DNA from: Candidatus Magasanikbacteria bacterium UBA922
GTDB taxonomy: Bacteria > Patescibacteriota > Patescibacteriia > Magasanikbacterales > UBA922
Assembly (NCBI GenBank): GCA_002293825.1
Contig: DBDW01000002.1
Coordinates: forward strand, 18,059 to 82,058
Direction of reading: 5' to 3'
Length of the DNA stretch: 64,000 nucleotides
Shown: positions 1 through 64,000 of the stretch, piece after piece
How positions within the stretch are numbered: position 1 is the first letter of the stretch
Layout: each line of letters opens with the position of its first letter
Notes under the pieces: generated by a model
Databases searched by the model: none
Told to the model about the DNA's origin: nothing
The model's input: the letters and a program-made list of their open reading frames with translations, nothing else
Translations under genes and position numbers: made by a program

Positions 1-188
1 ATTTCAAGAATACCTAAGGTATTGATAATCAACAGTGCAATAAACCACCCTTTTTCTCCTCTTCTAGCTGCATACCATAGCGCAAGCCCTTTCCAAAGAA
101 ACGTCCACACCATCGACAATACAAAAAAACCAATAAATCCTCCTGCAACAGATGGTCCCCATCCTCCCACAAAATCAGTGATATTCAT
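1..188 (-). CDS. small membrane protein, 5' part only (C-terminus beyond window start)
   Basis: Minus-strand ATG at 186-188 (cat on + strand). Translation MNITDFVGGWGPSVAGGFIGFFVLSMVWTFLWKGLALWYAARRGEKGWFIALLIINTLGILEI... has a hydrophobic TM segment followed by a WKGxALWxAARRxxKxWF motif. The frame stays open to the window edge. Confidence 0.4.
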   Translation of the reverse strand, partial: MNITDFVGGWGPSVAGGFIGFFVLSMVWTFLWKGLALWYAARRGEKGWFIALLIINTLGILE

Positions 189-235
189 AAAAAATAATAA
201 GTAAAATATATACTATGTATCGTATTGTACTCAGG

Positions 236-1405
236 TTACTTCATACTCGTCAACGGAAGCTCGAACTCAAGATACCCCTTTTGAATCATATTCTTAAACT
301 CTTCATCAACCAATGAAACACGTGCCAACGCTTCCAAAATTTCTATTCGCTCATCATCATCTGCCACAAAAGGCTGACTTTGGGTATTAATATGAACAGG
401 AACCAATTCTAGACGAATAAAGAGACGTGAAGAACTCACATGTTTCTCAAACTCACCTTTGAGTATGAGTCCTTGCATTGTCTGACGTGAAAAATATTGA
501 TCGAATACAAAATTGCCTAAACTATAAAAAATAGGCTTACCACGATACAGCTCAAAAGGTTGTATCACATGTGGATGCGCACCAATAACCATATCAACAC
601 CCATGTCAATCATGTCATGCGCTTCTACAATCTGCAACTTTGACGGGGTGTCAGTCACATATTCAACCCCCCAATGTGGATATGCAATGAGTACATCAAC
701 AAGCGGACGAAGACGTTGTATTTCAGCAATAACATTTTCAAAACCTTTCTGAACCAATTGATGATACCCCACAAAACCTATCGTGATTCCATTTTTTTCA
801 ATCATTTCACCAAGCTTATGGTCACCCCTATTATTAGGATCACCAAACCATGCAATTCCAGCATCATCAAGAAAGCGTTTTGTCTGTTCCAATCCTTCAA
901 ACCCAAAATTAGACGTATGATTATTCGCAAGACTTACAATATCAAAATTATGCTTAAGTGAAGAAGTTACCTGCGGAGAAAAGGTAAAACTAAATCGAGC
1001 TCCACCAGTGCCATTAGAAATAGAAGTGTTGGTCGTGATAGGACCTTCCAAATTTGCAACCCTCACATCAATGCCGGTGAGGGTAGAAGAAATCATTCTG
1101 AATGCGTATCCAAAATCATTGTGTTTTCGTGCCAAAAGAAGCATGGTACGATCAAGCATAATATCCCCCACCGCAGCAAACGTAACTCGCCTCACCGACT
1201 CGTCAATCGACACCACAGATTCTTCTGAAACATGGTCTGTAGTGACAAATACATCAGTTACCAAATCATCCAAATTAGGTGCAAACACGCCACCTGGAAA
1301 CCAAAAAAATGTTGTAATAACTATGATACAAAGAATCAATCCTCCAATCGCACCATACTTCCAATATATATCACGCATATACGTATCTAACAAACGTCTC
1401 GACAT
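236..1405 (-). CDS. CapA/PgsA-type metallophosphoesterase (poly-gamma-glutamate capsule synthesis family)
   Basis: 389 aa with an N-terminal TM helix. Metallophosphatase motifs present: GDIMLDR, GNHT-like ANNHTSNFG, GAHPHVIQPFELYRGKPIFYSLGNFVFDQ. Confidence 0.65.
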   Translation of the reverse strand: MSRRLLDTYMRDIYWKYGAIGGLILCIIVITTFFWFPGGVFAPNLDDLVTDVFVTTDHVSEESVVSIDESVRRVTFAAVGDIMLDRTMLLLARKHNDFGYAFRMISSTLTGIDVRVANLEGPITTNTSISNGTGGARFSFTFSPQVTSSLKHNFDIVSLANNHTSNFGFEGLEQTKRFLDDAGIAWFGDPNNRGDHKLGEMIEKNGITIGFVGYHQLVQKGFENVIAEIQRLRPLVDVLIAYPHWGVEYVTDTPSKLQIVEAHDMIDMGVDMVIGAHPHVIQPFELYRGKPIFYSLGNFVFDQYFSRQTMQGLILKGEFEKHVSSSRLFIRLELVPVHINTQSQPFVADDDERIEILEALARVSLVDEEFKNMIQKGYLEFELPLTSMK

Positions 1406-1425
1406 AGTGTGTCGAGACGTAGAAA

Positions 1426-2862
1426 TTAACCATATTCTTCAGAGTCTGTAATTAATTCTTCACCAGAGTCAGTAATAATACGTTTTTTTGTAACATCATT
1501 TCCAGGAGTAGACTGAGAAGTGGAAATTGATGAAGCAACAAGTTCGACGGGTAATCCTGCAGGTGGTTCTGCCGATTTATTTGCAGCTTTTTGTAACAAC
1601 GGTGTCTTCACGTGAGACATTGGGAAATGCCACACCGTCGCCAACTCCTCAATATTGAGTGGATATGAAGGAACACTAGCGTCCATCGCGCGAGATTTAT
1701 AGGCATCCATAAATTCTGCTTTCTTTTTATCGTTACCAGCAGTCGCACCGACCACAATCGAATTGGCACTAGGAATATTGAATTGATTAATCGAACCAAT
1801 CAGGGCAGTAACCCCACGAGAAGGGTTGAATACTTCTTTTCGCGCAAGATACACCGCTCGAATATTGGTTTCAAAACCAATTTTCATAATTTTCCGCTCC
1901 ATCGCTTCGACCAATTTTATCTGTCCTGGAGTCATATACTTGAGCTGATTCTTGTCTTTTGATTCCTCTGCAGGTGCAGATTGCTCACCACCAAGACCCA
2001 AAACTGCTCCAAATATCTGCCGCCCTGCTTCAACCACCAATCCAGCACTTTCTTTGGCAATAAAATTATCAGTAAGAAAACCCATACCACTTCCACCCGA
2101 ACCCCCTCCCGCATCTTCACCGATAAATTCTTTGATTTTTGCGATAACAATCTCTTTCCATGAATTATCAGTGGGACGAACCAAGATCTGAAGCCACATT
2201 TGTTCCCCATGACCAATACGTGCAAAACTCTCAAGCATAGTTCCCATCGGATCCTTGAGCACAGTATCTTTTGATATAGAATGTTCAAATTCTTCATACG
2301 ATCGAATAGGAAATGCCGGATTTTCCGCAAGCACAAAATCACCTGCCCACATATCATACTCAGAATTAGGAAAATTAGATGGAGCGGAAGTAGTATAATC
2401 TTCTACTTCAGTAATTTCAGCTTCTGGATATTGTGCGTAAATTGCAGTTTCTACCAAATCTCGATATTGAGCTTCAGTCCATACCAAAAACTGAATATAC
2501 CCTTCGATAGAAATAACTTCAAAACTAAACCATTTCTGAGTATATCCTTCGATAAATTTACCTTTAAGATCTGGTTTTGAAAATACGCCCGCAAGATGAC
2601 TAAATAATTGCTCCACTGCTTTTGGTGTCTGAATATTTAACTGCGGTATATCGATCGCAAGCGTAACAAATTTCCACTGACGTGTATGTCTTTTTTTTCG
2701 CATACCATGATACTCACCAAGAATTTGGCGCAATAAAAACGTTACCAATGGTATCCACAAAAAAACAGCGTATGCCTGTGCCACGATCGAAAACGGTGAT
2801 TGATTAAAAAAATCAAAAACCATGGTAAAATCAAACGTAAACAATCCAAAATCCATAGACAT
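1426..2862 (-). CDS. hypothetical protein with N-terminal TM helices and a Gly-rich linker
   Basis: 478 aa. Two N-terminal hydrophobic segments, an internal GGGSGGSG linker and the C-terminal motif ELATVWHFP. No family recognised. Confidence 0.5.
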   Translation of the reverse strand: MSMDFGLFTFDFTMVFDFFNQSPFSIVAQAYAVFLWIPLVTFLLRQILGEYHGMRKKRHTRQWKFVTLAIDIPQLNIQTPKAVEQLFSHLAGVFSKPDLKGKFIEGYTQKWFSFEVISIEGYIQFLVWTEAQYRDLVETAIYAQYPEAEITEVEDYTTSAPSNFPNSEYDMWAGDFVLAENPAFPIRSYEEFEHSISKDTVLKDPMGTMLESFARIGHGEQMWLQILVRPTDNSWKEIVIAKIKEFIGEDAGGGSGGSGMGFLTDNFIAKESAGLVVEAGRQIFGAVLGLGGEQSAPAEESKDKNQLKYMTPGQIKLVEAMERKIMKIGFETNIRAVYLARKEVFNPSRGVTALIGSINQFNIPSANSIVVGATAGNDKKKAEFMDAYKSRAMDASVPSYPLNIEELATVWHFPMSHVKTPLLQKAANKSAEPPAGLPVELVASSISTSQSTPGNDVTKKRIITDSGEELITDSEEYG

Positions 2863-3030
2863 CTAATCTTCAGCGTGTACCATATTAAAAATAATAGGAT
2901 ACACAATCAAAACAAGAAGAGCTATAATCCACCAACCAAGCGTACCTGCAATATACCCTGCCAAAAAGACAAGTAAAAAAGCGGCAGTCCCCATAAAAGC
3001 AATAACATGACGTGTAGAGGTATCAGACAT
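2863..3030 (-). CDS. small membrane protein (55 aa), missed by the >=60 aa ORF track
   Basis: ATG at 3028-3030 (minus), stop TAG at 2863-2865, which directly abuts the start codon of the downstream gene (2860-2862). Translation MSDTSTRHVIAFMGTAAFLLVFLAGYIAGTLGWWIIALLVLIVYPIIFNMVHAED shows two hydrophobic helices. Confidence 0.4.
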   Translation of the reverse strand: MSDTSTRHVIAFMGTAAFLLVFLAGYIAGTLGWWIIALLVLIVYPIIFNMVHAED

Positions 3031-3081
3031 ACAAAAGATAGTTACAAGTATCTACAGTATACCACAGTATATATAAAGCTC

Positions 3082-3115
3082 AAAAAAACTCACACGTGAT
3101 ACGTGTGAGTTTTTT
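3082..3115 (-). terminator. intrinsic terminator after secF (A-run / 8-bp stem ctcacacg..cgtgtgag / T-run; bidirectional shape)
   Basis: aaaaaaactcacacgtgatacgtgtgagtttttt lies 17 nt downstream of the secF stop codon. Confidence 0.6.
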
Positions 3116-3131
3116 CTCTCATAAAAGAGCG

Positions 3132-4064
3132 CTATGCTCGTTTTCTCTTGTCCCAACGATGTGAAACGACCAATAATTGAGACGCAATGAAGATAGAAGA
3201 GTACGTACCAAAAAAGATTCCGATAATCAATGCAAGGACAAAATATCGCACTGATTCACCTCCAAAAAAGAACATTGCAGCAAGTACAATCAAAACAGTA
3301 ATCGATGTGTTTACTGAACGAATAAATGTCTCATTAAGCGCTCGATCTACCGTAACTTCGAATTCAGATGTGCCATATTTATTCAAATGCTCACGAATAC
3401 GGTCGAAGACGACAATGGTGTCATGTACAGAAAAACCAAGAATTGTAAGTAATGCGAGCACGAATGAAATACCCACTTCAACACCTAAAAAGTGCCCAAG
3501 AAGTGAGAACGCACCCATCGTAATAATTACATTATGGAACAATGCTACAATTGCGGCAATTCCATATTTCCACGAAGCTACCGGTCGAGAAACTTTTCTG
3601 AACGTAAATGCAATATATCCTCCAATAGCTACAAGTACTGCAAATACTGCCTGCACCGATCGTTCTTTAAGCGACTGGCTAATCGCAGGACCAATAGTTT
3701 CAATACTTTCTTCAAGAACCTTGTTACCCTGAGAAGTTTCAGTTGCCTCAACTTCAAACGCACCACGAACACGAGTAAGAATGTCTTGATGTTCATCTTC
3801 AGTAATAAAACGTAACCGAACCAAAAAGCCTTGCTCCCCAACCGGCTGAACAATAGCCTCTCCATAAATATCACGAGGAATTACCTCTTGCATGGCAGAC
3901 AATTCAGGTCTTTCTTCAGTAAATGCAAACTCAATCAATGTTCCTCCAGTAAAATCAATACTTGGTTTGAGACCATACACAATCAAACTCACCACACTCA
4001 CTGCTACACATACTGCTGAAAATAGGAAAAAATATGCTTGTTTTTTAACAAATGGAATATTCAT
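3132..4064 (-). CDS. secF: protein translocase subunit SecF
   Basis: 310 aa polytopic membrane protein. SecDF-type C-terminal TM bundle present (…VLIVLAAMFFFGGESVRYFVLALIIGIFFGTYSSIFIAS…). Lies immediately downstream of secD with a 5-nt gap. Confidence 0.85.
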   Translation of the reverse strand: MNIPFVKKQAYFFLFSAVCVAVSVVSLIVYGLKPSIDFTGGTLIEFAFTEERPELSAMQEVIPRDIYGEAIVQPVGEQGFLVRLRFITEDEHQDILTRVRGAFEVEATETSQGNKVLEESIETIGPAISQSLKERSVQAVFAVLVAIGGYIAFTFRKVSRPVASWKYGIAAIVALFHNVIITMGAFSLLGHFLGVEVGISFVLALLTILGFSVHDTIVVFDRIREHLNKYGTSEFEVTVDRALNETFIRSVNTSITVLIVLAAMFFFGGESVRYFVLALIIGIFFGTYSSIFIASQLLVVSHRWDKRKRA

Positions 4065-4069
4065 AGTAA

Positions 4070-6142
4070 TTACGATTGTTCTTTTGAATGACGTCCTGAC
4101 CCGAGGAACAACGGTCCTCCATCACGTGCAGTAAACCATGGTACTACAAATCGTAACATCACACGAGTTGCAGTAATTGCGCTAAAGAGACTAACCAAAA
4201 TACCAATAATAAGCGCAATAGCGAATCCTTTCACAAAATTAGTTCCAAGCCAAATAAGTAACGCACAGGTAATCAGCGTAGAAACATTACCATCACGAAT
4301 CGATGTCCACGCACGTTTAAACCCTTCTTCAACAGCAACCTTGAGACTCTTTCCTTGCTGTAATTCTTCTTTCATACGTTCAAAAATAAGAATATTCGCA
4401 TCAACCGCCATACCAATAGAAAGAATAAAACCCGCGATTCCTGCAAGTGTCAACGTAACTCCAATTAGTTTGAACAATGCAAGCGTAACTACAATATACA
4501 GTGCAAGTGAAATAACCGAGAGAACACCAGGAAGACGATAATACAATGCCATAAACAACATGACCACAACTACTCCAATAATACCAGCAGTAACACTCAT
4601 AGAGACCGACTGAGCACCAAGTGTTGCACCTACTGTTTCCTGACTTGCCAATTCTACTGGAACTGGGAGTGCACCTGTATTCAATCGCTGAGCAAGCATG
4701 CGTGCCTCCTGTATATTTCCAGCACCTGTAATAACTGCCTGACCATCGCGAATCACGTTTTGAACTCTTGGGTCACTAATTGCTTGTCCATCAAGAAAGA
4801 TAGCAACCTGCTTACCAAGATTCCGCTCAGTAATTTCGGCAAACAATTTTGTACCCTCATCATTAAAATTGAGAGATACCTGCACAGCACCGGTCGTAGG
4901 GTCGGTCACAACCTGTGCTCGGGAAAGCTGTTTTCCTGAAAGACCGGTATCCTTCCATTCTTCCTGCGGAGGAACAATGTCAGTTTTCGATCGTGTATCA
5001 ATAAAAATTCGAGAGACTTCATACGCCTTACCTATTCGTTCATCCTGCTTGTAGATCACATGAAAACCAAAAGCAGTTTCCACTGGACCAATAATCTGAC
5101 CTTTTTCTGCAGAAAATAACGCATTTTCAAATTCAGACACTGCAAGCCCTCGAGGCACCCACCCAAGACTACCTTTAGTAAATGATACTGTTGGTTCAGT
5201 AGAGTTTTCCTCAGCAAGTGCTGCAAAATTATCACCCGTTGCCTGATCAAACAATTCTTGAGCTTTTGCACGTGCTTCATCCTTGTTATACATCGGATTA
5301 TCACACTGTACAGCACCTAAATAACAAATCAAAATATGACTTGCGAGCACTTCAGGACCGCTCTCACGCTCCCCACCTCTCTTCAAAATATTGTATCCAT
5401 CCAATGTAGTGAGTAGCGTCTTCGAAATAGTTCCTGCTGTAGAGCTTGCAGCCCATGCATAAATTTCTGGTTCAGTAGTAGTCGAGGTGAGATACCCCAG
5501 ATATCCCCCATTCACTTTACTAGCTTCGTCTTCAGATAATTCACGTGCAAGTTCTTCAAATGACTCTTTTCGATTTAGACGTCTCAAAATATCGTTCGCT
5601 CGTTTCTGCGCGTCGGCATTGTATGTTTCAAGTTCTTCTTGTTCTTCAGCGGTTAATTCACGTGGAGGTTCTGTATTTATCTCCTTGAATTCCAAAATTG
5701 GTGTCTGGCCAATCAAATCTACTGCCTGCTGGATATCCTGAATACCCGGTAAATCTACAGTCAATCGATACGAATCACCAACCTTACTCGTTTGCACCTG
5801 TGGCTCAGACACACCAATACCACCCACGCGTCGCTCGATTACATCACGTACACCCTCTAGCGCATTCGATCGCTCACTCTCAGCAATCGCGCTCATATCG
5901 GCTTCATACGTCAAATGTGCCCCACCTTTAAGATCCAGACCGAGTTTAAAAGGTTTATCAGGAACCAAAGGTAACGCAAGCGCAGCCTTTTCATTGAGCC
6001 ATGAAATTACAGTATTCACTGGCTTCGGATACACAAACACACCCGACACAATAAGTAAGGCAAAAATTCCCACAATCCCCCATTTAACTTTCGACCGAAT
6101 ATCACTAGTATGACGTCTCATAAATTCAAAAATCACTAACAA
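4070..6142 (-). CDS. secD: protein translocase subunit SecD with an inserted tandem parvulin (PpiC-type PPIase) module
   Basis: 690 aa. N-terminal TM helix, then a SecD P1 head (…AIFLDGQAISDPRVQNVIRDGQAVITGAGNIQEARMLAQRLNTGALPVPVEL…) and the C-terminal SecD TM domain. Residues ~267-365 (ASHILICY…GSLGWVPRGLAVSEFENALFSAEKGQIIGPVETAFGFHVIYK) form a canonical parvulin domain. It is preceded by a degenerate parvulin-like repeat (FEELARELSEDEASKVNGGYLGYLTS). Confidence 0.85.
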   Translation of the reverse strand: MLVIFEFMRRHTSDIRSKVKWGIVGIFALLIVSGVFVYPKPVNTVISWLNEKAALALPLVPDKPFKLGLDLKGGAHLTYEADMSAIAESERSNALEGVRDVIERRVGGIGVSEPQVQTSKVGDSYRLTVDLPGIQDIQQAVDLIGQTPILEFKEINTEPPRELTAEEQEELETYNADAQKRANDILRRLNRKESFEELARELSEDEASKVNGGYLGYLTSTTTEPEIYAWAASSTAGTISKTLLTTLDGYNILKRGGERESGPEVLASHILICYLGAVQCDNPMYNKDEARAKAQELFDQATGDNFAALAEENSTEPTVSFTKGSLGWVPRGLAVSEFENALFSAEKGQIIGPVETAFGFHVIYKQDERIGKAYEVSRIFIDTRSKTDIVPPQEEWKDTGLSGKQLSRAQVVTDPTTGAVQVSLNFNDEGTKLFAEITERNLGKQVAIFLDGQAISDPRVQNVIRDGQAVITGAGNIQEARMLAQRLNTGALPVPVELASQETVGATLGAQSVSMSVTAGIIGVVVVMLFMALYYRLPGVLSVISLALYIVVTLALFKLIGVTLTLAGIAGFILSIGMAVDANILIFERMKEELQQGKSLKVAVEEGFKRAWTSIRDGNVSTLITCALLIWLGTNFVKGFAIALIIGILVSLFSAITATRVMLRFVVPWFTARDGGPLFLGSGRHSKEQS

Positions 6143-6203
6143 ATAGAATGAGCCGTATTGTACGGGAAAAGGGTTGAAGCGTCAAGTTGAAGAGGTGGAA
6201 AGT

Positions 6204-7025
6204 TCACATCTGCTTTTCAACCACAATCATTGCAGTACGTTCCTCAGTAATCGGCACATGATTCCCAGTTTCGTAATCCCGAAACGAATCTTCAAAATTT
6301 TGGTATGAATACGTGAATTTTTCTCCCAATCGGGTCCCCGGATCGTTCGTAATGATCACTTGATTCACCTCATCATACCCGATTGCAACAAGCATGTGTC
6401 GCTCAGGCCCGGGTGGTTTGAAATTTGGATTAGCGAGAATTTGTCCATTAAATGGAATAATCAAAATATTTCCTGCTGCAAGCTCACGCTTCACATCAGT
6501 GAGTGTAATGTCATATTCCACACGCCCACCCATATACCCATAAAATTTTTTGAGTAATCGTGTATATGTATCTTCGGCAGACGTATCCCGATATCCGCCG
6601 TAGTGAGTTTCCTCCCAATTAGACATGTTTGTTATTTCTTCAAGAGCTTCTTGTCGAGTAAGTTTCTGACCCGTTGCCCAACGATACGCCATAAGTACCG
6701 ACGCTTCTTCGCACCCATCTTGTTGACGAGAATCTGACCAATCGCCCAACGGCGCTTGCGGAGTGAACGGAACATCATGCACGATCTTCACTGGAAGCTG
6801 TTCTGTGGTTGAGGTGGGGACCAGCTCGTCCGGTTCGGTTGAAGTGGTAATTATCGGCTCAGGAATAACGTCAGGTGTGTGAGTAACAACCTCAGTAGTA
6901 GAAGGTGTGCTAGTGCGAAAAACTATCGCTGGTCGTGATAACGAAAAAAGATAAGACGCTACGAAATAAGTTCCAAATAATATAGAAACAAAAAATAAAA
7001 GTATAGAACTAATTCGCTTCAACAT
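6204..7025 (-). CDS. membrane-anchored peptidase C39-like (Peptidase_C39_2/YvpB-like) domain protein
   Basis: N-terminal TM helix, a Thr/Pro-rich linker, then the Cys motif QDGCEEASVLMAYRW and the His motif HMLVAIGYD…ITNDPG, typical of C39-like papain-fold domains. Confidence 0.5.
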   Translation of the reverse strand: MLKRISSILLFFVSILFGTYFVASYLFSLSRPAIVFRTSTPSTTEVVTHTPDVIPEPIITTSTEPDELVPTSTTEQLPVKIVHDVPFTPQAPLGDWSDSRQQDGCEEASVLMAYRWATGQKLTRQEALEEITNMSNWEETHYGGYRDTSAEDTYTRLLKKFYGYMGGRVEYDITLTDVKRELAAGNILIIPFNGQILANPNFKPPGPERHMLVAIGYDEVNQVIITNDPGTRLGEKFTYSYQNFEDSFRDYETGNHVPITEERTAMIVVEKQM

Positions 7026-7026
7026 A

Positions 7027-7575
7027 TTATACAGATGTGTTCAACCCGACCTCAGGAAGTTCAGCCACTGTGGTTTTTCCAATCGCCACGTTTAATTTAC
7101 CGTGGAAAAATTTTCCAGCACGTGCCATGATCGAGAGTGCAACCGAACGATGCATTCCTTCAATCACTTGAATCGTACCGTCTGGCAACTCGAGCGCAGT
7201 AATGACCGAATCCGTCGGATACTCTTCCATAATTGAGATAATTTTTTTCAAACTTCGCAGATCTTCCCGCTCTGCAAGCATTGCAAACTGAACCCGTCTC
7301 AACCCATCATAATATCGTTCGATCCAAGTACGAAACGGACCACCATACCAACCAGATATTACTTCCGAAGGATCGGTAATTTCATATAAACCCCAATCTA
7401 CTTCCCTACACTTGAATCTCTCGGCATATCCTCTGAGCCTCCATTCCGCCCAATTACTAAAACCACGCTCTTGTGCAAGCACCTGCCAATCAGGATTTTT
7501 TCCTTCATTTTTGTACCACTCAAGAAATACTTCCTCCCATTCGCAGGTACGGATCAGTGAAATACGTGAATCCAT
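7027..7575 (-). CDS. hypothetical protein
   Basis: 182 aa ORF with no recognisable motifs. Start and stop are tightly packed against the neighbouring genes (1-2 nt gaps). Confidence 0.45.
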   Translation of the reverse strand: MDSRISLIRTCEWEEVFLEWYKNEGKNPDWQVLAQERGFSNWAEWRLRGYAERFKCREVDWGLYEITDPSEVISGWYGGPFRTWIERYYDGLRRVQFAMLAEREDLRSLKKIISIMEEYPTDSVITALELPDGTIQVIEGMHRSVALSIMARAGKFFHGKLNVAIGKTTVAELPEVGLNTSV

Positions 7576-7577
7576 AG

Positions 7578-8186
7578 TTATGATAATAAAAATTTCTGTA
7601 ATTGAGAAAATTGTTTGAGAGTGTATAAAAAACCTTCTCCGCCCTTTTTCCGATACAACTCAACTACCGCAGAAGAATCGTCGATCATGAGTGTATTTTG
7701 CACATCTTCATTCAATTGTGCAAGCACAACATCAAATAATTCACCATAATTATCCTTTTTAAGCATTCCGTAATCACTTGAATTAACAATTACCTCAAAT
7801 AACTTAGATAATTTATGATTAGCCACAGTAATCTCTGAAAAAACATCCATATTATTGGTAACCAATCCAACTTTTATTCCTTTGATCTTTAGCTCTTTTA
7901 CCAAAGAAACAACCTGTTCATCGAGCTTCATTTTTCGAACACTTTCGAGAAACTGAGTGTGGAGCCAGCCGGATTCAACCCCGCACGCAGTAGCAATAGT
8001 ATTATTTATACCACGAGAATCAATCTCCCCACGCATCCATCGTGCACACAATTCAGCATCACCAAAGATATGTTTCTGAATCCAATCAACAATAGATTGA
8101 TACTCCGGTATCAACGTATGCGTGTAAAATCGATCTCGACACAGTACACCGTCGAAATCAAAAAGGATTGCTGAATAGTTTAACAC
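7578..8186 (-). CDS. HAD-superfamily hydrolase
   Basis: HAD motif I is present near the N-terminus (ILFDFDGVL). A GLVTNN motif and a C-terminal DD also fit the family. Confidence 0.7.
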   Translation of the reverse strand: MLNYSAILFDFDGVLCRDRFYTHTLIPEYQSIVDWIQKHIFGDAELCARWMRGEIDSRGINNTIATACGVESGWLHTQFLESVRKMKLDEQVVSLVKELKIKGIKVGLVTNNMDVFSEITVANHKLSKLFEVIVNSSDYGMLKKDNYGELFDVVLAQLNEDVQNTLMIDDSSAVVELYRKKGGEGFLYTLKQFSQLQKFLLS

Positions 8187-8198
8187 AAAAATACTTAA

Positions 8199-8501
8199 TT
8201 AAGACTCATCCAAAATAATACGATCTTTAAATCTCCCACGCTCTTGGGCTTTCTCATTTCTGACCTTTTCAATAATATTTCGATCAAATCCTTTATATTC
8301 TGCAATTGCGTCGAGTACTTCAAGAAGATCTGCAAGTTCTTCAATACTCTCATCTGCCTGGAGCTCCTGCACTTCTTCATTCAACTTCTGTTTCAATTTT
8401 TCCCAATACTCGACTTCAGAAGCGACATGATACACTGGTGTACCACCTTTCTCCCGGATATATTCCGGAATATTGTCACGAACAAGTTTGTCGTACTTCA
8501 T
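8199..8501 (-). CDS. MazG-like nucleotide pyrophosphohydrolase (small all-alpha NTP-PPase)
   Basis: Translation MKYDKLVRDNIPEYIREKGG…EExxELxADESIEELADLLEVLDAIAEYKGF matches the small MazG/HisE-like family. The start was trimmed to the internal ATG at 8499-8501, which removes the overlap with the upstream gene. Confidence 0.55.
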   Translation of the reverse strand: MKYDKLVRDNIPEYIREKGGTPVYHVASEVEYWEKLKQKLNEEVQELQADESIEELADLLEVLDAIAEYKGFDRNIIEKVRNEKAQERGRFKDRIILDES

Positions 8502-8517
8502 ATAAAATAATAAACAA

Positions 8518-8733
8518 TTATTCACCAAGATATTCAAACCGCTTTTGCTTCTTTCCATTCACCTCAACCTCTTCCAAGAACATTGCACGTGGTCGCACCC
8601 ACAATTTTGAAATTTCATTTTCATAAAGTGCCTCATACACGACCAATTCTTCGAGAGATTCACTATGTTTTGCAACACCAAGAACCCTATACTCACGACC
8701 TTTATAATGACGATACCTTCCTACAATAGACAT
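8518..8733 (-). CDS. DUF1653-like small protein
   Basis: 71 aa; GRYRHYKGREYRVLGVAKHSE…LVVYEALY is the DUF1653 signature. Confidence 0.5.
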   Translation of the reverse strand: MSIVGRYRHYKGREYRVLGVAKHSESLEELVVYEALYENEISKLWVRPRAMFLEEVEVNGKKQKRFEYLGE

Positions 8734-8785
8734 ATATTTTTATCATAACAAATAACGTAGACCGAAGTCTACGTTATTATGATAG

Positions 8786-11635
8786 TTATGCATTTTTACC
8801 ATGACACTTCTTATACTTGAGTCCTGATCCACATGGACACACATCATTCCGTCCGATTTTTCCTTCCACCGCTTTTCCTGCGCCAGAAGGTTTTGCTGCA
8901 GCCTCTGATTCACTCGTCTTCTTGGCACCTTCAAGTGTCATTGTGTCATCAGCCATGACGCTCGGCGCAAGCTGAATTCCTGTATGAATTTTGAAAATTG
9001 TATTTGCCACCTCACGCTGAATTCCTGACAACAATCGATTGAAGAGATGAAAACTCTCTTGTTTATATTGTACCAAAGGATCTCGCTGTCCATAGCCCTG
9101 AAGTCCAATTCCTGCACGCAAATGATCAATGGTAATCAGATAATCGACCCACATCATATCAATCGTGCGAAGCAATACACTACGTTCAAGCTCAACCATC
9201 ATCTGTGCACGAACACGTGGATCTGACTGTACATTTTCAAGAGATTGAGCAAAAACTGTATACGCAGATTGAGCTTCTGCAATCAATTTTTTCACCACCT
9301 CATCACGTACTTCTATTGGATTTCTATTTTCCTGTGCCGCAGTTGACACAATCGACTCAACCTCAGCTACATGAGTAGCCGAAAGCGGCATCATCGCATT
9401 CATACTCTCCACAATTTCTTTAGTATTCCACTGTGTCTCATCTTCGGTACTCGTATGCATAGATACGATAGTTTCGATCTCCTGCTCAACCATTTCAAGA
9501 ATAATTTCACGAAGAGTACGGGGACGAGTTTCTTCTTCAGAAACTACAGATTCTGTATTTACCGCCATATCGATTTCTCGTTTCGCAGCATCGAGAATTT
9601 CACGTCGTTTCTTATAAATCACGTCACGTTGCTTGTTCAATACATCATCGTATGAAAGCAAATGTTTACGAGTATCAAAATGATGTGATTCAACTTTTTT
9701 CTGAGCACTTTCGAGAATCCGCGTAATCATCTTCTGCTCAATCGGCATGTCATCCGGAATATTGAATCGAGTCATCACCGCTTTCAAACGATCACCTGAA
9801 AAAATACGCATAAGATCATCCTCGGTCGATACAAAAAATTGTGTTTCACCCGGATCACCCTGACGCGCGCTTCGTCCACGAAGCTGATTGTCGATACGTC
9901 GTGACTCATGTCGTTCGGTTCCCAGAACAAATAACCCTCCTGCAGCAACTACTTTTTCTACATCTTCTTTTACAGAAGGAACTCCACCCAATTTGATATC
10001 GACACCACGACCTGCCATGTTCGTTGCTAAAGTTACCGCACCTGGACGTCCTGCCTGTGCAATAATCTGTCCTTCACGTTCATGATTTTTAGCATTCAAA
10101 ATCTCATGTTCAATTCCCTGACTAAACAAATATGCACTCAATTCTTCATTTTTTTCAACAGAAATAGTACCGATAAGTACAGGCTGCCCCTTTGCACGTG
10201 CTTCTCGCACCTTCTCAACAATCGCTCTATATTTTCCACTGGTATTTTTATAAATACGATCAGGGTGATCAGTTCGACGATCACCTTTATTCGTCGGAAT
10301 AGTACTTACTTCTAATCCATAAATCTTGAAAAATTCTTCTTCTTCAGTCTTTGCAGTACCAGTCATGCCACTCAATTTGTCATACATGCGAAACAAATTC
10401 TGGAATGTAATCGTCGCCAACGTTCGTGATTCTTTCTGAATAGGCACCTTTTCTTTTGCCTCAATTGCTTGATGCAATCCTTCGGAATAGCGACGTCCGG
10501 GCATTTTTCGACCAGTAAATTCATCAATAATAATGATTTCACCTGTATCAACAATATAGTCTTTATCACGTTTGAACAAAAATTCAGCTTTCAATGCCTG
10601 CTCGATATGATGTACAGTTCTAATTCCACCCTCGACATAAATATTGTCAACATTGAGCCATTGTTCAAACTTTGCAATTCCTGAATCAGTAAGCGTTGCA
10701 CTGCGCAATTTTTCATCAATATTGTAATCCTCATTCTGAACAAGCATTTTCACCAAATCAGCAAAACGATAATACTGATCGGTAGCTTCCTCAGCTTGTG
10801 CAGAAATGATAAGTGGCGTACGTGCCTCGTCGATCAAAATAGAATCAATTTCATCAACAATTGCATAATGCATTTCGCTTCCCGGTCGCATCACCATATC
10901 TTCAATTCGCTGCACCATGTTGTCACGAAGATAATCAAAACCAAATTCATTATTGGTTCCATAGGTAATATCGCATCGATATGCCTCTTGTCGTGATGCT
11001 GGTCGCAAATATTCATTTTCCACTTCAAAACTACCTTTTTCATCACGCTCTACATCAGCCTCAGATCCTTCTACCAATTCTACACGTGCCGCATGCTCTA
11101 CAGTACCATCTTCAGACTTTTTGTGCGCATCATAGACAAACGTAACTCGCTGATTTTGCACAATACCCGTCGTCATTCCAAGAAAATCATAAATCTGTCC
11201 CATCCATACCGCATCTCGTTTTGCAAGATAATCATTTACAGTAACCACATGCACACCCTTCCCTGCAAGTGCATTCAGGTATACAGCAAGAGTCGCTGTA
11301 AGCGTCTTACCTTCTCCAGTACGCATTTCCGCAATCCGCCCTCGATGAAGTGTGATACCTCCAATCAATTGAACATCATAATGACGCATCCCGAGTGTGC
11401 GTTTTGCCGCTTCACGCACCACCGCAAACGCTTCAGGCAATATATCATCCAAAGTTTCTCCTTTTTCAAGACGAGCTTTGAATTCGTCTGTTTTTGCGCG
11501 CACCTGTTCATTCGTTAATTTTTCATACTCGTGCTCAAGCGCATTAATACGGTCTACCAATGGCTGAAGACTCTTAATTACCTTTTTATTCTGGTCTGGA
11601 AATAGTTTCTGTAAAAAAGACATACGGATATACAA
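8786..11635 (-). CDS. secA: preprotein translocase ATPase SecA
   Basis: 949 aa. DEAD-like motor motifs present (MRTGEGKTLTATLAVYLNAL, DEIDSILIDEARTPLIIS, TNMAGRGVDIKLGG). C-terminal zinc-binding tail CPCGSGLKYKKCHG. Confidence 0.95.
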   Translation of the reverse strand: MYIRMSFLQKLFPDQNKKVIKSLQPLVDRINALEHEYEKLTNEQVRAKTDEFKARLEKGETLDDILPEAFAVVREAAKRTLGMRHYDVQLIGGITLHRGRIAEMRTGEGKTLTATLAVYLNALAGKGVHVVTVNDYLAKRDAVWMGQIYDFLGMTTGIVQNQRVTFVYDAHKKSEDGTVEHAARVELVEGSEADVERDEKGSFEVENEYLRPASRQEAYRCDITYGTNNEFGFDYLRDNMVQRIEDMVMRPGSEMHYAIVDEIDSILIDEARTPLIISAQAEEATDQYYRFADLVKMLVQNEDYNIDEKLRSATLTDSGIAKFEQWLNVDNIYVEGGIRTVHHIEQALKAEFLFKRDKDYIVDTGEIIIIDEFTGRKMPGRRYSEGLHQAIEAKEKVPIQKESRTLATITFQNLFRMYDKLSGMTGTAKTEEEEFFKIYGLEVSTIPTNKGDRRTDHPDRIYKNTSGKYRAIVEKVREARAKGQPVLIGTISVEKNEELSAYLFSQGIEHEILNAKNHEREGQIIAQAGRPGAVTLATNMAGRGVDIKLGGVPSVKEDVEKVVAAGGLFVLGTERHESRRIDNQLRGRSARQGDPGETQFFVSTEDDLMRIFSGDRLKAVMTRFNIPDDMPIEQKMITRILESAQKKVESHHFDTRKHLLSYDDVLNKQRDVIYKKRREILDAAKREIDMAVNTESVVSEEETRPRTLREIILEMVEQEIETIVSMHTSTEDETQWNTKEIVESMNAMMPLSATHVAEVESIVSTAAQENRNPIEVRDEVVKKLIAEAQSAYTVFAQSLENVQSDPRVRAQMMVELERSVLLRTIDMMWVDYLITIDHLRAGIGLQGYGQRDPLVQYKQESFHLFNRLLSGIQREVANTIFKIHTGIQLAPSVMADDTMTLEGAKKTSESEAAAKPSGAGKAVEGKIGRNDVCPCGSGLKYKKCHGKNA

Positions 11636-11650
11636 AGCTCAAAACATCTC

Positions 11651-11687
11651 AATAAATAAAAGACTAGCCCTTTGAATCAGGCTAGTC
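11651..11687 (-). terminator. intrinsic terminator (minus-strand orientation) between the hypothetical gene and secA
   Basis: Stem gactagcc/ggctagtc with a 10-nt loop. On the minus strand it is followed by ttttatttatt. Confidence 0.5.
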
Positions 11688-11739
11688 TAGCATAGCACGA
11701 ACTATGGCAATTGTCTACCCTCTGAAATGACAAAAAACC

Positions 11740-12042
11740 TTATGTCCTCAGATATTCTTGCACCACAGCAAGAACGTGTGATAATTCGGATCCTCCGAGA
11801 TTATGTGCGAGAAGTCTTTGTCGAATATGTGTAATTTCTTCATGCACGGCTACTGCCGTCATTCCACCCTTCTTCGACATTTGTTCATACTTAATTTTTT
11901 CAAACACTGCTCGAAAATTAAGTGCAGCGCGACGAATCTCTACCGGGTAATGTACATCTCCAGCAGCCTTGAGAAGATATTTCAATACAGAGTCCTTGCT
12001 TTTCAGTGATTCACGAAAATGGTCAAACTCGAACTCTGACAT
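11740..12042 (-). CDS. hypothetical protein (first gene of an operon with hpf)
   Basis: 100 aa ORF with a 5-nt gap to the hpf start. No motif recognised. Confidence 0.4.
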   Translation of the reverse strand: MSEFEFDHFRESLKSKDSVLKYLLKAAGDVHYPVEIRRAALNFRAVFEKIKYEQMSKKGGMTAVAVHEEITHIRQRLLAHNLGGSELSHVLAVVQEYLRT

Positions 12043-12047
12043 ACCGA

Positions 12048-12395
12048 TTATTCTTGATAGCCTTTAATTTCACGTAATACTTTTCGATCTTTTGCTCGTT
12101 TTTTTTCTTTAGCTTCTTCTAATTCTACTTTCAAATGATCTCGAACTTTATCAATTGATTTATACAAATCTTCAGTTTCTTTTCGTACACGAATCAATTC
12201 ACCTTGAGGTATTCTCACATTGACTTCTGCATAAAAAATTTTACCCTTGTGATGGTGTGTGGTAGTGAGTCCTACATCAATTGAAATACTCGTGATTCGA
12301 TCAAAATATTTTTCAAGACTACTCATTTTCTGCTCAGCATAGTCTCGGATCATATCTGTAAGCTCGATACCGCTTGCGTGGATTGAAATATTCAT
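12048..12395 (-). CDS. hpf: ribosome hibernation promoting factor (short HPF/RaiA)
   Basis: MNISIHASGIELTDMIRDYAEQKMSSLEKYF…FYAEVNVRIPQGELI is the classic S30AE/HPF N-domain. Confidence 0.8.
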   Translation of the reverse strand: MNISIHASGIELTDMIRDYAEQKMSSLEKYFDRITSISIDVGLTTTHHHKGKIFYAEVNVRIPQGELIRVRKETEDLYKSIDKVRDHLKVELEEAKEKKRAKDRKVLREIKGYQE

Positions 12396-12419
12396 ACGAC
12401 AAAAAATTAAGACTAAAGC

Positions 12420-13388
12420 TTAAAACGTATAAATTTCTTCTTCAAGTTCGATTCCAAATTTCTCGTACACCACGGTCTTTATCTGAGCAATCAATTGACG
12501 CACATCATCTGCAGTAGCATTCCCTGTATTCACAATAAAATTACCATGCTGATCAGATATCAATGCTCCACCCACTTGAAGTCCCTTGAGTCCCGCCTGC
12601 TCGATGAGCCATCCTGCAGAAATTTTTCCAATACTCAAAAATTTTTGTACTTTCTCGCTATATTTATCAAAATGTTCAATGAGCTGCTCTCGGTATCTCC
12701 CCGTATCAGGATTCTGAAAAATACATCCCGTAGAAGCGTGTCCTTGTGGCTGTGTAGAATTACGATACATAAGATATTCAAGTGCATGTTTCAACAATTC
12801 CGTATCTTCAGTAGGCTCAAGCTTTAATACTACACGCAATACCACACCTCCAGAAACCTTGAACGCACTTGTGCGATACCCAAATTCACATTCACCAAGA
12901 CTAAGTTCTCGCACCTCTCCATTCTGATATACGAAGACCCGTTCGACTGAATCGCTCATATCAAACCCCATTGCCCCAGCATTACCACGCACAGCACCAC
13001 CGATAGTTCCAGGTACTCCCACTCCCCACTCAAATCCAGTCAACTGCTCTTTCATCGAAAAACGTGCAACTGAAACCGTGAGTGCACCCGCATCTGCAAA
13101 AATCAATGAGCCTTCGCGTCGAATTTCCTGATACGCGGGGTGCAATACCACTCCTTCAAATCCCTGATCACTCGCGAGCATATTTGACCCGCCACCAAGG
13201 ATCATATACGGAATACCTACCCCATCCAAATACCGCATCAACGCAACATGACCATCGAGCGTTTCCACCGACACAAAATACTGAGCAGGCCCACCTATCT
13301 TAAATGAGGTATGTTTCGAAAGCTGTTCATTCAGCTTGACCGCTCCATATTGTTTCAATTGTTCAATCAATTGGTTCATAGATTGCAA
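12420..13388 (-). CDS. murB: UDP-N-acetylenolpyruvoylglucosamine reductase MurB
   Basis: FAD-binding PCMH domain (FKIGGPAQYFV…ILGGGSNML) plus the MurB C-terminal domain. 322 aa. Confidence 0.85.
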   Translation of the reverse strand: MQSMNQLIEQLKQYGAVKLNEQLSKHTSFKIGGPAQYFVSVETLDGHVALMRYLDGVGIPYMILGGGSNMLASDQGFEGVVLHPAYQEIRREGSLIFADAGALTVSVARFSMKEQLTGFEWGVGVPGTIGGAVRGNAGAMGFDMSDSVERVFVYQNGEVRELSLGECEFGYRTSAFKVSGGVVLRVVLKLEPTEDTELLKHALEYLMYRNSTQPQGHASTGCIFQNPDTGRYREQLIEHFDKYSEKVQKFLSIGKISAGWLIEQAGLKGLQVGGALISDQHGNFIVNTGNATADDVRQLIAQIKTVVYEKFGIELEEEIYTF

Positions 13389-13457
13389 TTATACACAGAA
13401 ACAGCTATATTATCAGGAGTCAATATCTCTCGTATCAATTCGTATAACACAGTTTTT

Positions 13458-14684
13458 ATGCTCTCCCAGATTATCTACATTACCCGCGATATCGAACGAG
13501 CGCTTGGATGTCTCACTACGCCCTCTGTGTCCATTATCTCAAATGATTCAGACTTTGCCAAGTCAATCAAAGAACGCTATCCTAAGCAAATTTTTCTTAT
13601 TGAAGACAACAAAACATTAGACACATACGAACTTCTGGAACACCCAAAAACAACAGAAGTGCTTTCACACCTTACAAATCCTCAGATACTCGTATTCAAA
13701 AATACATCTCGAATCGAAAAATGGTGCGCCACAAATAACTACCCTCTTCTCAACCCTCCAGCAAAACTAGCAGCCTCACTCGAAGAAAAGCTCACTCAAC
13801 TTGAAACACTCGACGATCTCATCGAACTCATGCCTCGATACAAAAAAAAGACTATTGAGGATCTACATTGGTTTAGAGAACCATACATTATCCAATTCAA
13901 CCATTCACATACTGGTTCAGGAACAGTGCTGATTGATTCAGAAGAAAAACTGGATGAATTAAAAAAAGTATTCGCAAAACGCGAATGCCGTATTGCTCCG
14001 TTCATCAGCGGTCCTATTTTTACCAGCAACATTGTCGTTGGAATAGATGCTATATTGACCGGAAATATGAGTTACCAGATAACCGGCTTACAACCATTCA
14101 CCGACGAAACATTTGCTACTATCGGAAACGATTGGGGAGCTCCCTATAGTATACTAAACGATTCAGAACGAGCAGAATACGAACTCATTAGTCGTGAGAT
14201 TGCAAAAAAACTACAAAGTCTCAGATGGAAAGGATTATTTGGAATAGATGCCATTTGGAGTACCCAAGAAAAACGATGGTACGTCATAGAGATCAACGCA
14301 CGCCAGCCAGCAAGCGCTTCATACGAAAGCATGCTTCAAAAAAATACAAATTCCCAACCCTCAAATCTCACCATACTCGAAGCACATCTAAAAGCACTTC
14401 AAGGAGAATCTCTAAAAGAATATTCTCTCACTAAAATTACAGACGGTGCTCAAATTATTCATCGAGTTACAAAAAAAATCACATCACCTGAGCAAGCAGC
14501 ACACATGCTACAAAAACTTGATGAGCTTCGTTTTGAGACATGGAATACAAAAAAACTCACCATAATCCCATACGAAAACACAAGTCATAATAGCGATTTA
14601 CTTAGAATCCAATCAGAAAAAAGTATCATACACGGTGATGAATTTACTGAAGTTGGAGAAAAAATTTTGAAGATTATTCAATGA
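13458..14684 (+). CDS. ATP-grasp domain protein (amidoligase; not a canonical Ddl)
   Basis: C-terminal ATP-grasp core present (…WKGLFGIDAIWSTQEKRWYVIEINARQPAS…). The start was moved to the ATG at 13458 to avoid a 78-nt antisense overlap with murB. It lacks the Ddl N-terminal MKIAVLxGG motif. Confidence 0.6.
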   Translation: MLSQIIYITRDIERALGCLTTPSVSIISNDSDFAKSIKERYPKQIFLIEDNKTLDTYELLEHPKTTEVLSHLTNPQILVFKNTSRIEKWCATNNYPLLNPPAKLAASLEEKLTQLETLDDLIELMPRYKKKTIEDLHWFREPYIIQFNHSHTGSGTVLIDSEEKLDELKKVFAKRECRIAPFISGPIFTSNIVVGIDAILTGNMSYQITGLQPFTDETFATIGNDWGAPYSILNDSERAEYELISREIAKKLQSLRWKGLFGIDAIWSTQEKRWYVIEINARQPASASYESMLQKNTNSQPSNLTILEAHLKALQGESLKEYSLTKITDGAQIIHRVTKKITSPEQAAHMLQKLDELRFETWNTKKLTIIPYENTSHNSDLLRIQSEKSIIHGDEFTEVGEKILKIIQ

Positions 14685-14738
14685 GTTTTACCATATCTAT
14701 ATTCTCATTTTTATGAGAATAGTGACAGAAAAAGAAGT

Positions 14739-15506
14739 ATGCCCACAAAACACCTTTCAGACAATGCACTCGCTGTGCTCGACTCCTATGAACATTTAAA
14801 AATCGGTGAGAAAAAAATAAACACCCCTTATTTCAACAATCGCACCAGCAATCTTCGAGGTGCACTACGCGTACTCATAGGCAAAGGGACTGCTCAAGAA
14901 ATTATAGACGAAACACGTATTATCGCATTACGTGACAAACTCGAACTAGAAAACTTCGACGAAATAGAACTTGTAAAATTTCTCACTGATCATAAATTGG
15001 GCATTGATTGCTCGGGATTCGTATATTATATATTAGATGCAGAATTAAAAACACAAGGTAAAAGACTAAAACACATTCTTTCATTTACCTCAAAAAAAAT
15101 TTTGAGAAGATTGATCGCACGAATACGAAACGTAGAAAACACAAGCGTCCTCACCTTGCATGAGAACTCAATAGAACTTCCGCTAGAACAATGTGCACCT
15201 GGTGATATGATCATCTCACTCAGAGGTGGTCCACAACACGACTACAGTCACGTCATCCTCATAACCTCAGTCACCACAGACGAGAGTGGAAAACCCCTTT
15301 CATTGGAATACGCACATTCGTACCACTGGAAATCAGAAGGATTATATACCAAGGGAATTAGAAAAGGAGTCATTACAATAATAGACACCGCTCAAACAAT
15401 TCTAGAACAGACATGGGTCGAGGATGGAAAAACCGGAGAGCAAAATGAGACATGGCAACATCTCAGAGAAAGTCAGCATTGTTGCGTGTGTCGAATAAAA
15501 ACATAG
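14739..15506 (+). CDS. NlpC/P60-like papain-fold cysteine peptidase/amidase domain protein
   Basis: Catalytic Cys context GIDCSGFVYYIL and downstream His context PGDMIISL…HDYSHVILITSV resemble the NlpC/P60 Cys-His arrangement. No signal peptide is evident. Confidence 0.45.
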   Translation: MPTKHLSDNALAVLDSYEHLKIGEKKINTPYFNNRTSNLRGALRVLIGKGTAQEIIDETRIIALRDKLELENFDEIELVKFLTDHKLGIDCSGFVYYILDAELKTQGKRLKHILSFTSKKILRRLIARIRNVENTSVLTLHENSIELPLEQCAPGDMIISLRGGPQHDYSHVILITSVTTDESGKPLSLEYAHSYHWKSEGLYTKGIRKGVITIIDTAQTILEQTWVEDGKTGEQNETWQHLRESQHCCVCRIKT

Positions 15507-15521
15507 ATACTTAAATACAAT

Positions 15522-15950
15522 ATGCGAGAATCAAGACAAAGTCCTGTATGGGGCGGAGCTGCAGAAGAATGGATGCTGAAAAAAGAAAAGCACAAACAAG
15601 AAATTATCGCAGCGATCACAGATATACCGATATTATTTGATACCGACAACTTTCAAGATTTGATTGACCACCTAAACCTACTACAAGCAGGAGAAGTTGG
15701 AGATCTTCACATTGGCGAAAAAAACTATTCAATCCACACCATCAAAGAATTAATCAGTCTAACAATAGAAGATTTTTCAAAAGAAGGTAGAAGAGAAAAA
15801 GTGAATACGGGGGTAATACCAGATGAAAAAATAATACGATATTTAAAGGAACGAGGAATAACCGGAGGTAAAATACATGAGGAAAGTATCCAAGGATTCA
15901 GAGAATGTATACTCAAATGTATAAAAAATATGTGCAAAGACGAAACTTGA
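15522..15950 (+). CDS. hypothetical protein (third gene of the ATP-grasp/NlpC-P60 trio)
   Basis: 142 aa acidic ORF, 15 nt after the preceding stop and followed by a terminator. Confidence 0.4.
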   Translation: MRESRQSPVWGGAAEEWMLKKEKHKQEIIAAITDIPILFDTDNFQDLIDHLNLLQAGEVGDLHIGEKNYSIHTIKELISLTIEDFSKEGRREKVNTGVIPDEKIIRYLKERGITGGKIHEESIQGFRECILKCIKNMCKDET

Positions 15951-15975
15951 ACTTTCTCTTATTTTAAGATAGACT

Positions 15976-16006
15976 AGAATGGCTTAATATAGCCATTCTT
16001 TTTTAT
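15976..16006 (+). terminator. intrinsic terminator (stem agaatggc/gccattct + T6)
   Basis: agaatggcttaatatagccattctttttt lies directly after the 15522-15950 ORF. Confidence 0.6.
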
Positions 16007-16050
16007 TGAATCAAATTCGCATCTAGGCACCCTATACAGCTCACTATTAT

Positions 16051-17181
16051 ATGATCGTTGATCACACTTCTCTCGACCTCCTCCGCTCCATGATCGGTTA
16101 CGGAATTCTCGCATGTATCATTGCATTTCTCTGGGCACCACTCCTCACAAAAATTCTCTACAAATACAATCTCACCCGCCGACCCGAATATGATGCCACA
16201 CTTGCGATGGGAGCACGCAAAAGCAAAATCGGGGTTCCTGTTATGGGCGGACTACTTGTCATCGTCACGGTTGCAGTTTTAACAATTATATTTAATTGGG
16301 AGCGAAAATATACCTGGGTACCCATTGGCGTCATGTTGCTCTCTGCGTTACTCGGGGGTATTGATGATGTCATGAATATCTACGGACATCAGCGCCGTAG
16401 TAGAAAACTCGCACAAGTACTCCGACTGATCCGTGTACACAAAGAATGGAAGATGCGCTTGTGGTACACACTCACACTTCCCTGGTCGATCTTCAAACGC
16501 ACATCAGCATGGCTCTCAAAACACCCTGGTCGTGGAGTACATGTACATGAGAAATTATTATTACAGTTTATTGCCGGGGCCATCACTGCATGGTGGGTAT
16601 ATTTCAAACTCGGTGAAACATGGCAATCGATCCATATTCCCTTTGACGGATTTGTACATATCGGCTGGCTCATTATTCCACTCATTATATTCTTCGTCAT
16701 GTTTACTGCAAATGCAGTAAATGTTGCAGACGGTATGGACGGACTTGCAGGCGGCTCCCTTCTCATTACGTTTGCCAATCTTGCAATCCTAAGCTGGCTC
16801 GAAGGATACCAAGAAATTGCAATACTAAATACCATGGTTTCAGGTGCGCTTATTGCATACACATATTTCAATATCAAACCTGCACGATTCCAAATGGGAG
16901 ACGTAGGTTCGCTCGGACTAGGTGCACTCCTGGCAATCAACACGATCGTGATCAATCACATGCTCCTCCTCCCTCTCTTTGGTTTTATCTTCTTTGTCGA
17001 GCTCTTGAGTGTCGTGATCCAGATTATCGGTCGCTACACTCTCGGACGCCGTATCTTCTCCATGGCACCTATCCACCATCATTTTGAACTTCGCGGATGG
17101 AGTGAGGAAAAAACCGTGATGCGATTCTGGATCATGCATGCGGGAGCAGTATTACTCGGTCTCTGGATTGCATTGTACTAG
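16051..17181 (+). CDS. mraY: phospho-N-acetylmuramoyl-pentapeptide transferase MraY (GT4 polyprenyl-phosphate sugar-phosphate transferase family)
   Basis: 10-TM protein with the MraY/WecA motifs LLGGIDDVMNI, ANAVNVADGMDGLAGG and a C-terminal HHHFE. Sits in a peptidoglycan context (murB upstream, Mur ligase downstream). Confidence 0.7.
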   Translation: MIVDHTSLDLLRSMIGYGILACIIAFLWAPLLTKILYKYNLTRRPEYDATLAMGARKSKIGVPVMGGLLVIVTVAVLTIIFNWERKYTWVPIGVMLLSALLGGIDDVMNIYGHQRRSRKLAQVLRLIRVHKEWKMRLWYTLTLPWSIFKRTSAWLSKHPGRGVHVHEKLLLQFIAGAITAWWVYFKLGETWQSIHIPFDGFVHIGWLIIPLIIFFVMFTANAVNVADGMDGLAGGSLLITFANLAILSWLEGYQEIAILNTMVSGALIAYTYFNIKPARFQMGDVGSLGLGALLAINTIVINHMLLLPLFGFIFFVELLSVVIQIIGRYTLGRRIFSMAPIHHHFELRGWSEEKTVMRFWIMHAGAVLLGLWIALY

Positions 17182-17209
17182 CACAGAGCGAGACCAACAG
17201 AAAACACAA

Positions 17210-17878
17210 ATGCGTATGCCAAACTACCTTGCCTGGAAAAAACAAACTATCACCGACTTTTCTCCGGAAAATATCAGCGACATGTATGCTGATGGTTTTG
17301 TTTTTACACGTGAAAAAAAAGGTTCCATGGATCAGACACGAAGTGTACGAATCGATCTTTCAAAATTCAAACTTTCAAGTGAAAATCGTCGTATTCTCAA
17401 AAAAAATGATGAAATACACATAGAGACTATTCCTCTTCCCCATTCTGACTATCATTGGTCAATCGGTAAAATGGCAAAAGATTTTTACACCACCAAATTT
17501 GGTGATGGTACTTTTAGTGCAAACAAAACAAAAGAATTACTTACCAGTGCAGATGAAAGTAATTTCAACATGCTATTGAAATATTCGCACGATGAAGATG
17601 TGCTCGGCTACGCAATTTGTTATACGAATAATGAAATATTTCACTACTCATATCCATTTTATGAACTTACCAATGTTGCCGAGTTTACTAATATTGGAAT
17701 TGGTATGATGACCAAAGCAGTTCAGTGGGCGCAAGATACTGGTAAAAAATATATCTACCTCGGCTCAGCACAGCGCCCAACCGATACGTATAAATTTCAA
17801 TTTGAAGGAATTGAATGGTTTGATGGAGGAAAATGGACGGAGGATGTAGAAAAATTAAGAGATGCACTATCTAGTTAG
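17210..17878 (+). CDS. Ate1/Bpt-family aminoacyl-tRNA--protein transferase-like protein (GNAT fold)
   Basis: C-terminal region VQWAQDTGKKYIYLGSAQRPTDTYKFQFEGIEW matches the ATE_C signature (WAQExGxxYYYLGYYI…MxYKxxFxPxE). The start was trimmed to the MRMPNYL ATG. Confidence 0.5.
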   Translation: MRMPNYLAWKKQTITDFSPENISDMYADGFVFTREKKGSMDQTRSVRIDLSKFKLSSENRRILKKNDEIHIETIPLPHSDYHWSIGKMAKDFYTTKFGDGTFSANKTKELLTSADESNFNMLLKYSHDEDVLGYAICYTNNEIFHYSYPFYELTNVAEFTNIGIGMMTKAVQWAQDTGKKYIYLGSAQRPTDTYKFQFEGIEWFDGGKWTEDVEKLRDALSS

Positions 17879-18420
17879 TGATTGCTAAATTAATTTATAA
17901 AAAATTGAATATGCCAAGAAAATACGAAGGGGGTCCACAATATCCAGATAACGAGACAAAAAATTCTAAAAATGAAAAAAAAGTTAGTGTTGTCATTGAC
18001 AAAAACTACCTTGGACTAGAAGTGAATCACTTTGATCTACAATCACTTAACCCAAAAGTGGACATGTTGGGTAACGATAAATTTACAGAAGTTTTATTTG
18101 AAACTCAATCTGGCAACATGTATTTAATCTATCGCCTCCCAGACCATACGTTCGCAATCGCAGACGCAAAAAGCAACACAGGTAAAGGACTCAAACAAAT
18201 AAAAGGTAGTTTATTGTCTGACTCAGAAATAGCGAATGGCGTATTAGAAGTTGGAAAGAATTTTCATTTTGGTAAAGGTTGGCAGACTTCTCCTATATCT
18301 AAAATTACTTGTATCAATGGTAATAAAATATACGATGAAACACGAATACACGAACTCACAGGTGGAAAAAATTCCGACGCAAGGGATAAATTTAAAAATC
18401 GGATAAAACCTAAAAAATAA
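17878..18420 (+). CDS. hypothetical protein (GTG start overlapping the upstream stop by 1 nt)
   Basis: 180 aa, Lys-rich. Translationally coupled to the Bpt-like gene. Confidence 0.4.
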   Translation: MIAKLIYKKLNMPRKYEGGPQYPDNETKNSKNEKKVSVVIDKNYLGLEVNHFDLQSLNPKVDMLGNDKFTEVLFETQSGNMYLIYRLPDHTFAIADAKSNTGKGLKQIKGSLLSDSEIANGVLEVGKNFHFGKGWQTSPISKITCINGNKIYDETRIHELTGGKNSDARDKFKNRIKPKK

Positions 18421-18475
18421 AAAGGGGTAATTTTGTGTATTTTAATCCAGACTTTAGAGACTTTCGACTAATTAT

Positions 18476-19855
18476 ATGAAAATCCACTTCATCGGCATTT
18501 GCGGCGTAGCCATGGGAGGTCTCGCGCTCGCACTGAAAAAATCTGGTCATACAGTTACCGGCTCAGATAAAGGATTCTTTCCTCCAATTTCAACGTATCT
18601 GAAAGAACATAGTGTTCCCTATTATCCAGGCTGGCATCCTCTCAAAATGATCGAACACGGCACCCCTGACTTGGTCGTCGTGGGTAATGTGGCGTCTTCT
18701 ACCAATCCCGAATGGCTCTATGTACAAGAACATCAGATTCCGTATGTCTCCTATCCTGAGCTCATACAAAAATTCTTTCTAAAATCTCATTCTATTGTGT
18801 GTGCAGGAACGTATGGCAAGACCAGTTCGACGGCACTCATGGCAGAGATTTTGAGGGACGCCACTTACGATCCGAGCTACATGTTTGGCGGATTATCGAT
18901 CGACGGAGTACCAAGCGCTTCGATTGGATCTTCCGATTGGAGCGTCCTCGAAGGAGACGAATACAAAACAGCTCGATGGGACAACAGTCCAAAGTTTGCA
19001 CATTACAATGCCACTCATCTCCTACTCACTGCAGTAGAATGGGATCATGCAGACATTTACCCTACTGCAGAAAAATATGCAGAAACATTTGAAACACTTG
19101 TCCGGTCAATCCCCGTAAACGGCCTCTTGGTGCTATCTGAACGAGCGCACGAATATCATGACTATGCACAAAGTATGGTCGTGACCTACGGTCTCAGCGA
19201 ACACAATGATTACCAATTTTTTGACACACAAACATCATCATCAGGCATCACCTTCAAGATAAAACACCAATCTTCAGTATTTCACATCCAATCTCCTCTC
19301 CTGAGTGAATATCAAGCAGAAAATATTACTGGATGTTTCGCACTTGCTCATTCAATTGGAATTAATGCTGATTCAATTATTGCAAGTATTGCAAAACATC
19401 ACGGACTAAAACGACGAATGGAAAAACGATATGAAGGAGACATCACCGTAATTGACGATATTGCACATTCTCCCACCAAAGCAGCCTCAGCACTTGCAAC
19501 CATACGAAACATTACCGATGGAAAAGTTATTGCCGTATTCGAACCAAACACCGGCAATCGTCAACCGAGCGCAATCGAGGGATACGCACATGCATTCAAA
19601 GATGCAGACATCGTACTCATCCCTCGTCTCACTATTATTAAAACAGATAAAGCCGGAGGAGACGTCCCACTCACTGGTATTGATCTCGCACGCATTATTG
19701 GTAATACACATCCCAATGTGCACTATCATACTACTGACACAGCACTCATCACCACAATCATAGAGACTGCCAAAAGCGGAGACACCATTGCGTTTCTAGG
19801 AAGTCATGGATTTCGTGGAATGATCGAAGAAATCGTACGAAAGGTAAAAATATAA
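18476..19855 (+). CDS. murC: Mur ligase, MurC/Mpl family (UDP-N-acetylmuramate--L-alanine ligase or murein peptide ligase)
   Basis: N-terminal MKIHFIGICGVAMGGLALALKKSGHTVTGSD…FFPPISTYL. Central Mur ligase P-loop GTYGKTSSTALMAEIL, plus the C-terminal Mur ligase domain. Confidence 0.8.
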   Translation: MKIHFIGICGVAMGGLALALKKSGHTVTGSDKGFFPPISTYLKEHSVPYYPGWHPLKMIEHGTPDLVVVGNVASSTNPEWLYVQEHQIPYVSYPELIQKFFLKSHSIVCAGTYGKTSSTALMAEILRDATYDPSYMFGGLSIDGVPSASIGSSDWSVLEGDEYKTARWDNSPKFAHYNATHLLLTAVEWDHADIYPTAEKYAETFETLVRSIPVNGLLVLSERAHEYHDYAQSMVVTYGLSEHNDYQFFDTQTSSSGITFKIKHQSSVFHIQSPLLSEYQAENITGCFALAHSIGINADSIIASIAKHHGLKRRMEKRYEGDITVIDDIAHSPTKAASALATIRNITDGKVIAVFEPNTGNRQPSAIEGYAHAFKDADIVLIPRLTIIKTDKAGGDVPLTGIDLARIIGNTHPNVHYHTTDTALITTIIETAKSGDTIAFLGSHGFRGMIEEIVRKVKI

Positions 19856-19857
19856 CT

Positions 19858-20406
19858 ATGTCGATACCAGAACATGCTAAAAAAGTATTCACCGGACATA
19901 TCTTCGATGTCTATCACTGGGATCAAGAAATGTTTGACGGAAGTACTCAAACATTTGAAATGCTACGTCGTCAAGGCAGTGTGCAAATACTTCCCATTAT
20001 CGGAGATAAAATCATTATTGCCGAAGAAGAACAACCTAACCTATCAAAACGCTACGGACTAATCGGCGGACAAGTAGACGAAGGCGAAGATGCACATACC
20101 GCTGCAAAACGTGAAATGCTCGAAGAAATAGGCTATATTTCCAATGAATGGAAATTATTTCGTGAACGAAATCTATATACAAAAATAGACTGGACCGTCT
20201 CATGCTTTATTGCACAAAATGTACAAAAAAATATAGAGCCACAGCTTGATATTGGTGAACGGATCACCCCAATATTCGTCTCATTCGATGAATTCATGGA
20301 TGTGCTCATGCACGAGGATTTTCGATCAAAAGACTTGACGCTTGATATTCTCAAACTTCACTACCAAGGGAGACTGGAAGAATTTAAAAAGATGTTGTTT
20401 AACTAA
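19858..20406 (+). CDS. NUDIX hydrolase
   Basis: Nudix box GGQVDEGEDAHTAAKREMLEEIGY. Confidence 0.75.
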   Translation: MSIPEHAKKVFTGHIFDVYHWDQEMFDGSTQTFEMLRRQGSVQILPIIGDKIIIAEEEQPNLSKRYGLIGGQVDEGEDAHTAAKREMLEEIGYISNEWKLFRERNLYTKIDWTVSCFIAQNVQKNIEPQLDIGERITPIFVSFDEFMDVLMHEDFRSKDLTLDILKLHYQGRLEEFKKMLFN

Positions 20407-20409
20407 AAC

Positions 20410-20447
20410 AATGTAATTACCAACTTGCCGGAACATTACATTTTTTC
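20410..20447 (+). terminator. putative intrinsic terminator (aatgtaat…attacatt + T6) after the NUDIX gene
   Basis: 8-bp stem with a large loop, followed by tttttt. Confidence 0.35.
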
Positions 20448-20476
20448 ATTTCACGTAAATAGTAGTATCTGGCAAG

Positions 20477-20513
20477 CAAAAAAACGTCATCCCCGCTTTC
20501 GCAGGAATGACGT
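20477..20513 (-). terminator. intrinsic terminator (minus orientation) after the LysW-like gene
   Basis: Stem acgtcat/atgacgt enclosing ccccgctttcgcagg. On the minus strand it is followed by ttttttt. Confidence 0.5.
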
Positions 20514-20529
20514 AATAGACAAACCGAGT

Positions 20530-20697
20530 TTATTTCCCCTCATCCACAATTTCCGCCAAAACTTCACCCGCACTGTCGATATTGGTAATCATAAGTGTGA
20601 TACCACAGGTCTCGCACTCAATAATCTGATCTACTACCAGATTAGGATAGAGTGACAAATCGACATGATTTTTACATTCTAGACAGGTAAGAGTCAT
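20530..20697 (-). CDS. LysW/ArgW-like zinc-ribbon protein (55 aa)
   Basis: MTLTCLECKNHVDLSLYPNLVVDQIIECETCGITLMITNIDSAGEVLAEIVDEGK fits the LysW pattern (TCxxC…GExxxCxxCGxxLxV) plus an acidic tail, but it ends in K rather than the canonical …EDWGE. The internal ATG at 20695-20697 is taken as the start; the longer N-terminal extension looks non-coding. Confidence 0.45.
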   Translation of the reverse strand: MTLTCLECKNHVDLSLYPNLVVDQIIECETCGITLMITNIDSAGEVLAEIVDEGK

Positions 20698-20765
20698 ACA
20701 TGATAGGGTATTATAATTAAGGAATGAAAAAACTATAACACGATATTTTTTCCTCGTCAAAAAAT

Positions 20766-21650
20766 ATGAAGACTCCACAACAATCTTATCAACAACTAAA
20801 CGATGCATTGGGAATTGAAATATATCTCAAACGTGAAGATCTCCATGCCTATGGTTCGCACAAAGGACGTTCGATCCCACACATGATCGAATACTATGCA
20901 AAAAAACAAAACCAATCATCATTCGTCATCTCGTCTTCGGGCAATGCGGCACGCGCGGCAATAAAATATGTGGTACTGCACAACCGAAATAATCCGACAC
21001 ACATCCTAACGCTCGAAGTCTATATCGGAAAAAAAATATCAGAAGAAAAACGGACCATTCTCGAAGCGGAGCGTGAAGGAGACCCACATATCACGATCAC
21101 TGAGACCGAACGCCCCAAACAAGAAGCATTTACCAAAGAAAAATCAGGTGAAGCCATAAATCTGAGACAATCTACCGACGACACAGCACTCGAAGGATAC
21201 TACGAACTTGGAAAAGAGCTTTCACATATTCCGAATCTTTCTGCAATTTTTATACCAACATCATCAGGAACTACCGCACAAGCACTTGGCACTTTTTTTG
21301 AAAAAAATAAATTACACCCTCAAATCCATAGTGTACAAACCGAAGCATGTCACCCAATCGCAGCATTCTTTGATACTGATTTCACCAAAACCACCTCATC
21401 GCTCGCACAAGCGATTGTCGACAACGTAGCTCACCGAAAAAACAATGTAATAGATGCAATACAAAAATCAAAAGGATCAGGCTGGGTAGCAACTGATACG
21501 GAAATACACGATGCAATCAATCTAATTAAAGATACGTGTAGTATTATCATCTCACCTACTGCAGCCCTATCGGTCGCAGGGCTCACAAAAGCACTCAAAA
21601 AAGGCTGGAAATTTGATGGTCCTGTGGTATGTCTTATTACAGGAATGTAA
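20766..21650 (+). CDS. fold-type II PLP-dependent enzyme (CysK/threonine-dehydratase/ACC-deaminase-like)
   Basis: PLP-lysine context LKREDLHAYGSHKGR and Gly-loop SSSGNAARA. 294 aa. Confidence 0.6.
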   Translation: MKTPQQSYQQLNDALGIEIYLKREDLHAYGSHKGRSIPHMIEYYAKKQNQSSFVISSSGNAARAAIKYVVLHNRNNPTHILTLEVYIGKKISEEKRTILEAEREGDPHITITETERPKQEAFTKEKSGEAINLRQSTDDTALEGYYELGKELSHIPNLSAIFIPTSSGTTAQALGTFFEKNKLHPQIHSVQTEACHPIAAFFDTDFTKTTSSLAQAIVDNVAHRKNNVIDAIQKSKGSGWVATDTEIHDAINLIKDTCSIIISPTAALSVAGLTKALKKGWKFDGPVVCLITGM

Positions 21651-21666
21651 TTGATATTTTTTGCCT

Positions 21667-24471
<2,805 letters not shown>

Positions 24472-24494
24472 GAGCTTCTTTTAAAAAGATAGTT

Positions 24495-24845
24495 GAACGG
24501 GCTGCCATAAGGAAGCCCGCCCTGAATCGAAAAGTGCCCGTCTTCAGCGAGACTTTTTCAGTACACGCTCATGCTGTGCAGGCAATCGACCACTGGCCGA
24601 ACTCTGCCTCCGACTGCGACTTCTCCGCGACCATTGCTGGGCAGGATGACGACGTGTCCGTATGCCACAGCGAGCACGATCCTGCTTAGCGCACCGACCA
24701 GCATGTTCTTTCTCTCGTTCACCAGGTCGAAGCTGTCTTCGTCCCGGGCCAGGAGGTACCCAGCAGAGCTGGGTCCACAGACCGATGACACACACCGAGA
24801 TAAACATGAGAGACCTCCGATTCTTGGTGTTGGAACAAGGAACTA
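24495..24845. other. GC-rich island (~350 bp, clearly >55% GC in a ~38% GC background): candidate structured ncRNA or remnant of foreign DNA
   Basis: Four mutually overlapping ORFs on both strands encode Arg/Pro-rich junk, typical of non-coding GC-rich sequence. Local hairpins are present (gggct…agccc; ccagcagagctgg). A short ACCAGGUC element weakly resembles SRP-RNA domain IV. No convincing RNase P, tmRNA or SRP consensus could be aligned by eye. Confidence 0.35.
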
Positions 24846-24936
24846 GAAAATATACTATAAAACAGTATTCAAAAAGTCAACTCTCTTGTGGTATTCAGAT
24901 ATCTTGGTTACAATACAGTTATCTAAACAATCCGCT

Positions 24937-25347
24937 ATGTATCTTCCAGAAAAAACAATCATGGCATCAGGTCCTGTCATTATTGAGAAGGATAAAGTTT
25001 TGCTCAATAAAGAGAAAAAAACAGATGGAAAAATTACACCGTGGCTTTTCCCCGGTGGCAAAGTCGAGTCGTTTGATATCTCACTTGAAGAAGCATGCAA
25101 ACGAGAAGTGATGGAAGAAATGGGGCTGGAAATAGAAATCATACGTCCACTCAAGCCCATGATTATCACTCGCCCGGACCAGCCAGACAAAATGGCGATC
25201 CTCATCCACTATCTTGCAACCCGAACCGGTGATATACAGCCAGGCGAAGGGATTGTTGAATGGAATTGGTTCGATATCAACACTCTACCCGAAGATTGCG
25301 CACCAAATGTAAAAGCAGTGATTGAAGAATATAAAAATAATGTATAA
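24937..25347 (+). CDS. NUDIX hydrolase
   Basis: Nudix box GGKVESFDISLEEACKREVMEEMGLEIEI. The start was placed at MYLPEKT (24937); the longer ORF-track start lies in the GC-rich non-coding island. Confidence 0.7.
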   Translation: MYLPEKTIMASGPVIIEKDKVLLNKEKKTDGKITPWLFPGGKVESFDISLEEACKREVMEEMGLEIEIIRPLKPMIITRPDQPDKMAILIHYLATRTGDIQPGEGIVEWNWFDINTLPEDCAPNVKAVIEEYKNNV

Positions 25348-25437
25348 ATCACATTATATCTTTTTCCATGTATTTTGTATGTTATAAGATTACTCTAGCA
25401 CCATTACACACAGCTTATAACTCACATCTTCTTCGTT

Positions 25438-26688
25438 ATGAACAAACAACCTATCAAAACCTTCGATTCTTCCCTATTCCAGGCTCTGGAAAAAGAACGT
25501 AACCGCCAGGAATCAGGGCTTGAAATGATTCCGTCGGAAAACTTCGTCTCGCTCGCAGTCCTTGAAGCCTTGGGATCAATTGCCACCAATAAATATTCTG
25601 AAGGTTACCCCGGCAAACGATATTATGGTGGATGCGAATTTATCGATGAGATAGAAACACTCGCGATTGACCGAGCCAAACAATTATTTGATGCAGAGCA
25701 CGTAAATGTACAGCCCCTGTCTGGTGCACCTGCAAATATTGCAGTCTATTTCGGATTACTGAAACCAGGTGACACAATCCTCGGAATGGATCTGGCACAC
25801 GGGGGACATCTGACACATGGACACCCCGTTACACACATGACCAAAGTATTCAATTTTATCAGATACAAAACAAACGAGGCAGGAAAAATCGACCTCGACA
25901 ATCTTCGAGCAATGGCGATTGAACACAAGCCCAAAATGATTCTCGTAGGCTATAGTGCATACTCCCGAGAAATTGATTATGCTGCAGTAAAATCTATTGC
26001 AGATGAAGTAGGAGCACTTACGATGGCAGACATTGCGCACATTGCAGGGCTTATTGCCGGCGGAGAAATGAATAACCCAGTTCCCCTGTTTGACGTAGTG
26101 ACAACTACCACGCACAAGACACTCAGAGGTCCTCGTGGTGGTATGATCATGTGCAAACGTGAACACGCAAAAGCGATCGACAAATCAGTATTCCCCGGTT
26201 TCCAGGGCGGTCCGCATGAAAATAATATTGCGGCAAAGGCTATCGCATTCAAAGAAGCTCTTGAACCCTCGTTCAAGGAATACGCGAAGCAAATCAGAAA
26301 AAATGCAAAAGTACTGGAAACAGAATTCACTGCTAAAAACTATCGCCTCATGTTTGGCGGCACTGACAATCATTTGTTATTGATCGATGCAGTCATAAGT
26401 AAAGGAATCAGCGGAGCTGAAGCTGAAGCAGCACTCGATAAAGCAGGAATCACCGTAAACAAAAACATGATTCCCGAAGACACCCGATCCGCCATGGATC
26501 CGAGCGGCATTCGTCTCGGCACTCCGGCTCTCACTACGAGAGGATTCAAAGAATCAGAAATGAAAACAGTCGCGGAATTGATCGATCGAGTCCTCAACAA
26601 CTCGACAAATGATTCAGTACTCTCTGAAATCAAGGCTGAAGTAAAAAAACTTACCGAACAATTTCCACTATATCCTGAATTGGCGTAA
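25438..26688 (+). CDS. glyA: serine hydroxymethyltransferase
   Basis: 416 aa. SHMT motifs present: LEMIPSENF…, VVTTTTHKTLRGPRGGMI (PLP-lysine region). Confidence 0.95.
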   Translation: MNKQPIKTFDSSLFQALEKERNRQESGLEMIPSENFVSLAVLEALGSIATNKYSEGYPGKRYYGGCEFIDEIETLAIDRAKQLFDAEHVNVQPLSGAPANIAVYFGLLKPGDTILGMDLAHGGHLTHGHPVTHMTKVFNFIRYKTNEAGKIDLDNLRAMAIEHKPKMILVGYSAYSREIDYAAVKSIADEVGALTMADIAHIAGLIAGGEMNNPVPLFDVVTTTTHKTLRGPRGGMIMCKREHAKAIDKSVFPGFQGGPHENNIAAKAIAFKEALEPSFKEYAKQIRKNAKVLETEFTAKNYRLMFGGTDNHLLLIDAVISKGISGAEAEAALDKAGITVNKNMIPEDTRSAMDPSGIRLGTPALTTRGFKESEMKTVAELIDRVLNNSTNDSVLSEIKAEVKKLTEQFPLYPELA

Positions 26689-26696
26689 TTTTTCAT

Positions 26697-27134
26697 ATGC
26701 CCACCTACATCACCCATTCAACCCACGAAACACGAGCGATCGGAAAAGATCTGGCAAAAATACTCCAGGGAGGTGATATCCTCATTCTCAAAGGGCCCTT
26801 GGGTGCTGGAAAAACTGCATTTACCAAAGGCATTGCAGAAGGGCTCGGTATTACCAAAGAGGTAACCAGTCCCACCTTTACCATTATGAGTGTTTATGAA
26901 GTTCCCGGTCATGACACTATCAAAGAATTCGTCCATGTAGATACCTATCGAGTAGAATCATACGAAGAATTACTCGAAATTGGATTCGATGAGTATCTGG
27001 GAAAACAAGATACCATTACCATTATCGAATGGCCGGAAAAAGTAGAAAAATTACTTGAAAATAGAAAACTAGTTGTCATTACGTTTGCCGCAGGAACCAC
27101 AACTGAGAGAACAATTACGATTGAAAAGGATTAA
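26697..27134 (+). CDS. tsaE: tRNA threonylcarbamoyladenosine biosynthesis ATPase TsaE (YjeE)
   Basis: P-loop LKGPLGAGKTAFTKGIAEGLGI plus the conserved TsaE core. 145 aa. Confidence 0.85.
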   Translation: MPTYITHSTHETRAIGKDLAKILQGGDILILKGPLGAGKTAFTKGIAEGLGITKEVTSPTFTIMSVYEVPGHDTIKEFVHVDTYRVESYEELLEIGFDEYLGKQDTITIIEWPEKVEKLLENRKLVVITFAAGTTTERTITIEKD

Positions 27135-27859
27135 TAAATAGAATCAGACTCTTTATTTAAAAAAGTTAATAACAGAGGATTTATTTTAACTCTTCCTGCA
27201 TCTGCTAATCCAATACCTGTCACTTCTTTAAAGAGACTAAAAGTAATTTTAAAAATATAAAGTGCCTCTTTCTTTTCGTCTTGCGAGTTATTTGACCATG
27301 CATGCAAATATTTTTTCCGACTAGTTTTTATTTTATTAAACCATTCTTTCTGAATATCAGTAATAAGTCCAAAGGCTGTCAAAATTTCTAATTTACGTTC
27401 TTGACCTAAATTTTCAAATGTCATATTAAACAGCTGTTCTTCTTGCTTCTTTGAGATAGTTTGTCCTTTTAATTTTACGTTATTAATTTTCCACATAAGT
27501 ATTGCAAGCATTTCTCCTACAACACCACAACAAGCTATAACAGCCAAATAATTACCCAGACAATAATTAATTTTAGCAAGCCGTAATGGATTGAGTAATC
27601 GATCCGATACTTCTTTAGAGTGCGGAACAATAAAACTATGGGATTCTTTAGTAGTCACCTCAACATATCGCTTCAAAATTTTTTCAGAAAGCGCAGACGC
27701 AGGTAATTCAAAAAATGATTCTAAAATAGTCCGATTAATTTCATGATTAGTACCTTTCACTAATTTTGGATCTAAAATTTTTGATATATCCTCTTTTTTT
27801 AAAAAAGGTCCAAAAAAGTTTATTTTTACATTTACTCGACTGTCCATAGAATATACCAA
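27131..27859 (-). CDS. hypothetical protein encoded by a conspicuously AT-rich gene
   Basis: 242 aa with one central hydrophobic segment (YLAVIACCGVVGEMLAILMW). The gene looks ~30% GC versus ~40% in flanking genes. Its stop overlaps the tsaE stop (convergent), and its start lies 2 nt from the rarA stop. Confidence 0.45.
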   Translation of the reverse strand: MVYSMDSRVNVKINFFGPFLKKEDISKILDPKLVKGTNHEINRTILESFFELPASALSEKILKRYVEVTTKESHSFIVPHSKEVSDRLLNPLRLAKINYCLGNYLAVIACCGVVGEMLAILMWKINNVKLKGQTISKKQEEQLFNMTFENLGQERKLEILTAFGLITDIQKEWFNKIKTSRKKYLHAWSNNSQDEKKEALYIFKITFSLFKEVTGIGLADAGRVKINPLLLTFLNKESDSIY

Positions 27860-27861
27860 AG

Positions 27862-29124
27862 TTATTTCCCAAAATAATCTCTTCCTCGCAATTCATCCGG
27901 TAAATATTCCTGCTCCACCACCCCTTCATAATCAGGATTGTACTTATAATCTTTCCCATATCCGATATTCTTCATAAGCTTGGTCGGAGCATTTCGGAGA
28001 TGTAGAGGAACACCCCTATGCGACGTCTCCCGCGCATCTGCCGCAGCACGCCCATATGCCCGATACAATGCGTTTGATTTCTTCGATTTAGCGCAATACA
28101 CGACCGCCTGGGCGAGGTGCACAGTGCACTCCGGCATCCCGATCTTATGCACCGCATCATACGCCGCATTTGCCTGGATCAATGCCTCACTATTTGCCAT
28201 ACCAATATCTTCGCTTGCAAATCGAAGTACCCGACGTGCGACATACAAAGGGTCAGCACCACCCTCCAGCATTCGTGCAAGCCAATACAAACTCGCATTT
28301 GCATCACTTCCCCGCATAGATTTATGTAATGCGGAAATCAGATTGTAAAACTCTTCACCTTTTTTATCAAAAATAACATGGGTCCGTTGCAAAGCCTCAC
28401 GAATATCTTTTTCACTCACGATAATTTTAGTTTGTTTGTTCCCTGAGCTCTGTTTCGCACGATACGCAAGCTCGAGTGCATTAAGTGCCACTCTAGCATC
28501 TCCTCCCGACATTTCTGCAATATAATCTACCACCCCACTTTCAAGTTTTATATTTTCCTCACCAAGTCCCCGTTCTCGATCATGCAATGCCCTCTCAACA
28601 ATCTCAATGATATGACGCTCTTCCAAGCGTTCAAGTATACAAACACGAGTTCTTGAAAGCAGAGGAGAAATAATCTCAAAGGACGGATTTTCAGTTGTCG
28701 CACCAATGAGAATGAGTGCTCCACGCTCAACATGTGGCAAGAGCGCATCCTGTTGTGCTTTGTTCCAGCGATGAATTTCATCAACAAAAAGGATCGTCTT
28801 CTTTCCATCCTCCATAAATCGCTTCTCTGCTTCATCTACTGCATCAGTAAGTGCCTTCTTCCCACCTTCCACAGCTGAGATGGTTACAAACGGTAAATCA
28901 GCAACCTCTGAAATAAGCATGGCAAAACTCGTTTTCCCCACTCCCGGAGGTCCCCAAAGCATCATCGACAATACCTCTCCTCGCTCGATCATGGAACGAA
29001 GTACTGAATCCTTACCTGTCAATTGTTCCTGTCCTACGTATTCATCAAAATTTCTGGGACGCATGCGATATGCGAGTGGTTCACGTATATTGTTTTTATT
29101 TTGTAAATCCATACTAACCAGCAA
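27862..29124 (-). CDS. rarA: replication-associated recombination protein A (RarA/MgsA AAA+ ATPase)
   Basis: Walker A MMLWGPPGVGKTSFAML. Walker B ILFVDEIHRWNK. RarA C-terminal helical domain present. Confidence 0.9.
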   Translation of the reverse strand: MLVSMDLQNKNNIREPLAYRMRPRNFDEYVGQEQLTGKDSVLRSMIERGEVLSMMLWGPPGVGKTSFAMLISEVADLPFVTISAVEGGKKALTDAVDEAEKRFMEDGKKTILFVDEIHRWNKAQQDALLPHVERGALILIGATTENPSFEIISPLLSRTRVCILERLEERHIIEIVERALHDRERGLGEENIKLESGVVDYIAEMSGGDARVALNALELAYRAKQSSGNKQTKIIVSEKDIREALQRTHVIFDKKGEEFYNLISALHKSMRGSDANASLYWLARMLEGGADPLYVARRVLRFASEDIGMANSEALIQANAAYDAVHKIGMPECTVHLAQAVVYCAKSKKSNALYRAYGRAAADARETSHRGVPLHLRNAPTKLMKNIGYGKDYKYNPDYEGVVEQEYLPDELRGRDYFGK

Positions 29125-29134
29125 ACCAGACTAC

Positions 29135-30229
29135 TTACTTCACTCCAAACCAAAACGCATACAACTTCCGAGCAACAGACTCCTTGAGGCGTGCCCACCA
29201 CCCTCGTCTATTCCACCGATCATGATCCAATTCATCAGCCTCACCAATCCATTTTTCAAGCACGCGCTTGATCCGCGCAACAGTCTTCTTATCGCTCAAT
29301 CGCACATTCACCTCCTGATTATACTTAAAGCTAGAATGCTCGAGATTACTCGTACCTACAAATGCAAACTCATCATCGACCACCACGCCTTTGCCATGCA
29401 TCATTTTTTTGGTCAAATGGATATTCACTCCAAGTTTTTTCATAACAGAAAACCACGCATACGCAGCGTACGTTGCAAGACGCACATCAGTACGAAATGG
29501 AATCAATAAATCCACCTTTACTTTACGTTTACGTGCTGTCCAGAGTGCATGCAAAAATTGTTTATCCGGAAAATAATACGGTGAAAACAAAATCACTCGT
29601 TCACGAGCCTTATAAATCGCTTCGAGATATTTATTTCTAATCCGAGAACCAGTTCGATCGATATCGTCAAAAACCACATCAAATACATCTTTACGCACTC
29701 GATATCGGTAACTCAATAAATGTCGCACACTTTGTCGATCTCCGCCACAGATAATATACGTTTTTGCAAACGATCGAGACAGCGAACGGACTGCTTTACC
29801 CGTAATCTCGACCACGAGATCATCCCATGTTTCCATATCTTTCGCGACATTCACTCCACCGACAAATCCAATCTTCTCATCAACTACCAAAATCTTACGA
29901 TGTGTCCGGCGAGTAATCCATTCTCGAAAATGAAAAATTGGATGTCGCTGTGGACGAAATATACGGATATCAATACCACATTTTCGAAGCTCATCAATCT
30001 TCTTACTGGAAAACCAAAAACTACCCCAATAATCAAGGATAATGCGTACATCCACCCCCTGCCGTGCTTTCTCCATCAAAACCTCAAAAAAACGCTTTCC
30101 CGCATCATCATCAACCAGAATATACATCTCCCAATAGATAGACCGAGTAGCGCCCTGCATAGCCAGAAGCATGGCTTCCCATGCTTCTTTGGTAGTATGA
30201 TAAATATTGTAGGTAGGATTCTCAGCCAT
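29135..30229 (-). CDS. phospholipase D-family protein (cardiolipin synthase-like)
   Basis: Two HKD motifs: HRKILVVDEKIGFVGGVN and HGKGVVVDDEFAFVGTSN. Confidence 0.8.
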   Translation of the reverse strand: MAENPTYNIYHTTKEAWEAMLLAMQGATRSIYWEMYILVDDDAGKRFFEVLMEKARQGVDVRIILDYWGSFWFSSKKIDELRKCGIDIRIFRPQRHPIFHFREWITRRTHRKILVVDEKIGFVGGVNVAKDMETWDDLVVEITGKAVRSLSRSFAKTYIICGGDRQSVRHLLSYRYRVRKDVFDVVFDDIDRTGSRIRNKYLEAIYKARERVILFSPYYFPDKQFLHALWTARKRKVKVDLLIPFRTDVRLATYAAYAWFSVMKKLGVNIHLTKKMMHGKGVVVDDEFAFVGTSNLEHSSFKYNQEVNVRLSDKKTVARIKRVLEKWIGEADELDHDRWNRRGWWARLKESVARKLYAFWFGVK

Positions 30230-30380
30230 AAAAAGTTCGGAGCTAATAGCGAGAAAGTTCAGAGTGAATACAAATTCGTATTTTCTTGTATTTTTAAACT
30301 TATTCTCTCATATATACCGTACCACTCTTTTCACTTCCAATCAACCCCAACCGTACCACCCTGTCACTCCTGAATCTTGG

Positions 30381-32024
30381 CTATGAAGTCCGAACTTTCA
30401 TCGCCGCTTTCACTAATCCTACAAACAAAGGATGCGGATTCATCGGACGAGATTTGAATTCGGGATGAAATTGAACCCCAACAAAATATGGATGATTTTC
30501 CAATTCTACAATTTCCACCAAATCAGTTTCAGGATTCACACCTACTACACGCAATCCTGCTGTATCCAGTGCTTCACGATACTCATTATTAAATTCATAT
30601 CGATGACGATGACGTTCACTAATCGTATCCGTCTTATATGCATTATGAACCCTGGTCCCATATCTCAATACACACTCATACGCACCAAGACGCATAGTAC
30701 CTCCATATTTTTGTTCACGCACATTTGAAGCTTGGAGAGGATTGATATGAATAATCGGTTCAGAAGTATGCGGATTTACCTCGACAGTATGGGCAGAAGT
30801 TTTTTTCAGCACATGTCGAGCAAATTCAATACATGCCAATTGCATACCATAACATAATCCGAGATATGGAATATGACATTCTCGCACATACTGAATTGCA
30901 GTAATAATTCCTTCAACTCCTCGTGTACCAAATCCACCCGGCACAATCACCGCATCATACATACTCAACTTTTTGACCGATGTCGGATCTTTTTCGAAAT
31001 CTTCAGAATCTACCCATTCTAACACTGGTTTTACTGATTGATTCCACGAAGCATGTTTGATAGCTTCGATTACTGAAATATATGAATCAGCAAGTGTAAA
31101 ATTACCCGTACCAAAATATTTTCCGACCACCGCAACTTTTAATTCACGTTTTCCATTCTTTACACGTTTCACCAAATTTTCCCATGGCTCAAGATTGGTC
31201 GTCTTCTTAGGAAGTTTAAGAATTGAAAGTAATTTATTCCCAATTTCTTGTTCCTCCATCTTAAGTGGAATCTCATAGATACTCGAGACATCAGGTGCCG
31301 AAATGCAATACTCCTTACGCACACCACAAAACACGGCTAATTTTTCTCGTCGTGGCACATCTAATTCCGTTGAACCACGAGCCACAATCATATCTGCTTG
31401 AAGTCCAGCACTATTGAGCGCGCGGGCTGCATGTTGGGTAGGCTTAGTTTTCATTTCACCAATATGTGAAGGAATGGGTAGATAACTCACGAGAACCATT
31501 GCCACACTTTCAGGATCTCTCAATTTCATCATCCGCGCAGCCTCGAGAAATAGAATATTCTCATATTCACCCACCGTACCACCAATCTCAATAATCGTAA
31601 TGTCAGCATGCGCATGCTGTGCAGCAGTCTCAATTCGTTCAATGATATGCTCAGGAATATGCGGTACCACCTGTACACATTTTCCTTTATATTTCATCGC
31701 ACGTTCTGCCTCAATTACACTCAGATACACTCGACCAGTAGTCATATAGTTGAGACTCGTGAGATCGACATCAAGAAAACGTTCATAATTTCCCATATCC
31801 TGATCAGTCTCATCGCGATCATCGGTCACAAATACTTCTCCATGTTCAAGTGGATTCATGGTACCCGCATCAACATTTACATATGGATCAATCTTGAGTG
31901 CGGTAACCGAAAAACCCTTTGCTTTCATAATCGCACCAATCGAAGCAGAAGTAACTCCTTTTCCTACACCAGAGAGTACACCCCCTACCACGAAAATAAA
32001 TTTGCGTTTACGAATTTTTGCCAT
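30381..32024 (-). CDS. pyrG: CTP synthase
   Basis: N-terminal synthetase motif FVVGGVLSGVGKGVTSASIG. C-terminal glutamine-amidotransferase triad context GLCYGMQ…HPEF. Confidence 0.95.
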   Translation of the reverse strand: MAKIRKRKFIFVVGGVLSGVGKGVTSASIGAIMKAKGFSVTALKIDPYVNVDAGTMNPLEHGEVFVTDDRDETDQDMGNYERFLDVDLTSLNYMTTGRVYLSVIEAERAMKYKGKCVQVVPHIPEHIIERIETAAQHAHADITIIEIGGTVGEYENILFLEAARMMKLRDPESVAMVLVSYLPIPSHIGEMKTKPTQHAARALNSAGLQADMIVARGSTELDVPRREKLAVFCGVRKEYCISAPDVSSIYEIPLKMEEQEIGNKLLSILKLPKKTTNLEPWENLVKRVKNGKRELKVAVVGKYFGTGNFTLADSYISVIEAIKHASWNQSVKPVLEWVDSEDFEKDPTSVKKLSMYDAVIVPGGFGTRGVEGIITAIQYVRECHIPYLGLCYGMQLACIEFARHVLKKTSAHTVEVNPHTSEPIIHINPLQASNVREQKYGGTMRLGAYECVLRYGTRVHNAYKTDTISERHRHRYEFNNEYREALDTAGLRVVGVNPETDLVEIVELENHPYFVGVQFHPEFKSRPMNPHPLFVGLVKAAMKVRTS

Positions 32025-32142
32025 ATAAAATAAAAAGATTCAATATACACATACAAAATGAAATGACATACATTCCCTTTGCTCTATATAAAGATATAAC
32101 AAAAAAAATAAAACACCCCTACCATAGAGAAGAGGGTATTAT

Positions 32143-32592
32143 TCAATTGAGTGCCTCTACGGTGAGCGTAAGTCGAGCACGCATATCTCTACTACAGCGA
32201 ACTAGAATTTCATAGGTACCCACCATCTTAATCGGAGCCTCAAGTATAACATCATTCGTTTCAACTTCTATACCAAATACTTCTTCGAGTTCGTCAACAA
32301 TGAGCGCTGGCGATATTGATGAATAGAGTGTTGTGCCCCCCGCAACCTTCGCAGCAACAGTAATTTTTCTACCATTAAGTTTACTAAACAGTTTTTCAAC
32401 TTCCTTTGTTTCAAGTGCTTTCATTTTTTGCTCTTTCTTCTTTCGAGCATCAATCATTGCGGTAGTCTGCGCAGTCACCACTTCAGCCAATCCTTGACGG
32501 ATGAGAAAATTGCGAGCATACCCTTCGGATACTTCTTTGATCTCACCTTTCTTACCCAATGTCTTGATATCACTCAATAACAATACTTTCAT
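32143..32592 (-). CDS. rplI: 50S ribosomal protein L9
   Basis: [30 protein letters not shown] is the L9 N-domain. Start trimmed to MKVLLL. Confidence 0.85.
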
Positions 32593-32691
32593 ATAGCTCA
32601 TATGATACCCCATACTTGAATTTTAGACAATAACGTGATATATTCTTGATATTAACTGAAAAATTAGATAATTAGATAATCACACACCCAC

Positions 32692-33540
32692 ATGAAATCC
32701 GGCTTCGCTATTCTCATCGGACGATCAAACGTCGGAAAATCTACCCTACTCAACACCCTCGTCGGAACGAAAGTATCAGCGACGAGTTTTCGAGCACAAA
32801 TGACTCGTGATGTGATTCATGGAGTAGTAAACACACCTGAAGGACAAATTACCTTTGTAGACACTCCTGGCATTTTCAAAGATCGTAAAAGTTCACTTAC
32901 CAGCAAACTCATACAAAAAGCAAAAGAAGCACTCGAAGGAGTAGACATCATAATCTATGTGGTAGACCCTACACGAGAAATCGGTGATGAAGAAAAATAC
33001 GCTTTTGGCTTGATTCGCCACATTGAATTACCAAAAATTCTAGTTATCAATAAAAGTGACACTCCAATACGTGAAAGAAAATATCAAAAAGAATATGAAG
33101 CTCTGGGCAAAGAATTCAACGCGGTACTCTCACTCTCTGCACTCCGGGCAAGTCATATCCAGCCTCTAAAAGACAAAGTAATGGAACTCTTACCTGAAGG
33201 AGAGCCGATGTATGGGGACGGACAATTGACCAACGTACACGAATATTTCTTTATCGGTGAACTAATTCGTGAAAAAATATTCTCAGTCTTCGACAAAGAA
33301 GTCCCCTACTCTATGACCGTAGAAGTAGATGCGATGGAAGAAAAACCCGACATCTTTGTAATCTCAGCAAGAATTCTCACTGATCAAGAACGATACAAGC
33401 GTCTCATTATTGGCACTGGTGGTAAAAAAATAAAAGAAGTGGGACAAATGGCACGCCGAGAATTGGAACAGGCACTCAACAAAAAAGTCTATCTAGAACT
33501 CGAAGTAGAAGTAGATCAACATTGGGTAGAGAGAATCTAA
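32692..33540 (+). CDS. era: GTPase Era
   Basis: G1 GRSNVGKSTLLN, G3 DTPG, G4 NKSD, and a C-terminal KH domain (…LIIGTGGKKIKEVG…). Confidence 0.9.
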   Translation: MKSGFAILIGRSNVGKSTLLNTLVGTKVSATSFRAQMTRDVIHGVVNTPEGQITFVDTPGIFKDRKSSLTSKLIQKAKEALEGVDIIIYVVDPTREIGDEEKYAFGLIRHIELPKILVINKSDTPIRERKYQKEYEALGKEFNAVLSLSALRASHIQPLKDKVMELLPEGEPMYGDGQLTNVHEYFFIGELIREKIFSVFDKEVPYSMTVEVDAMEEKPDIFVISARILTDQERYKRLIIGTGGKKIKEVGQMARRELEQALNKKVYLELEVEVDQHWVERI

Positions 33541-33564
33541 CGCTCAACCACATATTAAAAATAC

Positions 33565-33589
33565 AAAAAACTGCCTAAGGCAGTTTTTT
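33565..33589. terminator. bidirectional intrinsic terminator between convergent era and the riboflavin kinase gene
   Basis: aaaaaactgcc-taa-ggcagtttttt. Confidence 0.6.
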
Positions 33590-33612
33590 GTATGAAATAA
33601 AATAATCTTTTT

Positions 33613-33966
33613 CTACTTTTTCAAAACCTCTCTCACCAATTCAATATCATTCGTAATCTTTGCAATCAATTCCTCAGTCGTATCATATCGCTCAATCTCA
33701 CTCACTTTTTGCAACACTTCGACCTCGATATGTTTTCCATACAACGAAAATCCTGGATAATCAAGTAAATGTGCTTCCGCCCGATCAAGAGATTTGGGAA
33801 TAAAGACTGCTGCCATATATCGCTCTTTTCCAACCAAAGCCCATCCTGCAAAAATACCAGGACTCACATGTAATCGTTTCTTTTTGATATCTATATTAGC
33901 AGTTGGAAAACCCAAGACACGCCCACGCTTCTCTCCTTGGACCACAATACCCGTAATATGGAGCAT
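33613..33966 (-). CDS. riboflavin kinase (monofunctional flavokinase domain)
   Basis: IVVQGEKRGRVLGFPTANI… is the RibF C-terminal/flavokinase signature. 117 aa. Confidence 0.8.
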   Translation of the reverse strand: MLHITGIVVQGEKRGRVLGFPTANIDIKKKRLHVSPGIFAGWALVGKERYMAAVFIPKSLDRAEAHLLDYPGFSLYGKHIEVEVLQKVSEIERYDTTEELIAKITNDIELVREVLKK

Positions 33967-33975
33967 ACAAAAAAT

Positions 33976-35244
33976 TTATGGTGTGCGTAATAATTCCAAG
34001 GCTTTTTCAAGCCCTTTATCGATAAAATCATCAGAAGTAGTCCCCTCAGTTCCCTCTTTCTGAACAAACATTTCCTCAATCACATGATCTGGCTCAATAC
34101 CGACCTTATTAATTTGCCTTTTACGTGGAGTAAACCATTCTGCAATAGTCAATTTAAGCGCTGAGCCATCTGCAAAATATTCAAAATCTTGTACCGAACC
34201 CTTACCAAATGTCTTACTTCCAACCAATGTAGCAAGACCGTAATCTTGAAGTGCACCCGAAACAATTTCAGAGCCAGAAGCAGTACCACCATCGACAAGA
34301 ACTACCGTAGGAATTCCCTGAAAACGAGGTGTTCCTCCCGTGGCAGAATATTGATCTTCAGAACCATCATGATATTTTTCATATACAATGGGACCTGATT
34401 CTACCCACTCATTAGCCACTTTTACTGATGTATCGAGATATCCACCCGGATTACTTCGGAGATCGAGCACAATTCCACGAGGTTTTTTTGCTTTAATTTC
34501 TTTTACTGCTTTATCAAACTCGTTCCATGTCGTGTCATTAAAATAACTAATACGAAGATACGCAACATCAGCATCTTTCATACTCCAAGTAACCGTGGGA
34601 ACCGTGATAACATCACGTACAATTGTAATTTCACGTGGAGTAGAAGACTTTTCAGAAAGCACAGTGAGTTTCACCGACGTTCCTTTTTCTCCTCGAATCA
34701 GGGTTACAACCTCATCGACAGATTTTCCACTCACCTCTGTCTCATCTACCAACAAAATAGTATCACCAGCTCTCAAACCTGCCCGTTCAGCAGGAGATTG
34801 TGCAAGAGGTGCGATTACAGTGATTGCACCATTCTTAAGACCAATCTCAGCCCCAATTCCAAAAAATTCTCCAGAGAGATCGCGTTTGAACTCTTCTGCT
34901 TTTGCAGGAGGCATAAATACAGAATATGGGTCATTAAGTGCATTAACCATCCCAACCATTGATCCATAAAACAAATCCACTTCATTCACGGGAGTATACA
35001 CATATTTTTCCTGCACTTTTCTCCACACATTCCAAAATTGCTCAAACGAAATAGAGCTTTCATTTGATTGAGAAAAAAGATCACTTACTGCAGAAACCGT
35101 AAAAGATCGATCTCCTTGTAAAATTGCTCGCATTCCATACGATGTCCCTGTAAACACTCCTGAAACAAAAACTCCAACGATAAGAATGCCTGTCACAAAA
35201 GATTTAAAAAACTTATGTTTTGTGACTTTTTCTTCTGGTTCCAT
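33976..35244 (-). CDS. ctpA: carboxy-terminal processing protease (S41, PDZ-containing)
   Basis: N-terminal TM helix, a PDZ domain (…GLRAGDTILLVDE…), and S41 catalytic motifs RSNPGGYL and TASGSEI. Confidence 0.85.
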   Translation of the reverse strand: MEPEEKVTKHKFFKSFVTGILIVGVFVSGVFTGTSYGMRAILQGDRSFTVSAVSDLFSQSNESSISFEQFWNVWRKVQEKYVYTPVNEVDLFYGSMVGMVNALNDPYSVFMPPAKAEEFKRDLSGEFFGIGAEIGLKNGAITVIAPLAQSPAERAGLRAGDTILLVDETEVSGKSVDEVVTLIRGEKGTSVKLTVLSEKSSTPREITIVRDVITVPTVTWSMKDADVAYLRISYFNDTTWNEFDKAVKEIKAKKPRGIVLDLRSNPGGYLDTSVKVANEWVESGPIVYEKYHDGSEDQYSATGGTPRFQGIPTVVLVDGGTASGSEIVSGALQDYGLATLVGSKTFGKGSVQDFEYFADGSALKLTIAEWFTPRKRQINKVGIEPDHVIEEMFVQKEGTEGTTSDDFIDKGLEKALELLRTP

Positions 35245-35372
35245 ATAATAGTAATTTCCAAGTTGAAATGTAAACTCTCAAGAAAATGTTCATCCGCAAA
35301 CTTTTGTATCTCACCTCATGACTATATCCAACAAGGAATGTTAGAATTAAAAAATAGTCAATACACAAATAC

Positions 35373-36674
35373 TTACTCTGTTCTTACAATATCCGCCCCG
35401 ATACTCTGAAGTCGTGTTTCAAGATCTTCATACCCTCGCTCAATCACATATATATCTCGTAACTTCGATACACCTTTGGCAGCAAGCATACCAATCAATA
35501 ACGCCATAGCAGGACGAATTCCATCAGGAGCAATCAATTCACGCCCAGTAAGCTCGGTAACACCCTCCACAAATACTCGATGCGGATCAAGTAAGGTAAT
35601 TTTTCCACCAATTTTTTGAAATTCGAGATAATAGATACTTCGATTCTCCCACATCCAATCATGGATAAGGGTGCGTCCAGCAGCCTGAGTCGCAATTGGT
35701 ACAAAAAATGGAACATTATCAATATTAATTCCAGGAAATGGAAGTCCATGAATCTTGTCAGGAAGTGCAGTCAAATCAGAAGCTGTAATTGTAATATCCA
35801 CGATTCTGAATTTTCCATTCTCACTCATACGTTCACCTGCATACGAAATTCGTTGCCCCATCATCTTCAATTTTTCCAATTCTAATTCGAGAAAATCAAT
35901 AGGACAATTCGTAATCGTAAAAGATGAATGAGTAGTAACTGCAAGTGCAATAAATGCAAACGCATCAATAGGATCTGGCATCACATGATATTCGACATCG
36001 GTTTTTAATTTTTTGACACCATTGATAACTAACGTTTGAGTTCCAATTCCCTGAATCGAGACCCCTGCAGCCACGAGAAAATAGCACAGATCCTGTACCA
36101 TATAATTCGCAGAGCAAAATTTGAGTATCGTCTGCCCTTCCGCACGTGCTGCAGCCATAATCGCATTTTCAGTTGGAGTATCACCTGCTTCATACATCAC
36201 CACGTCAGACCCTCGTATCTTTTTATTCTTTACTTCATAAGAATCTTCAGTCGTTTTAATATCAATACCAAATTTCTGCAATGCATACAGATGAGGTCGT
36301 ACGGTACGCTCTCCCAATTTGCATCCACCCGAACGATATAATCGATACGACGAAACACGAGAAGCAAGTGAACCAAGCAATAACAATGATGAGCGTATCT
36401 TCATGGAAGCTGCTTTATCAATTTTTTCAAGCGCGAGCTTCTTTGAACTATCGACTACCAAGGTATGATCTTCGGTCCATGTACATGAAACATTAATACT
36501 TTCGAGTATTTCAATAAAACGATACACCTCTTCAATTCGAGGCATGTCTCGAAAAATCGTTCTTCCTTCTACCATAACGGCGGCAGAAAGAAGGCTCAGA
36601 GCTGAATTTTTTGCACCCCGAACCGAGATAGTACCCTTGAGTTTTTTACCACCATTAACCAAGTATGTCGCCAT
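35373..36674 (-). CDS. murA: UDP-N-acetylglucosamine 1-carboxyvinyltransferase
   Basis: MATYLVNGGKKLKGTISVRGAKNSALSLLSAAVM… and an EPT-fold repeat. 433 aa. Confidence 0.9.
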   Translation of the reverse strand: MATYLVNGGKKLKGTISVRGAKNSALSLLSAAVMVEGRTIFRDMPRIEEVYRFIEILESINVSCTWTEDHTLVVDSSKKLALEKIDKAASMKIRSSLLLLGSLASRVSSYRLYRSGGCKLGERTVRPHLYALQKFGIDIKTTEDSYEVKNKKIRGSDVVMYEAGDTPTENAIMAAARAEGQTILKFCSANYMVQDLCYFLVAAGVSIQGIGTQTLVINGVKKLKTDVEYHVMPDPIDAFAFIALAVTTHSSFTITNCPIDFLELELEKLKMMGQRISYAGERMSENGKFRIVDITITASDLTALPDKIHGLPFPGINIDNVPFFVPIATQAAGRTLIHDWMWENRSIYYLEFQKIGGKITLLDPHRVFVEGVTELTGRELIAPDGIRPAMALLIGMLAAKGVSKLRDIYVIERGYEDLETRLQSIGADIVRTE

Positions 36675-36743
36675 ACGCGCACAATTGAATTTTTATAAAA
36701 TATCACCTATAATACTATCAAATAATGCCGCACTACGCAATCT

Positions 36744-38078
36744 ATGAGTACAACACTCAAAACAGACCGTATTGGTCACCTGATTACACGACCAATACGC
36801 CGCGCACTCATGCTCTCGCTCTGGGTAGCTTTTTTTATAATTACCCCAACCATTATCCTCTATACCGCCGGCTATCGATACGATTTTACTACCGGAGAAG
36901 TCAAGCAAACAGGAGTTTTAAGTGTCGACATTTCTCCAAAAGATGCGCTCGTAACCCTCAACGATATTGTAATCGAAAAACAAATCCCTATTCGACTTCC
37001 TAATCGAGCTCCTGGCACCTATCTTCTCAAAATCGAACGACCTGGATATAAATCATGGGAAAGAGATATCGTAATCACAAGCAACAATACTACCTACATC
37101 AAAGATATTACACTCATCAAAGATGCCTTACCAGTACGAGAAGACAACATGAACACAGAAGGAGTTGTAACCATACAGGGTCATGGAGATGTACTACTCA
37201 TGCTCAAAAAAACCAATGAATTGTATGAACTTCATGTCAAAAACATGATAACTAATTCAGACACACTCATATATCGAACCCTAGCCACAACCGAACCAGA
37301 AATAGTAATCATACCACACGCCGAAGCAGCATATAGTAGAGTCACAGGAATAAAAACTGACCAATTCTATATAATACCACTCACAAATCCAGAAAACTCA
37401 ATCGTTACAGACATAGCCACTGATGCGGAACTCTCGATAGATCCTACCAACAAAGAAACAATACTCTACAAAAAAGAAGGGAAAAATATTACAGCATTCT
37501 CATTTTCAAAAGAACCTCGATTCATTGGTACCGCATCTACCAGCGCATGGTATGCTGATGCACAAGGCAGAATATGGGAAGCATATGGTTCACAAGTTAC
37601 AAATCCATACAATGGAAGCATTTACATCTTCCCTGATACCATTGACACGATTATTCATACCAATACCGCACGCATCATAGCGACACACGGTGAAAAAACA
37701 ATGGTCGCCACACTATCAGACAACGCTGTCACCACAATTGAAACAATCAACGGAACCAACACCTACTATAATGAAAAAACTGGCGAATGGCTCGTATGGT
37801 CACCATGGGAACTCACGAGTATTTACGCTGACGGAGGAGTAAGTCTACTCAATCGAAGTGGTGAAAAAATCAAAAAAGTCTCAGTACTCGATCCTGCTGG
37901 AGTATTACTCATTGCTACCGAGCAAGGTCTCTCAGCATTCAATCCAGGATATTATGTCCGTCATTCACTGATCAAAGTATCAGACTACGAACTAGCGTCT
38001 GTGCAGATGAATAATCGCAAACTCTACTTTTTTGGCACGTTTGCCGGACATCGTGGGGTACACTCATTGGAATACTAA
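36744..38078 (+). CDS. membrane-anchored PEGA-domain protein (surface/S-layer-associated type)
   Basis: N-terminal TM helix, then a PEGA-like module (VDISPKDALVTLNDIVIEKQIPIRLPNRAPGTYLLKIERPGYKSWERDIV). The remainder looks like a beta-rich extracellular domain. Confidence 0.5.
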   Translation: MSTTLKTDRIGHLITRPIRRALMLSLWVAFFIITPTIILYTAGYRYDFTTGEVKQTGVLSVDISPKDALVTLNDIVIEKQIPIRLPNRAPGTYLLKIERPGYKSWERDIVITSNNTTYIKDITLIKDALPVREDNMNTEGVVTIQGHGDVLLMLKKTNELYELHVKNMITNSDTLIYRTLATTEPEIVIIPHAEAAYSRVTGIKTDQFYIIPLTNPENSIVTDIATDAELSIDPTNKETILYKKEGKNITAFSFSKEPRFIGTASTSAWYADAQGRIWEAYGSQVTNPYNGSIYIFPDTIDTIIHTNTARIIATHGEKTMVATLSDNAVTTIETINGTNTYYNEKTGEWLVWSPWELTSIYADGGVSLLNRSGEKIKKVSVLDPAGVLLIATEQGLSAFNPGYYVRHSLIKVSDYELASVQMNNRKLYFFGTFAGHRGVHSLEY

Positions 38079-38146
38079 AATTTCAAAAAGCGCACCCATG
38101 TTTAATAAAAAATCTCCCACATGCGTGGGAGATTTTTTATTAAAAG

Positions 38147-39232
38147 TTATAATTCAACACTGGTTTTATCTCCAATAATCATCGATCGTCCACCTTCTTG
38201 TTTTTTCTTTGTAACTCTGACATTTTTTCCAATAATACTATGAGTGATATGTATATCGGCATAAATGCTAGAATTATCAAGGATGATAGAATCATCAATT
38301 CGGGCGTCCACAATCTCAGACCCAGAACCAATAGTCACGTGTGGCCCAACAACACAATTCTTGAGAAGTACATTTTCTCCGATAATAACCGGCCCCATGA
38401 TACTCACATTCTCCTGTATCTGCGAACCGCGCCCGATGTGCACGTCTCCCGAAATAGCTGCTCCATGAGCAAGTTCGGATGGATACGTAAAATAACTCTT
38501 ATCTGTTTTCTCGAGAAGCAATCGGTTGGCGATAAGGAGGTCATCGACCTTACCAGTATCTTTCCACCATCCTGTAATTTCTTTATATCCCACTTTCCTT
38601 CCCTGTTTCAAAAATAACGAATGAACACTTGAAATCTCATATTCTCCACGTGGACTTTTCTGTATATTGGCAAACGCATCAAAAAACACATCTGGTCCAT
38701 AGAGATAAATTCCGGTAACAGCAAAATTATTTGGTGGGCTACTGGGCTTCTCAATGACATCGGTCAAAATTCCCGTCTCATCAAATACCGGCACTCCAAA
38801 TCGTTCAGGATCAGGAACAGACGACAACGCAAGCATACAATCATATTTTCCTGAATGAAACTCGTCAAAAAGTGGAGTAAGATCGCCCAACAGCACATTA
38901 TCCGATAAGTAAAACATAAAAGGCTCGCTACCAATAAATTTAGCCGCCTCATTCACCACATGTGCAATACCTTGTGGACCACCAGTCTGCTCAAAGAACG
39001 TGATCCTGATCCCCCAATGCCCACCGTCTCCAATCATTTTCTGAAGCTCGGTCTCCCCTGGATTGGTATTGATAAAAATCTCGGTCACTCCCGCATTGAC
39101 TGCCTTTTCAATTGCATGAAAAATCATCGGCTTGTTGGCAAGCGGAAGCAAATGTTTGTTGATAGTGGTCGTAATCGGCTGCAAACGCGTTGCACGCCCA
39201 CCACCAGTAAGAATAGCTTTACGTATTTTCAT
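38147..39232 (-). CDS. sugar-1-phosphate nucleotidyltransferase with a C-terminal left-handed beta-helix domain
   Basis: N-terminal motif KAILTGGGRATRLQPITTTINKHLLPLANKPMI (RmlA/GlmU-like). C-terminal hexapeptide repeats. Confidence 0.75.
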   Translation of the reverse strand: MKIRKAILTGGGRATRLQPITTTINKHLLPLANKPMIFHAIEKAVNAGVTEIFINTNPGETELQKMIGDGGHWGIRITFFEQTGGPQGIAHVVNEAAKFIGSEPFMFYLSDNVLLGDLTPLFDEFHSGKYDCMLALSSVPDPERFGVPVFDETGILTDVIEKPSSPPNNFAVTGIYLYGPDVFFDAFANIQKSPRGEYEISSVHSLFLKQGRKVGYKEITGWWKDTGKVDDLLIANRLLLEKTDKSYFTYPSELAHGAAISGDVHIGRGSQIQENVSIMGPVIIGENVLLKNCVVGPHVTIGSGSEIVDARIDDSIILDNSSIYADIHITHSIIGKNVRVTKKKQEGGRSMIIGDKTSVEL

Positions 39233-39244
39233 AAGAACCTTAAC

Positions 39245-40351
39245 TTACCACCAAATTAAAACTTTGACAATCACCCAATAATACATTTTCATAAGTGGAT
39301 TCCCCACATAGACAAGCAATGGATTTCTCGTGTCTTGTTCCTGAAAATAAATCCCCGATACAGTATATTTCAATAATTGACGATCAGAAATCATACGCTC
39401 AGTCTGAATTTTTTTACGCTTAGAAAGCCAAATTGCACGATTATCTTTTTCCAACCAATATTTATATACATCGAATCGTTTTGAAACATATCCCTTTTTA
39501 AACGCAAAGATCCACAAACCAATCTCAAGCACAAACCACATAGGAAAAAGTACAATACACGTTGGTAATTTAAAAAACATAAGCATCACTGCATATCGAT
39601 TCCGTTCCATTAAAAATAATTTTTCAACACTCCTACCAAATTGGTACTTATGATAAAAGACAGAATCTCGAACGAGCACCGATCGATACCCGTGAACACG
39701 CAAACGAAGAGACCATTCCAAATCTTCATGATACATAAAAAAATCAGGATCCCAACCACCATATTTCAAAATCAAATCACTTCGCACCATCAAAGCAGCG
39801 CCACTGGTATAATCCACATCCTTGATTGCAGGAAGAGAAATATCACGGACATTCGTACGATACTGATCGCAGAACCCAAAACCTAAATAATGAAAAGAAT
39901 TACCTGCACTATTAAGTAATTCGGTCTCAGGGTGTAGTAGTACCAATGACTGTGCCGCACCGATCGTAGCATCGGATTCAAATGCATGCACTAATGGCTC
40001 AAAAGCGGTTGTAGCAAAAAAACCGTCATTATTATGAAAAAAGATATAATCACATCCATGTTCGATAGCCCACAAAGCTCCCACATTATTTCCACCAGCA
40101 AATCCGAGATTAGTTTCTTGTGGAAGTATGGTCACTCGAGGTAACTCATTACCTGAATAAGGCATCACTGTTGATTCGAGATAATGTACAAAGGATCCTT
40201 CTGCATCATGAGGATTAGCTACAATAACAAGCTCAAGACGATCTTTCGGATAGGTAATCTTTTTCAACGCAGAAACCATATCATCAACATACGATTCATT
40301 GTGATAATACAGGAGATATATAATTCCAATTTTCGGCTTGAGTTGTTCCAT
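39245..40351 (-). CDS. glycosyltransferase family 2 with C-terminal TM segments
   Basis: GT-A fold motifs and a DxD-like …HNNDGF. C-terminal hydrophobic helices. The start was trimmed to MEQLKP so it does not overlap the upstream gene. Confidence 0.65.
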   Translation of the reverse strand: MEQLKPKIGIIYLLYYHNESYVDDMVSALKKITYPKDRLELVIVANPHDAEGSFVHYLESTVMPYSGNELPRVTILPQETNLGFAGGNNVGALWAIEHGCDYIFFHNNDGFFATTAFEPLVHAFESDATIGAAQSLVLLHPETELLNSAGNSFHYLGFGFCDQYRTNVRDISLPAIKDVDYTSGAALMVRSDLILKYGGWDPDFFMYHEDLEWSLRLRVHGYRSVLVRDSVFYHKYQFGRSVEKLFLMERNRYAVMLMFFKLPTCIVLFPMWFVLEIGLWIFAFKKGYVSKRFDVYKYWLEKDNRAIWLSKRKKIQTERMISDRQLLKYTVSGIYFQEQDTRNPLLVYVGNPLMKMYYWVIVKVLIWW

Positions 40352-40358
40352 ATAATAA

Positions 40359-41204
40359 TTAAAGTTTGGTCGCGTAATATTTATGAGAATTCCTCCACTT
40401 CCACACATACTTGATCCAGCTTACAGCATGAATGCGTGCAAGTTTATTCTTGAACAATGCTCTAAAAATCCCAGGAACTTTCGCAGAATCTCTCGCATGT
40501 GCATGCTTGATCACAATATCATGGACATAATACACCGACCAACCAGCGTCCCACATACGATGACACCAGTCACAATCTTCAAAGTACATAAAATAACGCT
40601 CATCAAACAAGCCGATCTGATCTACCACTTCTTTTCTTACCACCAATGCAGCGCCAAGCACCCAATCAACAGGACGAGTGGTACTGTGATCGAAATCTTT
40701 CATCTCAAGTTTGTCTGCATGTTTTTTAACCCAACGATATTTTTTATCAAGATTAATATGTTTCAATGGCTTAATAAGTATCGACGAAAGATTAAAACGA
40801 TAACATGAATATTGCAAACTATCATCCATATTAACCAATTTTACGCCAATCCCGCCAATACGAACATGTTCGTCCATAAATTTCACAATTCGTTCGATGA
40901 CACGAGCAGTATCAGGAATAATAGTGTCCGGATTAAGTGCAAAATAATACCGCGCCTCTTCGGCTTTAAAACCCACATTGTTACCACGACCAAACCCCAC
41001 ATTACCTCCCGCATCTATGTAGCGCACCAGAGGAAATCGATCTCGAAGTATTTCACGAATACCATCCTGATTTTGCGAATTATCGACGACTGTAATCGCG
41101 ACTGAATAGGAGCACTCCTGTATATCTGCGAAAACCGAAGTCAAGGCTGTAACAATATCATCCTTTCGCACATAATTCAGAAATACAATATGAATATCTT
41201 TCAT
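40359..41204 (-). CDS. glycosyltransferase family 2
   Basis: VVDNSQNQD…GFGRGNNVG and a DxD-like EDCD motif. Confidence 0.65.
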   Translation of the reverse strand: MKDIHIVFLNYVRKDDIVTALTSVFADIQECSYSVAITVVDNSQNQDGIREILRDRFPLVRYIDAGGNVGFGRGNNVGFKAEEARYYFALNPDTIIPDTARVIERIVKFMDEHVRIGGIGVKLVNMDDSLQYSCYRFNLSSILIKPLKHINLDKKYRWVKKHADKLEMKDFDHSTTRPVDWVLGAALVVRKEVVDQIGLFDERYFMYFEDCDWCHRMWDAGWSVYYVHDIVIKHAHARDSAKVPGIFRALFKNKLARIHAVSWIKYVWKWRNSHKYYATKL

Positions 41205-41212
41205 AATCAATA

Positions 41213-42271
41213 TTACTGCAACCATTGTCGCAATTCCTTCCAGGAAATTTTTCGCATCGCACGAACCTCTTTTCTTCGTTTTCGGTATAGTGACCTATTG
41301 CGCCACAGGACAGAAAATCCCGTAAGAACAGTGCGATCAAAAAGTGTAAAATAAGCCAATTTCTTTAACTCATACCATATAATCCACGGAAAATCAAGTA
41401 TGAAATTTTGCCAATACTCATTCTTATATATGGTAGCAAGATGATTTTTGTAACTATGAAATCGCACCCATTCAGACTGTTTCTTCTTATTCTGAACTGA
41501 AAAACGATCCCCCGCAAACTCGAACCCAGTAGCAGTACGATCATGATACGCAACTGAATTCAAAAGTACGTATGAATTGAATCCTGCAATCCGCAATCGG
41601 TACGCCAGATCAACATCTTCTTTATACGACTGGTATGATCCATCAAAAAATGTATTATCCGAAAATTGAACAGTTTCAAGTGCACTCCGTCGATACATAG
41701 GAAGTGCCCCTGATACACCAAAAACCTCTACAGCAGTATCCTGCACACGAAACGATAGCCCTACTTTCTTTTTTTTTTCTTCCCATATGTACCCAGCATA
41801 TTTATCAACCACGCGCCTATTGCGAAACACACGAAGACCAAGTGCGTCGACCATATCAGTAAAACTCGCTTCAAGTCCATACTCAATATCTGCAAAATTC
41901 CATCGCATCAATCGCGGACTTACCGAACCAACTTTCTCATGAGTATCCAAAAATTTAACCATTGTCTCAATACTATCAGGCATAAGATACATATCCTGAT
42001 TCAACAAGAGAACATACGGAGATCGTTCGATGTTATAGACCTCATTATGACCGCCAACAAATCCCACATTTTGTTCATTTTTCACAAGCGTATGAGTAAA
42101 TGATACACTCATCAGCTCCTTTTCGATCGCATCAGGAGTCCCATCAGTAGATCCATTATCAAATACATACAAATGAACATCTTGATACGTCTGTTTTCGA
42201 AGCGACTCAAAAAGATACGGAATATACTTTTTTCCGTTCCATGTCACAAGTTGTATAACTACGTTTGACAC
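41213..42271 (-). CDS. glycosyltransferase family 2
   Basis: LYVFDNGSTDGT…NVGFVGGHN. Contains a T10 homopolymer at 41769-41778 that encodes a Lys run. Confidence 0.65.
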   Translation of the reverse strand: MSNVVIQLVTWNGKKYIPYLFESLRKQTYQDVHLYVFDNGSTDGTPDAIEKELMSVSFTHTLVKNEQNVGFVGGHNEVYNIERSPYVLLLNQDMYLMPDSIETMVKFLDTHEKVGSVSPRLMRWNFADIEYGLEASFTDMVDALGLRVFRNRRVVDKYAGYIWEEKKKKVGLSFRVQDTAVEVFGVSGALPMYRRSALETVQFSDNTFFDGSYQSYKEDVDLAYRLRIAGFNSYVLLNSVAYHDRTATGFEFAGDRFSVQNKKKQSEWVRFHSYKNHLATIYKNEYWQNFILDFPWIIWYELKKLAYFTLFDRTVLTGFSVLWRNRSLYRKRRKEVRAMRKISWKELRQWLQ

Positions 42272-42288
42272 AATAATAATTAAAATTT

Positions 42289-43158
42289 CTAATTTCTAAT
42301 TTCTAATTTTGCATGTATCCTCTCCCCCGTCCACACAAGTCCAATTCCCACTGGTCGAAATAATGCAATCCATATCCATTTCCACCATGGTTCCCATTTC
42401 TTGAAGTAAATCAGCATGGACCCAGTAAACTGTCTCTGTTTCCATACTGTCGTACGTTTCTTGAAGCTCTGTCCGACATAATCAATCGCAGTAATAATAG
42501 GGGTATGCACTACTCGATACCCAAGTCGTTTCGCCTCGCGACAAATATCAACATCTTCATACCAAATAAAATACCGAGGATCCCACGCCCATCCCAGTTT
42601 TTCCACAAAATCTCTTCGCATAAGCATAAAAGAGCCTCGTACCGAATCTACGTCTTGCTCTATATCAAAATTAAACCCTTTCAGATGATACCGATCAAGT
42701 ATATGTGGAAACAAATGTGGTAGTTTGAGAATCAATGCAACCTGTTCCCACACTCTCGGGAATCTTCGTGGCGAAGCATTTTCATTGATAAAACCGTGTT
42801 CATCAACCAATTTTGGACTTGCAATTCCTACGTTTGAATTTCGATTCATCCAGTCGACCATGATATCAAGAGACCGAGGAGAAAGCTGCATATCCGGATT
42901 GAGAAATAGCAGATACTCCCCTTCCGAAATTGCAACCGCCTGATTATTGGCAGCACCAAATCCTTTATTTTCGATATTTGCAATTATGCGGACATCCGGA
43001 AACATCTCTCGAATAGCTTCGACCGTACCATCACTCGACGCATTGTCGACAATGATCTGCTCAATACGAATATCCTGTGCAGCATACCTAACTGACTCTA
43101 TCTGTTTCAAAATAAATTCTTTGCTGTTCCAGGTTACGGTGATGACCGATACATGCAT
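42289..43158 (-). CDS. glycosyltransferase family 2
   Basis: SVITVTWNS…VDNASSDGT…NKGFGAANN. Start trimmed to the internal MHVSV ATG. Confidence 0.65.
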   Translation of the reverse strand: MHVSVITVTWNSKEFILKQIESVRYAAQDIRIEQIIVDNASSDGTVEAIREMFPDVRIIANIENKGFGAANNQAVAISEGEYLLFLNPDMQLSPRSLDIMVDWMNRNSNVGIASPKLVDEHGFINENASPRRFPRVWEQVALILKLPHLFPHILDRYHLKGFNFDIEQDVDSVRGSFMLMRRDFVEKLGWAWDPRYFIWYEDVDICREAKRLGYRVVHTPIITAIDYVGQSFKKRTTVWKQRQFTGSMLIYFKKWEPWWKWIWIALFRPVGIGLVWTGERIHAKLEIRN

Positions 43159-43171
43159 ACGATCTTTCTCA

Positions 43172-44236
43172 TTACTTACCCATTTCCTTCTTAAAATAAT
43201 CAACAAACGGAATAGCGGTCGGATCAATCTTTTTGAGAAGCGCCGAATAATAGCTCACATAGCTGAAAAATACGAGACATTCGATCGCCTGGAACAACAC
43301 ATCGTTCTCTTTCGGAACAAATGTTTTATGCATAATTGAATTTTTCTGCAACACTTTCTTCGTTATGGCATATCGCTTTTGCGCGCGATCATGATACAAA
43401 CCTGATTCAATCATGACAAACAATACATTTTTAACATTCGATTTCGGGTAGAGCATTCCTTCCATAAGATGATGATTGAGTTCAGGTAGTGCAAAATACC
43501 CACCAAATCGCTTACCATTTTCATTCATTTGATTAGCAGCAACATGTGCATTCCCAAGCAAATGTTCACTTGCAACATACCAAACACTTCGATCAATTGT
43601 TTTTCGTGCCAATTGTTTTGCTGGATTTTCCAATTCAGGAGTCATAACTCCATACATCGTGTCATAGAGCGCGATCGCCTTAATTATTTCTTTAATCTGT
43701 TTTGATGAAATCTTGAATACACCGAGTTTTGAAAACAATATCAATTGTCCGACGATAGAATACCCGAGTCCCATCCGAGGCGATCCACAGGGATTATTCT
43801 CAGTGGTAAAAATCAATGCTGGATAGCCGTATTTCTGTGCGAATTCAGCAAGTGTGCCACCTGCACAAATGACTGCAATTTTCGCTTTCTTCTCTCGAGC
43901 TTTCTCGACGCAGGATACCACCTCTTCAGTCGTGCCCGAATAACTAGAACCAATAACCAAGGTCTTGGCATTCACATATCCTGGGAGATCGTATCCGTTC
44001 ACGATTTCAAGCGGATACTTAAGTTGTCGGTGATATAATGATTTGATGACATGCGTCCCGATCGAGGATCCGCCCATACCACACACCACGATCCGTTCAA
44101 TCTTCTTATAAGAAGATGGGGTACGCAGTTTTTCAGCGACCAAGGCGACTTCTTCAACTTGCTTGTACAACAACTGAAGACTTCCGAGCATATTATCCGA
44201 ATCATTTTTTTTGATAGTAATAAGAGAATCCAACAT
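43172..44236 (-). CDS. bifunctional phosphoglucose/phosphomannose isomerase (PGI/PMI, double-SIS)
   Basis: Two SIS motifs: IVVCGMGGSSIGTHV and VIGSSYSGTTEE. 354 aa. Confidence 0.7.
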   Translation of the reverse strand: MLDSLITIKKNDSDNMLGSLQLLYKQVEEVALVAEKLRTPSSYKKIERIVVCGMGGSSIGTHVIKSLYHRQLKYPLEIVNGYDLPGYVNAKTLVIGSSYSGTTEEVVSCVEKAREKKAKIAVICAGGTLAEFAQKYGYPALIFTTENNPCGSPRMGLGYSIVGQLILFSKLGVFKISSKQIKEIIKAIALYDTMYGVMTPELENPAKQLARKTIDRSVWYVASEHLLGNAHVAANQMNENGKRFGGYFALPELNHHLMEGMLYPKSNVKNVLFVMIESGLYHDRAQKRYAITKKVLQKNSIMHKTFVPKENDVLFQAIECLVFFSYVSYYSALLKKIDPTAIPFVDYFKKEMGK

Positions 44237-44286
44237 ACAAATAGATTAAATACATACATGAATCGTAGCAAATACCAGAGCATTTG

Positions 44287-44325
44287 TAAAACAAAAAAGC
44301 CCTTAAACTAAAGGCTTTTTTGAAA
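44287..44325. repeat. direct repeat A: terminator-like hairpin (A-run/stem/T-run) copy 1
   Basis: Sequence taaaacaaaaaagcccttaaactaaaggcttttttgaaac is nearly identical to copy B at 45141-45178 (one substitution plus A/T-run length differences). Confidence 0.7.
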
Positions 44326-44327
44326 CT

Positions 44328-44351
44328 GCCCCACCGTACGACTGGTGGGGC
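44328..44351 (-). terminator. GC-rich hairpin immediately 3' of the GC-rich NUDIX gene
   Basis: gccccacc-gtacgact-ggtggggc. Confidence 0.45.
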
Positions 44352-44388
44352 ACCTACACTGCGATAGATGTAGTAAACATCCTCGTTT

Positions 44389-45039
44389 TTACCGAGAAAG
44401 AGTACCAAACATACCACGCAGACCGAGGTACACGCACGCGGAATGCACATACCCATCATCGATCTCTCCAGCGAGGATCATGGTATGAACCTCTTCGGGT
44501 GAGAAAAACTCGGCATGCCGAATTCCCTCGTGCTCGTTGTTCTCGTGCTCCACGCGGCAGCCCGCTTTCGCGAGATAGAGCGGGATTGGACGTGGAATAT
44601 ACGAGGAATTACCGTGATAGTAACCGAGAAGATCGGGAGATGTGAGGACACATCCCAACTCCTCACTGCCTTCACGGATCGCCGTCTGATCAAGAGTTTC
44701 ACCCGGATCAGCAAGACCGCGCGGCAATTCCCACCGCCAGCGACCGAGCTCACTCAGACTGACGCGCCTCGGCGACACCCGCATCTCGGTAACCGGACGC
44801 CAGATGTGCACAAGTCCGAGATGTCCCCGATCGTCGAGAGCAGCGACTGCAGCAGCCGGAGGATTGTCGACGATCCAGAGATCGTAGAGACTCTTCCCGT
44901 CTTCCTGCGCCACTGCCCGTACAATCCGGGCAAACCCGTCTTGACTGAGCACAACATCGCTTTCCGATGAAGCAATCCACTTGGGACGAAAACCCTCTGC
45001 AAGTGCTTGTGACAAAGGAACAAAAGAATATCTACCCAT
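44389..45039 (-). CDS. NUDIX hydrolase encoded by a GC-rich (~55-60% GC) gene, likely horizontally acquired
   Basis: Nudix box ELPRGLADPGETLDQTAIREGSEELG. Arg/Ala/Gly-rich composition contrasts with neighbouring genes. Start trimmed to MGRYSF. Confidence 0.65.
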   Translation of the reverse strand: MGRYSFVPLSQALAEGFRPKWIASSESDVVLSQDGFARIVRAVAQEDGKSLYDLWIVDNPPAAAVAALDDRGHLGLVHIWRPVTEMRVSPRRVSLSELGRWRWELPRGLADPGETLDQTAIREGSEELGCVLTSPDLLGYYHGNSSYIPRPIPLYLAKAGCRVEHENNEHEGIRHAEFFSPEEVHTMILAGEIDDGYVHSACVYLGLRGMFGTLSR

Positions 45040-45140
45040 TGTAATCCCCTTTTCTTTTTTGCACACCGCGGGCAAAGAACCAAGCCTGTCTCCGAAATGT
45101 TCAGAGAGCACCTAAACCTAGCACATACATATGTTTTTGT

Positions 45141-45178
45141 CAAAACAAAAAGCCCTTACACTAAAGGCTTTTTGAACA
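45141..45178. repeat. direct repeat B: terminator-like hairpin copy 2 (functions as the rmlD terminator)
   Basis: Sequence caaaacaaaaagcccttacactaaaggctttttgaaca, 10 nt downstream of the rmlD stop. Confidence 0.7.
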
Positions 45179-45192
45179 GTCACATTGTTGAG

Positions 45193-46041
45193 TTATACCG
45201 TATTATTTTTTACTTTCGCATACTTCTCCATCGTATCTCTAAGTGCTATTTTTATGTCTCTCATCTCAATTCCTATTTCCTGAAGACGCGTAGATCGCAT
45301 AAAATTGTTTGAACGTTTTTTCTTTGCCAATCCTTGTAATACCAAATCTTCTTCGCTAATCCACTCATTATGATGACTTGGATCAACAAGTTCCGTATAC
45401 AGTGAAATAATTTCTTTATGACGAATTGTACCAGGATTGGTGCAATGAAAAATTCCCACACCTTTTTTCTGCATGAGTTGATAGCACGCACTGAGTAAAT
45501 CAGAAACCACCGTGACACTATTCTCCACATCTACAACCTTTGGATACGTAGTTATCTTATCAATCAAATTCGCAGGACAAGGACGATCATCAATGGGCAT
45601 ACGTAATCGAGCAATTCCAACATTTGGTAATGTAGAAAGCACTAAATCAGCAGCATATTTACTCTTACTGTAGACTGCCACAGGATTGCCATAGTCCGCT
45701 TCTGTCCACACCCCATCTTCATGAGGTGAGCGCCCATAAAAGATACACCCTGTTGCCAAATGAAGCAGATATATCCCTGCCTCCTGAGCAGCTTGTGCGA
45801 TTTGGATAGGTAGTACGGTATTACCAAAAATAGTTTCAAGCTGATGTGTTTCACACCAATCAACATTGGGTTTTCCAGTAACACCGGCAGCATTAAATAT
45901 GGAATCTGGACGATATTCACGTATAAGTGTTCGCACATCTTCAATGCTCTCAATACGAGTCGTAGAGAGTATTGCATCATCCCCCCACACTTCTTTCGCA
46001 CGAGAACCAATATATCCATTTCCAAGAATAAGAATCCTCAT
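45193..46041 (-). CDS. rmlD: dTDP-4-dehydrorhamnose reductase (RmlD-like short-chain epimerase/reductase)
   Basis: MRILILGNGYIGS…, an SDR/NAD-dependent epimerase fold, with rmlB adjacent. Confidence 0.7.
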   Translation of the reverse strand: MRILILGNGYIGSRAKEVWGDDAILSTTRIESIEDVRTLIREYRPDSIFNAAGVTGKPNVDWCETHQLETIFGNTVLPIQIAQAAQEAGIYLLHLATGCIFYGRSPHEDGVWTEADYGNPVAVYSKSKYAADLVLSTLPNVGIARLRMPIDDRPCPANLIDKITTYPKVVDVENSVTVVSDLLSACYQLMQKKGVGIFHCTNPGTIRHKEIISLYTELVDPSHHNEWISEEDLVLQGLAKKKRSNNFMRSTRLQEIGIEMRDIKIALRDTMEKYAKVKNNTV

Positions 46042-46050
46042 AAAAAATAA

Positions 46051-47055
46051 TTAACGAATTACATACTGTTTTTCATAATACTCTTGATACGTACCACTCC
46101 TAGAACGCTCTACCCATTCCTGATTATCGAGATACCACTGCACCATTTTTTTCAGACCTTCTTCAAACTTGATTTGTGGTTCCCATCCTAACTCATTTTT
46201 TGCTTTAGTAAAATCAATCGCATATCGACGATCGTGCCCTGGACGATCTTTCACATATTCAATATATGACTCGTCTTTGTGCATGTATTGTAATAATAAT
46301 TTTACCACATCAATATTCGCCATCTCACAATTTCCTCCAAGACAATACGTTTCTCCAATCGTCCCATTATTCACAATAAATTCAACACCACGAGAATGAT
46401 CATCCACGTGAATCCAATCACGTACATAGAGTCCGTCTCCGTACACCGGTACTTTTTTATCCTCCATCAGATTCGAAATACATAATGGTATAAACTTTTC
46501 CGGAAACATATATGGACCATAATTATTCGAACAATTCGAAATGGTCATCTGAATTCCAAACGTGTGATAATACGCACGTACCATATGATCCGAAGCAGCT
46601 TTCGATGCAGAATACGGACTTCGAGGATCATATGGCGTATGTTCCGTAAAAGGAGCATCACCAAATTTCAAAGCACCAAACACCTCGTCAGTAGAAATAT
46701 GATGAAAACGTTTTTGATATTCTTTTACTGCATCAAGAATATGTTGTGTCCCAATAACATTTGTTTTGATAAAAACATTAGGATCCATAATCGATCGATC
46801 CACATGGGTCTCTGCTGCAAAATGTACCACCACATCCACATCCTTAACTATCTCAAATACCATATCTCGATCACACACATCTCCTTTTACAAATGTATAT
46901 CGAGAATCATGCATAACATCTATAAGATTCTCCAAATTTCCAGCATACGTAAGCACATCAAAATTGACGATTGAATCGTTCGGATGCTTCAAAAGCCAAT
47001 AACGGATAAAATTTGAACCAATAAATCCAGCACCTCCGGTTACCATTAATTTCAT
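46051..47055 (-). CDS. rmlB: dTDP-glucose 4,6-dehydratase
   Basis: MKLMVTGGAGFIGSNF…HFAAETHVDRS…YSASKAASDHMVRAY is the RmlB signature. Confidence 0.9.
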   Translation of the reverse strand: MKLMVTGGAGFIGSNFIRYWLLKHPNDSIVNFDVLTYAGNLENLIDVMHDSRYTFVKGDVCDRDMVFEIVKDVDVVVHFAAETHVDRSIMDPNVFIKTNVIGTQHILDAVKEYQKRFHHISTDEVFGALKFGDAPFTEHTPYDPRSPYSASKAASDHMVRAYYHTFGIQMTISNCSNNYGPYMFPEKFIPLCISNLMEDKKVPVYGDGLYVRDWIHVDDHSRGVEFIVNNGTIGETYCLGGNCEMANIDVVKLLLQYMHKDESYIEYVKDRPGHDRRYAIDFTKAKNELGWEPQIKFEEGLKKMVQWYLDNQEWVERSRSGTYQEYYEKQYVIR

Positions 47056-47101
47056 AAATATATCGTTAACATTAAAAACTTGAAATGCTTCAAAACATTA
47101 A

Positions 47102-47671
47102 TTACACATAATACCGCACCAATGCCCATGTAGCAAGTGTTTGTCCATCCCAAATTTCGTTATTGCGGATCAAATGATCGATTTCATCTGGTCGACGAAG
47201 TAATACTTCAATAAACTCAGTATCATCGCCAGAAATATCGGTAACTTTTGATAATCCTTTTGCCAAAAATACATGTGTGGTGTCGACAAACAAACCATTG
47301 TGTGGTTCAAAAATAGAGAGATTAATCATTTCTTCTGCAATATATCCAGTCTCCTCTCGTAATTCACGAGCTGCCACGAGAGAAGGTGCCTCGAATTTCT
47401 GAATCCCTCCACCAGGAAATTCAATGCTATATTTATCTATCAAATATCGATACTGTCTTACTAACACGAGTCGTCCATCTGGCAATATCGGCACCACAAT
47501 CGACATGCCATTCGTTCTTCCATAATAATAATGCCCTTGTTTACCATCAGCAAACTCAAACACATCATGGATGTAATTCCACCACGGATTCTCATGGACA
47601 ATCTCTTCTGAAACTTTTTTCAATGGAGAGGACATACCAATATATGTATTTCTTTTAAAATAATTGTGCAA
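47102..47671 (-). CDS. NUDIX hydrolase (ADP-ribose pyrophosphatase-like)
   Basis: Nudix box FPGGGIQKFEAPSLVAARELREETGY. Confidence 0.75.
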   Translation of the reverse strand: MHNYFKRNTYIGMSSPLKKVSEEIVHENPWWNYIHDVFEFADGKQGHYYYGRTNGMSIVVPILPDGRLVLVRQYRYLIDKYSIEFPGGGIQKFEAPSLVAARELREETGYIAEEMINLSIFEPHNGLFVDTTHVFLAKGLSKVTDISGDDTEFIEVLLRRPDEIDHLIRNNEIWDGQTLATWALVRYYV

Positions 47672-48053
47672 TTTCTCTCACATCTCTCATGTTTTCTGTA
47701 CTCACGACCGAATGCATACTACCTCCCCCATCCCCTTTCCATCGAGGAAGAATATGGAAATGAAGATGTGGCACAGCCTGCCCCGCAACCTCACCATGAT
47801 TGAGCCCAATTGTAAATCCATCTGGTTTCAAAATATCCGACACCTTCATCGAAGCGTTTCGCACACCCTGCATCACCACACCCACTTCATCAGATGTAAA
47901 ATCAAAAATAGTTGCTCCATGTTTTTTTGGAATCACCACAGTGTGTCCCTCGACCTTTGGAAATATATCTAAAAATGCAATCACCTGTGAATCCTCATAC
48001 ACGGTGTAATGAAGGATCTCTCCTGCAACAATCTTACAAAAAATACAAGCCAT
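47655..48053 (-). CDS. HIT-family (histidine triad) nucleotide hydrolase/transferase
   Basis: MACIFCKIVAGEI… and the HIT motif HLHFHILPR. Its stop overlaps the downstream NUDIX start (17-nt overlap). Confidence 0.9.
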   Translation of the reverse strand: MACIFCKIVAGEILHYTVYEDSQVIAFLDIFPKVEGHTVVIPKKHGATIFDFTSDEVGVVMQGVRNASMKVSDILKPDGFTIGLNHGEVAGQAVPHLHFHILPRWKGDGGGSMHSVVSTENMRDVREIAQLF

Positions 48054-48155
48054 AGGGAAAAATTAAAGAAGGGTCGGGAAAAGGATTAATAAACGACGGC
48101 GGTCGCTATTAAACAGCATCTCAAACCGACCCATATTCAGACTACTCTATTTGCA

Positions 48156-49847
48156 TTATTTTTTCAAACTCACCTCTCTCAGCTCAAGGTTATCCCATCC
48201 AACACGAACTACACCCAGCACAAGCTCTTCACGATCTAACACTTGCTCAACAACATCTCTCTCTTCACCACCTAATTTTAGGTCATACCACCAGACAGGC
48301 ACACCGCTCTCCAATAGGTTTTTTACAGCACGAGCCCATACTTCTTCTTCGGTCCTGATTAACACCTTTCTTCCAGGAAATACATACTTGTCACCAAAAC
48401 GAGTAAGTACAACACTATGCATCGGAACGTGTGTGTAAATCTCTCGCTGCTTCTCTTGATTTTCAATCAACGTATTTCTGACCGTAGAAAGACCTTCGGG
48501 AAGAGACAAAAAAACATCACGATACGAAAAAAACAATAGTATTGAAAATAGTACAGTAGTCATCAATATTTGTTTTTTTATAGAAAAAACATGGAGTAAA
48601 CGGTCAAAACAGTATGCAAGTGGAACAATCATACCTACATAAACCGGCATAAAATAACGTGTCTGCGAGCTACCTATGGAAGGTATTCCTAGAAGATTAT
48701 CAGTAAAATTCCACGAACCATACCAGCAGACAAGATATACACTGACCGCACCATACACAAAAACATAATTACGTATCACACTCTGTCCACGTAACAAAAT
48801 AAAAATACATGAAACAACAAGTAGCGCCGACCACAAATTAAATAAAAGAACAAAGTAGTGATACACCGTCTTTAAAATCGCGAAGCTATGAAAACCAAAG
48901 GGAAAGAAAAAAGCTCGAAAAAAAGAAACTCCTTGCCCGCCATCAAATATACTTCCTGCAAAACCACTTGCTACAGGCTTTACATATCCACTCGCAAAAG
49001 GACTACCATAAAACGCATCCTGTGTAACAAAAAATAATAATGCAACGAGAAACACTGTTCCACCCCCTACCACGAATTGTCGTCGGGAAACATGTGCCCT
49101 AATGAGATAAAGTAAATATGAATATAATCCAAGCACCCACAAAAGTTCAGTAGGTCGAATCGCCAGTGCACATGCGATTCCGAACGCACTAAGAAAGGTA
49201 AAACATATTTTTTTACGACTATCGTGCGATGCATCAAACATTCGTACAATCCCGTATATACTAAGAATAAGAAAAAATATAAACGGAACCACATGTTGAA
49301 ACGGACGACCGGACCAATACCACCACGACGGTATCAAAAAAAATAAAAATGAGCTAATAAACGCCATCCGAACATTCCACACTCTTCTCACAATTCCATA
49401 TAATAAAAAATTTGAAGCAATCGCGAGGAGAGGCACAAAACTAATCACCACTATATTAAAAATACTCGCACCAAAAAACGTAACTGGCAAAAACACAAAA
49501 GCAGAAATTAATACAATAAAAAATGGAAATCCAATCGGTTCGAGACGTCCATTAATGACAGTCATGCTACGCGCATGCACCTGATCAAACGCGCGATCAT
49601 TCAAAGATTCATACCACCCAAAAGAATGATTAAATACCAATTCCTTGATAAAAAAATAATTTGCCATTTCATCTGGCTGGTTAGAAATTATAGTGTGAAA
49701 ATTACGAGTATTCAGATCTCCGAATGACTCAATTGCATGCAGATACAGATACGAACAAAAAAATAGCACGGACAGTATACCTAACACATATTTCCCTTTC
49801 ATCTTTTCGAAAACACAAGACAAAGATGTAAGAACAGACATAGTCAA
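48156..49847 (-). CDS. GT-C-fold membrane glycosyltransferase (PMT/ArnT-like, GT39/GT83 type)
   Basis: About 12 TM helices. The first extracytoplasmic loop carries a DE motif (…NQPDEMANYF…). C-terminal soluble domain present. Confidence 0.5.
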   Translation of the reverse strand: MTMSVLTSLSCVFEKMKGKYVLGILSVLFFCSYLYLHAIESFGDLNTRNFHTIISNQPDEMANYFFIKELVFNHSFGWYESLNDRAFDQVHARSMTVINGRLEPIGFPFFIVLISAFVFLPVTFFGASIFNIVVISFVPLLAIASNFLLYGIVRRVWNVRMAFISSFLFFLIPSWWYWSGRPFQHVVPFIFFLILSIYGIVRMFDASHDSRKKICFTFLSAFGIACALAIRPTELLWVLGLYSYLLYLIRAHVSRRQFVVGGGTVFLVALLFFVTQDAFYGSPFASGYVKPVASGFAGSIFDGGQGVSFFRAFFFPFGFHSFAILKTVYHYFVLLFNLWSALLVVSCIFILLRGQSVIRNYVFVYGAVSVYLVCWYGSWNFTDNLLGIPSIGSSQTRYFMPVYVGMIVPLAYCFDRLLHVFSIKKQILMTTVLFSILLFFSYRDVFLSLPEGLSTVRNTLIENQEKQREIYTHVPMHSVVLTRFGDKYVFPGRKVLIRTEEEVWARAVKNLLESGVPVWWYDLKLGGEERDVVEQVLDREELVLGVVRVGWDNLELREVSLKK

Positions 49848-49856
49848 AAAATCTGA

Positions 49857-50480
49857 TTAAAGTCCGTGTTTAAATAAGCTTAAAACTGCAAAGCCAATCG
49901 CAACTCCGAGAATTCCACTCGCAACTAACAAAAGAATTGGCACATCTAATACAAGTGCAATCATAATCGAACACATGGCAAGTACTTGTAAAAACATCTT
50001 TATTTTCCCCCACCGATTTGCCATCCGCACCGTCTTGAATTTGATTCGTGCAATCAATGCAGATACAATAAAAATTACTTCAATACCCAATGTTGCGATA
50101 CCGAGCCACGGATTTAGTTCACGAAACACAAGTAACAGTACCAATGAACCGACCAAAAATTTATCAGCCAAAGGATCAAGTAACATTCCAAATTTGGTAA
50201 TCTTATTCTGGGTACGAGCTAGCGAACCATCAAGCGCATCGGTAAATGCCGTACACAAAAAAGCAATAATGCCAATTATATAAAAGCCATTAAGTACCAA
50301 ATAAAATACAATCGGCGTAGCACCAACACGAAACATCGTAATACGATTAGGTGTTACCCACTCAGGGAAAATCCTGAGAATAGTGCGTGCAAAAAAATGG
50401 TCGTGCGGATGCACCTCTTCTGAAGGTAGATACACAAATAAATCACCATTCTGTTCTTTGAAACGTTTGATAAATCCCAT
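49857..50480 (-). CDS. CDP-alcohol phosphatidyltransferase family protein
   Basis: Motif DALDGSLAR…GMLLDPLADK = D(x)2DG(x)2AR…G(x)3D(x)3D. Start trimmed to MGFIK to avoid overlap with the divergent 50506 gene. A longer start (up to 50744) cannot be excluded. Confidence 0.65.
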   Translation of the reverse strand: MGFIKRFKEQNGDLFVYLPSEEVHPHDHFFARTILRIFPEWVTPNRITMFRVGATPIVFYLVLNGFYIIGIIAFLCTAFTDALDGSLARTQNKITKFGMLLDPLADKFLVGSLVLLLVFRELNPWLGIATLGIEVIFIVSALIARIKFKTVRMANRWGKIKMFLQVLAMCSIMIALVLDVPILLLVASGILGVAIGFAVLSLFKHGL

Positions 50481-50505
50481 AAAATTAGATAGACTGCTTA
50501 CCAGT

Positions 50506-52635
50506 ATGATAGCCAATATAAGCCAAAAATTCAATCTCCAGACTACCACACTCCTCGTATCCCTATGCACCATACTGCTCGAAGTATTTTTTTTCAACAT
50601 TCCCGTGCTCTCGACACCTGCAGTACTGTTGTACATTCTACTCATCGGAAAATCTATCGGAGAACGCTTTTTTGACACATCTGGACTCCAGTGGTGGGGC
50701 GGAATCGCACTCCTACTCTCTTCGGTTTCACTCATCGGAGTCATTATCTACTACCCCTACAAACTCACCCCTGAATTTTCAGTAATAACCATTGCGGCAC
50801 CACTTCTATATTTATTAAAAAAGAAAAAGAAAACAAAAATTGAGGAAAAGCCTATAGAAACATCACTCAATACACCTACAAAATTGGGCATGATAATTTT
50901 TTTAACACTTGAAATCATACTCGTGTGTACAATTATCAGTGCACGCTCGGGAGAACTGATGCGCTCACCATGGATCGCATTCGACGCATGGTTTTTTATC
51001 CTCTTTGCACTCGCCTCAAGTGTATTATTTTTTTTAATGACCCAAAAAACGAATACAAAATTCTTGATTATTAGTGCAATTTTACATCATTTCATTTTTT
51101 ACAGTATTGCAGCTATTGTCTACAAAATAGGTTTCGGATTCGATGGATTCATACACCGCGCAACCGAATCATGGATTTTAGAACATGGATTTATCACACC
51201 CAAAGAGCCATTTTATATTGGCCAATACGGATTAGTTGTAACATTTTCACGAATCACCGGCATTGCAATCGCATATATCGACATATTCCTAATTCCTGCA
51301 CTAGCAGCACTCTCAATTCCCACACTCATCCATCATGTTTTTAAAAACACCTGGAACACTACCACGAAAAACCTCGGATTAGTCCTCTCATTTGTAATTC
51401 CTTTTATATTTTTCTTTTCATTTAATCTCACTACCCCACACAATCTCACTCTTCTACTCCTCATACTAGGGATGATAAGTGTGGTGGGATATACAAGAAA
51501 AAAAATCCCCTACATTCTTCCCGCACTTATCGGACTCACCGCTCTCGGAACACACCCACTCTTAGGGGTTCCCACAATCATCATCGTACTAGTCGCAGGA
51601 ATAGTAGAAAAAACGTTGAAAAAAAATGTAAAAATTCTGACATACACAATGATGTTTGTAGCACTTTCGGTATTACCACTACTCATGTTCATGATGCAAC
51701 AATGGTTCAATGGACACGGACTCCCTACACTAGTAAATCCATTTTCAAATAGCGCACTATTTCTTGATTTTTTCAAACGTCCATTTTGGTACAAAGCAGA
51801 CGCTGTGTGGTACTTCGAAATTATATATGCATGGCAATATATGATTACCCCCATACTTCTCATCTGCGCAGGAATCGGCTTCTGGCTTCAAAAAAAGACC
51901 ACTATTGCATGGGTCTCTCTCATCTCAAGCGTGGGATTATGTATCGGTGCTTTTTTACTTCGTACACTAATCACCTTCCCCAACGTAGCATCATCAGAAC
52001 AAGGAAATTATCCATTACGACTATTGATCGGATCTGTGGCCACACTATTACCACTCGTGCTATATGGCATATATCATACAGGTAAAGCAAAAACATATTT
52101 CATACAGACAAAATTACGCATACCCACGACCATCTATTATGCCGCGGGATCACTCATCATTGGAGCACTGCTTATGTTATCATTGTACTTTTCATACCCA
52201 CAATACAATGAAAAAGTATTTTTTCCTGGGTTGAATGTAAGTGAATATGATCAAAAAGTAGTACGCTGGATCCACGAACAAAACGAGACTTATGACTATG
52301 TTGTACTCTCAACCATTCTCACGGCAGTAGCTGCATTGACAGAACATCCATTTGCATCATATATCGACACCGTGTACGGACCTCAATTTTATTATTCAAT
52401 CCCCTCGGGTGGACCATTATACCTCGCCTACGAAGAAATGGTATATCAAGGACAAAAACGAGAAACAATTGATCGTATATTTGAATTAACTAATGTGAAT
52501 ACTATCTATCTGGTGGTACCATGGTACTGGGCACGAATTGATGAAATTGTAGAAGGCGCAAAAAAAAGTGCCGATTCATGGCACTCAATTGATCATAAAA
52601 TGTGGATTTTTAAATACCTCAAACACGATAATTAG
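50506..52635 (+). CDS. large polytopic membrane protein, possible GT-C-like transferase/polymerase
   Basis: About 709 aa with ≥14 hydrophobic helices and a C-terminal soluble domain. No WWDYG (STT3) motif. The ORF track starts at a GTG at 50383; the first ATG at 50506 is used here. Confidence 0.4.
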   Translation: MIANISQKFNLQTTTLLVSLCTILLEVFFFNIPVLSTPAVLLYILLIGKSIGERFFDTSGLQWWGGIALLLSSVSLIGVIIYYPYKLTPEFSVITIAAPLLYLLKKKKKTKIEEKPIETSLNTPTKLGMIIFLTLEIILVCTIISARSGELMRSPWIAFDAWFFILFALASSVLFFLMTQKTNTKFLIISAILHHFIFYSIAAIVYKIGFGFDGFIHRATESWILEHGFITPKEPFYIGQYGLVVTFSRITGIAIAYIDIFLIPALAALSIPTLIHHVFKNTWNTTTKNLGLVLSFVIPFIFFFSFNLTTPHNLTLLLLILGMISVVGYTRKKIPYILPALIGLTALGTHPLLGVPTIIIVLVAGIVEKTLKKNVKILTYTMMFVALSVLPLLMFMMQQWFNGHGLPTLVNPFSNSALFLDFFKRPFWYKADAVWYFEIIYAWQYMITPILLICAGIGFWLQKKTTIAWVSLISSVGLCIGAFLLRTLITFPNVASSEQGNYPLRLLIGSVATLLPLVLYGIYHTGKAKTYFIQTKLRIPTTIYYAAGSLIIGALLMLSLYFSYPQYNEKVFFPGLNVSEYDQKVVRWIHEQNETYDYVVLSTILTAVAALTEHPFASYIDTVYGPQFYYSIPSGGPLYLAYEEMVYQGQKRETIDRIFELTNVNTIYLVVPWYWARIDEIVEGAKKSADSWHSIDHKMWIFKYLKHDN

Positions 52636-53800
52636 CCTCAAGTGTACGAATGTATTCCTCGTTATTATTCTCAGGCACCACACTATACGTTCTCATATGT
52701 TCGAGCGTTTCCTGATGAGCAATACACCATTGAATTCGTTCAATCAGCTGTGCCACATTCCCTGCTTCAAACGTAATACCATTTTTTCCTTCTTCAATCA
52801 ACTCAGCAATCCCTTCGATACTACTCGCAAGCACTGGAACATGGAATGAAAAACTTTCAAAAATTACGGTCGGTGAGTTTTCGTAACACAAAGAAGGCAC
52901 AATCGTAATATCCGCCATAGTATACAATTCTCGCAACCGTTCTTTTTCTACACGACCATATACATGGATACGATCACAGTGTCTGGCACGGGCAGTAATC
53001 GAATCTAATAAGGACCCACTTCCTGCAATGTGTAACTCAAAATCAGACGAAGCAATACGATCAATAGCATCAAAAAGAATTGAAATTCCTTTGTGATACT
53101 CAATCTGTCCTACATATAATAATTGTAACACATTCTTCTTATTCTTTTTGTGTATACGTTCATTCAAAAAAGTTAATGGATTTCGTAGAACAGTAGTGTG
53201 TGAGGATTTGAAAAAACCACGAGAAGAATAAAAATTAAGTAAAAATTGCGAAGGTGAAATAATCACATCTGGAGAACCAAACAAACTTCTCGTGATCAAG
53301 CTATATAATGCAGTATGAGGACCATGATAACGAAAACTTTTTTCTTTGGTCTTGAGTATCATTGCGCTCGGTTCTACCAACTGCACATCATGAATTGTGT
53401 GCACATGTTGTACATTTCGAGCACGAATTCTCTTAGGAATAAGAAAAGAAAGTCCAATCAAATTATGCGTATGCACCACATCAGGCCGTTCTTGAGCTAT
53501 AATAGCATCCACACGATCAGCCACGTATGAATTCCAAATATTTTCAATATGCCATCTAATCCGTGAAAGCGCACCATGGGTATGCGCATCAGTATAAAAA
53601 TAAGAATTTTTTGGATTGATACGATACATACGCACGCCATCTTCTTCGACCATCTCATCATCGTGTGGGGTGGAAGTAATCACAATAACAGAATGTCCCC
53701 GCTCTCGAAGACTTCTGACTGTCTGGACCACCACCTGTTCAGCACCACCCCGATGATAGGGGGGATAGATATTATTAATAATACAAATTTTCATACTCAT
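52619..53800 (-). CDS. glycosyltransferase family 4 (GT-B)
   Basis: GT4 C-terminal EX7E region …VLASSIEGIAELIEEGKNGITFEAGN… N-terminal ICIINNIYPPYHRGGAEQVV. Confidence 0.8.
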   Translation of the reverse strand: MSMKICIINNIYPPYHRGGAEQVVVQTVRSLRERGHSVIVITSTPHDDEMVEEDGVRMYRINPKNSYFYTDAHTHGALSRIRWHIENIWNSYVADRVDAIIAQERPDVVHTHNLIGLSFLIPKRIRARNVQHVHTIHDVQLVEPSAMILKTKEKSFRYHGPHTALYSLITRSLFGSPDVIISPSQFLLNFYSSRGFFKSSHTTVLRNPLTFLNERIHKKNKKNVLQLLYVGQIEYHKGISILFDAIDRIASSDFELHIAGSGSLLDSITARARHCDRIHVYGRVEKERLRELYTMADITIVPSLCYENSPTVIFESFSFHVPVLASSIEGIAELIEEGKNGITFEAGNVAQLIERIQWCIAHQETLEHMRTYSVVPENNNEEYIRTLEANYRV

Positions 53801-54750
53801 TCTTTTGATCTATTCGCCGTAATTATCCAATGCCAACACAGATGTTTACACCCAGGAATCGAAAATAAAAATTCATCCAACCGTACAATATTTTTTTCAA
53901 GACCTTTAGGAAGTGAAATTCTCTTTTTCATTTTAAATGCTCGGTACAAAAATTCAAGAATATAGTGCATGAACCCAGCAATAAGCCACATAGGCCGAAT
54001 TGTATACCCGCTCCACTGTGGATTCTGCAATAATCGTCGAAGTTTGTTATAAGTAAAACCTTCCATCAATGCATCTGCTTTTGATCCTTCATGAGGATTC
54101 ATGTGCGTCATACGGCACAATAATCCGCGTAGATATTTGATAGGTCTAAAATACGTCGTATTAGGCTCAATACCCATGACCAAAAGTCCGCCTGGCTTGA
54201 GCACACGCGCAAATTCAGCAAGCGCTACCTCCGGATGTTCGAAATGGTGAAATGTGGCAACCATATATACAATATCAAAACTCGCTTTCTCAAATGGAAT
54301 ATGTTCCCCATCAACGGCAACAAATGCTTCAGGAGTTTGCGATAGATTACCACGGAGACGTTTAAGCGTGTCAGGTGAAATATCTGTTTCTACAACCTGA
54401 TGATGACGCAAAACGTGCTCAGCCTCAGTACCCGAACTCCCTGCACCTACTTCAAGCGCGCGTCCGCGCGGATGTTTTCTAATCGAATCATGAATACTGT
54501 CATGATAAAACTTATTTCGATACGTGGTTAATTGATGGACATCTGCCGCATTTTCATCGAATTCATCATGATAATGGGCTTCTTCTTGTGCGAGTTCACC
54601 CATGGTTTTTGGCCACGCAACTATAATTCCATCCTGTACCGCGTAACCATGCTTACACGAAATACAGACATAAGACATAATAGGCTCTGTCACCAATCTC
54701 ATCGAATTACCACACTCAACACAAGACAGTTGAATAATTGATTGATGCAT
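53797..54750 (-). CDS. class I SAM-dependent methyltransferase with N-terminal zinc ribbon
   Basis: Two CxxC pairs (CVECGN…CISCKH), then RALEVGAGSSG (motif I) and LKPGGLLVM. Confidence 0.7.
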   Translation of the reverse strand: MHQSIIQLSCVECGNSMRLVTEPIMSYVCISCKHGYAVQDGIIVAWPKTMGELAQEEAHYHDEFDENAADVHQLTTYRNKFYHDSIHDSIRKHPRGRALEVGAGSSGTEAEHVLRHHQVVETDISPDTLKRLRGNLSQTPEAFVAVDGEHIPFEKASFDIVYMVATFHHFEHPEVALAEFARVLKPGGLLVMGIEPNTTYFRPIKYLRGLLCRMTHMNPHEGSKADALMEGFTYNKLRRLLQNPQWSGYTIRPMWLIAGFMHYILEFLYRAFKMKKRISLPKGLEKNIVRLDEFLFSIPGCKHLCWHWIITANRSKE

Positions 54751-54930
54751 ATAGTCAAAATCAATAACTTTTACAGCTCTAAAAAATAGCTTTTAATTAC
54801 CGACCATTACGGAAGTATGCTAACTCTAGCATATTTTTTTCAAACTTTCCACCTATACACATGTTCCACACAGAGTTATACCTATGTACCAATTGAAACT
54901 CTCGGCAGGCTGCGATATCATACAGGGGTT

Positions 54931-56331
54931 ATGACAGAAATTACCACTCTCGAAAAGATCCCTCCACAGAATCTTGAAGCCGAAAAATCTCTCATTGGCT
55001 CTATTTTGATTGACAAAGAATCAATGATAAAAATTGCCGACATGACGGATGTTGAGGATTTTTACAAGCCAGCTCACAGCATGATTTTTGAAGTCATGCA
55101 GGAATTATACAGCAAATCAGAACCTATCGATGTTTTGACCGTTTCAAACCGACTAGAAGAAAAAGGACAATTGGAACAAATAGGAGGACGAAGCTATCTC
55201 GTAGAATTATCGAATAGTGTTCCTACCGCCTCACACATCGAACAATATGCCAAAATTATTAGACGTAAAGCCACGTTGAGAAAATTACTTCAATCAGCAC
55301 ATGAAATTTCAAAACTTGGATACAAAGAGGACGCTGAAGACGTAGACAGTCTTCTCGACGAAGCACAGCAACATCTATTCTCAATCTCTCAAAAACATCT
55401 CAAACAGACTTTTTCTCCAATTAGAGGAATTTTGAATGAAGCATTCGAACGTATCGACGAGCTTCACCGTGAAAAAGGAAAATTGCGAGGAACACCAAGT
55501 GGATTTACCCAGCTCGACGGACTTCTTGCAGGATTTCAAAAATCAGACCTTATTATTCTCGCTGCACGTCCATCGGTAGGAAAAACATCCTTTGCTCTCG
55601 ATCTCGCACGTCACGCAGCAGTAAAAGGAAAAGTGCCTGTAGGTATTTTTTCACTTGAAATGAGTAAAGAACAATTGGTAGACCGTCTGCTTTGTGCCGA
55701 AGCAGGAATCGACCTCTGGAAAATGCGTACAGGAAACCTCTCAGACAGACCAGATTCAGATGACTTCCCTCGTATTGGACACGCTATGGGTGTGCTTGCT
55801 GAAGCTCCAATTTTTATCGACGACACACCTGGAAATAACGTCATGCATATTAGAACCAAAGCAAGACGGCTCCAAGCTGAGCATGGACTCGGACTCATTA
55901 TTATCGACTACTTACAGCTCATGGAATCGCACAGCAACAAATTTAGCGATAACCGTGTACAAGAAGTTTCGGTAATTTCCCGTAACCTCAAAGGTATTGC
56001 ACGTGAACTAAACGTACCCGTCATCGCACTATCACAGCTCTCTCGTGCGGTAGAACAAACCAAACCTGCAATTCCAAAACTTGCACACCTTCGTGAATCT
56101 GGTAGTATTGAGCAGGATGCAGACGTGGTCATGTTTATTTACCGCAAATCTGCAGATCGAAATTATCGCCTCGAAGACATACCACCAGATGAGCGTCATA
56201 TCGGAGAAATTCACGTAGCAAAACACAGAAACGGACCTACCGGAGTCGTCAAAGTATTCTTCGACGAAGCTCGTGCAAGCTACAAAAATCTTGATCTCCA
56301 GCACGGTGGTGGCACTTCGAGCATCGAGTAA
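54931..56331 (+). CDS. dnaB: replicative DNA helicase DnaB
   Basis: N-domain PQNLEAEKSLIGSIL. Walker A ILAARPSVGKTSFAL. Walker B LIIIDYLQLM. Arg finger SQLSRAVE. Start trimmed to MTEITTL. Confidence 0.9.
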   Translation: MTEITTLEKIPPQNLEAEKSLIGSILIDKESMIKIADMTDVEDFYKPAHSMIFEVMQELYSKSEPIDVLTVSNRLEEKGQLEQIGGRSYLVELSNSVPTASHIEQYAKIIRRKATLRKLLQSAHEISKLGYKEDAEDVDSLLDEAQQHLFSISQKHLKQTFSPIRGILNEAFERIDELHREKGKLRGTPSGFTQLDGLLAGFQKSDLIILAARPSVGKTSFALDLARHAAVKGKVPVGIFSLEMSKEQLVDRLLCAEAGIDLWKMRTGNLSDRPDSDDFPRIGHAMGVLAEAPIFIDDTPGNNVMHIRTKARRLQAEHGLGLIIIDYLQLMESHSNKFSDNRVQEVSVISRNLKGIARELNVPVIALSQLSRAVEQTKPAIPKLAHLRESGSIEQDADVVMFIYRKSADRNYRLEDIPPDERHIGEIHVAKHRNGPTGVVKVFFDEARASYKNLDLQHGGGTSSIE

Positions 56332-56553
56332 TCCTTCTGCTCCGTACATCACTTAAGTATTCGCTTCACGAATACAAACTTCAATCGAAATCTGATTTTT
56401 TATCGATGAACACGATACACGCTCCAACGATGTATCAAAAATAAAATCGATTAAAAATCGTTGTCAAAAAAATAAGTAAAAAACCAAGAAGGAAAAAGTT
56501 AAAAATCAACTTTTTTGACTTTTACCTTTTTACTTTTAACTTTACTAAAAAGT

Positions 56554-56856
56554 ATGTTCAATAAACTTAAACAGTTCAAAGACCTTCGCGACAAAGCAAA
56601 AGAATTGCAGGATGTGCTCGGCAAAGAATCAGTGACTACCACCGCAGCAGGAAACACAATATCCCTCACCATGAATGGGAACCTAGAAATCACAGACCTC
56701 ACCATTGATGATACATTGCTCACAGCAGACAAAAAAGCAAAACTTATCGATGGAGTCAAAGAAGCACACAAAGATGCACTCAAAAAAATGCAACGCACCA
56801 TGGCGCTAAAAATGCGTGACATGGGAGGATTACCAGATATTCCAGGACTAAGTTAG
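56554..56856 (+). CDS. ybaB: nucleoid-associated protein YbaB/EbfC
   Basis: MFNKLKQFKDLRDKAKELQDVL…TAAGNTISLTMNGNLEITDLTID is the YbaB fold signature. Followed by recR (the classic pairing). Confidence 0.8.
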   Translation: MFNKLKQFKDLRDKAKELQDVLGKESVTTTAAGNTISLTMNGNLEITDLTIDDTLLTADKKAKLIDGVKEAHKDALKKMQRTMALKMRDMGGLPDIPGLS

Positions 56857-56927
56857 TAATTAGACAGGCAGAAAAGCAAGCTTTGAGAACCACTTTGTTG
56901 GTTCTCAAACTATTGGTTCCAAGCTCT

Positions 56928-57530
56928 ATGTCCTACCCAAAACCCATACAAAACCTCATTCACGCTTTTGCCAGACTCCCAAGCGTCGGTCCACGAACCG
57001 CCGAACGTTTTGTATTTCATCTACTCAAATCAGGAAAAAAAGATGTAAGTGAACTCACTATTGCGCTCAAAGAGCTAATAGAAACCGTGAAAAGCTGTGA
57101 GATTTGCTGGGTATTTTCTGATATTAGCCCATGTAGCGTCTGTGCGTCTCCTCAGCGAGATCCCAAATCAGTCTGTGTCGTAGCAGAGCCACAAGACCGT
57201 GAGGCTATCGAAAAAACAAACACATATCGAGGTGCGTATCATATTATCCGAGGAGTGATACAAGCACATGATGAAAACTCACTCCGAGGTCTCAAAATTC
57301 CTGAATTACTCGCACGAGTACGAAAAGGTGGAATCGATGAAATTATTCTTGCGCTCAATCCAGACCTGCCCGGTGAGACAACCATGATGTATCTTGAAAA
57401 AAAGATAAAAGAAATTGCTCCACATATCAAAGTCTCACGTCTGGCACGTGGACTTCCCATGGGTAGCGATCTCCAGTATGCCGACGACATCACACTCGGG
57501 AGTGCGCTCAAAAACAGAACAACCTCATAA
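56928..57530 (+). CDS. recR: recombination protein RecR
   Basis: HhH (LPSVGPRTAERFVFHLL), a C4 zinc finger (CEICWVFSDISPCSVC) and a Toprim domain. Confidence 0.9.
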   Translation: MSYPKPIQNLIHAFARLPSVGPRTAERFVFHLLKSGKKDVSELTIALKELIETVKSCEICWVFSDISPCSVCASPQRDPKSVCVVAEPQDREAIEKTNTYRGAYHIIRGVIQAHDENSLRGLKIPELLARVRKGGIDEIILALNPDLPGETTMMYLEKKIKEIAPHIKVSRLARGLPMGSDLQYADDITLGSALKNRTTS

Positions 57531-57544
57531 ATACGACAACATAA

Positions 57545-57580
57545 ACAAAACATCCTCCGATTTGGAGGATGTTTATTTTA
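57545..57580. terminator. bidirectional intrinsic terminator between convergent recR and rplU
   Basis: aacatcctcc-gattt-ggaggatgtt, flanked by A- and T-rich runs. Confidence 0.6.
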
Positions 57581-57591
57581 ACAATAGAAAT

Positions 57592-57903
57592 TTACACCTT
57601 TGCAATTTTCACCTTGGTGAAAGCCTGCTTATGTCCAATAGTACGCTTATAACGAACTTTTCGTTTGTATTTCACAACACGAATTTTGTCATGACGACCC
57701 TGGCCTTCTACAGCAGCAGTGACGCTTACCCCACTCAAATATGGATTACCAAGTTTTACATTCTCGCCGTTTTCGTCAGCAGTAAGGAGTACTTTATCAA
57801 ACACCACTTCTTTGCCGGCTTCTACGTCGAGTTTTTCAACCTTGAGAACGTCTCCCGCTTTCACGAGGTACTGCTTTCCGCCGGTTTCAATAACTGCGAA
57901 CAT
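57592..57903 (-). CDS. rplU: 50S ribosomal protein L21
   Basis: MFAVIETGGKQYLVKAGDVLKVEKL… is the L21 signature. No rpmA follows it. Confidence 0.9.
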   Translation of the reverse strand: MFAVIETGGKQYLVKAGDVLKVEKLDVEAGKEVVFDKVLLTADENGENVKLGNPYLSGVSVTAAVEGQGRHDKIRVVKYKRKVRYKRTIGHKQAFTKVKIAKV

Positions 57904-58024
57904 ACACGTTTATTTAGCAAAATTTAATAAATGTTTTGGGAAACAGGAATACTATATATGAAATGCCATAAAATGTCAATATCAAAAATATGTATACCAC
58001 GCAGAATAAAAATAACAAGAAAAA

Positions 58025-58522
58025 TCAGGGTATTTGCGTGATTACAGTCCCAATACCAATTCCGAGCTCCCCTGCCCTTCCTGCAGGCAATTCTAGGACT
58101 GTATTAGCCTCTGCACGGGGCCGATAAACACGAAGTGCGGTATCAGGTACACCTGGCTCAAGCGGCACATACTCTGCTAAATCGACCACCACACCATCCC
58201 GAAGCCAGATAATATCAATTGAAAAGCGCATATCCCGCATAACAAATCCGTGACGTGCATAAGTCAAAAATGGAAATATCATACCATCATAAGGTGCAAT
58301 AGTATCACGATTACCCAGCCCTCGATATTGTTGCTGAATCGTCTTGGCAACCAAAACCTCAATCGTTTTACCCTCGACCTCAAGCGTTACCTTGGGCCAA
58401 TACACTTTATTCCATACAAACAGGCAAGCTGCAACACCAAGAAACACTACTACCCACCACATGCGTACACGCTTCGTATGTTCAGATTTCTTTTTTTCAA
58501 AATCCATAGAGGATAAATACAA
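58025..58522 (-). CDS. DUF192 (COG1430) domain protein with N-terminal TM anchor
   Basis: …TIQQQYRGLGNRDTIAPYDGMIFPF…HGFVMRDMRFSIDIIWL… is the DUF192 core. Confidence 0.6.
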   Translation of the reverse strand: MYLSSMDFEKKKSEHTKRVRMWWVVVFLGVAACLFVWNKVYWPKVTLEVEGKTIEVLVAKTIQQQYRGLGNRDTIAPYDGMIFPFLTYARHGFVMRDMRFSIDIIWLRDGVVVDLAEYVPLEPGVPDTALRVYRPRAEANTVLELPAGRAGELGIGIGTVITQIP

Positions 58523-58525
58523 CCA

Positions 58526-59596
58526 TCATGATGAAGTGTGATCTTTCTTTGAAAGCCACAATCCAATCAACAACATAAGTACAAAAATAAATAACAACGC
58601 AATAAGTTGATGCTCTGCCTGAATAAATAAAGCAGTCATGCCAAACAACAATGAAATTGCATATAGCAATAATACCGCCTGTCGATGACTCAGTCCAGAC
58701 TCAATCAATCGATAGTGCAAATGTTCACGATCACCAATATAAACCGGTCGTTTCTTGATCACACGCATCACCATAACACGCACTACATCAATCATGGGAA
58801 TACCTATTACCATAAACGTAATCGCTATTTTACTCTTCGAGATTATCGCGAGACTCCCCAAAATAAATCCAGTCATAAGACTTCCACCTTCTCCTAAAAA
58901 TATTTTTGCGGGATTAAAATTCCATACCAAAAACCCAAGCAATGTACCTGCAAATATCAATGAAAGGAGCGCAACATTCGGATCAGACCATTGTGGCTGA
59001 ATAGAAACTGCATAAATTACAAATGCGGCAATTGTGACAATCCCCGAAACCAATCCATCAAGTCCATCTAGAAATTTGGTAGTAAACATCATACCAAAAA
59101 GCCACAAAAAGACGAGTGCATCAGCAAAAAGTACGATGTGTATTGCCGGCTCAATCATAATGGTAATATGGGTCAAATCAACCACTCCTCCAAACGGACT
59201 ACTGAATACCCCCGGAGCATTACCCAACACAACCATAACAACACTCGCAAGAATAGGTGCAATGATCTGATATCTCGGACGAAGAGTAAATTTATCATCA
59301 AGAATACCCCCAATCATGAGAAATAGAGAGCCCAAGCTTAATCCCACTAACGTCATTGAATTAAACGTGGTTCGAAATTCTCCATGAGAAAGCCAGACAA
59401 TTCCCGCGATACCAAAAAATACAGTATATACCGCAAGTCCTCCGCCAAGCGGAGTAGATCGTGTATGAATCTTGCGAGAACGCGCACCTGGTGCCCGATC
59501 AATTACACCATATCGTCGCATCAATATAGCCACGAGCCCCGTCACAATCACCGAACACACGAAAGCAATGGTAAAATAAATTCCGTATTCCAACAT
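58526..59596 (-). CDS. WecA/TagO-like UDP-HexNAc:polyprenyl-phosphate HexNAc-1-phosphate transferase (GT4 MraY/WecA family paralogue)
   Basis: Motifs DGLDGLVSGI and VGIPMIDVVRVMVMR. 10-11 TM helices. Second member of this family in the window, after mraY. Confidence 0.7.
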   Translation of the reverse strand: MLEYGIYFTIAFVCSVIVTGLVAILMRRYGVIDRAPGARSRKIHTRSTPLGGGLAVYTVFFGIAGIVWLSHGEFRTTFNSMTLVGLSLGSLFLMIGGILDDKFTLRPRYQIIAPILASVVMVVLGNAPGVFSSPFGGVVDLTHITIMIEPAIHIVLFADALVFLWLFGMMFTTKFLDGLDGLVSGIVTIAAFVIYAVSIQPQWSDPNVALLSLIFAGTLLGFLVWNFNPAKIFLGEGGSLMTGFILGSLAIISKSKIAITFMVIGIPMIDVVRVMVMRVIKKRPVYIGDREHLHYRLIESGLSHRQAVLLLYAISLLFGMTALFIQAEHQLIALLFIFVLMLLIGLWLSKKDHTSS

Positions 59597-59603
59597 ACTA
59601 TAA

Positions 59604-62372
59604 TTACATTCTAGATCGCTCAACACGAAGCGTAATACCTGGACCAAGCACAACTACATCTCTGCGACGTAATTCGCCCTTGAGCACCAAATTCGCAAGT
59701 TCATTTTCTACTCGATCCTGAATTGCGCGACGCATGGGTCGAGCACCAAAATCTGGATCAAAGCCTACTCGAGCCAATTCTTCTAATGCAGCATCTTCAA
59801 CTGTAAACCCAACCCCTTTTACCTCCAAATCTTGTGCAACCTGTTTCAACATAAGTCCTGCGATTTGTTTAATTTCAGAATTTTGAAGTGGTTTAAAGAG
59901 CACAATTCCATCAAAACGATTCAAAAATTCAGGACGATAGTAATTTTTGAGCTCGCCACGAATAAGTTCATCACGAATAGACCCAAGCTCAATACCCTGC
60001 TTCAAACGATCAGCAACATAGCTGGTACCCGCATTTGACGTTGCGATAATAATAGTATTGGTAAAATCTACCACCCGACCAGTACTATCAGTCAACCTAC
60101 CATCATCAAGTACTTGTAAAAACAAATTCAAAATATTACTATCAGCTTTTTCAAGTTCATCAAGAAGAACAAGAGAAAAGGGATGCTGTCGTACAGCTTC
60201 AGTCAAAATACCTGACCCTTGTATTCCAGGCTGGCCAATCAATCGATAAATCGCACTTGTATCCTGATATTCACTCATATCAATTCTAATCATACGATTT
60301 TCACCACCAAAATACACACGCGCAATCGTCTTTGCTAATTCAGTCTTACCGACACCAGTAGGTCCGAGAAATAAAAAGCTTGCAATCGGACGATTGTCAG
60401 AACGTATTTCAGCACGAGCTCGACGAAGTGCATTTGCCACCAATACCACCGCCTCACTCTGTCCGATAACCTGAGTATGCATCTCTTCTTCTAATTTTAA
60501 TAATTTTTCAGATTCAGAAGCTGTAATTGATGCCACTGGCACTCCTGTCTTCTCTGCAACTACAGTACCCACATCATCGGCCGATACTAATGTATGCTCA
60601 CCATGAGCACTTCGAGCATAACTACCAGCCTCGCTCATGAGTGCAAGTGCGCTTTGTGGTAAATTTTGATCAGTAAAAAACTTATGTGCAAGAATTACAC
60701 TCTTTTCAAGTGCATCATAAGAAAAAAACACGCGCGTTTGATATTCAATCGTACCTGCTTTTGACTCAAGCACTCGAATCGCCTGATTAATATCCATCTC
60801 ACGAATATCAATTTTTGAAAACACCGTCCCAATCTCAGAATGCGAAATTGTGCGCGCATACACATCAGGTAGCGTGGTAGCAAACATGACAAATCGCTGA
60901 CTTCTGAGATACTCAGCAAGAGATTCAGACACGTCCAACCCCTGCCCCTGTGCATCAGACACACCCATGAGATCATGAATATTATCAATAAAAAGTATAA
61001 TATTTCGAGCTCGAGTAACCTCATTCATAATACGAATCAAACGTTCCTGAGCTCCTGCAGCAGTAGTACCAGCAAGAAGTGATGTCGTAGAAATTTGCAC
61101 CATCCGCTTATCCTGCAATAATTTTGGTACATCTCCCCTAATCATACGTTCTACAAGACCCTGCACAATTGTCATTTTTCCCACACCATGATCCCCCACC
61201 AACATGATGTTACGCCCACCACCTTCGATAATGCGCAAAATTTCATCAATTTCCTGATCTCGAGCTACACACGTATCGATATCTCCATATTTTGCAGCAA
61301 TCGTAAGATCACGACTAAGCTGATTGAGTGCAGGAGTAGCTACCGCAGTCATTGCACGATCCATCCCATGTTTGGAAATTCCTGCTGCAGCACGTGCAAA
61401 AACATGATATTTTTCATACAATGTTTCCCGAATACGAGCCCATTCTATAACATTATCAAGTTTTACTTTATCGACCTCAAGGTCATAAAGCATTTCTTGT
61501 AACACTTCACTATGCTCGACCGTCGCTTTCAGAAAAGTGGTTGCCCGAATTAATGGATCACGATTGTTTCGAGTAATAAAATATGCACGAAAAACAACAT
61601 CTTCAGCGTCAGGAGCAAAAATAGGAGAAAATCGTTTTGGCGACTTATCTCCAAACAATTTTGCAATATGCGCCTGAAGTGCGCCAGCCTGAATTCGCAA
61701 TCTAACACAAATATTGCGCACACTATCTTCTGACAAAAGTGTATATGCGATATGTAGTGCAGTGACATGCGTATGCCCATATGCACGCGCAAGTTCAAAA
61801 CTTTTTTGTATCACTCGTTCAGACTCATGAGACAGGTATTTCGACATGTCAAGATATCGAGAACGACGCATATTTCTCACCTCTTCCCAGGTCGTCGGAG
61901 CAGAAGATACCGTATCAAGAACATTCTTCGAAAGAGGTATCCCATGATATAAAAAACGAATATGAGGAGTTCTCCCTCGAACAATTCGATACCACACATA
62001 CATAAGTCCTAAAAAACCAAGCCACACAAATGCTCGATAGGCATTCCCTGCAGTAGGACCAAACCAAAAAAGTAATGACAACAAATCTTCACTATGTCCC
62101 GCCCGATATGCATAATAAAAAAACCACCCAAAAAGAGCACCTGAACCAGTGAGTGCACCAACAATACGTAGCACATTCAATATTTTTCGACCTTTTCGTA
62201 ATTTGATTGCGTATTCAGTGTACTGCTCACCAAAATACACAAACGTCTCACGATCCAAAACACCCTGAATCATGCCCTGACACTGAGGACATACACGCCC
62301 TTTTTCCTTCCCTGTTCCCTGACACAGGGTACACACGAGAACAGGCAACGATGAAACTTTGGAAAAAAGCAT
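59604..62372 (-). CDS. ClpB/ClpC-like double-AAA+ chaperone with N-terminal DnaJ-type zinc finger and two TM helices
   Basis: N-terminus CTLCQGTGKEKGRVCPQCQG (two CxxCxG repeats), then hydrophobic segments (LRIVGALTGSGALFGWFFYYAY; FVWLGFLGLMYVWYRIV). Clp-N repeat present. AAA-1 Walker A GDHGVGKMT. AAA-2 Walker A GPTGVGKTELAK, followed by sensor regions. Confidence 0.75.
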   Translation of the reverse strand: MLFSKVSSLPVLVCTLCQGTGKEKGRVCPQCQGMIQGVLDRETFVYFGEQYTEYAIKLRKGRKILNVLRIVGALTGSGALFGWFFYYAYRAGHSEDLLSLLFWFGPTAGNAYRAFVWLGFLGLMYVWYRIVRGRTPHIRFLYHGIPLSKNVLDTVSSAPTTWEEVRNMRRSRYLDMSKYLSHESERVIQKSFELARAYGHTHVTALHIAYTLLSEDSVRNICVRLRIQAGALQAHIAKLFGDKSPKRFSPIFAPDAEDVVFRAYFITRNNRDPLIRATTFLKATVEHSEVLQEMLYDLEVDKVKLDNVIEWARIRETLYEKYHVFARAAAGISKHGMDRAMTAVATPALNQLSRDLTIAAKYGDIDTCVARDQEIDEILRIIEGGGRNIMLVGDHGVGKMTIVQGLVERMIRGDVPKLLQDKRMVQISTTSLLAGTTAAGAQERLIRIMNEVTRARNIILFIDNIHDLMGVSDAQGQGLDVSESLAEYLRSQRFVMFATTLPDVYARTISHSEIGTVFSKIDIREMDINQAIRVLESKAGTIEYQTRVFFSYDALEKSVILAHKFFTDQNLPQSALALMSEAGSYARSAHGEHTLVSADDVGTVVAEKTGVPVASITASESEKLLKLEEEMHTQVIGQSEAVVLVANALRRARAEIRSDNRPIASFLFLGPTGVGKTELAKTIARVYFGGENRMIRIDMSEYQDTSAIYRLIGQPGIQGSGILTEAVRQHPFSLVLLDELEKADSNILNLFLQVLDDGRLTDSTGRVVDFTNTIIIATSNAGTSYVADRLKQGIELGSIRDELIRGELKNYYRPEFLNRFDGIVLFKPLQNSEIKQIAGLMLKQVAQDLEVKGVGFTVEDAALEELARVGFDPDFGARPMRRAIQDRVENELANLVLKGELRRRDVVVLGPGITLRVERSRM

Positions 62373-62378
62373 ACGAAA

Positions 62379-62729
62379 CTAAAATGAATAAATCAGTGTA
62401 TATATAATAAAAATTGGAAGAACGATCCATAACAAAAAAGTAACACAGGAAACAATTACCCAACACAACAAAAAAACTGACCGCACACACACATTGACCA
62501 GACGTACAAAAAAACTCACCAATCTTCCCTGCCAATCATACTGCCCAAACATGGGAACAAAAATATGTGCAATCCATACTCCCGGTGCAAATTGCGCATT
62601 CCCTGCTGCAATCATACGTGCAGAAAAACGCCCAGCTCTCACAATCCCTGCGGTATACCACCATAGTGGCGCGTATATAAAATCAAAAAGAAATTCAAGT
62701 ACTAAGCGCTGTAAAATTAAAATCCACAT
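62379..62729 (-). CDS. small polytopic membrane protein (hypothetical)
   Basis: 116 aa with 3 hydrophobic helices, 6 nt upstream of the Clp-like gene. Confidence 0.4.
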   Translation of the reverse strand: MWILILQRLVLEFLFDFIYAPLWWYTAGIVRAGRFSARMIAAGNAQFAPGVWIAHIFVPMFGQYDWQGRLVSFFVRLVNVCVRSVFLLCWVIVSCVTFLLWIVLPIFIIYTLIYSF

Positions 62730-62830
62730 ACAAAAAATAATTTATACCAGTATATCACAAAATATGTAGAAATAACGAATACTAACAATACGTCACGTAT
62801 AACAAAAAACTCCCTAGTAAGGGAGTCGTA

Positions 62831-63175
62831 TTATCGCTTTGCTACAATATCACCCGCAAGAACGGCATAGTGAGGGTTCGAGACAGGTTCGTACTGAAAT
62901 TCATTCAATCGTTCGCGGACAGTCTTGATAGAGGTATGACGTGCAATTTCGACATCCAGACTTCGAGTTTCACGTTCGAGTTGTGTCAATTTTTTCTCAT
63001 AATCAGAAATCACATATCCTTTTGCAGAAACGGTGTTAACTTGCCACATATACAAAATACCAACCACAAACATGAGCACCGACAACATACTTCGGAATGT
63101 TCTTCCAAGAATAATTTTCCTAATATGCTCTCGTTTATCTTTCAGTGTTGTTTTTTTTCGTGCGTATGCGTTCAT
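62831..63175 (-). CDS. ftsL: FtsL-like cell-division protein (single TM + coiled coil)
   Basis: 114 aa. Basic N-terminus, one TM helix (MLSVLMFVVGILYMW), a coiled coil, and a position immediately downstream of rsmH, as in dcw clusters. Confidence 0.55.
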   Translation of the reverse strand: MNAYARKKTTLKDKREHIRKIILGRTFRSMLSVLMFVVGILYMWQVNTVSAKGYVISDYEKKLTQLERETRSLDVEIARHTSIKTVRERLNEFQYEPVSNPHYAVLAGDIVAKR

Positions 63176-64000
63176 ACTTTTTTTAAAATACGTAACTTTG
63201 CCGATCGCGCTCGAGGATTGTCTCTATATTCACGCTCACTCGCCACAATCGGTTTTTTGGTGAGAATAATAAATGCTGTACCTGCGTGTTTTTTAAAATA
63301 ATGTTTGACAATACGATCTTCAAGTGAGTGAAATGTGATAACTGCAAGCACTCCACCTGGAGCCAAGAGTCGAAGCGCTTGTGGGAGTACACGCTCGATC
63401 GTACCCAATTCATCATTGACTGCGATTCTAAGTGCTTGAAAAACTTTTGTGGCGGGATGCAATCCTCCTACCCATGGTATTTCCTTGTCAGTCTTGAGCT
63501 TGGTGCGATACGTTTTGAGTACTACCTCGACTAACTGCCCTACCGTCGTAAGTGCTGTTTCTTTTCGCGCGACAGACAATGCATATGCAATCTCACTCGA
63601 CAATCTTTCTTCACCATACACACGAAATATGTCTTCAAGCTCCTCGACAGAGGACTCTGCAATCAATTCTGCGGCAGTTCGTCTAGAAGAATCATTGATA
63701 CCCCCATACCGCATATCTAAAATCTCATCTGGATTCTGAAAACTGAATCCACGTTTTCGCTCCTCGAATTGTGGTGTAGACCATCCAAAATCCATCAAAA
63801 TTCCATCAACAGGACCAAATGAATGAGCTGCAACAATAGACTCGAGATGCTCAAAATTCTCTCGTGCATATATCACCGCATCAGCATATGTATGAAGGAA
63901 ATGCTTCGCACGAAGTAGTGCCTCAGGATCAGCATCAATACCAAGGAGAAGACCACCAGGAGTAATCCGCTCCAAAATCGCCTCACTATGCCCACCATCT
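63172..64000 (-). CDS. rsmH: 16S rRNA (cytosine1402-N4)-methyltransferase RsmH/MraW, 3' portion (N-terminus beyond window end)
   Basis: RsmH C-terminal and core motifs present (…GGLLLGIDADPEAL…, ITFHSLEDRIVK…). The reading frame is open to the window edge. Confidence 0.85.
   Translation of the reverse strand, partial: DGGHSEAILERITPGGLLLGIDADPEALLRAKHFLHTYADAVIYARENFEHLESIVAAHSFGPVDGILMDFGWSTPQFEERKRGFSFQNPDEILDMRYGGINDSSRRTAAELIAESSVEELEDIFRVYGEERLSSEIAYALSVARKETALTTVGQLVEVVLKTYRTKLKTDKEIPWVGGLHPATKVFQALRIAVNDELGTIERVLPQALRLLAPGGVLAVITFHSLEDRIVKHYFKKHAGTAFIILTKKPIVASEREYRDNPRARSAKLRILKKV

Follow-up and report, generated by a model that had tools for sequence, protein, structure and literature searches.

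Within the window, the whole 64,000-nucleotide stretch of DNA analysed here, secD occupies positions 4070..6142 of the minus strand. It is an open reading frame of 690 amino acids (aa) with a TTG start, assigned from the list of open reading frames together with Pfam and NCBIfam. Judging from homologues, translation may possibly start at Met8, an ATG seven codons downstream of the TTG. The gene for the partner subunit SecF (310 aa; 3132..4064, minus strand; open reading frame list and Pfam) starts 5 nt downstream of secD, and secA is found at 8786-11635 of the same window. The NCBIfam secD model TIGR01129 is matched over its positions 1-397 with 381.5 bits, above its cutoff of 244.4. The Pfam families SecD_1st (aa 97-156), SecDF_P1_head (aa 398-494) and SecD_SecF_C (aa 496-657) all exceed their gathering thresholds.

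TM1 (aa 21-38, WGIVGIFALLIVSGVFVY; 6029..6082, minus strand) was located in the AF2 model. It is followed by the N-terminal part of the P1 base (aa 63-156; 5675..5956, minus strand), which comprises the Sec_GG motif and SecD_1st and ends with an invariant LEF strand (Pfam, Thermus alignment and homologues). Beyond the inserted module described below lie the canonical P1 head (aa 396-495; 4658..4957, minus strand; Pfam and Thermus SecDF alignment) and the C-terminal part of the P1 base with TM2-TM6 (aa 496-670; 4133..4657, minus strand; Pfam and alignment); the latter part contains the AVDAN motif with D581 and N583, both invariant. The AF2 helices, the alignment to 3AQP and the homologues all give a SecD topology with TM1, a large periplasmic P1, five TM helices, a conserved Asp in TM4 and an adjacent secF. 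The invariance of D581 and N583 and the adjoining secF suggest a functional SecD core. In fold and sequence, the window protein comes closest to the group of SecDF from Thermus thermophilus and Deinococcus radiodurans (PDB 3AQP, 5YHF, 5XAN) and SecD from E. coli. These proteins belong to the same family and have in common with the window protein TM1, P1 base, P1 head, TM2-6 and the AVDAN Asp; a separate SecF partner is likewise listed as common to them.

Position and composition of the inserted module

Where the solved SecD and SecDF proteins have about 27 residues, the window protein carries a double parvulin of 236 aa. To our knowledge, no solved SecD or SecDF contains a folding-catalyst domain. 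The module spans aa 157-392 (4967..5674, minus strand) and was delimited by Pfam, the Thermus SecDF alignment, half-by-half scans and AF2. It lies exactly between Pfam SecD_1st and SecDF_P1_head. In the alignment to the solved Thermus SecDF, aa 58-156 correspond to residues 25-119 and aa 387-664 to residues 147-423, and the module stands in for residues from about 120 to 146. The insertion point is the junction of the N-terminal P1 base and the P1 head, outside the head proper. An earlier note on this DNA had described a tandem parvulin module inside the periplasmic head of SecD at 5047-5662. On the minus strand this interval corresponds to aa 161-366 of the open reading frame, and all the peptide strings quoted there are present. 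The matches to Pfam Rotamase/Rotamase_3 and to TIGR01129 confirm that the parvulins lie covalently within the periplasmic P1 of a bona fide SecD, but according to the Thermus alignment the head itself is not the site.

In the whole protein, Pfam gave Rotamase_3 with E=4.2e-37 in two stretches, the best being aa 250-367, and Rotamase with E=1.7e-35. Scanned alone, aa 157-262 matched Rotamase with E=8.6e-16 (59.1 bits, profile positions 10-94 of 97) and Rotamase_3 with 51.9 bits. The other half (aa 263-400) matched Rotamase_3 with E=1e-22, which bears out the complete parvulin domain that had been proposed there. Each half of the module is a significant parvulin in its own right, and we refer to the first as domain A and to the second as domain B. 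A comparison of the two by BLASTP returned zero matches because they are too diverged for pairwise detection, and their relationship is visible through profiles alone. Neither SurA_N nor any other chaperone-domain Pfam match was found in the whole SecD protein, and the NC (trigger-factor-like) chaperone domain of SurA, PpiD and PrsA is absent from it. The NCBIfam models for PrsA, SurA and PpiD match the parvulin part only, far under their cutoffs (e.g. 71 vs 343 bits). Using tblastn, we found no further parvulin elsewhere in the 64-kb window, which is a fraction of the genome. Compensation for a lack of stand-alone PpiD, SurA or PrsA, as suggested in the earlier note, would concern the genome as a whole.

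The inner parvulin and its predicted active site

Domain B (aa 262-368; 5039..5359, minus strand; Pfam, half-by-half scan and residue map) has the canonical strand order, a profile match above threshold and a parvulin fold. Its active-site map, drawn against Pin1 and Par10 as references, comprises H269, E316, L326, F338, T356 and H361. Thereby the domain has the dual-His motif, an acidic residue at the position of Pin1 Cys113 and a hydrophobic proline pocket. Of 197 double-module SecDs, 194 retain both histidines and 194 retain F338, and 191 have Asp or Glu at position 316. Judging from this catalytic signature, domain B most likely works as a non-phospho-specific prolyl isomerase. The window protein itself has Glu (E316) at the Cys113 position and Ala (A334) at the Met130 position of Pin1, where most relatives have Asp and Met. 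Because of these replacements, its own PPIase activity could be weaker than that of the relatives.

The extended β1-α1 loop of domain B contains the pair Cys273/Cys280. Both cysteines are present in 182 of the 197 proteins and neither in 15, while one alone occurs in none. We infer that a Cys273-Cys280 disulfide probably staples the domain.

Rough dN/dS values of 0.11-0.21 for domain A, 0.04-0.13 for domain B and 0.02-0.15 for the SecD core regions, which are indicative only, with dS at least 1 in nearly every comparison, point to purifying selection on both parts of the module. These data bear on the question whether the module might be a pure holdase or docking module without catalysis, in which both folds merely bind unfolded chains or partners. 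A role of this kind has been proposed for the PpiD parvulin domain as well as for the SurA P1 domain, and the importance of the former has been questioned (PMC9643414). Moreover, both histidines and the pocket residues are gone from domain A, and the window protein has the unusual E316 and A334. However, conservation of the catalytic positions of domain B as tight as that found among the 197 proteins would be unexpected for a plain binding surface, dN/dS is lowest within the module for this domain, and both histidines are retained by relatives with a single parvulin as well. We consider a module without catalysis unlikely and prefer the reading of domain B as an isomerase.

Topology of domain A

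The body of domain A (aa 165-258; 5369..5650, minus strand; scans and residue map) extends from the long helix α1 through β4 and is without an N-terminal β1. It had been regarded in the earlier note as a degenerate parvulin-like repeat. Degenerate are its catalytic residues and its topology, whereas the fold itself is a nearly complete parvulin that is recognised by the Rotamase profile on its own. The active-site map gives R378 at the position of the first catalytic His, N251 at that of the second, and D205; the residues of the proline pocket are lost. In 123 of the 197 double-module SecDs the two His sites read N/R, whereas H/H occurs in 4 only. His at 251 is always accompanied by His at 378, but not vice versa, with E/H found in 15 sequences. 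The closest sequence relatives of domain A are the parvulin domains of PrsA. By analogy to the inactive SurA P1, its role is most likely peptide binding or scaffolding.

In domain A no β1 precedes α1, and a β1-like strand is found after domain B. This trailing strand (KAYEVSRIFID, aa 372-382; 4997..5029, minus strand) was read as the displaced β1 of domain A from the AF2 model, a permutation test, covariation and an indel. Relatives with a single parvulin run from α1 to FGFHII, a linker and KASHILIKT before the P1 head, which places the β1 strand after β4. When this strand was moved to the N-terminus of such relatives, the Rotamase_3 score rose from 98.8 to 110.4 bits and from 100 to 109.4 bits, and the profile coverage widened from 33-115 to 13-115. 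The same test in the window protein gained only about 2 bits, since its trailing strand is degenerate. In addition, two relatives (P0140 and P0186) with about 80% identity on both flanks are distinguished by a clean indel of 115 aa, which is exactly the permuted unit with the trailing strand included. Taken with the DSSP strings and the covariation, these data suggest that the trailing strand pairs with domain A. Domain A appears to be a circularly permuted parvulin with the order helices, β2-β4 and finally β1, and domain B is nested between its β4 and β1. The arrangement that had been called tandem does consist of two parvulins, but the first is presumably catalytically dead and appears to be permuted, with the second sitting inside it.

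In the model of the module alone (pLDDT 94.6, pTM 0.77), the strands 249-272 and 359-382 are continuous. These two long antiparallel strands are predicted to cross both β-sheets and, because domain B is nested in the permuted domain A, to lock the domains together, and the pTM of this model suggests that the two-domain module is a rigid unit. The full-length AF2 model has a pLDDT of 81 overall, of about 90 across the module, and a pTM of 0.44; owing to this pTM, the model does not fix where the module lies with respect to the P1-head cavity and SecYEG.

Other assignments of the strands were ruled out. The SecD strand LEFKE (aa 150-155), as a candidate for the missing β1 of domain A, is invariant in SecDs free of an insert, and the module-only model folds with the above pLDDT in its absence. 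A pairing of H269 with domain A and of R378 with domain B, giving two tandem permuted units, is contradicted by the near-invariance of H269/H361, by the fact that H251 is always accompanied by H378 and by the collinear Pfam alignment of aa 250-367, which spans the whole profile.

Distribution and proposed role at the translocon

The same architecture was found in all 120 closest database proteins (NCBI, JGI, ENA and Logan assemblies). A genome scan that was built on an alignment of close relatives, and whose best 80 loci come mostly from Magasanikbacteria, revealed the order P1N, module, head and TM within one gene at 75 of these 80 loci of species-representative genomes. The module architecture is also present in 68 of the best 150 representatives of 50%-identity clusters. 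It is conserved in hundreds of independent assemblies and is widespread in the candidate-phyla-radiation group, in several lineages. An assembly chimera had been named as a concern in the earlier note. The conservation across assemblies refutes an assembly or gene-calling artefact in which secD and a prsA-like gene were joined. Moreover, the open reading frame is unbroken, the GC content of the inserted module (0.42-0.45) is the same as that of the flanking sequence, and both module parts are under apparent purifying selection. Nothing was found in favour of a chimera, and its probability is negligible. In the source names covered by the analysis, the proteins are called just 'SecD' or 'SecF', so the PPIase would be missed by surveys of product names.

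Variants of the architecture comprise proteins with only one, permuted parvulin, whose two His are intact, and, in Peregrinibacteria, SecDF fusions. Other SecDs have at the same site inserts of 90-190 aa without a Pfam match or with degenerate parvulins. Such inserts, as well as the predicted rigidity of the two-domain unit and the low confidence in the predicted module-to-head relation, would be in line with a structural spacer, lever or partner-binding arm, for which the parvulin is a convenient rigid scaffold. It might lengthen the P1 head or change the gearing of its swing, or make contact with the cell wall, S-layer, YidC or SecYEG. However, this would leave unexplained why the catalytic signature and the probable disulfide of domain B are kept over deep divergence, and why unrelated bacteria have parvulin chaperones beside SecD in trans. 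We regard a mere spacer, in either form, as quite improbable.

In E. coli, SurA has two parvulin domains in succession, of which one is active and the other is not. SurA (PDB 1M5Y) resembles the module in this respect and is its best multi-domain match in the PDB. However, SurA is soluble in the periplasm, and the N/C chaperone core that it is built around is missing from the SecD module. The SurA parvulins follow the canonical strand order, without nesting or permutation, and the domain arrangements differ by about 15 Å rmsd (query-normalised TM 0.39). PrsA of Bacillus and Staphylococcus and PpiD-YfgM of E. coli are membrane-anchored extracytoplasmic parvulin foldases or chaperones for proteins leaving SecYEG. 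In contrast to the fusion, PrsA and PpiD are polypeptides of their own, each with a single canonical parvulin and an NC chaperone domain. Mpn444 and Mpn436 are surface PPIases of the parvulin type in Mycoplasma pneumoniae, a bacterium with a reduced genome and without an outer membrane. They are lipoproteins that act as a trimer in trans, with another overall architecture and no covalent link to SecD.

PpiD contacts the periplasmic domain of SecD (PMC9643414), and in AlphaFold models the parvulin domains P1 and P2 of SurA sit on the P1 head of SecDF (PMC9987972). Mpn444 crosslinks to SecD and was proposed by the authors to fold chains emerging from the translocon (bioRxiv 10.1101/2024.09.05.611430). 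These contacts agree with the suggestion of the earlier note that the fusion is a Rosetta-stone link between periplasmic folding and the translocon.

Overall, we think it probable that this SecD is functional and that its mobile periplasmic P1 gained a rigid two-parvulin module at the base/head junction. The module is most likely a foldase/holdase tethered to the translocon that acts on chains leaving SecYEG. In the working model of SecDF, the P1 head captures precursor proteins (PMC5974789). The module would be carried on that part of SecDF which takes hold of unfolded chains as they leave SecYEG and which is swung by the proton-motive force. Riding along with this movement, it would contact the substrate as a holdase/foldase stationed at the translocon exit, a job that may be done elsewhere in trans by PpiD-YfgM, SurA, PrsA or Mpn444. 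A more far-reaching possibility, which we put forward tentatively, is that of a motor-mounted foldase. The PPIase built into SecD might then be the sole extracytoplasmic prolyl isomerase in many candidate-phyla-radiation bacteria, with the pulling of chains from SecYEG and proline isomerisation or handover mechanically coupled in one polypeptide. Its host domain might be the first circularly permuted parvulin known from nature, in which a second parvulin would be nested via a shared β-ribbon.

Whether and how periplasmic folding factors are coupled to the Sec translocon is still debated. The present evidence for contacts of PpiD, SurA and Mpn444 with SecD is indirect and consists of crosslinks, low-resolution EM and AlphaFold models. 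Parvulins contacting SecD in trans are already known. In our search of a literature that included few subscription journals, no description of a covalent SecD-parvulin fusion or of a permuted parvulin was found. The permuted, nested topology, together with the clean presence or absence of the cassette at about 80% flank identity, offers a case study of domain insertion. In addition, SecD-parvulin, being compact and contained in one chain, lends itself to structural and single-molecule studies of the coupling of translocation and folding. The fusion would physically join protein export to protein folding. Being conserved and under purifying selection, it provides independent evolutionary evidence for a parvulin foldase at the SecDF P1 and also marks the place of the foldase on P1.

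A parvulin module inside SecD

Using profile searches, we found that the 690-aa ORF at 4070-6142 (minus strand) is, by its domain content, a bona fide SecD. The NCBIfam model TIGR01129 gives 381.5 bits (cutoff 244.4), and Pfam detects Sec_GG, SecD_1st (aa 97-156), SecDF_P1_head (aa 398-494, profile positions 18-114) and SecD_SecF_C (aa 496-657). Two parvulin families, Rotamase_3 (E=4.2e-37) and Rotamase (E=1.7e-35), also match, both as a pair of stretches lying between SecD_1st and the head. In an alignment to T. thermophilus SecDF, aa 58-156 correspond to residues 25-119 and aa 387-664 to residues 147-423. Hence ~230 residues of our SecD take the place of ~27 in the Thermus protein. GC content is uniform over the insert.

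The stretch 5047-5662 (minus strand), corresponding to aa 161-366, had been proposed in an earlier note to encode a complete parvulin preceded by a parvulin-like repeat. This was borne out, as each half scores on its own: aa 157-262 with Rotamase (E=8.6e-16, profile positions 10-94 of 97) and aa 263-400 with Rotamase_3 (E=1e-22). By these matches both halves are parvulins, yet they are non-equivalent. A tblastn search with the module found no further parvulin in the 64-kb window of a genome presumably ~1 Mb in size.

The secD ORF is listed with a TTG start, its first codons occupying 6119-6142; the N-termini of homologues align from ~Met8 (ATG 6119-6121), and the first seven listed codons may not be translated. 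The secF gene (3132-4064) begins 5 nt downstream of secD. Directly upstream of secD, a 273-aa protein (6204-7025, minus strand) with a Peptidase_C39_2 match (E=1.8e-12) and an N-terminal hydrophobic segment could be a cysteine peptidase that the cell exports; its gene would belong to one run with secD and secF. A SecA-like ORF of 949 aa (8786-11635, minus strand), identified from its translation, carries the C-terminal zinc-binding motif CPCGSGLKYKKCHG and lies 2.6 kb upstream of secD; the three sec genes are packed within 9 kb. Further on, a MurB-like ORF (12420-13388, minus strand) and an ATP-grasp ORF (13311-14684, plus strand) share 78 nt at their 5' ends in the listed coordinates, where one start codon is probably set too far upstream.

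Two non-equivalent domains and their topology

The active site was mapped by alignment to PrsA from the PDB and to reference sequences of Pin1 and Par10. Pin1 H59, C113, L122, M130, F134, T152 and H157 correspond in the inner domain B (aa 262-368) to H269, E316 (Asp in most relatives), L326, A334 (Met in most relatives), F338, T356 and H361. The equivalents in the outer domain A (aa 165-258 plus a trailing strand, aa 372-382) are R378, D205, Leu, Thr, Ile, Thr and N251. Conservation was counted in 197 relatives with the whole double module. Of the 197, 194 have H/H as the domain B His pair, 194 keep F338 and 191 carry Asp or Glu at position 316. In domain A (251/378) 123 relatives have N/R, and just 4 have H/H. 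The extended β1-α1 loop of domain B contains C273 and C280: 182 relatives have both, 15 have neither and none has just one; since the pair is all-or-none and the domain extracytoplasmic, this points to a probable disulfide.

Rough dN/dS values, with dS saturated, were 0.11-0.21 for domain A, 0.04-0.13 for domain B and 0.02-0.15 for the SecD core regions (0.02-0.08 for head and TM region). These low values therefore suggest that both parvulin domains are under purifying selection, with A evolving fastest.

AlphaFold2 gave pLDDT 81 for full-length SecD (alignment of 56 homologues) and ~90 over the module; the module alone (aa 157-392) reached pLDDT 94.6 and pTM 0.77, folding confidently without the SecD LEF strand. 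In both models DSSP assigns two unbroken strands of 24 residues each (aa 249-272, aa 359-382). We read the first as β4 of domain A passing straight into β1 of domain B, and the second as β4 of domain B passing straight into the trailing strand KAYEVSRIFID. The latter resembles a parvulin β1 (cf. ASHILI) and would supply the β1 missing from the N-terminus of domain A. His at 251 is always paired with His at 378 (4/4 relatives); the converse fails, with 15 rows E/H.

Single-parvulin SecDs show the order α1...FGFHII, linker, KASHILIKT and then the P1 head. Shifting KASHILIKT in silico to the N-terminus raised Rotamase_3 from 98.8 to 110.4 bits in one such SecD (P0140) and from 100 to 109.4 bits in another (P0129), with Rotamase gaining 9-10 bits and Rotamase_3 coverage extending from 33-115 to 13-115. 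The same shift of the degenerate strand in our SecD gained only ~2 bits. Moreover, P0140 (562 aa) and its relative P0186 (446 aa) are ~80% identical on both flanks of a clean 115-aa indel, which is exactly the permuted unit, trailing strand included, and implies an evolutionarily recent gain or loss of a cassette. These four indirect lines of evidence (the 251/378 pairing, the re-permutation scores, this indel and the LEF-free fold) lead us to read domain A as a circularly permuted parvulin, into which domain B is nested after β4 and before β1. The identical arrangement would result if the permuted unit had been duplicated in tandem. The two-domain arrangement was absent from a PDB comparison (query-normalised TM never above 0.41), and superposed SurA differs from the module by ~15 Å rmsd.

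Distribution and variants of the fusion

All of the 120 closest proteins (58-100% identity) combine Rotamase and SecD Pfam domains. They derive from NCBI, JGI, ENA and Logan assemblies, most of those with a name being annotated as SecD of Candidatus Magasanikbacteria or Patescibacteria. Hence, the fusion is genuine, and the assembly chimera considered in the earlier note is ruled out. Among species-representative genomes, a scan confirmed 528 matches. Of the top 80, 75 have the module embedded in one SecD gene with the domain order unchanged, and the other five, the weakest, are stand-alone tandem parvulins (30-33% identity) with Bacteroidota-type or Kapabacteria record titles. We also searched 1.84 billion cluster representatives exhaustively with HMMER. 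Of the best 150, 68 (57 SecD, 11 SecDF) carry a parvulin at the P1 base/head site, the median gap from N-terminal P1 base to head being 248 aa with and 36 aa without it.

Four variants were found: double-parvulin SecDs such as ours (~670-705 aa); SecDs with a single permuted parvulin and both His intact (~550-625 aa; Kuenenbacteria, Buchananbacteria, Parcubacteria); SecDF fusions (~1015-1120 aa; Peregrinibacteria, Gracilibacteria), with a parvulin in 118 of the top 120; and SecDs with further inserts (775-940 aa). The last (P0175, P0166, P0203, P0220, P0237) are extended by ~180 residues on the N-terminal side of the parvulin and by 60-160 on its C-terminal side, with two separated parvulin stretches in P0203 and P0220, and may contain three domains or other added domains.

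A few close relatives of parvulin-bearing SecD/SecDF (P0293, P0297, P0435, P0438, P0487) carry no Rotamase domains; they are candidate losses or possibly fragmentary gene calls. Other SecDs (P0153, P0246, P0167, P0213, P0143, P0263, P0137, P0139) have ~70-190-aa inserts between SecD_1st and P1 head, some without a Pfam match and others with only a faint, degenerate parvulin signal. This site seems generally prone to domain insertion.

Many genome records with a Patescibacteria-type SecD-parvulin are titled 'uncultured Gammaproteobacteria bacterium' (L003, L005, L007, L009 and many others), and a few Binatia, Acutalibacteraceae or Kapaibacterium (L055, L056, L061). These titles look like placeholders or wrong labels, because the SecD cores match ours as closely as those of Uhrbacteria do.

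Proposed role at the translocon

An amphiphilic cavity in the P1 head of SecDF crosslinks to precursor proteins, and proton-motive force makes the head swing between three forms, Super-F, F and I (PMC5974789). PpiD touches the SecD periplasmic domain and works with SecDF late in translocation (PMC9643414). AlphaFold models put both SurA parvulin domains on the P1 head, in agreement with low-resolution EM (PMC9987972), and the M. pneumoniae parvulin lipoprotein Mpn444 crosslinks to SecD (bioRxiv 10.1101/2024.09.05.611430). Since such in-trans contacts are here made covalent, we propose a role for SecD-parvulin as a translocon-tethered foldase/holdase: chains would have their prolyl bonds isomerised by domain B as they emerge, and domain A would bind peptides or act as a scaffold; an inactive A with an active B is proposed to parallel the inactive-plus-active pair in SurA. 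We infer PPIase activity, substrate contact and coupling to P1 motion. The full-length model has pTM 0.44, and its placement of module against head is of low confidence.

Source databases name the fusion proteins just SecD or SecF, and precomputed Pfam lists do include the Rotamase domains. A full-text literature search covering few subscription journals returned no account of SecD fused to a parvulin, nor of any parvulin with circular permutation. SecD, parvulins and their functional association in trans are already known; what is new is that the two are covalently fused, that the fusion has a predicted topology of permutation and nesting, and that it is distributed across the radiation.

What the first reader, a model, noticed from the sequence alone, without database searches (positions are those of the whole stretch)
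13458..15950. ATP-grasp amidoligase + NlpC/P60-like cysteine peptidase + small acidic protein trio embedded in the cell-wall gene cluster
Between murB and mraY there is a 408-aa ATP-grasp enzyme that lacks the D-Ala-D-Ala ligase N-terminal signature. It is followed 54 nt later by a protein with an NlpC/P60-type Cys…His arrangement (GIDCSGFVYYIL … HDYSHVILI) but no obvious signal peptide. A 142-aa acidic protein follows, and then a terminator. ATP-grasp enzymes paired with papain-like or transglutaminase-like peptidases are the hallmark of peptide-ligation or peptide-tagging systems (amidoligase plus cognate hydrolase). Here such a module could either modify peptidoglycan stem peptides non-canonically or attach and remove a peptide tag on the small third protein.
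Basis: partly seen in the sequence, partly recalled or inferred. Interest (0 to 1): 0.6.

Follow-up and report, generated by a model that had tools for sequence, protein, structure and literature searches.

The report
ATP-grasp ligase plus cysteine amidase pair
An uncharacterised ATP-dependent ligase and a papain-like cysteine amidase are always adjacent, and sometimes fused, beside the cell-wall precursor genes of at least 409 ultra-small (Patescibacteria) species, which suggests an undescribed step in how these bacteria build their cell-wall peptide.

Summary
13458-14684 encodes a 408-aa ATP-grasp enzyme that is not a Ddl. 54 nt later, 14739-15506 encodes a cytoplasmic NlpC/P60-like protein. 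Its Cys91/His171/His193 are essentially invariant in 79 species. A 142-aa ORF and a terminator-like hairpin follow.

The "trio" is really a duo. In 80 related genome loci the C40-like gene is next to, or fused with, the ATP-grasp in 79; the one exception is cut by a contig end. 15 of the 120 best homologues are ATP-grasp-C40 fusions with almost no linker. The 142-aa ORF occurs only in the 6 closest relatives.

The pair usually sits in a conserved block: murB< ATP-grasp> C40> mraY> ATE-like> murC> (NUDIX>) LysW-like< PALP>. In other lineages the ATP-grasp carries a C-terminal NUDIX domain with an intact Nudix box.

Best reading (about 0.45): a ligase/amidase module that makes and cleaves or edits one amide bond on soluble UDP-MurNAc-peptide precursors. 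It is analogous in architecture to glutathionylspermidine synthetase/amidase, but no homology to it was detected.

A glutamine amidotransferase, a non-orthologous Ddl and a carrier-protein cycle are not excluded. The substrate is unknown. I found no paper on it in the held library. It is a new variant of a known kind, with moderate-to-high interest.

The parts
13458..14684 (+). 408-aa ATP-grasp carboxylate-amine ligase of a Patescibacteria-specific family (PylC-type ATP-grasp_3, with an ExNxR motif 'EINARQ')
   Evidence: Pfam ATP-grasp_3 scores 23.9 bits against a gathering score of 23.2, and 42/47 family members match it. The AF2 model has pLDDT 93.3. Foldseek gives TM about 0.65 to PurK, biotin carboxylase and L-amino-acid ligase. 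D264, E278, N280 and R282 are invariant in 80/80 loci.
14739..15506 (+). 255-aa cytoplasmic NlpC/P60 (C40)-like cysteine amidase with a conserved N-terminal extension of about 85 aa; the obligate partner of the ATP-grasp
   Evidence: Cys91, His171 and His193 are conserved in 79/79, 77/77 and 76/77 loci. 26/43 homologues match Pfam NLPC_P60, 8 match CHAP and 8 match Amidase_6. The AF2 model has pLDDT 92.9. Foldseek gives weak papain-like hits that include Gsp amidase and NlpC/P60 hydrolases. It is adjacent or fused to the ATP-grasp in 79/80 loci.
15522..15950 (+). 142-aa mildly acidic ORF; a lineage-specific insert, not a conserved member of the module
   Evidence: About 20 cluster representatives in 1.84e9 proteins. 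Found in 6/80 loci, both by phmmer and by a family profile. It occupies the same position in L096. No hits in Pfam, NCBIfam, PHROGs or PADLOC.
15976..16007 (+). Terminator-like hairpin (9-bp stem, 6-nt loop) followed by a T-run, after the 142-aa ORF
   Evidence: This is a consensus match only.
12420..13388 (-). murB, transcribed divergently from the ATP-grasp across a 69-nt spacer (context)
   Evidence: NCBIfam PRK13905 scores 282.5 bits against a cut-off of 259. murB precedes the ATP-grasp in 60/80 loci.
16051..17181 (+). mraY (context; follows the pair in 66/80 loci)
   Evidence: phmmer against E. coli MraY gives E = 1e-37. Pfam Glycos_transf_4. Synteny.
17138..17878 (+). ATE_C/arginyltransferase-like (aminoacyl-tRNA transferase-like) gene; context
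   Evidence: NCBIfam arginyltransferase models match at E = 3e-15, below their cut-offs. Present in 58/80 loci. Fused to MurC in L008 and L086.
18476..19855 (+). murC/mpl-like Mur ligase (context)
   Evidence: TIGR01082 murC scores 244.8 bits and TIGR01081 mpl scores 241.3 bits, both below their cut-offs. Pfam finds the three Mur ligase domains.
19858..20406 (+). NUDIX hydrolase starting 2 nt after the murC stop codon. In other lineages a different NUDIX domain is fused to the ATP-grasp.
   Evidence: Pfam NUDIX E = 1.6e-10. At least 11/120 ATP-grasp homologues carry a C-terminal domain with an intact Nudix box.

Best explanation
The ATP-grasp and the C40-like protein form one two-part cytoplasmic enzyme. 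In some species they are a single polypeptide. The enzyme works on soluble peptidoglycan precursors (UDP-MurNAc or UDP-MurNAc-peptide).

Proposed mechanism:
- The ATP-grasp activates a carboxylate as an acyl-phosphate and joins it to an amine. The most likely reaction adds an extra amino acid to the stem peptide. This could be an isopeptide or side-chain addition, as made by the PylC and D-aspartate ligase type of ATP-grasp.
- The Cys-His-His papain-fold partner hydrolyses the same bond, or a neighbouring gamma-glutamyl or isopeptide-type amide.
- The pair would therefore make and edit, turn over, or 'cut and re-ligate' one amide bond of the precursor.
- The logic is that of glutathionylspermidine synthetase/amidase, transplanted into the Mur pathway.

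Shown: both folds; conservation of the catalytic residues; obligate pairing and fusion; cytoplasmic location; conserved placement next to murB, mraY and murC.

Inferred: the substrate class, the bond formed, and the relation between the two activities.
For: Pairing:
- The C40-like gene is adjacent or fused to the ATP-grasp in 79/80 species-level loci. The exception is truncated by a contig end.
- 15/120 homologues are ATP-grasp-C40 fusions with a linker of 0-11 residues (sequences).
- These fusions are scattered on a crude UPGMA tree, needing about 5 state changes.
- The pair stays together where the rest of the block is absent (L091; L009) and where the C40 gene is inverted (L042, L053, L056 and others).

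Both proteins look active:
- ATP-grasp D264/E278/N280/R282 are conserved in 80/80 loci. C40 Cys91/His171/His193 are conserved in 79/79, 77/77 and 76/77.
- Both AF2 models have pLDDT of about 93.

Peptidoglycan link:
- The order murB< pair> mraY> ATE-like> murC> is seen in Magasanikbacteria-like genomes. A second lineage with different upstream genes keeps pair-mraY-ATE-murC-murD.
- At least 11/120 ATP-grasp homologues carry a C-terminal NUDIX with an intact catalytic box. In the window a NUDIX gene follows murC after a 2-nt gap.
- A Nudix UDP-X diphosphatase acting on Mur-pathway precursors is described next to murF in S. pneumoniae (PMC3655063, abstract listed). This fits a UDP-linked substrate.

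Type of ATP-grasp:
- 42/47 members match Pfam ATP-grasp_3 and 10/47 match ATPgrasp_ST, the 'sugar-transfer associated' model.
- The nearest folds include L-amino-acid ligases (3vot, 8ynd) and BesA.

Compartment and exclusions:
- No signal peptide or TM segment in either protein.
- No phage or defence family hits.
Against: - No substrate is identified. All functional inference rests on gene context and fold.
- Synteny in these small genomes is conserved in general. secA and hpf, which have no obvious functional link, are also conserved neighbours. Adjacency to mur genes is therefore weaker evidence than the fusions are.
- In some lineages the fused gene lies away from murB, mraY and murC (L091). 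PBP2, MreC and MreB genes are within 8 kb there.
- A ligase and a hydrolase acting on the same bond would be a futile cycle unless regulated. That is unexpected in roughly 1-Mb genomes.
- The strict 1:1 co-occurrence fits a heteromeric biosynthetic enzyme, such as an amidotransferase, at least as well.
- The C40-like protein resembles known NlpC/P60 structures only weakly (Foldseek E >= 3.6e-4, TM <= 0.5).
Confidence: 0.45

Rival explanations
1. Glutamine-dependent amidotransferase of a new type. The papain-fold C40-like subunit acts as a glutaminase; free Gln is itself a gamma-glutamyl amide. It hands NH3 to the ATP-grasp, which has activated a precursor carboxylate as an acyl-phosphate. The target could be the D-iGlu alpha-carboxylate, the DAP epsilon-carboxylate or a D-Asp carboxylate. 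This would be a functional analogue of MurT/GatD or of AsnB1/LtsA.
For: - The strict 1:1 pairing and repeated fusion with almost no linker are typical of synthetase-glutaminase pairs.
- The ATP-grasp carries the ExNxR motif (EINARQ, invariant). To my knowledge this motif is shared with carbamoyl-phosphate synthetase, biotin carboxylase and PurK, and its nearest folds are PurK and biotin carboxylase.
- The arrangement avoids a futile cycle.
- Papain-fold Cys-His glutamine deamidases are known (established knowledge: Cif, OspI, protein-glutaminase).
Against: - I know of no NlpC/P60-family glutaminase.
- No class I or class II glutaminase signature is present.
- No evidence for an ammonia channel could be obtained; multimer modelling was not available.
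- Whether these genomes lack murT/gatD or asnB-type genes could not be tested.
Confidence: 0.15
2. Non-orthologous dipeptide ligase. The ATP-grasp makes D-Ala-D-Ala, or another dipeptide used by MurF, and replaces a lost canonical Ddl. The C40-like partner trims or controls the dipeptide pool.
For: - The position beside murB and murC is where ddl often lies in other bacteria (established knowledge: murC-ddlB in E. coli, visible; MurC-Ddl fusions, NCBIfam PRK14573 listed).
- No Ddl-like ORF is present in the 64-kb window or in any of the 80 loci.
- The nearest folds include L-amino-acid (dipeptide) ligases.
Against: - Ddl absence from the whole genome was not testable.
- To my knowledge, most Patescibacteria are reported to have a complete peptidoglycan pathway; the one paper read here states only that the pathway is present (PMC9530719).
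- hhalign against E. coli DdlB aligns only the generic ATP-binding core (probability 64%, 129 columns). The N-domain and the D-Ala-binding part of the C-terminal region are not aligned.
- The idea gives no reason for an obligate, fused Cys amidase or for a NUDIX fusion.
Confidence: 0.1
3. Carrier or tag cycle on a small protein. The ATP-grasp ligates an amino acid to the C-terminus of a small protein and the C40-like amidase releases it, as in the LysX/LysK or the tubulin tyrosine ligase/vasohibin logic. The candidate carrier is the LysW-like zinc ribbon at 20530-20697(-), not the 142-aa ORF. The PALP enzyme would modify the tethered group.
For: - The LysW-like protein has an invariant C-terminal (I/V)(I/V)DEGK tail in 47/48 loci. 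Its Pfam Zn_ribbon_LysW score is 26.7 bits against a gathering score of 27.
- It lies in the same conserved block in 48/80 loci.
- To my knowledge, NlpC/P60 enzymes typically cleave gamma-glutamyl isopeptide bonds, which is the bond type LysK cleaves.
- 2/47 ATP-grasp members weakly match the Pfam TTL model.
Against: - LysW-like and PALP stay with mraY-ATE-murC where no ATP-grasp or C40 gene lies within 10 kb (L094).
- Conversely, the fused ATP-grasp-C40 gene occurs with no LysW-like or PALP gene within 10 kb (L091).
- The ATP-grasp is not of the RimK/LysX type.
- The tail ends in Lys, not in the Glu used by known carriers.
- The 142-aa ORF is not conserved.
- A NUDIX fusion is unexplained.
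Confidence: 0.08
4. A small-molecule conjugate synthetase/amidase unrelated to the cell wall, for example a thiol-polyamine or gamma-glutamyl conjugate as in GspSA. On this view the position next to mur genes is inherited synteny without functional meaning.
For: - The domain logic is the same as E. coli Gss, a papain-fold CHAP amidase plus an ATP-dependent synthetase (Gss annotation). Gsp amidase structures are among the Foldseek hits of the C40-like model (3a30, 3a2y).
- The pair can sit away from mur genes.
- Unrelated genes (secA, hpf) are equally syntenic.
Against: - No sequence relationship to Gss (hhalign probability below 1% for both domains).
- The pair-mraY-ATE-murC adjacency is kept in a second lineage with different flanks.
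- NUDIX fusions point to a nucleotide-linked substrate.
Confidence: 0.1

Closest known systems
Glutathionylspermidine synthetase/amidase (E. coli Gss; trypanothione synthetase-amidase)
   Same: One polypeptide, or a tight pair, that combines an ATP-dependent carboxylate-amine ligase with a papain-fold (CHAP/NlpC-P60 clan) Cys-His amidase. Both are cytoplasmic. Gsp amidase is among the structural hits of the C40-like model.
   Different: - The domain order is reversed: the ATP-grasp is N-terminal here.
- There is no detectable sequence homology (hhalign probability below 1%).
- The genomic context here is the Mur pathway, not thiol or polyamine metabolism.
- The C40-like part has an extra conserved N-terminal extension of about 85 aa.
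PylC-type ATP-grasp ligases (Pfam ATP-grasp_3), D-aspartate ligase (Aslfm/AslA) of peptidoglycan cross-bridge synthesis, and L-amino-acid ligases
   Same: - A three-domain ATP-grasp of about 400 aa.
- The Pfam ATP-grasp_3 match passes the gathering score.
- Structural neighbours include L-amino-acid ligases.
- D-Asp ligase is a precedent for an ATP-grasp adding a side-chain residue to UDP-MurNAc-pentapeptide (established knowledge; listed).
   Different: - Identity to any solved ATP-grasp is only 9-14%, and profile searches find no solved relative.
- A direct comparison with Aslfm was not possible.
- To my knowledge, none of these ligases has an obligate cysteine-amidase partner or a NUDIX fusion.
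NlpC/P60 (MEROPS C40) gamma-D-glutamyl endopeptidases, including cytoplasmic YkfC-type recycling enzymes
   Same: - The GxDCSG(F/L) catalytic-Cys motif at the start of a helix, with His and His on the following strands.
- 26/43 family members match Pfam NLPC_P60.
- No export signal, as for YkfC.
   Different: - The window protein itself scores below the Pfam gathering score (15.4 against 23 bits).
- There is a 50-residue insertion between the Cys helix and the sheet, and a conserved N-terminal extension with invariant PYxxN, GKG and Glu58.
- There are no SH3b or LysM domains.
- It is always coupled to an ATP-grasp.
[quoted passage not shown]
   Same: ATP-grasp superfamily. Its genes commonly neighbour murB or murC.
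   Different: - No Ddl model matches.
- Only the ATP-binding core aligns with E. coli DdlB.
- It is 100 residues longer, with a different N-domain and an ExNxR motif rather than the ExNxxPG motif I recall for Ddl.

Membership tests
ATP-grasp superfamily | Three-domain ATP-grasp fold | tested here: met
   The AF2 model has pLDDT 93.3. Foldseek gives E = 1e-17 and TM 0.65-0.67 to PurK, biotin carboxylase and L-amino-acid ligase.
ATP-grasp superfamily | Conserved Mg/ATP-binding acidic and Asn residues (D...ExN) and a profile match | tested here: met
   D264, E278 and N280 are invariant in 80/80 loci. Pfam ATP-grasp_3 scores 23.9 bits against a gathering score of 23.2, and 42/47 members match it.
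[quoted passage not shown] | Match to Ddl N- and C-terminal domain profiles (Pfam Dala_Dala_lig_N/C, NCBIfam Ddl models) | tested here: not met
   No Ddl family matches in Pfam or NCBIfam at E <= 1. 0/47 family members match one. The only related hit is a 57-residue stretch to the archaeal Ddl-like model at 19.8 bits against a cut-off of 500.
[quoted passage not shown] | Alignable D-Ala-binding N-domain and C-terminal substrate residues | tested here: not met
   hhalign of the family profile against E. coli DdlB gives probability 64% over 129 columns of the ATP-binding core only.
[quoted passage not shown] | D-Ala-D-Ala synthesis, or absence of another ddl in the genome | not testable with these tools
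   No ddl is found in the 64-kb window or within 10 kb (or up to the contig end) of the pair in the 80 loci. Whole genomes could not be read.
NlpC/P60 (C40) peptidases | Cys-His-(His/polar) triad in papain order, conserved in homologues | tested here: met
   Cys91 is conserved in 79/79 loci, His171 in 77/77 and His193 in 76/77. In the AF2 model Cys91 lies at the N-terminus of a helix and the two His residues lie on consecutive strands.
NlpC/P60 (C40) peptidases | Profile match above the Pfam gathering score | tested here: inconclusive
   The window protein scores 15.4 bits against a gathering score of 23, and P0115 scores 22.5. 26/43 homologues match at E < 0.01, the best at 9.8e-6. 8 match CHAP and 8 match Amidase_6, models of the same clan.
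NlpC/P60 (C40) peptidases | Structural similarity to solved NlpC/P60 domains | tested here: inconclusive
Glutathionylspermidine synthetase/amidase | Sequence homology of the amidase and synthetase domains to Gss | tested here: not met
   hhalign gives probability 0.7% for the C40-like profile and 0.1% for the ATP-grasp profile against E. coli Gss.
Glutathionylspermidine synthetase/amidase | Ligase and papain-fold amidase in one polypeptide | tested here: met
   15/120 homologues are fusions, but in the reverse domain order.
LysW/LysX amino-group carrier system | RimK/LysX-type ATP-grasp, and a LysW with a C-terminal EDWGE tail | tested here: not met
   There is no RimK or LysX profile match. 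The LysW-like protein ends in DEGK and is not always linked to the pair.
Glutamine amidotransferases | Class I (triad) or class II (Ntn) glutaminase domain | tested here: not met
   No GATase profile matches; the partner has a papain/NlpC-P60-like fold. Glutaminase activity itself cannot be tested with these tools.

The most novel reading that the evidence does not exclude
The pair is a previously unrecognised enzyme of the Mur pathway in a large Patescibacteria lineage. It would be one of two things. It could be a new class of glutamine amidotransferase, with a papain-fold glutaminase feeding an ATP-grasp synthetase that amidates UDP-MurNAc-peptide. Or it could be a non-orthologous replacement of a canonical step such as Ddl. 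In either case, the cell-wall peptide of these organisms would be built or decorated by chemistry not seen in cultured bacteria. This may involve the ATE-like aminoacyl-tRNA transferase that is fused to MurC in some genomes.
Probability: 0.25. Interest if true: 0.8.

Novelty: new variant of a known kind. Interest (0 to 1): 0.6.

Why it matters
Peptidoglycan precursor synthesis is among the best-mapped bacterial pathways and a major antibiotic target. Patescibacteria have almost no biochemistry behind their annotations.

A ligase/amidase pair is kept, and repeatedly fused, in at least 409 species with genomes of about 1 Mb. It lies beside murB, mraY and murC. It is therefore unlikely to be dispensable, and it implies an extra or altered step in making the stem peptide.

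Identifying its substrate would show whether these episymbionts make a chemically distinct wall or salvage host wall peptides. It would also add a new enzyme architecture to the Mur pathway.

The fused proteins (for example P0115, 678 aa) are soluble, single-chain and ready for expression, so the question can be tested directly.

Tried and rejected
**Searches that found nothing useful**
- Sequence and profile searches of both proteins against PDB sequences found nothing useful. The triose-phosphate isomerase hits at E of about 0.005 are spurious local matches.
- PHROGs and PADLOC gave no hits, so a phage or defence origin is rejected.
- Rfam and tRNA scans of the region found no riboswitch or RNA that could hint at a ligand.
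- Ten literature searches were attempted: one was rejected for term syntax and nine ran. None found a description of this pair. The lipocone paper and the MurD2/MurL review were read and are not about it. Iyer et al. 2009 on amidoligases is not held.

**Ideas tested and dropped**
- The 142-aa protein as substrate or partner was rejected on conservation.
- The PurK and biotin-carboxylase readings suggested by Foldseek were rejected as identities. Identity is 9-14% and no NCBIfam purK or accC match exists.
- The LysW-like carrier idea was tested by its neighbourhoods. It stays with mraY-ATE-murC rather than with the pair.

**Tools unavailable or exhausted**
- One homology search timed out and was repeated.
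- Extending the contig beyond the window to look for ddl failed, because the edge proteins are not on record under my start codons.


Full report
**What is in the sequence**

The window has about 40% G+C. Its proteins find their closest relatives in Candidatus Magasanikbacteria and other Patescibacteria.

Gene order on the + strand:
- 13458-14684: a 408-aa ORF. It is the long ORF 13311-14684 read from Met50, and the same 408-aa product is called in public assemblies (P0001).
- 54 nt later, 14739-15506: a 255-aa ORF.
- 15522-15950: a 142-aa ORF.
- 15976-15999: a 9-bp hairpin followed by a T-run.

Flanking genes:
- Upstream and divergent: a bona fide murB at 12420-13388(-).
- Downstream: mraY at 16051-17181.
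- Then an ATE_C/arginyltransferase-like gene at 17138-17878.
- Then an unknown basic 180-aa ORF.
- Then a murC/mpl-like Mur ligase at 18476-19855.
- Then a NUDIX gene at 19858-20406.
- Then a 55-aa LysW-like zinc ribbon on the minus strand (20530-20697).
- Then a divergent PLP (PALP) enzyme at 20766-21650.

The one correction is that the third protein is only mildly acidic (pI 5.6).

**The ATP-grasp**
- It passes the Pfam gathering score for ATP-grasp_3, the PylC-type model (23.9 against 23.2 bits). 42 of 47 family members match that model and none matches a Ddl model.
- NCBIfam gives no Ddl, RimK, LysX, PurK or cyanophycin-synthetase assignment.
- A family profile aligned to E. coli DdlB covers only the generic ATP-binding core (probability 64%, 129 columns).
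- A confident AF2 model (pLDDT 93.3) is a classical three-domain ATP-grasp. Its nearest solved structures are PurK, biotin carboxylases, L-amino-acid ligases and BesA, at TM about 0.65 and 9-14% identity.
- Profile searches find no solved relative.
- D264, E278, N280 and the following R282 (the EINARQ motif) are invariant in 80 species.
- It is therefore an active-looking carboxylate-amine ligase of an uncharacterised subfamily, and it is not a Ddl.

**The second protein**
- The window copy matches NLPC_P60 only weakly (E = 0.019).
- Of 43 homologues, 26 match NLPC_P60, 8 match CHAP and 8 match Amidase_6.
- The only PDB sequence similarity is the GxDCSGF catalytic-Cys motif of LytE.
- Cys91, His171 and His193 are invariant in my alignment. 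In 79 genome loci they are conserved in 79/79, 77/77 and 76/77.
- In the AF2 model (pLDDT 92.9), Cys91 starts a helix and the two histidines lie on consecutive strands. This is the papain/NlpC-P60 arrangement.
- Foldseek returns only weak papain-fold hits: IdeS/IdeC, E. coli Gsp amidase and NlpC/P60 hydrolases.
- An extra N-terminal region of about 85 residues carries invariant Pro30-Tyr31, Asn34, Gly48-Lys49-Gly50 and Glu58.
- Nothing suggests export.

**A duo, not a trio**

A scan of one genome per GTDB species found relatives of the ATP-grasp in 409 genomes, and 80 loci were retrieved. In these loci:
- The C40-like gene lies directly next to, or in frame with, the ATP-grasp in 79. The remaining locus ends at the ATP-grasp stop.
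- The 142-aa ORF is found in only 6, all among the closest relatives.

A full HMMER scan of 1.84 billion representative proteins finds about 20 relatives of the 142-aa ORF. A profile built from them finds no further loci. In other lineages this slot holds unrelated small ORFs.

Among the 120 best ATP-grasp homologues, 15 are ATP-grasp-C40 fusions joined with 0-11 linker residues. On a crude tree these fusions fall in several places.

The pair also persists together in three other situations:
- when the C40 gene is inverted;
- when the rest of the block is missing (L009);
- when the fused gene sits elsewhere in the genome (L091).

This is strong evidence that the two proteins work together, probably in physical contact.

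**Link to the cell-wall pathway**

The common order is secA< hpf< murB< ATP-grasp> C40> mraY> ATE-like> murC> (NUDIX>) LysW-like< PALP>.

Arguments for a functional link:
- A second lineage has different upstream genes (RsmI, DUF4015). It still keeps ATP-grasp, C40, mraY, ATE-like, murC, LysW-like, PALP and murD together.
- At least 11 of the 120 ATP-grasp homologues carry a C-terminal NUDIX domain with an intact Nudix box. In the window a NUDIX gene follows murC after a 2-nt gap.
- A Nudix UDP-X diphosphatase acting on Mur-pathway precursors is known next to murF in S. pneumoniae (PMC3655063).
- The ATE-like gene is fused to MurC in two loci.
- 10 of 47 ATP-grasp members also match the 'sugar-transfer associated' ATP-grasp model.

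Argument against:
- Synteny is conserved in general in these genomes, including for genes with no obvious functional link (secA, hpf).

I weight the fusions above mere adjacency. Together these points favour a nucleotide-linked peptidoglycan precursor as substrate. They do not prove it.

**Mechanism**

I commit, at about 0.45, to a ligase/amidase module acting on soluble peptidoglycan precursors:
- The ATP-grasp forms an amide through an acyl-phosphate. Most plausibly it adds an extra residue to the stem peptide, as PylC-type and D-Asp ligases do.
- The Cys-His-His partner hydrolyses the same bond or an adjacent gamma-glutamyl or isopeptide-type bond. Its role would be editing, turnover, or cutting salvaged peptides for re-ligation.
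- The closest known architecture is glutathionylspermidine synthetase/amidase. The relationship is analogy only. hhalign finds no homology and the domain order is reversed.

Rivals:
- A new kind of glutamine amidotransferase (0.15). It explains the obligate 1:1 pairing without a futile cycle and fits the ExNxR motif, but it lacks precedent for an NlpC/P60 glutaminase.
- A non-orthologous Ddl or dipeptide ligase (0.10). No ddl is seen in the window or in the 80 loci, but whole genomes could not be read, and this idea leaves the amidase and NUDIX fusions unexplained.
- A carrier or tag cycle (0.08).
- A small-molecule conjugate unrelated to the wall (0.10).

**The carrier idea**

While checking it I noticed that the LysW-like zinc ribbon has an invariant C-terminal (I/V)(I/V)DEGK tail in 47 of 48 loci. 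That is the signature expected of a carrier or acceptor tail. However:
- LysW-like and PALP stay with mraY-ATE-murC in a locus with no ATP-grasp or C40 gene within 10 kb (L094).
- The fused ATP-grasp-C40 gene occurs without them.

They therefore look like a separate conserved pair and are worth their own study.

**Novelty and verdict**
- No phage or defence family matches.
- No RNA element is present in the region.
- No paper in the held library describes the pair.
- Public annotations call the proteins 'ATP-grasp domain-containing protein', 'biotin carboxylase-like', 'C40 family peptidase' or 'hypothetical'.
- The kind of system, an ATP-grasp ligase with a papain-fold amidase, is known. This family, its Mur-pathway setting, its NUDIX variants and its restriction to Patescibacteria appear undescribed.
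- I rate it a new variant of a known kind, with interest 0.6.
- The main limits are that the substrate is inferred from context only, and that the genome-wide complement of canonical enzymes could not be checked.

Noticed in passing
window 20530-20697 (-) and 20766-21650 (+): A 55-aa LysW-like zinc-ribbon protein has an invariant C-terminal tail (I/V)(I/V)DEGK in 47/48 related loci. It always lies beside a divergent PLP-dependent (PALP, threonine synthase/dehydratase-like) enzyme. The pair stays with mraY-ATE-murC even where the ATP-grasp/C40 pair is not nearby. It looks like a carrier-protein system of unknown function.
   Followed up: partly
window 17138-17878 (+); L008 13782-15848; L086 5563-7758: An arginyltransferase (ATE_C)-like gene, possibly an aminoacyl-tRNA transferase, sits between mraY and murC in 58 of 80 loci. 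It is fused to the N-terminus of MurC in two genomes. This suggests a tRNA-dependent addition to peptidoglycan precursors by a non-Fem enzyme.
   Followed up: partly
window 19858-20406 (+); P0044, P0034 and 9 others: A NUDIX hydrolase gene starts 2 nt after the murC stop codon. In other lineages a different NUDIX domain with an intact Nudix box is fused to the C-terminus of the ATP-grasp.
   Followed up: partly
window 17878-18420 (+): A basic 180-aa ORF (pI 9.5) lies between the ATE-like gene and murC and matches no family. Other genomes hold different genes around here: L006 has a second 303-aa ATP-grasp (weak RimK/ATPgrasp_ST match) between the ATE-like gene and murC, and L010 has an unknown 285-aa gene between mraY and the ATE-like gene.
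   Followed up: no
window 58526-59653 (-) and 59604-62372 (-): There is a second GT4/MraY-like glycosyl-phosphate transferase. It scores E = 6e-5 against E. coli MraY, compared with 1e-37 for the gene at 16051. It lies next to a ClpB/ClpC-type AAA+ gene and near rsmH, which is at the end of the window.
   Followed up: no
window 21667-22794 (-) and 22795-24471 (+): A SAM-methyltransferase-NUDIX fusion protein lies back to back with a radical-SAM protein (Pfam Radical_SAM + Radical_SAM_C, with a faint GNAT match; it looks Elp3-like to me). A methyltransferase gene, with or without the NUDIX domain, beside the radical-SAM gene is conserved in related loci.
   Followed up: no
L093 13632-14349 (-): In this 771-kb contig the C40-like gene is split into two overlapping ORFs. 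This is either a frameshift or assembly error, or a pseudogene. It lies next to an ATP-grasp-NUDIX fusion.
   Followed up: no
L011-L090 record titles: Many of the genome records that carry this Patescibacteria-specific pair are titled 'uncultured Gammaproteobacteria bacterium' or 'uncultured Candidatus Saccharibacteria'. These look like submitter placeholder names rather than real taxonomy.
   Followed up: no
window 1-64000: GC skew is negative in every 2-kb bin across the whole window (cumulative -5.6). The whole stretch therefore appears to lie on one replichore, with the + strand C-rich.
   Followed up: no

Follow-up and report, generated by a model that had tools for sequence, protein, structure and literature searches.

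The 64-kb stretch of DNA analysed here (the window) belongs to a Candidatus Magasanikbacteria genome (Patescibacteria/CPR) and contains a locus with the layout HIT-NUDIX-rmlB-rmlD, then PGI/PMI-glycosyltransferase, in which the rmlD-PGI junction is a variable slot and all genes at the slot lie on the minus strand (Table 1). The rmlD gene also matches the NCBIfam rmlD model (6.1e-20, under the curated cut-off), and the PGI/PMI gene matches Pfam bact-PGI_C (1.6e-26) plus SIS and the NCBIfam PGI/PMI model (2.7e-70). Between them resides one NUDIX gene, here termed NUD2, with a GC content of 0.556 (peak 0.61) vs 0.40 for rmlD and 0.405 for PGI, in a context of roughly 40%. The sharp rise in GC over a single gene, which a first-pass annotation had pointed out from the letters of the sequence, was thus reproduced, as was its description of a gene with a hairpin and an upstream region of its own; the cassette is self-contained, with its own predicted promoter, leader, ORF and hairpin.

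Table 1. Features of the rmlD-PGI slot and its flanks (positions in the window)
Feature	Position	Strand	Remarks
rmlD-like dTDP-4-dehydrorhamnose reductase gene	45193..46041	-	conserved left flank of the slot; Pfam RmlD_sub_bind 7.5e-17
Repeat copy B	45114..45176	-	separator (A5, 7-bp stem, 3-nt loop, T5) at 45147-45173, fused to the predicted NUDIX promoter
Predicted NUDIX promoter in copy B	-35 TTGACA 45138-45143, 17-nt spacer, TGC-TAGGTT -10 at 45115-45120	-	read from sequence
5' leader of the NUDIX gene, about 68 nt	45040..45108	-	small conserved hairpin and ribosome-binding-site-like aaaagggga
NUD2, 216-aa NUDIX hydrolase gene	44389..45039	-	only ORF between the copies
GC-rich 3' hairpin of the cassette (GCCCCACC/GGTGGGGC)	44328..44351	-	lies 6 nt before the separator; no U-run of its own
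Repeat copy A	44261..44324	-	separator (A6, stem, loop, T6) at 44293-44321, fused to the predicted PGI promoter
Predicted PGI promoter in copy A	-35 TTTACA 44285-44290, -10 TACGAT 44262-44267	-	promoter scan lists 44290..44262
Bifunctional phosphoglucose/phosphomannose isomerase-like gene	43172..44236	-	conserved right flank of the slot

The profile analysis identified NUD2 as a Nudix protein (Pfam NUDIX PF00293: 46.5 bits, cut-off 21.1, E 4.9e-12). The ATG start is favoured over a GTG at 45111, because it is where the relatives start and is preceded by an RBS-like sequence, whereas the GTG would lie upstream of the predicted -10. The Nudix box GLADPGETLDQTAIREGSEELGC (residues 108-130; G108-x5-E114-x7-R122 E123 G124 x E126 E127 x G129) follows the signature GX5EX7REUXEEXGU with its catalytic glutamates, and E114, R122, E123, E126 and E127 are invariant across four orthologues; the departures are a Gly at U124 and, in P0003, an Arg in place of G129. 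The matches to the NudE, ADPRase and MutT models are weak and all far under the cut-offs, and no assignment to the NudE, ADP-ribose pyrophosphatase, MutT or GDP-mannose hydrolase subfamilies could be made (best NCBIfam score: 24.5 bits vs a cut-off of 200). Among PDB entries, Ndx1 and ADPRase match best (E ~4e-4 to 1e-3), and an AF2 model built from 4 sequences was unusable (pLDDT 40.9). The substrate is probably a nucleotide sugar or of the ADP-ribose type. A defence-system reading was rejected for want of evidence, although a distant family member sits after a CHAT protease gene: PADLOC yielded nothing beyond a weak and generic match to a Nudix box (PDC-S07, E 1.4e-4), and NUD1, which looks like a housekeeping protein, gives it too.

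The consensus fold of four orthologous NUD2 leaders comprises 17 pairs, of which 1 is compensatory, which lends weak support. At the other end of the cassette, the GC-rich hairpin gccccacc...ggtggggc, already noticed in the annotation, has no U-run of its own; its stem is invariant and its loop variable across the four NUD2 orthologues, and cassettes of a second NUDIX family (NUD3, see below) carry a related 3' hairpin with covariation. The predicted folds form these hairpins as expected (3' region: z = -6.1). A search against Rfam returned no family in the window or the cassette region, and only noise on the 3' hairpin block of a related lineage (L044).

On either side of the cassette stands an A-run/hairpin/T-run element, in identical orientation both times (copy A, 44289-44325, aaaacaaaaaagcccttaaactaaaggcttttttgaa; copy B, 45141-45176, aaaacaaaaagcccttacactaaaggctttttgaa). 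The two differ, as previously noticed, by one substitution, located in the loop, and in the length of the A-run and T-run (6 vs 5). With up to 3 mismatches allowed, a 23-nt core has exactly 2 matches in the 64-kb window (shuffle expectation: 0.00). The A/B pair is the top direct repeat of the window; it reaches 60 nt at 78% identity (44261-44320 vs 45114-45173) and takes in the -35/-10 region of the next predicted promoter. Over the 38 nt after the T-run (promoter -35 to -10) the A/B similarity exceeds that of all 2000 shuffles, and the same promoter paralogy was found in the window and in the related lineages L006 and L001 (0/2000 shuffles as similar as observed). A metagenome scan for the separator core retrieved 97 stretches, 0 of them with rml, PGI or NUDIX genes, which indicates that the bare hairpin AAAAGCCTTTA-N4-AARGGCTTTTT is a generic terminator shape of AT-rich genomes; it is solely by their flanks and position that the two window copies are recognised as a true repeat.

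The separator is an almost invariant 36-nt palindromic element (consensus: TTC-A6-GCCTTTA-N3/4-(T)AAGGGC-T6-GTTT) whose T-run borders directly on the -35 of the predicted promoter that follows. On the minus strand it reads GCCUUUA-GUU/GUG-UAAGGGC followed by U5-6, i.e. the hairpin and U-tract of an intrinsic (Rho-independent) terminator, while on the plus strand the stem contains a C.A mismatch, and the hairpin is thus better on the coding strand. Copy B lies 14 nt past the rmlD stop codon and its minus-strand RNA is predicted to fold into a 13-pair hairpin, which is displayed in the MFE fold; we agree with the earlier proposal that it is the predicted terminator of rmlD, and more generally the separator is best regarded as a putative intrinsic terminator of the upstream unit. 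A terminator pattern scan of the window passed it over, probably because the T-run is engaged in pairing with the A-run and no free tail is left. The predicted promoter in copy B is conserved in L006, L001 and L003. Copy A is located past the NUDIX 3' hairpin and directly ahead of the predicted PGI promoter; in 10 lineages this PGI-proximal separator plus -35 is nearly invariant, and the hairpin, spacer and leader are variable. Two other roles for the separator were considered and set aside. An activator site is unlikely, as the distance from the stem to the -35 is 9, 16, 21 or 22 nt, with no helical phasing, and for a Xer/dif-like site the arms, 3-4 nt apart, have the wrong spacing, to judge from the sequence only.

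Comparison of the junction in related genomes, all of them metagenome-assembled and differing at the level of species-level lineages, revealed NUD2 between rmlD and PGI in L005 (100% identity), L006 (91%), L001/2/7 (87%), L003/4 (73%), L156 (41%) and, more distantly, L158. NUD2 thus occupies the slot of at least 5 other Magasanikbacteria lineages; it is GC-elevated in all of them, and the same module brackets it in 4 of the 5. An assembly chimera was ruled out by the presence of the same arrangement in independent ENA, NCBI, JGI and Logan assemblies; the metagenome ERR3281024 contains a contig of 100% identity. The empty-site comparison proposed in the first-pass annotation gave a positive result: in L010, rmlD and PGI are separated by 115 nt with one separator, to which copy A of the window is orthologous, and in many more distant genomes rmlD abuts PGI. 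The L010 state could represent primary absence instead of excision.

In other lineages the slot is occupied by different genes, all with a GC content of 51-65% in hosts of 33-48%: NUD3 (L006, L008, L009, L011 and L016), a single-domain Hexose_dehydrat gene (HexD, NDP-hexose 2,3-dehydratase; L001, L034 and L160), a NUDIX_4-like gene (NUD4; L160), a family of uncharacterised proteins, U (L029, L031, L041 and L044), and two HD-domain genes (L028). The occupancy states are thus empty, single, double and triple, with at least 6 gene families, and most of the slot genes have the Nudix fold. Cassettes usually end with their own GC hairpin, of a type that goes with the cassette family, and the same 36-nt separator. 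The separator brackets NUD3 in L008 and L011, stands between NUD3 and NUD2 in L006, between HexD and NUD2 in L001 and between HexD and NUD4 in L160, and within the 7-13-kb loci examined it was found solely in the slot. In three deeper lineages (L158, L029 and L044) the slot gene has no flanking direct repeat, and the repeat is therefore not needed for residence.

These comparisons bear on the first-pass interpretation, according to which the rmlD terminator had recently received a foreign gene and the target had been duplicated in the process. Its appeal lies in the GC contrast, in the direct repeats on either side and in the fact that an empty site exists, but the gene and both repeats are common to lineages at 73% and even 41% protein identity, dS against L003 is 1.27, i.e. 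near saturation, and the third-position GC of NUD2 (GC1/2/3 = 0.67/0.46/0.54) suggests partial amelioration. Nor does the repeat look like a target-site duplication: it spans 36-60 nt and includes a predicted promoter, whereas transposable elements generate duplications of 2-15 bp; there are no terminal inverted repeats inside the repeats, the only ORF is the NUDIX gene, and no donor emerged. The annotation had itself stated that relatives devoid of NUD2 but with two copies of the repeat would contradict an insertion, and this was partly borne out, as the separator brackets other genes in other genomes (L008, L011, L006, L001, L156 and L160). We consider a recent insertion highly improbable, and the NUDIX cassette is, by all these sequence comparisons, apparently a long-resident one. 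GC-richness and flanking repeats alone do not mean recent insertion, and the anomaly observed here outlasts species-level divergence.

Long residence, seen in the occurrence of relatives of only 41% identity at this very junction, is also what one would expect from purely vertical descent, i.e. an ancient tandem duplication of NUDIX-type units with the same terminator followed by differential loss only, with a constrained separator and no movement. In agreement with this explanation, the divergence of NUD2 between the window and L003 runs parallel to that of the flanks, most slot genes share the Nudix fold, and the near-invariance of the PGI-proximal separator is that of a constrained regulatory element; indeed, a function as terminator plus promoter upstream region could by itself account for how strongly the separator is conserved, with no link to recombination. 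However, between the window and L001 the dS of NUD2 is 0.57, vs 1.18-2.47 for HIT, NUD1, rmlB and PGI, and L006 is a clear mosaic, with an upstream block near L001 (dS 0.24-0.67) and a PGI near the window (dS 0.43). Moreover, the blastn homology of the window with L006 or L001 begins exactly at the upstream separator. Taken together, the dS and mosaic patterns show that lineages have apparently recombined with one another, the breakpoints lying in the slot. Vertical descent is further weakened by the relationships of the slot families, which are marginal (NUD2 vs NUD3, E ~1e-5) or absent (HexD, U and HD), and by the NUDIX_4-like gene, which has host GC in L001 but a GC3 of 0.77 in L160, pointing to differing residence times. 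We therefore regard a wholly vertical history as unlikely, though it deserves some weight.

Composition presents a puzzle of its own. In the window lineage 16 GC>AT substitutions were counted vs 4 AT>GC, a net loss of GC. Orthologous cassettes with saturated synonymous sites still have a GC3 of 0.5-0.85. Such persistent GC-richness at saturated synonymous sites is explained by neither simple vertical descent nor amelioration and is worth testing as a compositional problem.

The arrays of one to three single-gene units in the same orientation, each followed by an imperfect palindrome, resemble integron cassettes. One could imagine a site-specific system in which the 36-nt separator, maybe with the GC hairpin, serves as an att/attC-like site for a recombinase encoded elsewhere that acts on circular cassettes: the topology of separator-cassette-separator vs one separator when empty is the outcome of an att x att reaction and fits recombination at the palindrome, and the structured element at the cassette 3' ends is conserved with covariation. 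On the other hand, attC sites vary in sequence between cassettes, have the R''-L''...L'-R' architecture with a GTTRRRY core and go with promoterless cassettes. Here the separator has the same sequence each time and no GTTRRRY core, the nucleotides after it are GTTTTAC or GTTTTGA, every cassette brings a predicted TTGACA-17-TAnnnT promoter of its own, and there is one chromosomal slot, with neither attI nor a Pc promoter. No tyrosine or serine recombinase was found beside the slot in any of at least 8 loci or in the window at 25-62 kb; in agreement with the remark in the annotation that an integrase is not obvious, Phage_integrase was detected neither among the ORFs of the window at 25.4-62.4 kb nor among the called genes within 6-10 kb of the slot in L001, L003, L156 and L160. 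No transposase was found in the slot or flanks of the relatives examined. Scans of viral contigs with the separator pattern and with the NUD2, NUD3 and HexD profiles returned nothing related, and within the loci and collections searched the cassette families were found in this slot; the one exception is HexD of L162, which lies in a different CPR rml locus. An integron-like system thus seems quite doubtful.

The reading that we favour, with slightly better than even confidence, is that gene units are gained, lost and swapped at the slot through recombination at the repeated terminator, and that the NUDIX unit is slowly losing GC in the window genome while having been exchanged among related lineages. 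Each slot gene would form its own transcription unit, with a sigma-70-like promoter, a short leader, a GC-rich ORF and a GC hairpin specific to the cassette family; the separator would end the upstream unit, with the -35 of the next promoter following at once, and in this subclade the repeat would additionally cover the duplicated promoter. The PGI-proximal copy may then be ancestral and the rmlD-proximal copy may derive from the entry of a separator-promoter-gene-hairpin unit by homologous recombination (Campbell-type or double-crossover) in the separator or in the genes on either side. These repeats would likewise permit precise loss, with one copy remaining as in L010, as well as swaps of units between lineages. 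It speaks against this mechanism that the separator, at 30-36 nt (about 60 nt if the promoter is counted), is short for a crossover that depends on RecA, and that no intermediates of recombination were seen.

On the basis of its anatomy, the alternative GC-rich cassettes in relatives and the empty state, we liken the slot to a minimal mobile element, a type of locus reportedly described in Neisseria by Saunders & Snyder in 2002 and Snyder et al. in 2007: gene content and composition differ among relatives between conserved flanks, with no mobility genes. According to a published account of the Neisseria elements, related genomes carry different whole-gene cassettes or the empty state, the elements lack mobility genes of their own, and the exchange is attributed to homologous recombination after DNA uptake (PMC3787668). 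Competence and pilus genes are reportedly prevalent in Patescibacteria (PMC12455944). The differing or missing cassettes and the conserved flanks are common to both systems; in contrast to Neisseria, the units of the slot are set off by a 36-nt terminator palindrome duplicated around each, the variation is between species-level lineages and not strains, and the cassettes are persistently GC-rich and encode mostly Nudix-fold or HD hydrolases.

Surface-polysaccharide loci (O-antigen, capsule and 'replacement' flexible genomic islands) are known to undergo recombinational replacement, and their atypical GC content is usually lower than that of the genome. The present locus shares with them the nucleotide-sugar enzymes and glycosyltransferases, the atypical GC, the mosaic ancestry and the breakpoints at conserved flanks, but here only a sub-slot of 1-3 small accessory genes varies and its GC is above that of the genome. 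The GDP-mannose mannosyl hydrolase (WcaH/NudD/Gmm) is a Nudix enzyme encoded in the colanic acid cluster of E. coli. NUD2 similarly lies inside a polysaccharide/nucleotide-sugar cluster, beside genes of the mannose and rhamnose pathways, albeit with no specific sequence match to the WcaH/NudD/Gmm family. This analogy suggests that NUD2 may have a role in controlling nucleotide-sugar pools, and most slot families encode nucleotide-diphosphate or phosphohydrolase enzymes that are likely to tune such pools.

Little is known of the ways in which CPR/Patescibacteria, with their tiny genomes, acquire and reshuffle accessory functions, and the locus provides a concrete case comparable across many lineages, with one slot in a cell-surface glycosylation locus, conserved flanks and a separator. 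We can only speculate, as a rather long shot, that the slot is a previously undescribed system in which the terminator palindrome and the GC hairpin serve as a recombination site that captures, stacks and exchanges self-expressed genes of Nudix-fold/HD hydrolases whose high GC is actively maintained. If so, candidate causes of the GC maintenance would be GC-biased gene conversion at an extreme recombination hotspot, repeated resampling of an unseen GC-rich reservoir (e.g. the host of the episymbiont) or selection.

The donor lineage that the first-pass annotation hoped to identify did not come to light: the nearest homologues of NUD2 and of a neighbouring cassette family all come from CPR loci of this same type. 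A word-indexed search of 5.8 billion proteins returned only 3 matches for NUD2, all syntenic, and a full HMMER search of 1.84 billion representatives delineated a family of roughly 220 aa whose nearest members (P0004 and P0006) are again in the rmlD-PGI slot. The NUD2 family numbers 57 members. A search for HexD gave 14 matches, and the two that were looked up (P0154 and P0163) are from CPR rml loci. The wider NUD2 family is GARP-rich and one of its members is encoded in a contig of 57% GC.

The NUDIX cassette between rmlD and the PGI/PMI-like gene (PGI) is old and has probably been exchanged between lineages by recombination; its slot, bounded by a conserved terminator, resembles a minimal mobile element. 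All genes around the cassette are on the - strand. Searching species-representative genomes with a profile of the PGI-like protein gave 50 loci, of which the properly named ones are Candidatus Magasanikbacteria or Patescibacteria. The conserved gene order is HIT, a NUDIX gene (NUD1), rmlB, rmlD, the slot and PGI/PMI, followed by 4-5 glycosyltransferases, a sugar-1-phosphate nucleotidyltransferase, a PEGA protein and an EPSP-synthase-fold protein. The gene content is that of a nucleotide-sugar and glycosylation locus.

Features around the cassette in the window, in order of transcription
Feature	Position	Strand	Placement
rmlB	46051-47055	-	first
rmlD	45193-46041	-	between rmlB and repeat copy B
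NUDIX ORF (NUD2)	44389-45039	-	between repeat copies B and A
GC hairpin	44328-44351	-	between NUDIX ORF and repeat copy A
PGI/PMI-like gene	43172-44236	-	after repeat copy A; family-2 glycosyltransferases next

NUD2 is a genuine NUDIX protein whose Nudix box is intact, and its ORF has a GC content of 0.556 (0.40 in both neighbours, 0.405 in the window). Comparisons with family models and solved structures placed it in no characterised NUDIX subfamily, and PADLOC gave it no defence-system assignment. It is probably a nucleotide-sugar or ADP-ribose-type pyrophosphatase that would tune precursor pools for the adjacent glycosyltransferases. The clues are contextual: the location between the rml genes and PGI, a mannose-1-phosphate nucleotidyltransferase-like gene nearby, the other occupants of the slot (an RmlB-product dehydratase domain, further Nudix and HD hydrolases), and the precedent of WcaH/Gmm, which is encoded in the colanic acid cluster.

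The two repeat copies that flank NUD2 are real and as first described, one loop substitution apart and with A and T runs of 6 versus 5. The 23-nt core (≤3 mismatches) occurs exactly twice in 64 kb (0.00 expected), and the pair is the longest direct repeat of the window, reaching 60 nt with 78% identity. The added stretch is the predicted promoter of the gene that follows (TTGACA, 17 nt, TGC-TAGGTT 3' of copy B; TTTACA, 17 nt, TGC-TACGAT 3' of copy A), and the likeness of the 38-nt promoter segments in the window, L006 and L001 (loci of other genomes, as are all L handles) was unmatched by any of 2000 shuffles. RNA folding of the transcribed strand predicts, for the repeat, an A/U-extended hairpin of 13-14 pairs with U-rich sequence behind it, and the 3' region as a whole is unusually structured (z = -6.1).

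Comparison with other loci revealed both empty and differently occupied slots. In the proposed empty-site comparison, L010 (PGI 72% identical) has 115 nt between rmlD and PGI, where one repeat element stands before the PGI promoter, and in more distant genomes rmlD abuts PGI (gap 20-50 nt). A GC-rich islet ends just before PGI in about 17 of 48 loci. The occupants, besides NUD2, are the NUDIX family NUD3, whose relationship to NUD2 is only marginal (L006, L008, L009, L011, L016), a single-domain NDP-hexose 2,3-dehydratase, itself of Nudix fold (HexD; L001, L034, L160), a NUDIX_4-like gene (L001, L160), the unknown family 'U' (L029, L031, L041, L044), two paralogous HD-domain genes (L028) and further small ORFs (L026, L015). 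With the element denoted T, the arrays are rmlD-T-NUD2-T-PGI (window, L003), rmlD-T-NUD3-T-PGI (L008, L011), NUD3-T-NUD2-T-PGI (L006), NUDIX_4-t-HexD-T-NUD2-T-PGI (L001), HexD-T-NUDIX_4-T-PGI (L160) and X-T-NUD2like-T-PGI (L156). In L028 (2968-6001) both GC-rich HD-domain genes end in the same ~70-nt repeat (GC hairpin and terminator), which makes the locus a second, independent example of a slot gene lying between copies of a duplicated 3' module. The slot of L015 (5650-5900) contains a GC-rich stretch with an opposite-strand ORF of ~65 aa (MADEEKEAKAP...), which would be a cassette in reverse orientation.

T has the consensus TTC-A6-GCCTTTA-N3/4-(T)AAGGGC-T6-GTTT and is confined to the slot within the examined loci. 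Almost every cassette has a GC hairpin of its own at the 3' end, 2-6 nt ahead of T; in NUD2 cassettes the stem is invariant, and the NUD3 hairpins covary (CCCCATCTG/CAGATGGGG, TCCCACTTG/CAAGTGGGA, TCCCACCTA/TAGGTGGGA). The PGI-proximal T and the -35 element are nearly invariant in ten lineages, while the hairpin, promoter spacer and leader vary. The strong conservation of T probably reflects a double role, as terminator of the upstream unit and as a piece of the PGI promoter (its upstream or -35 part). Drift has changed the homologous terminator of a deeper clade to AAAAACAGYCTT...AAGGCTGTTTTT, and the conserved block of four GC hairpins 5' of it is common to loci with different ORFs; therefore at least part of the 3' structure belongs to the slot and not to the gene.

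This block of ~110 nt, comprising the four GC-rich hairpins and the terminator (L016:5810-5950, L029:5793-5945, L044:5785-5945), lies 3' of different ORFs (NUD3 versus 'U') and directly upstream of the PGI promoter. It shows a few compensatory pairs and no Rfam match, and is a candidate small RNA, either independent or derived from a 3'UTR. Metagenome matches of the hairpin core also revealed a recurring element, '...cgtccagtNcccggagc..actta AAAAGCCTTTATTTAAAAGGCTTTTT taattaggRttaaaKaatgttcgaacttgt', in contigs of 28-34% GC (L060, L065, L068, L072, L081, L104, L111, L126 and others), with two copies ~2.2 kb apart in each of L111 and L126. This element has no relation to the Magasanikbacteria locus; it may be a repeat of another lineage that contains a terminator.

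The first-pass annotation had interpreted the cassette as a recent foreign insertion into a terminator with target duplication; the general idea of an inserted unit stands, but neither the timing nor the mechanism holds. NUD2 has only three cluster matches among 5.8 billion proteins, all syntenic (L005, 100% identity; L001/L002, 87%; L003/L004, 73%), to which a genome scan added L006 (91%), and in all of them the gene is GC-rich and flanked by the same repeat element. An exhaustive HMMER search delineated a family of ~220-aa proteins with 57 members at E<=1e-10, whose two nearest outgroups to NUD2, P0004 (41% identity, L156) and P0006 (L158/L159), likewise have their genes in the rmlD-PGI slot of related CPR genomes, again with elevated GC (GC3 0.49 vs 0.29 and 0.48 vs 0.16-0.29, respectively). 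Between the window and L003, NUD2 shows dS of 1.27 and dN of 0.165, similar to the flanking genes. The window gene has lower GC3 (0.54) than GC1 (0.67), and its lineage-specific changes comprise 16 GC>AT versus 4 AT>GC. NUD2 has therefore resided in the slot since before the split of these species-level lineages and is drifting towards host composition in the window, so the insertion is not recent.

Long residence has been accompanied by exchange. In the comparison of the window with L001, dS is 0.57 for NUD2 and 1.18-2.47 for the flanks on both sides, although NUD2 normally evolves faster (dN versus L156 of 0.62, against 0.23 for PGI). L006 (CAZNAO010000004.1) is a mosaic, L001-like upstream of the slot and window-like downstream: its HIT-NUD1-rmlB block differs little from L001 (dS 0.24-0.67) and much more from the window (1.4-2.0), whereas its PGI is near the window (0.43) and far from L001 (1.78). 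In blastn, the colinear stretch that the window shares with L006 or L001 starts exactly at the upstream T. Thus, the slot is a recombination breakpoint region, and the NUD2 unit was shared between lineages after the flanks had diverged; a purely vertical history with differential loss is less favoured by this evidence. rmlD itself exists in two divergent types among these lineages (61% vs 86% identity).

The topology is T-unit-T where the slot is occupied and a single T where it is empty. A circular T-promoter-gene-hairpin molecule could integrate by one crossover at T, or a double crossover, at T and in a flanking gene, could bring the unit in; recombination in the reverse sense, from one direct repeat to the other, would lead to its precise loss. 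No mobility genes were found among the ORFs of window 25.4-62.4 kb, which encode housekeeping and glycosylation functions (SHMT, TsaE, MgsA, PLD-like, CTP synthase, ribosomal protein L9, Era-like GTPase, S41 peptidase, EPSP-synthase fold protein, PEGA protein, nucleotidyltransferase, glycosyltransferases, DnaB, RecR, ClpB) apart from two ORFs without any match (Pfam E<=1e-4; 50383-52635, +, 750 aa; 27131-27859, -, 242 aa), nor among the genes called near the slot in L001, L003, L156 and L160. The viral contigs scanned contained no cassette protein and no Magasanikbacteria-type T. Since no recombinase was seen and the evidence points clearly to homologous recombination at the level of the flanks, we favour RecA-type or homology-facilitated recombination after DNA uptake over a site-specific, integron-like system. 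The slot behaves as the minimal mobile elements of Neisseria do, for which PMC3787668 describes homologous recombination after DNA uptake, except that here a conserved terminator marks its limits. Genes for competence and pili are reportedly common in Patescibacteria (PMC12455944).

Together with the clade-wide slot architecture, the main interest lies in the persistent GC anomaly. Orthologous cassettes of different lineages are 27-63% identical with saturated synonymous sites, and they keep GC3 of 0.5-0.85, compared with 0.29-0.50 for PGI in the same hosts. Amelioration can happen, as the NUDIX_4-like gene has host GC in L001 and is GC-rich in L160. The homologue searches suggested for identifying a donor lineage gave no GC-rich donor, the nearest relatives of NUD2 and HexD being CPR slot genes too; repeated re-acquisition from an unsampled reservoir is a possible explanation of the anomaly, as are biased gene conversion at a hotspot and selection. 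The amino-acid composition of the wider NUD2 family is of the high-GC type. A distant member, P0007 (GC 67%, on a contig of 57% GC), is encoded 17 nt downstream of a gene for a 995-aa CHAT-domain protease (L164:997-4666), and the pair looks like a two-gene conflict or defence-type operon. The window contains a second small GC-rich islet (24490-24810, 59% vs about 40%) with no PADLOC match. It contains a 77-aa ORF (24558-24791, - strand) along with a GC hairpin, and is closely followed by a third NUDIX ORF (24886-25347, + strand).
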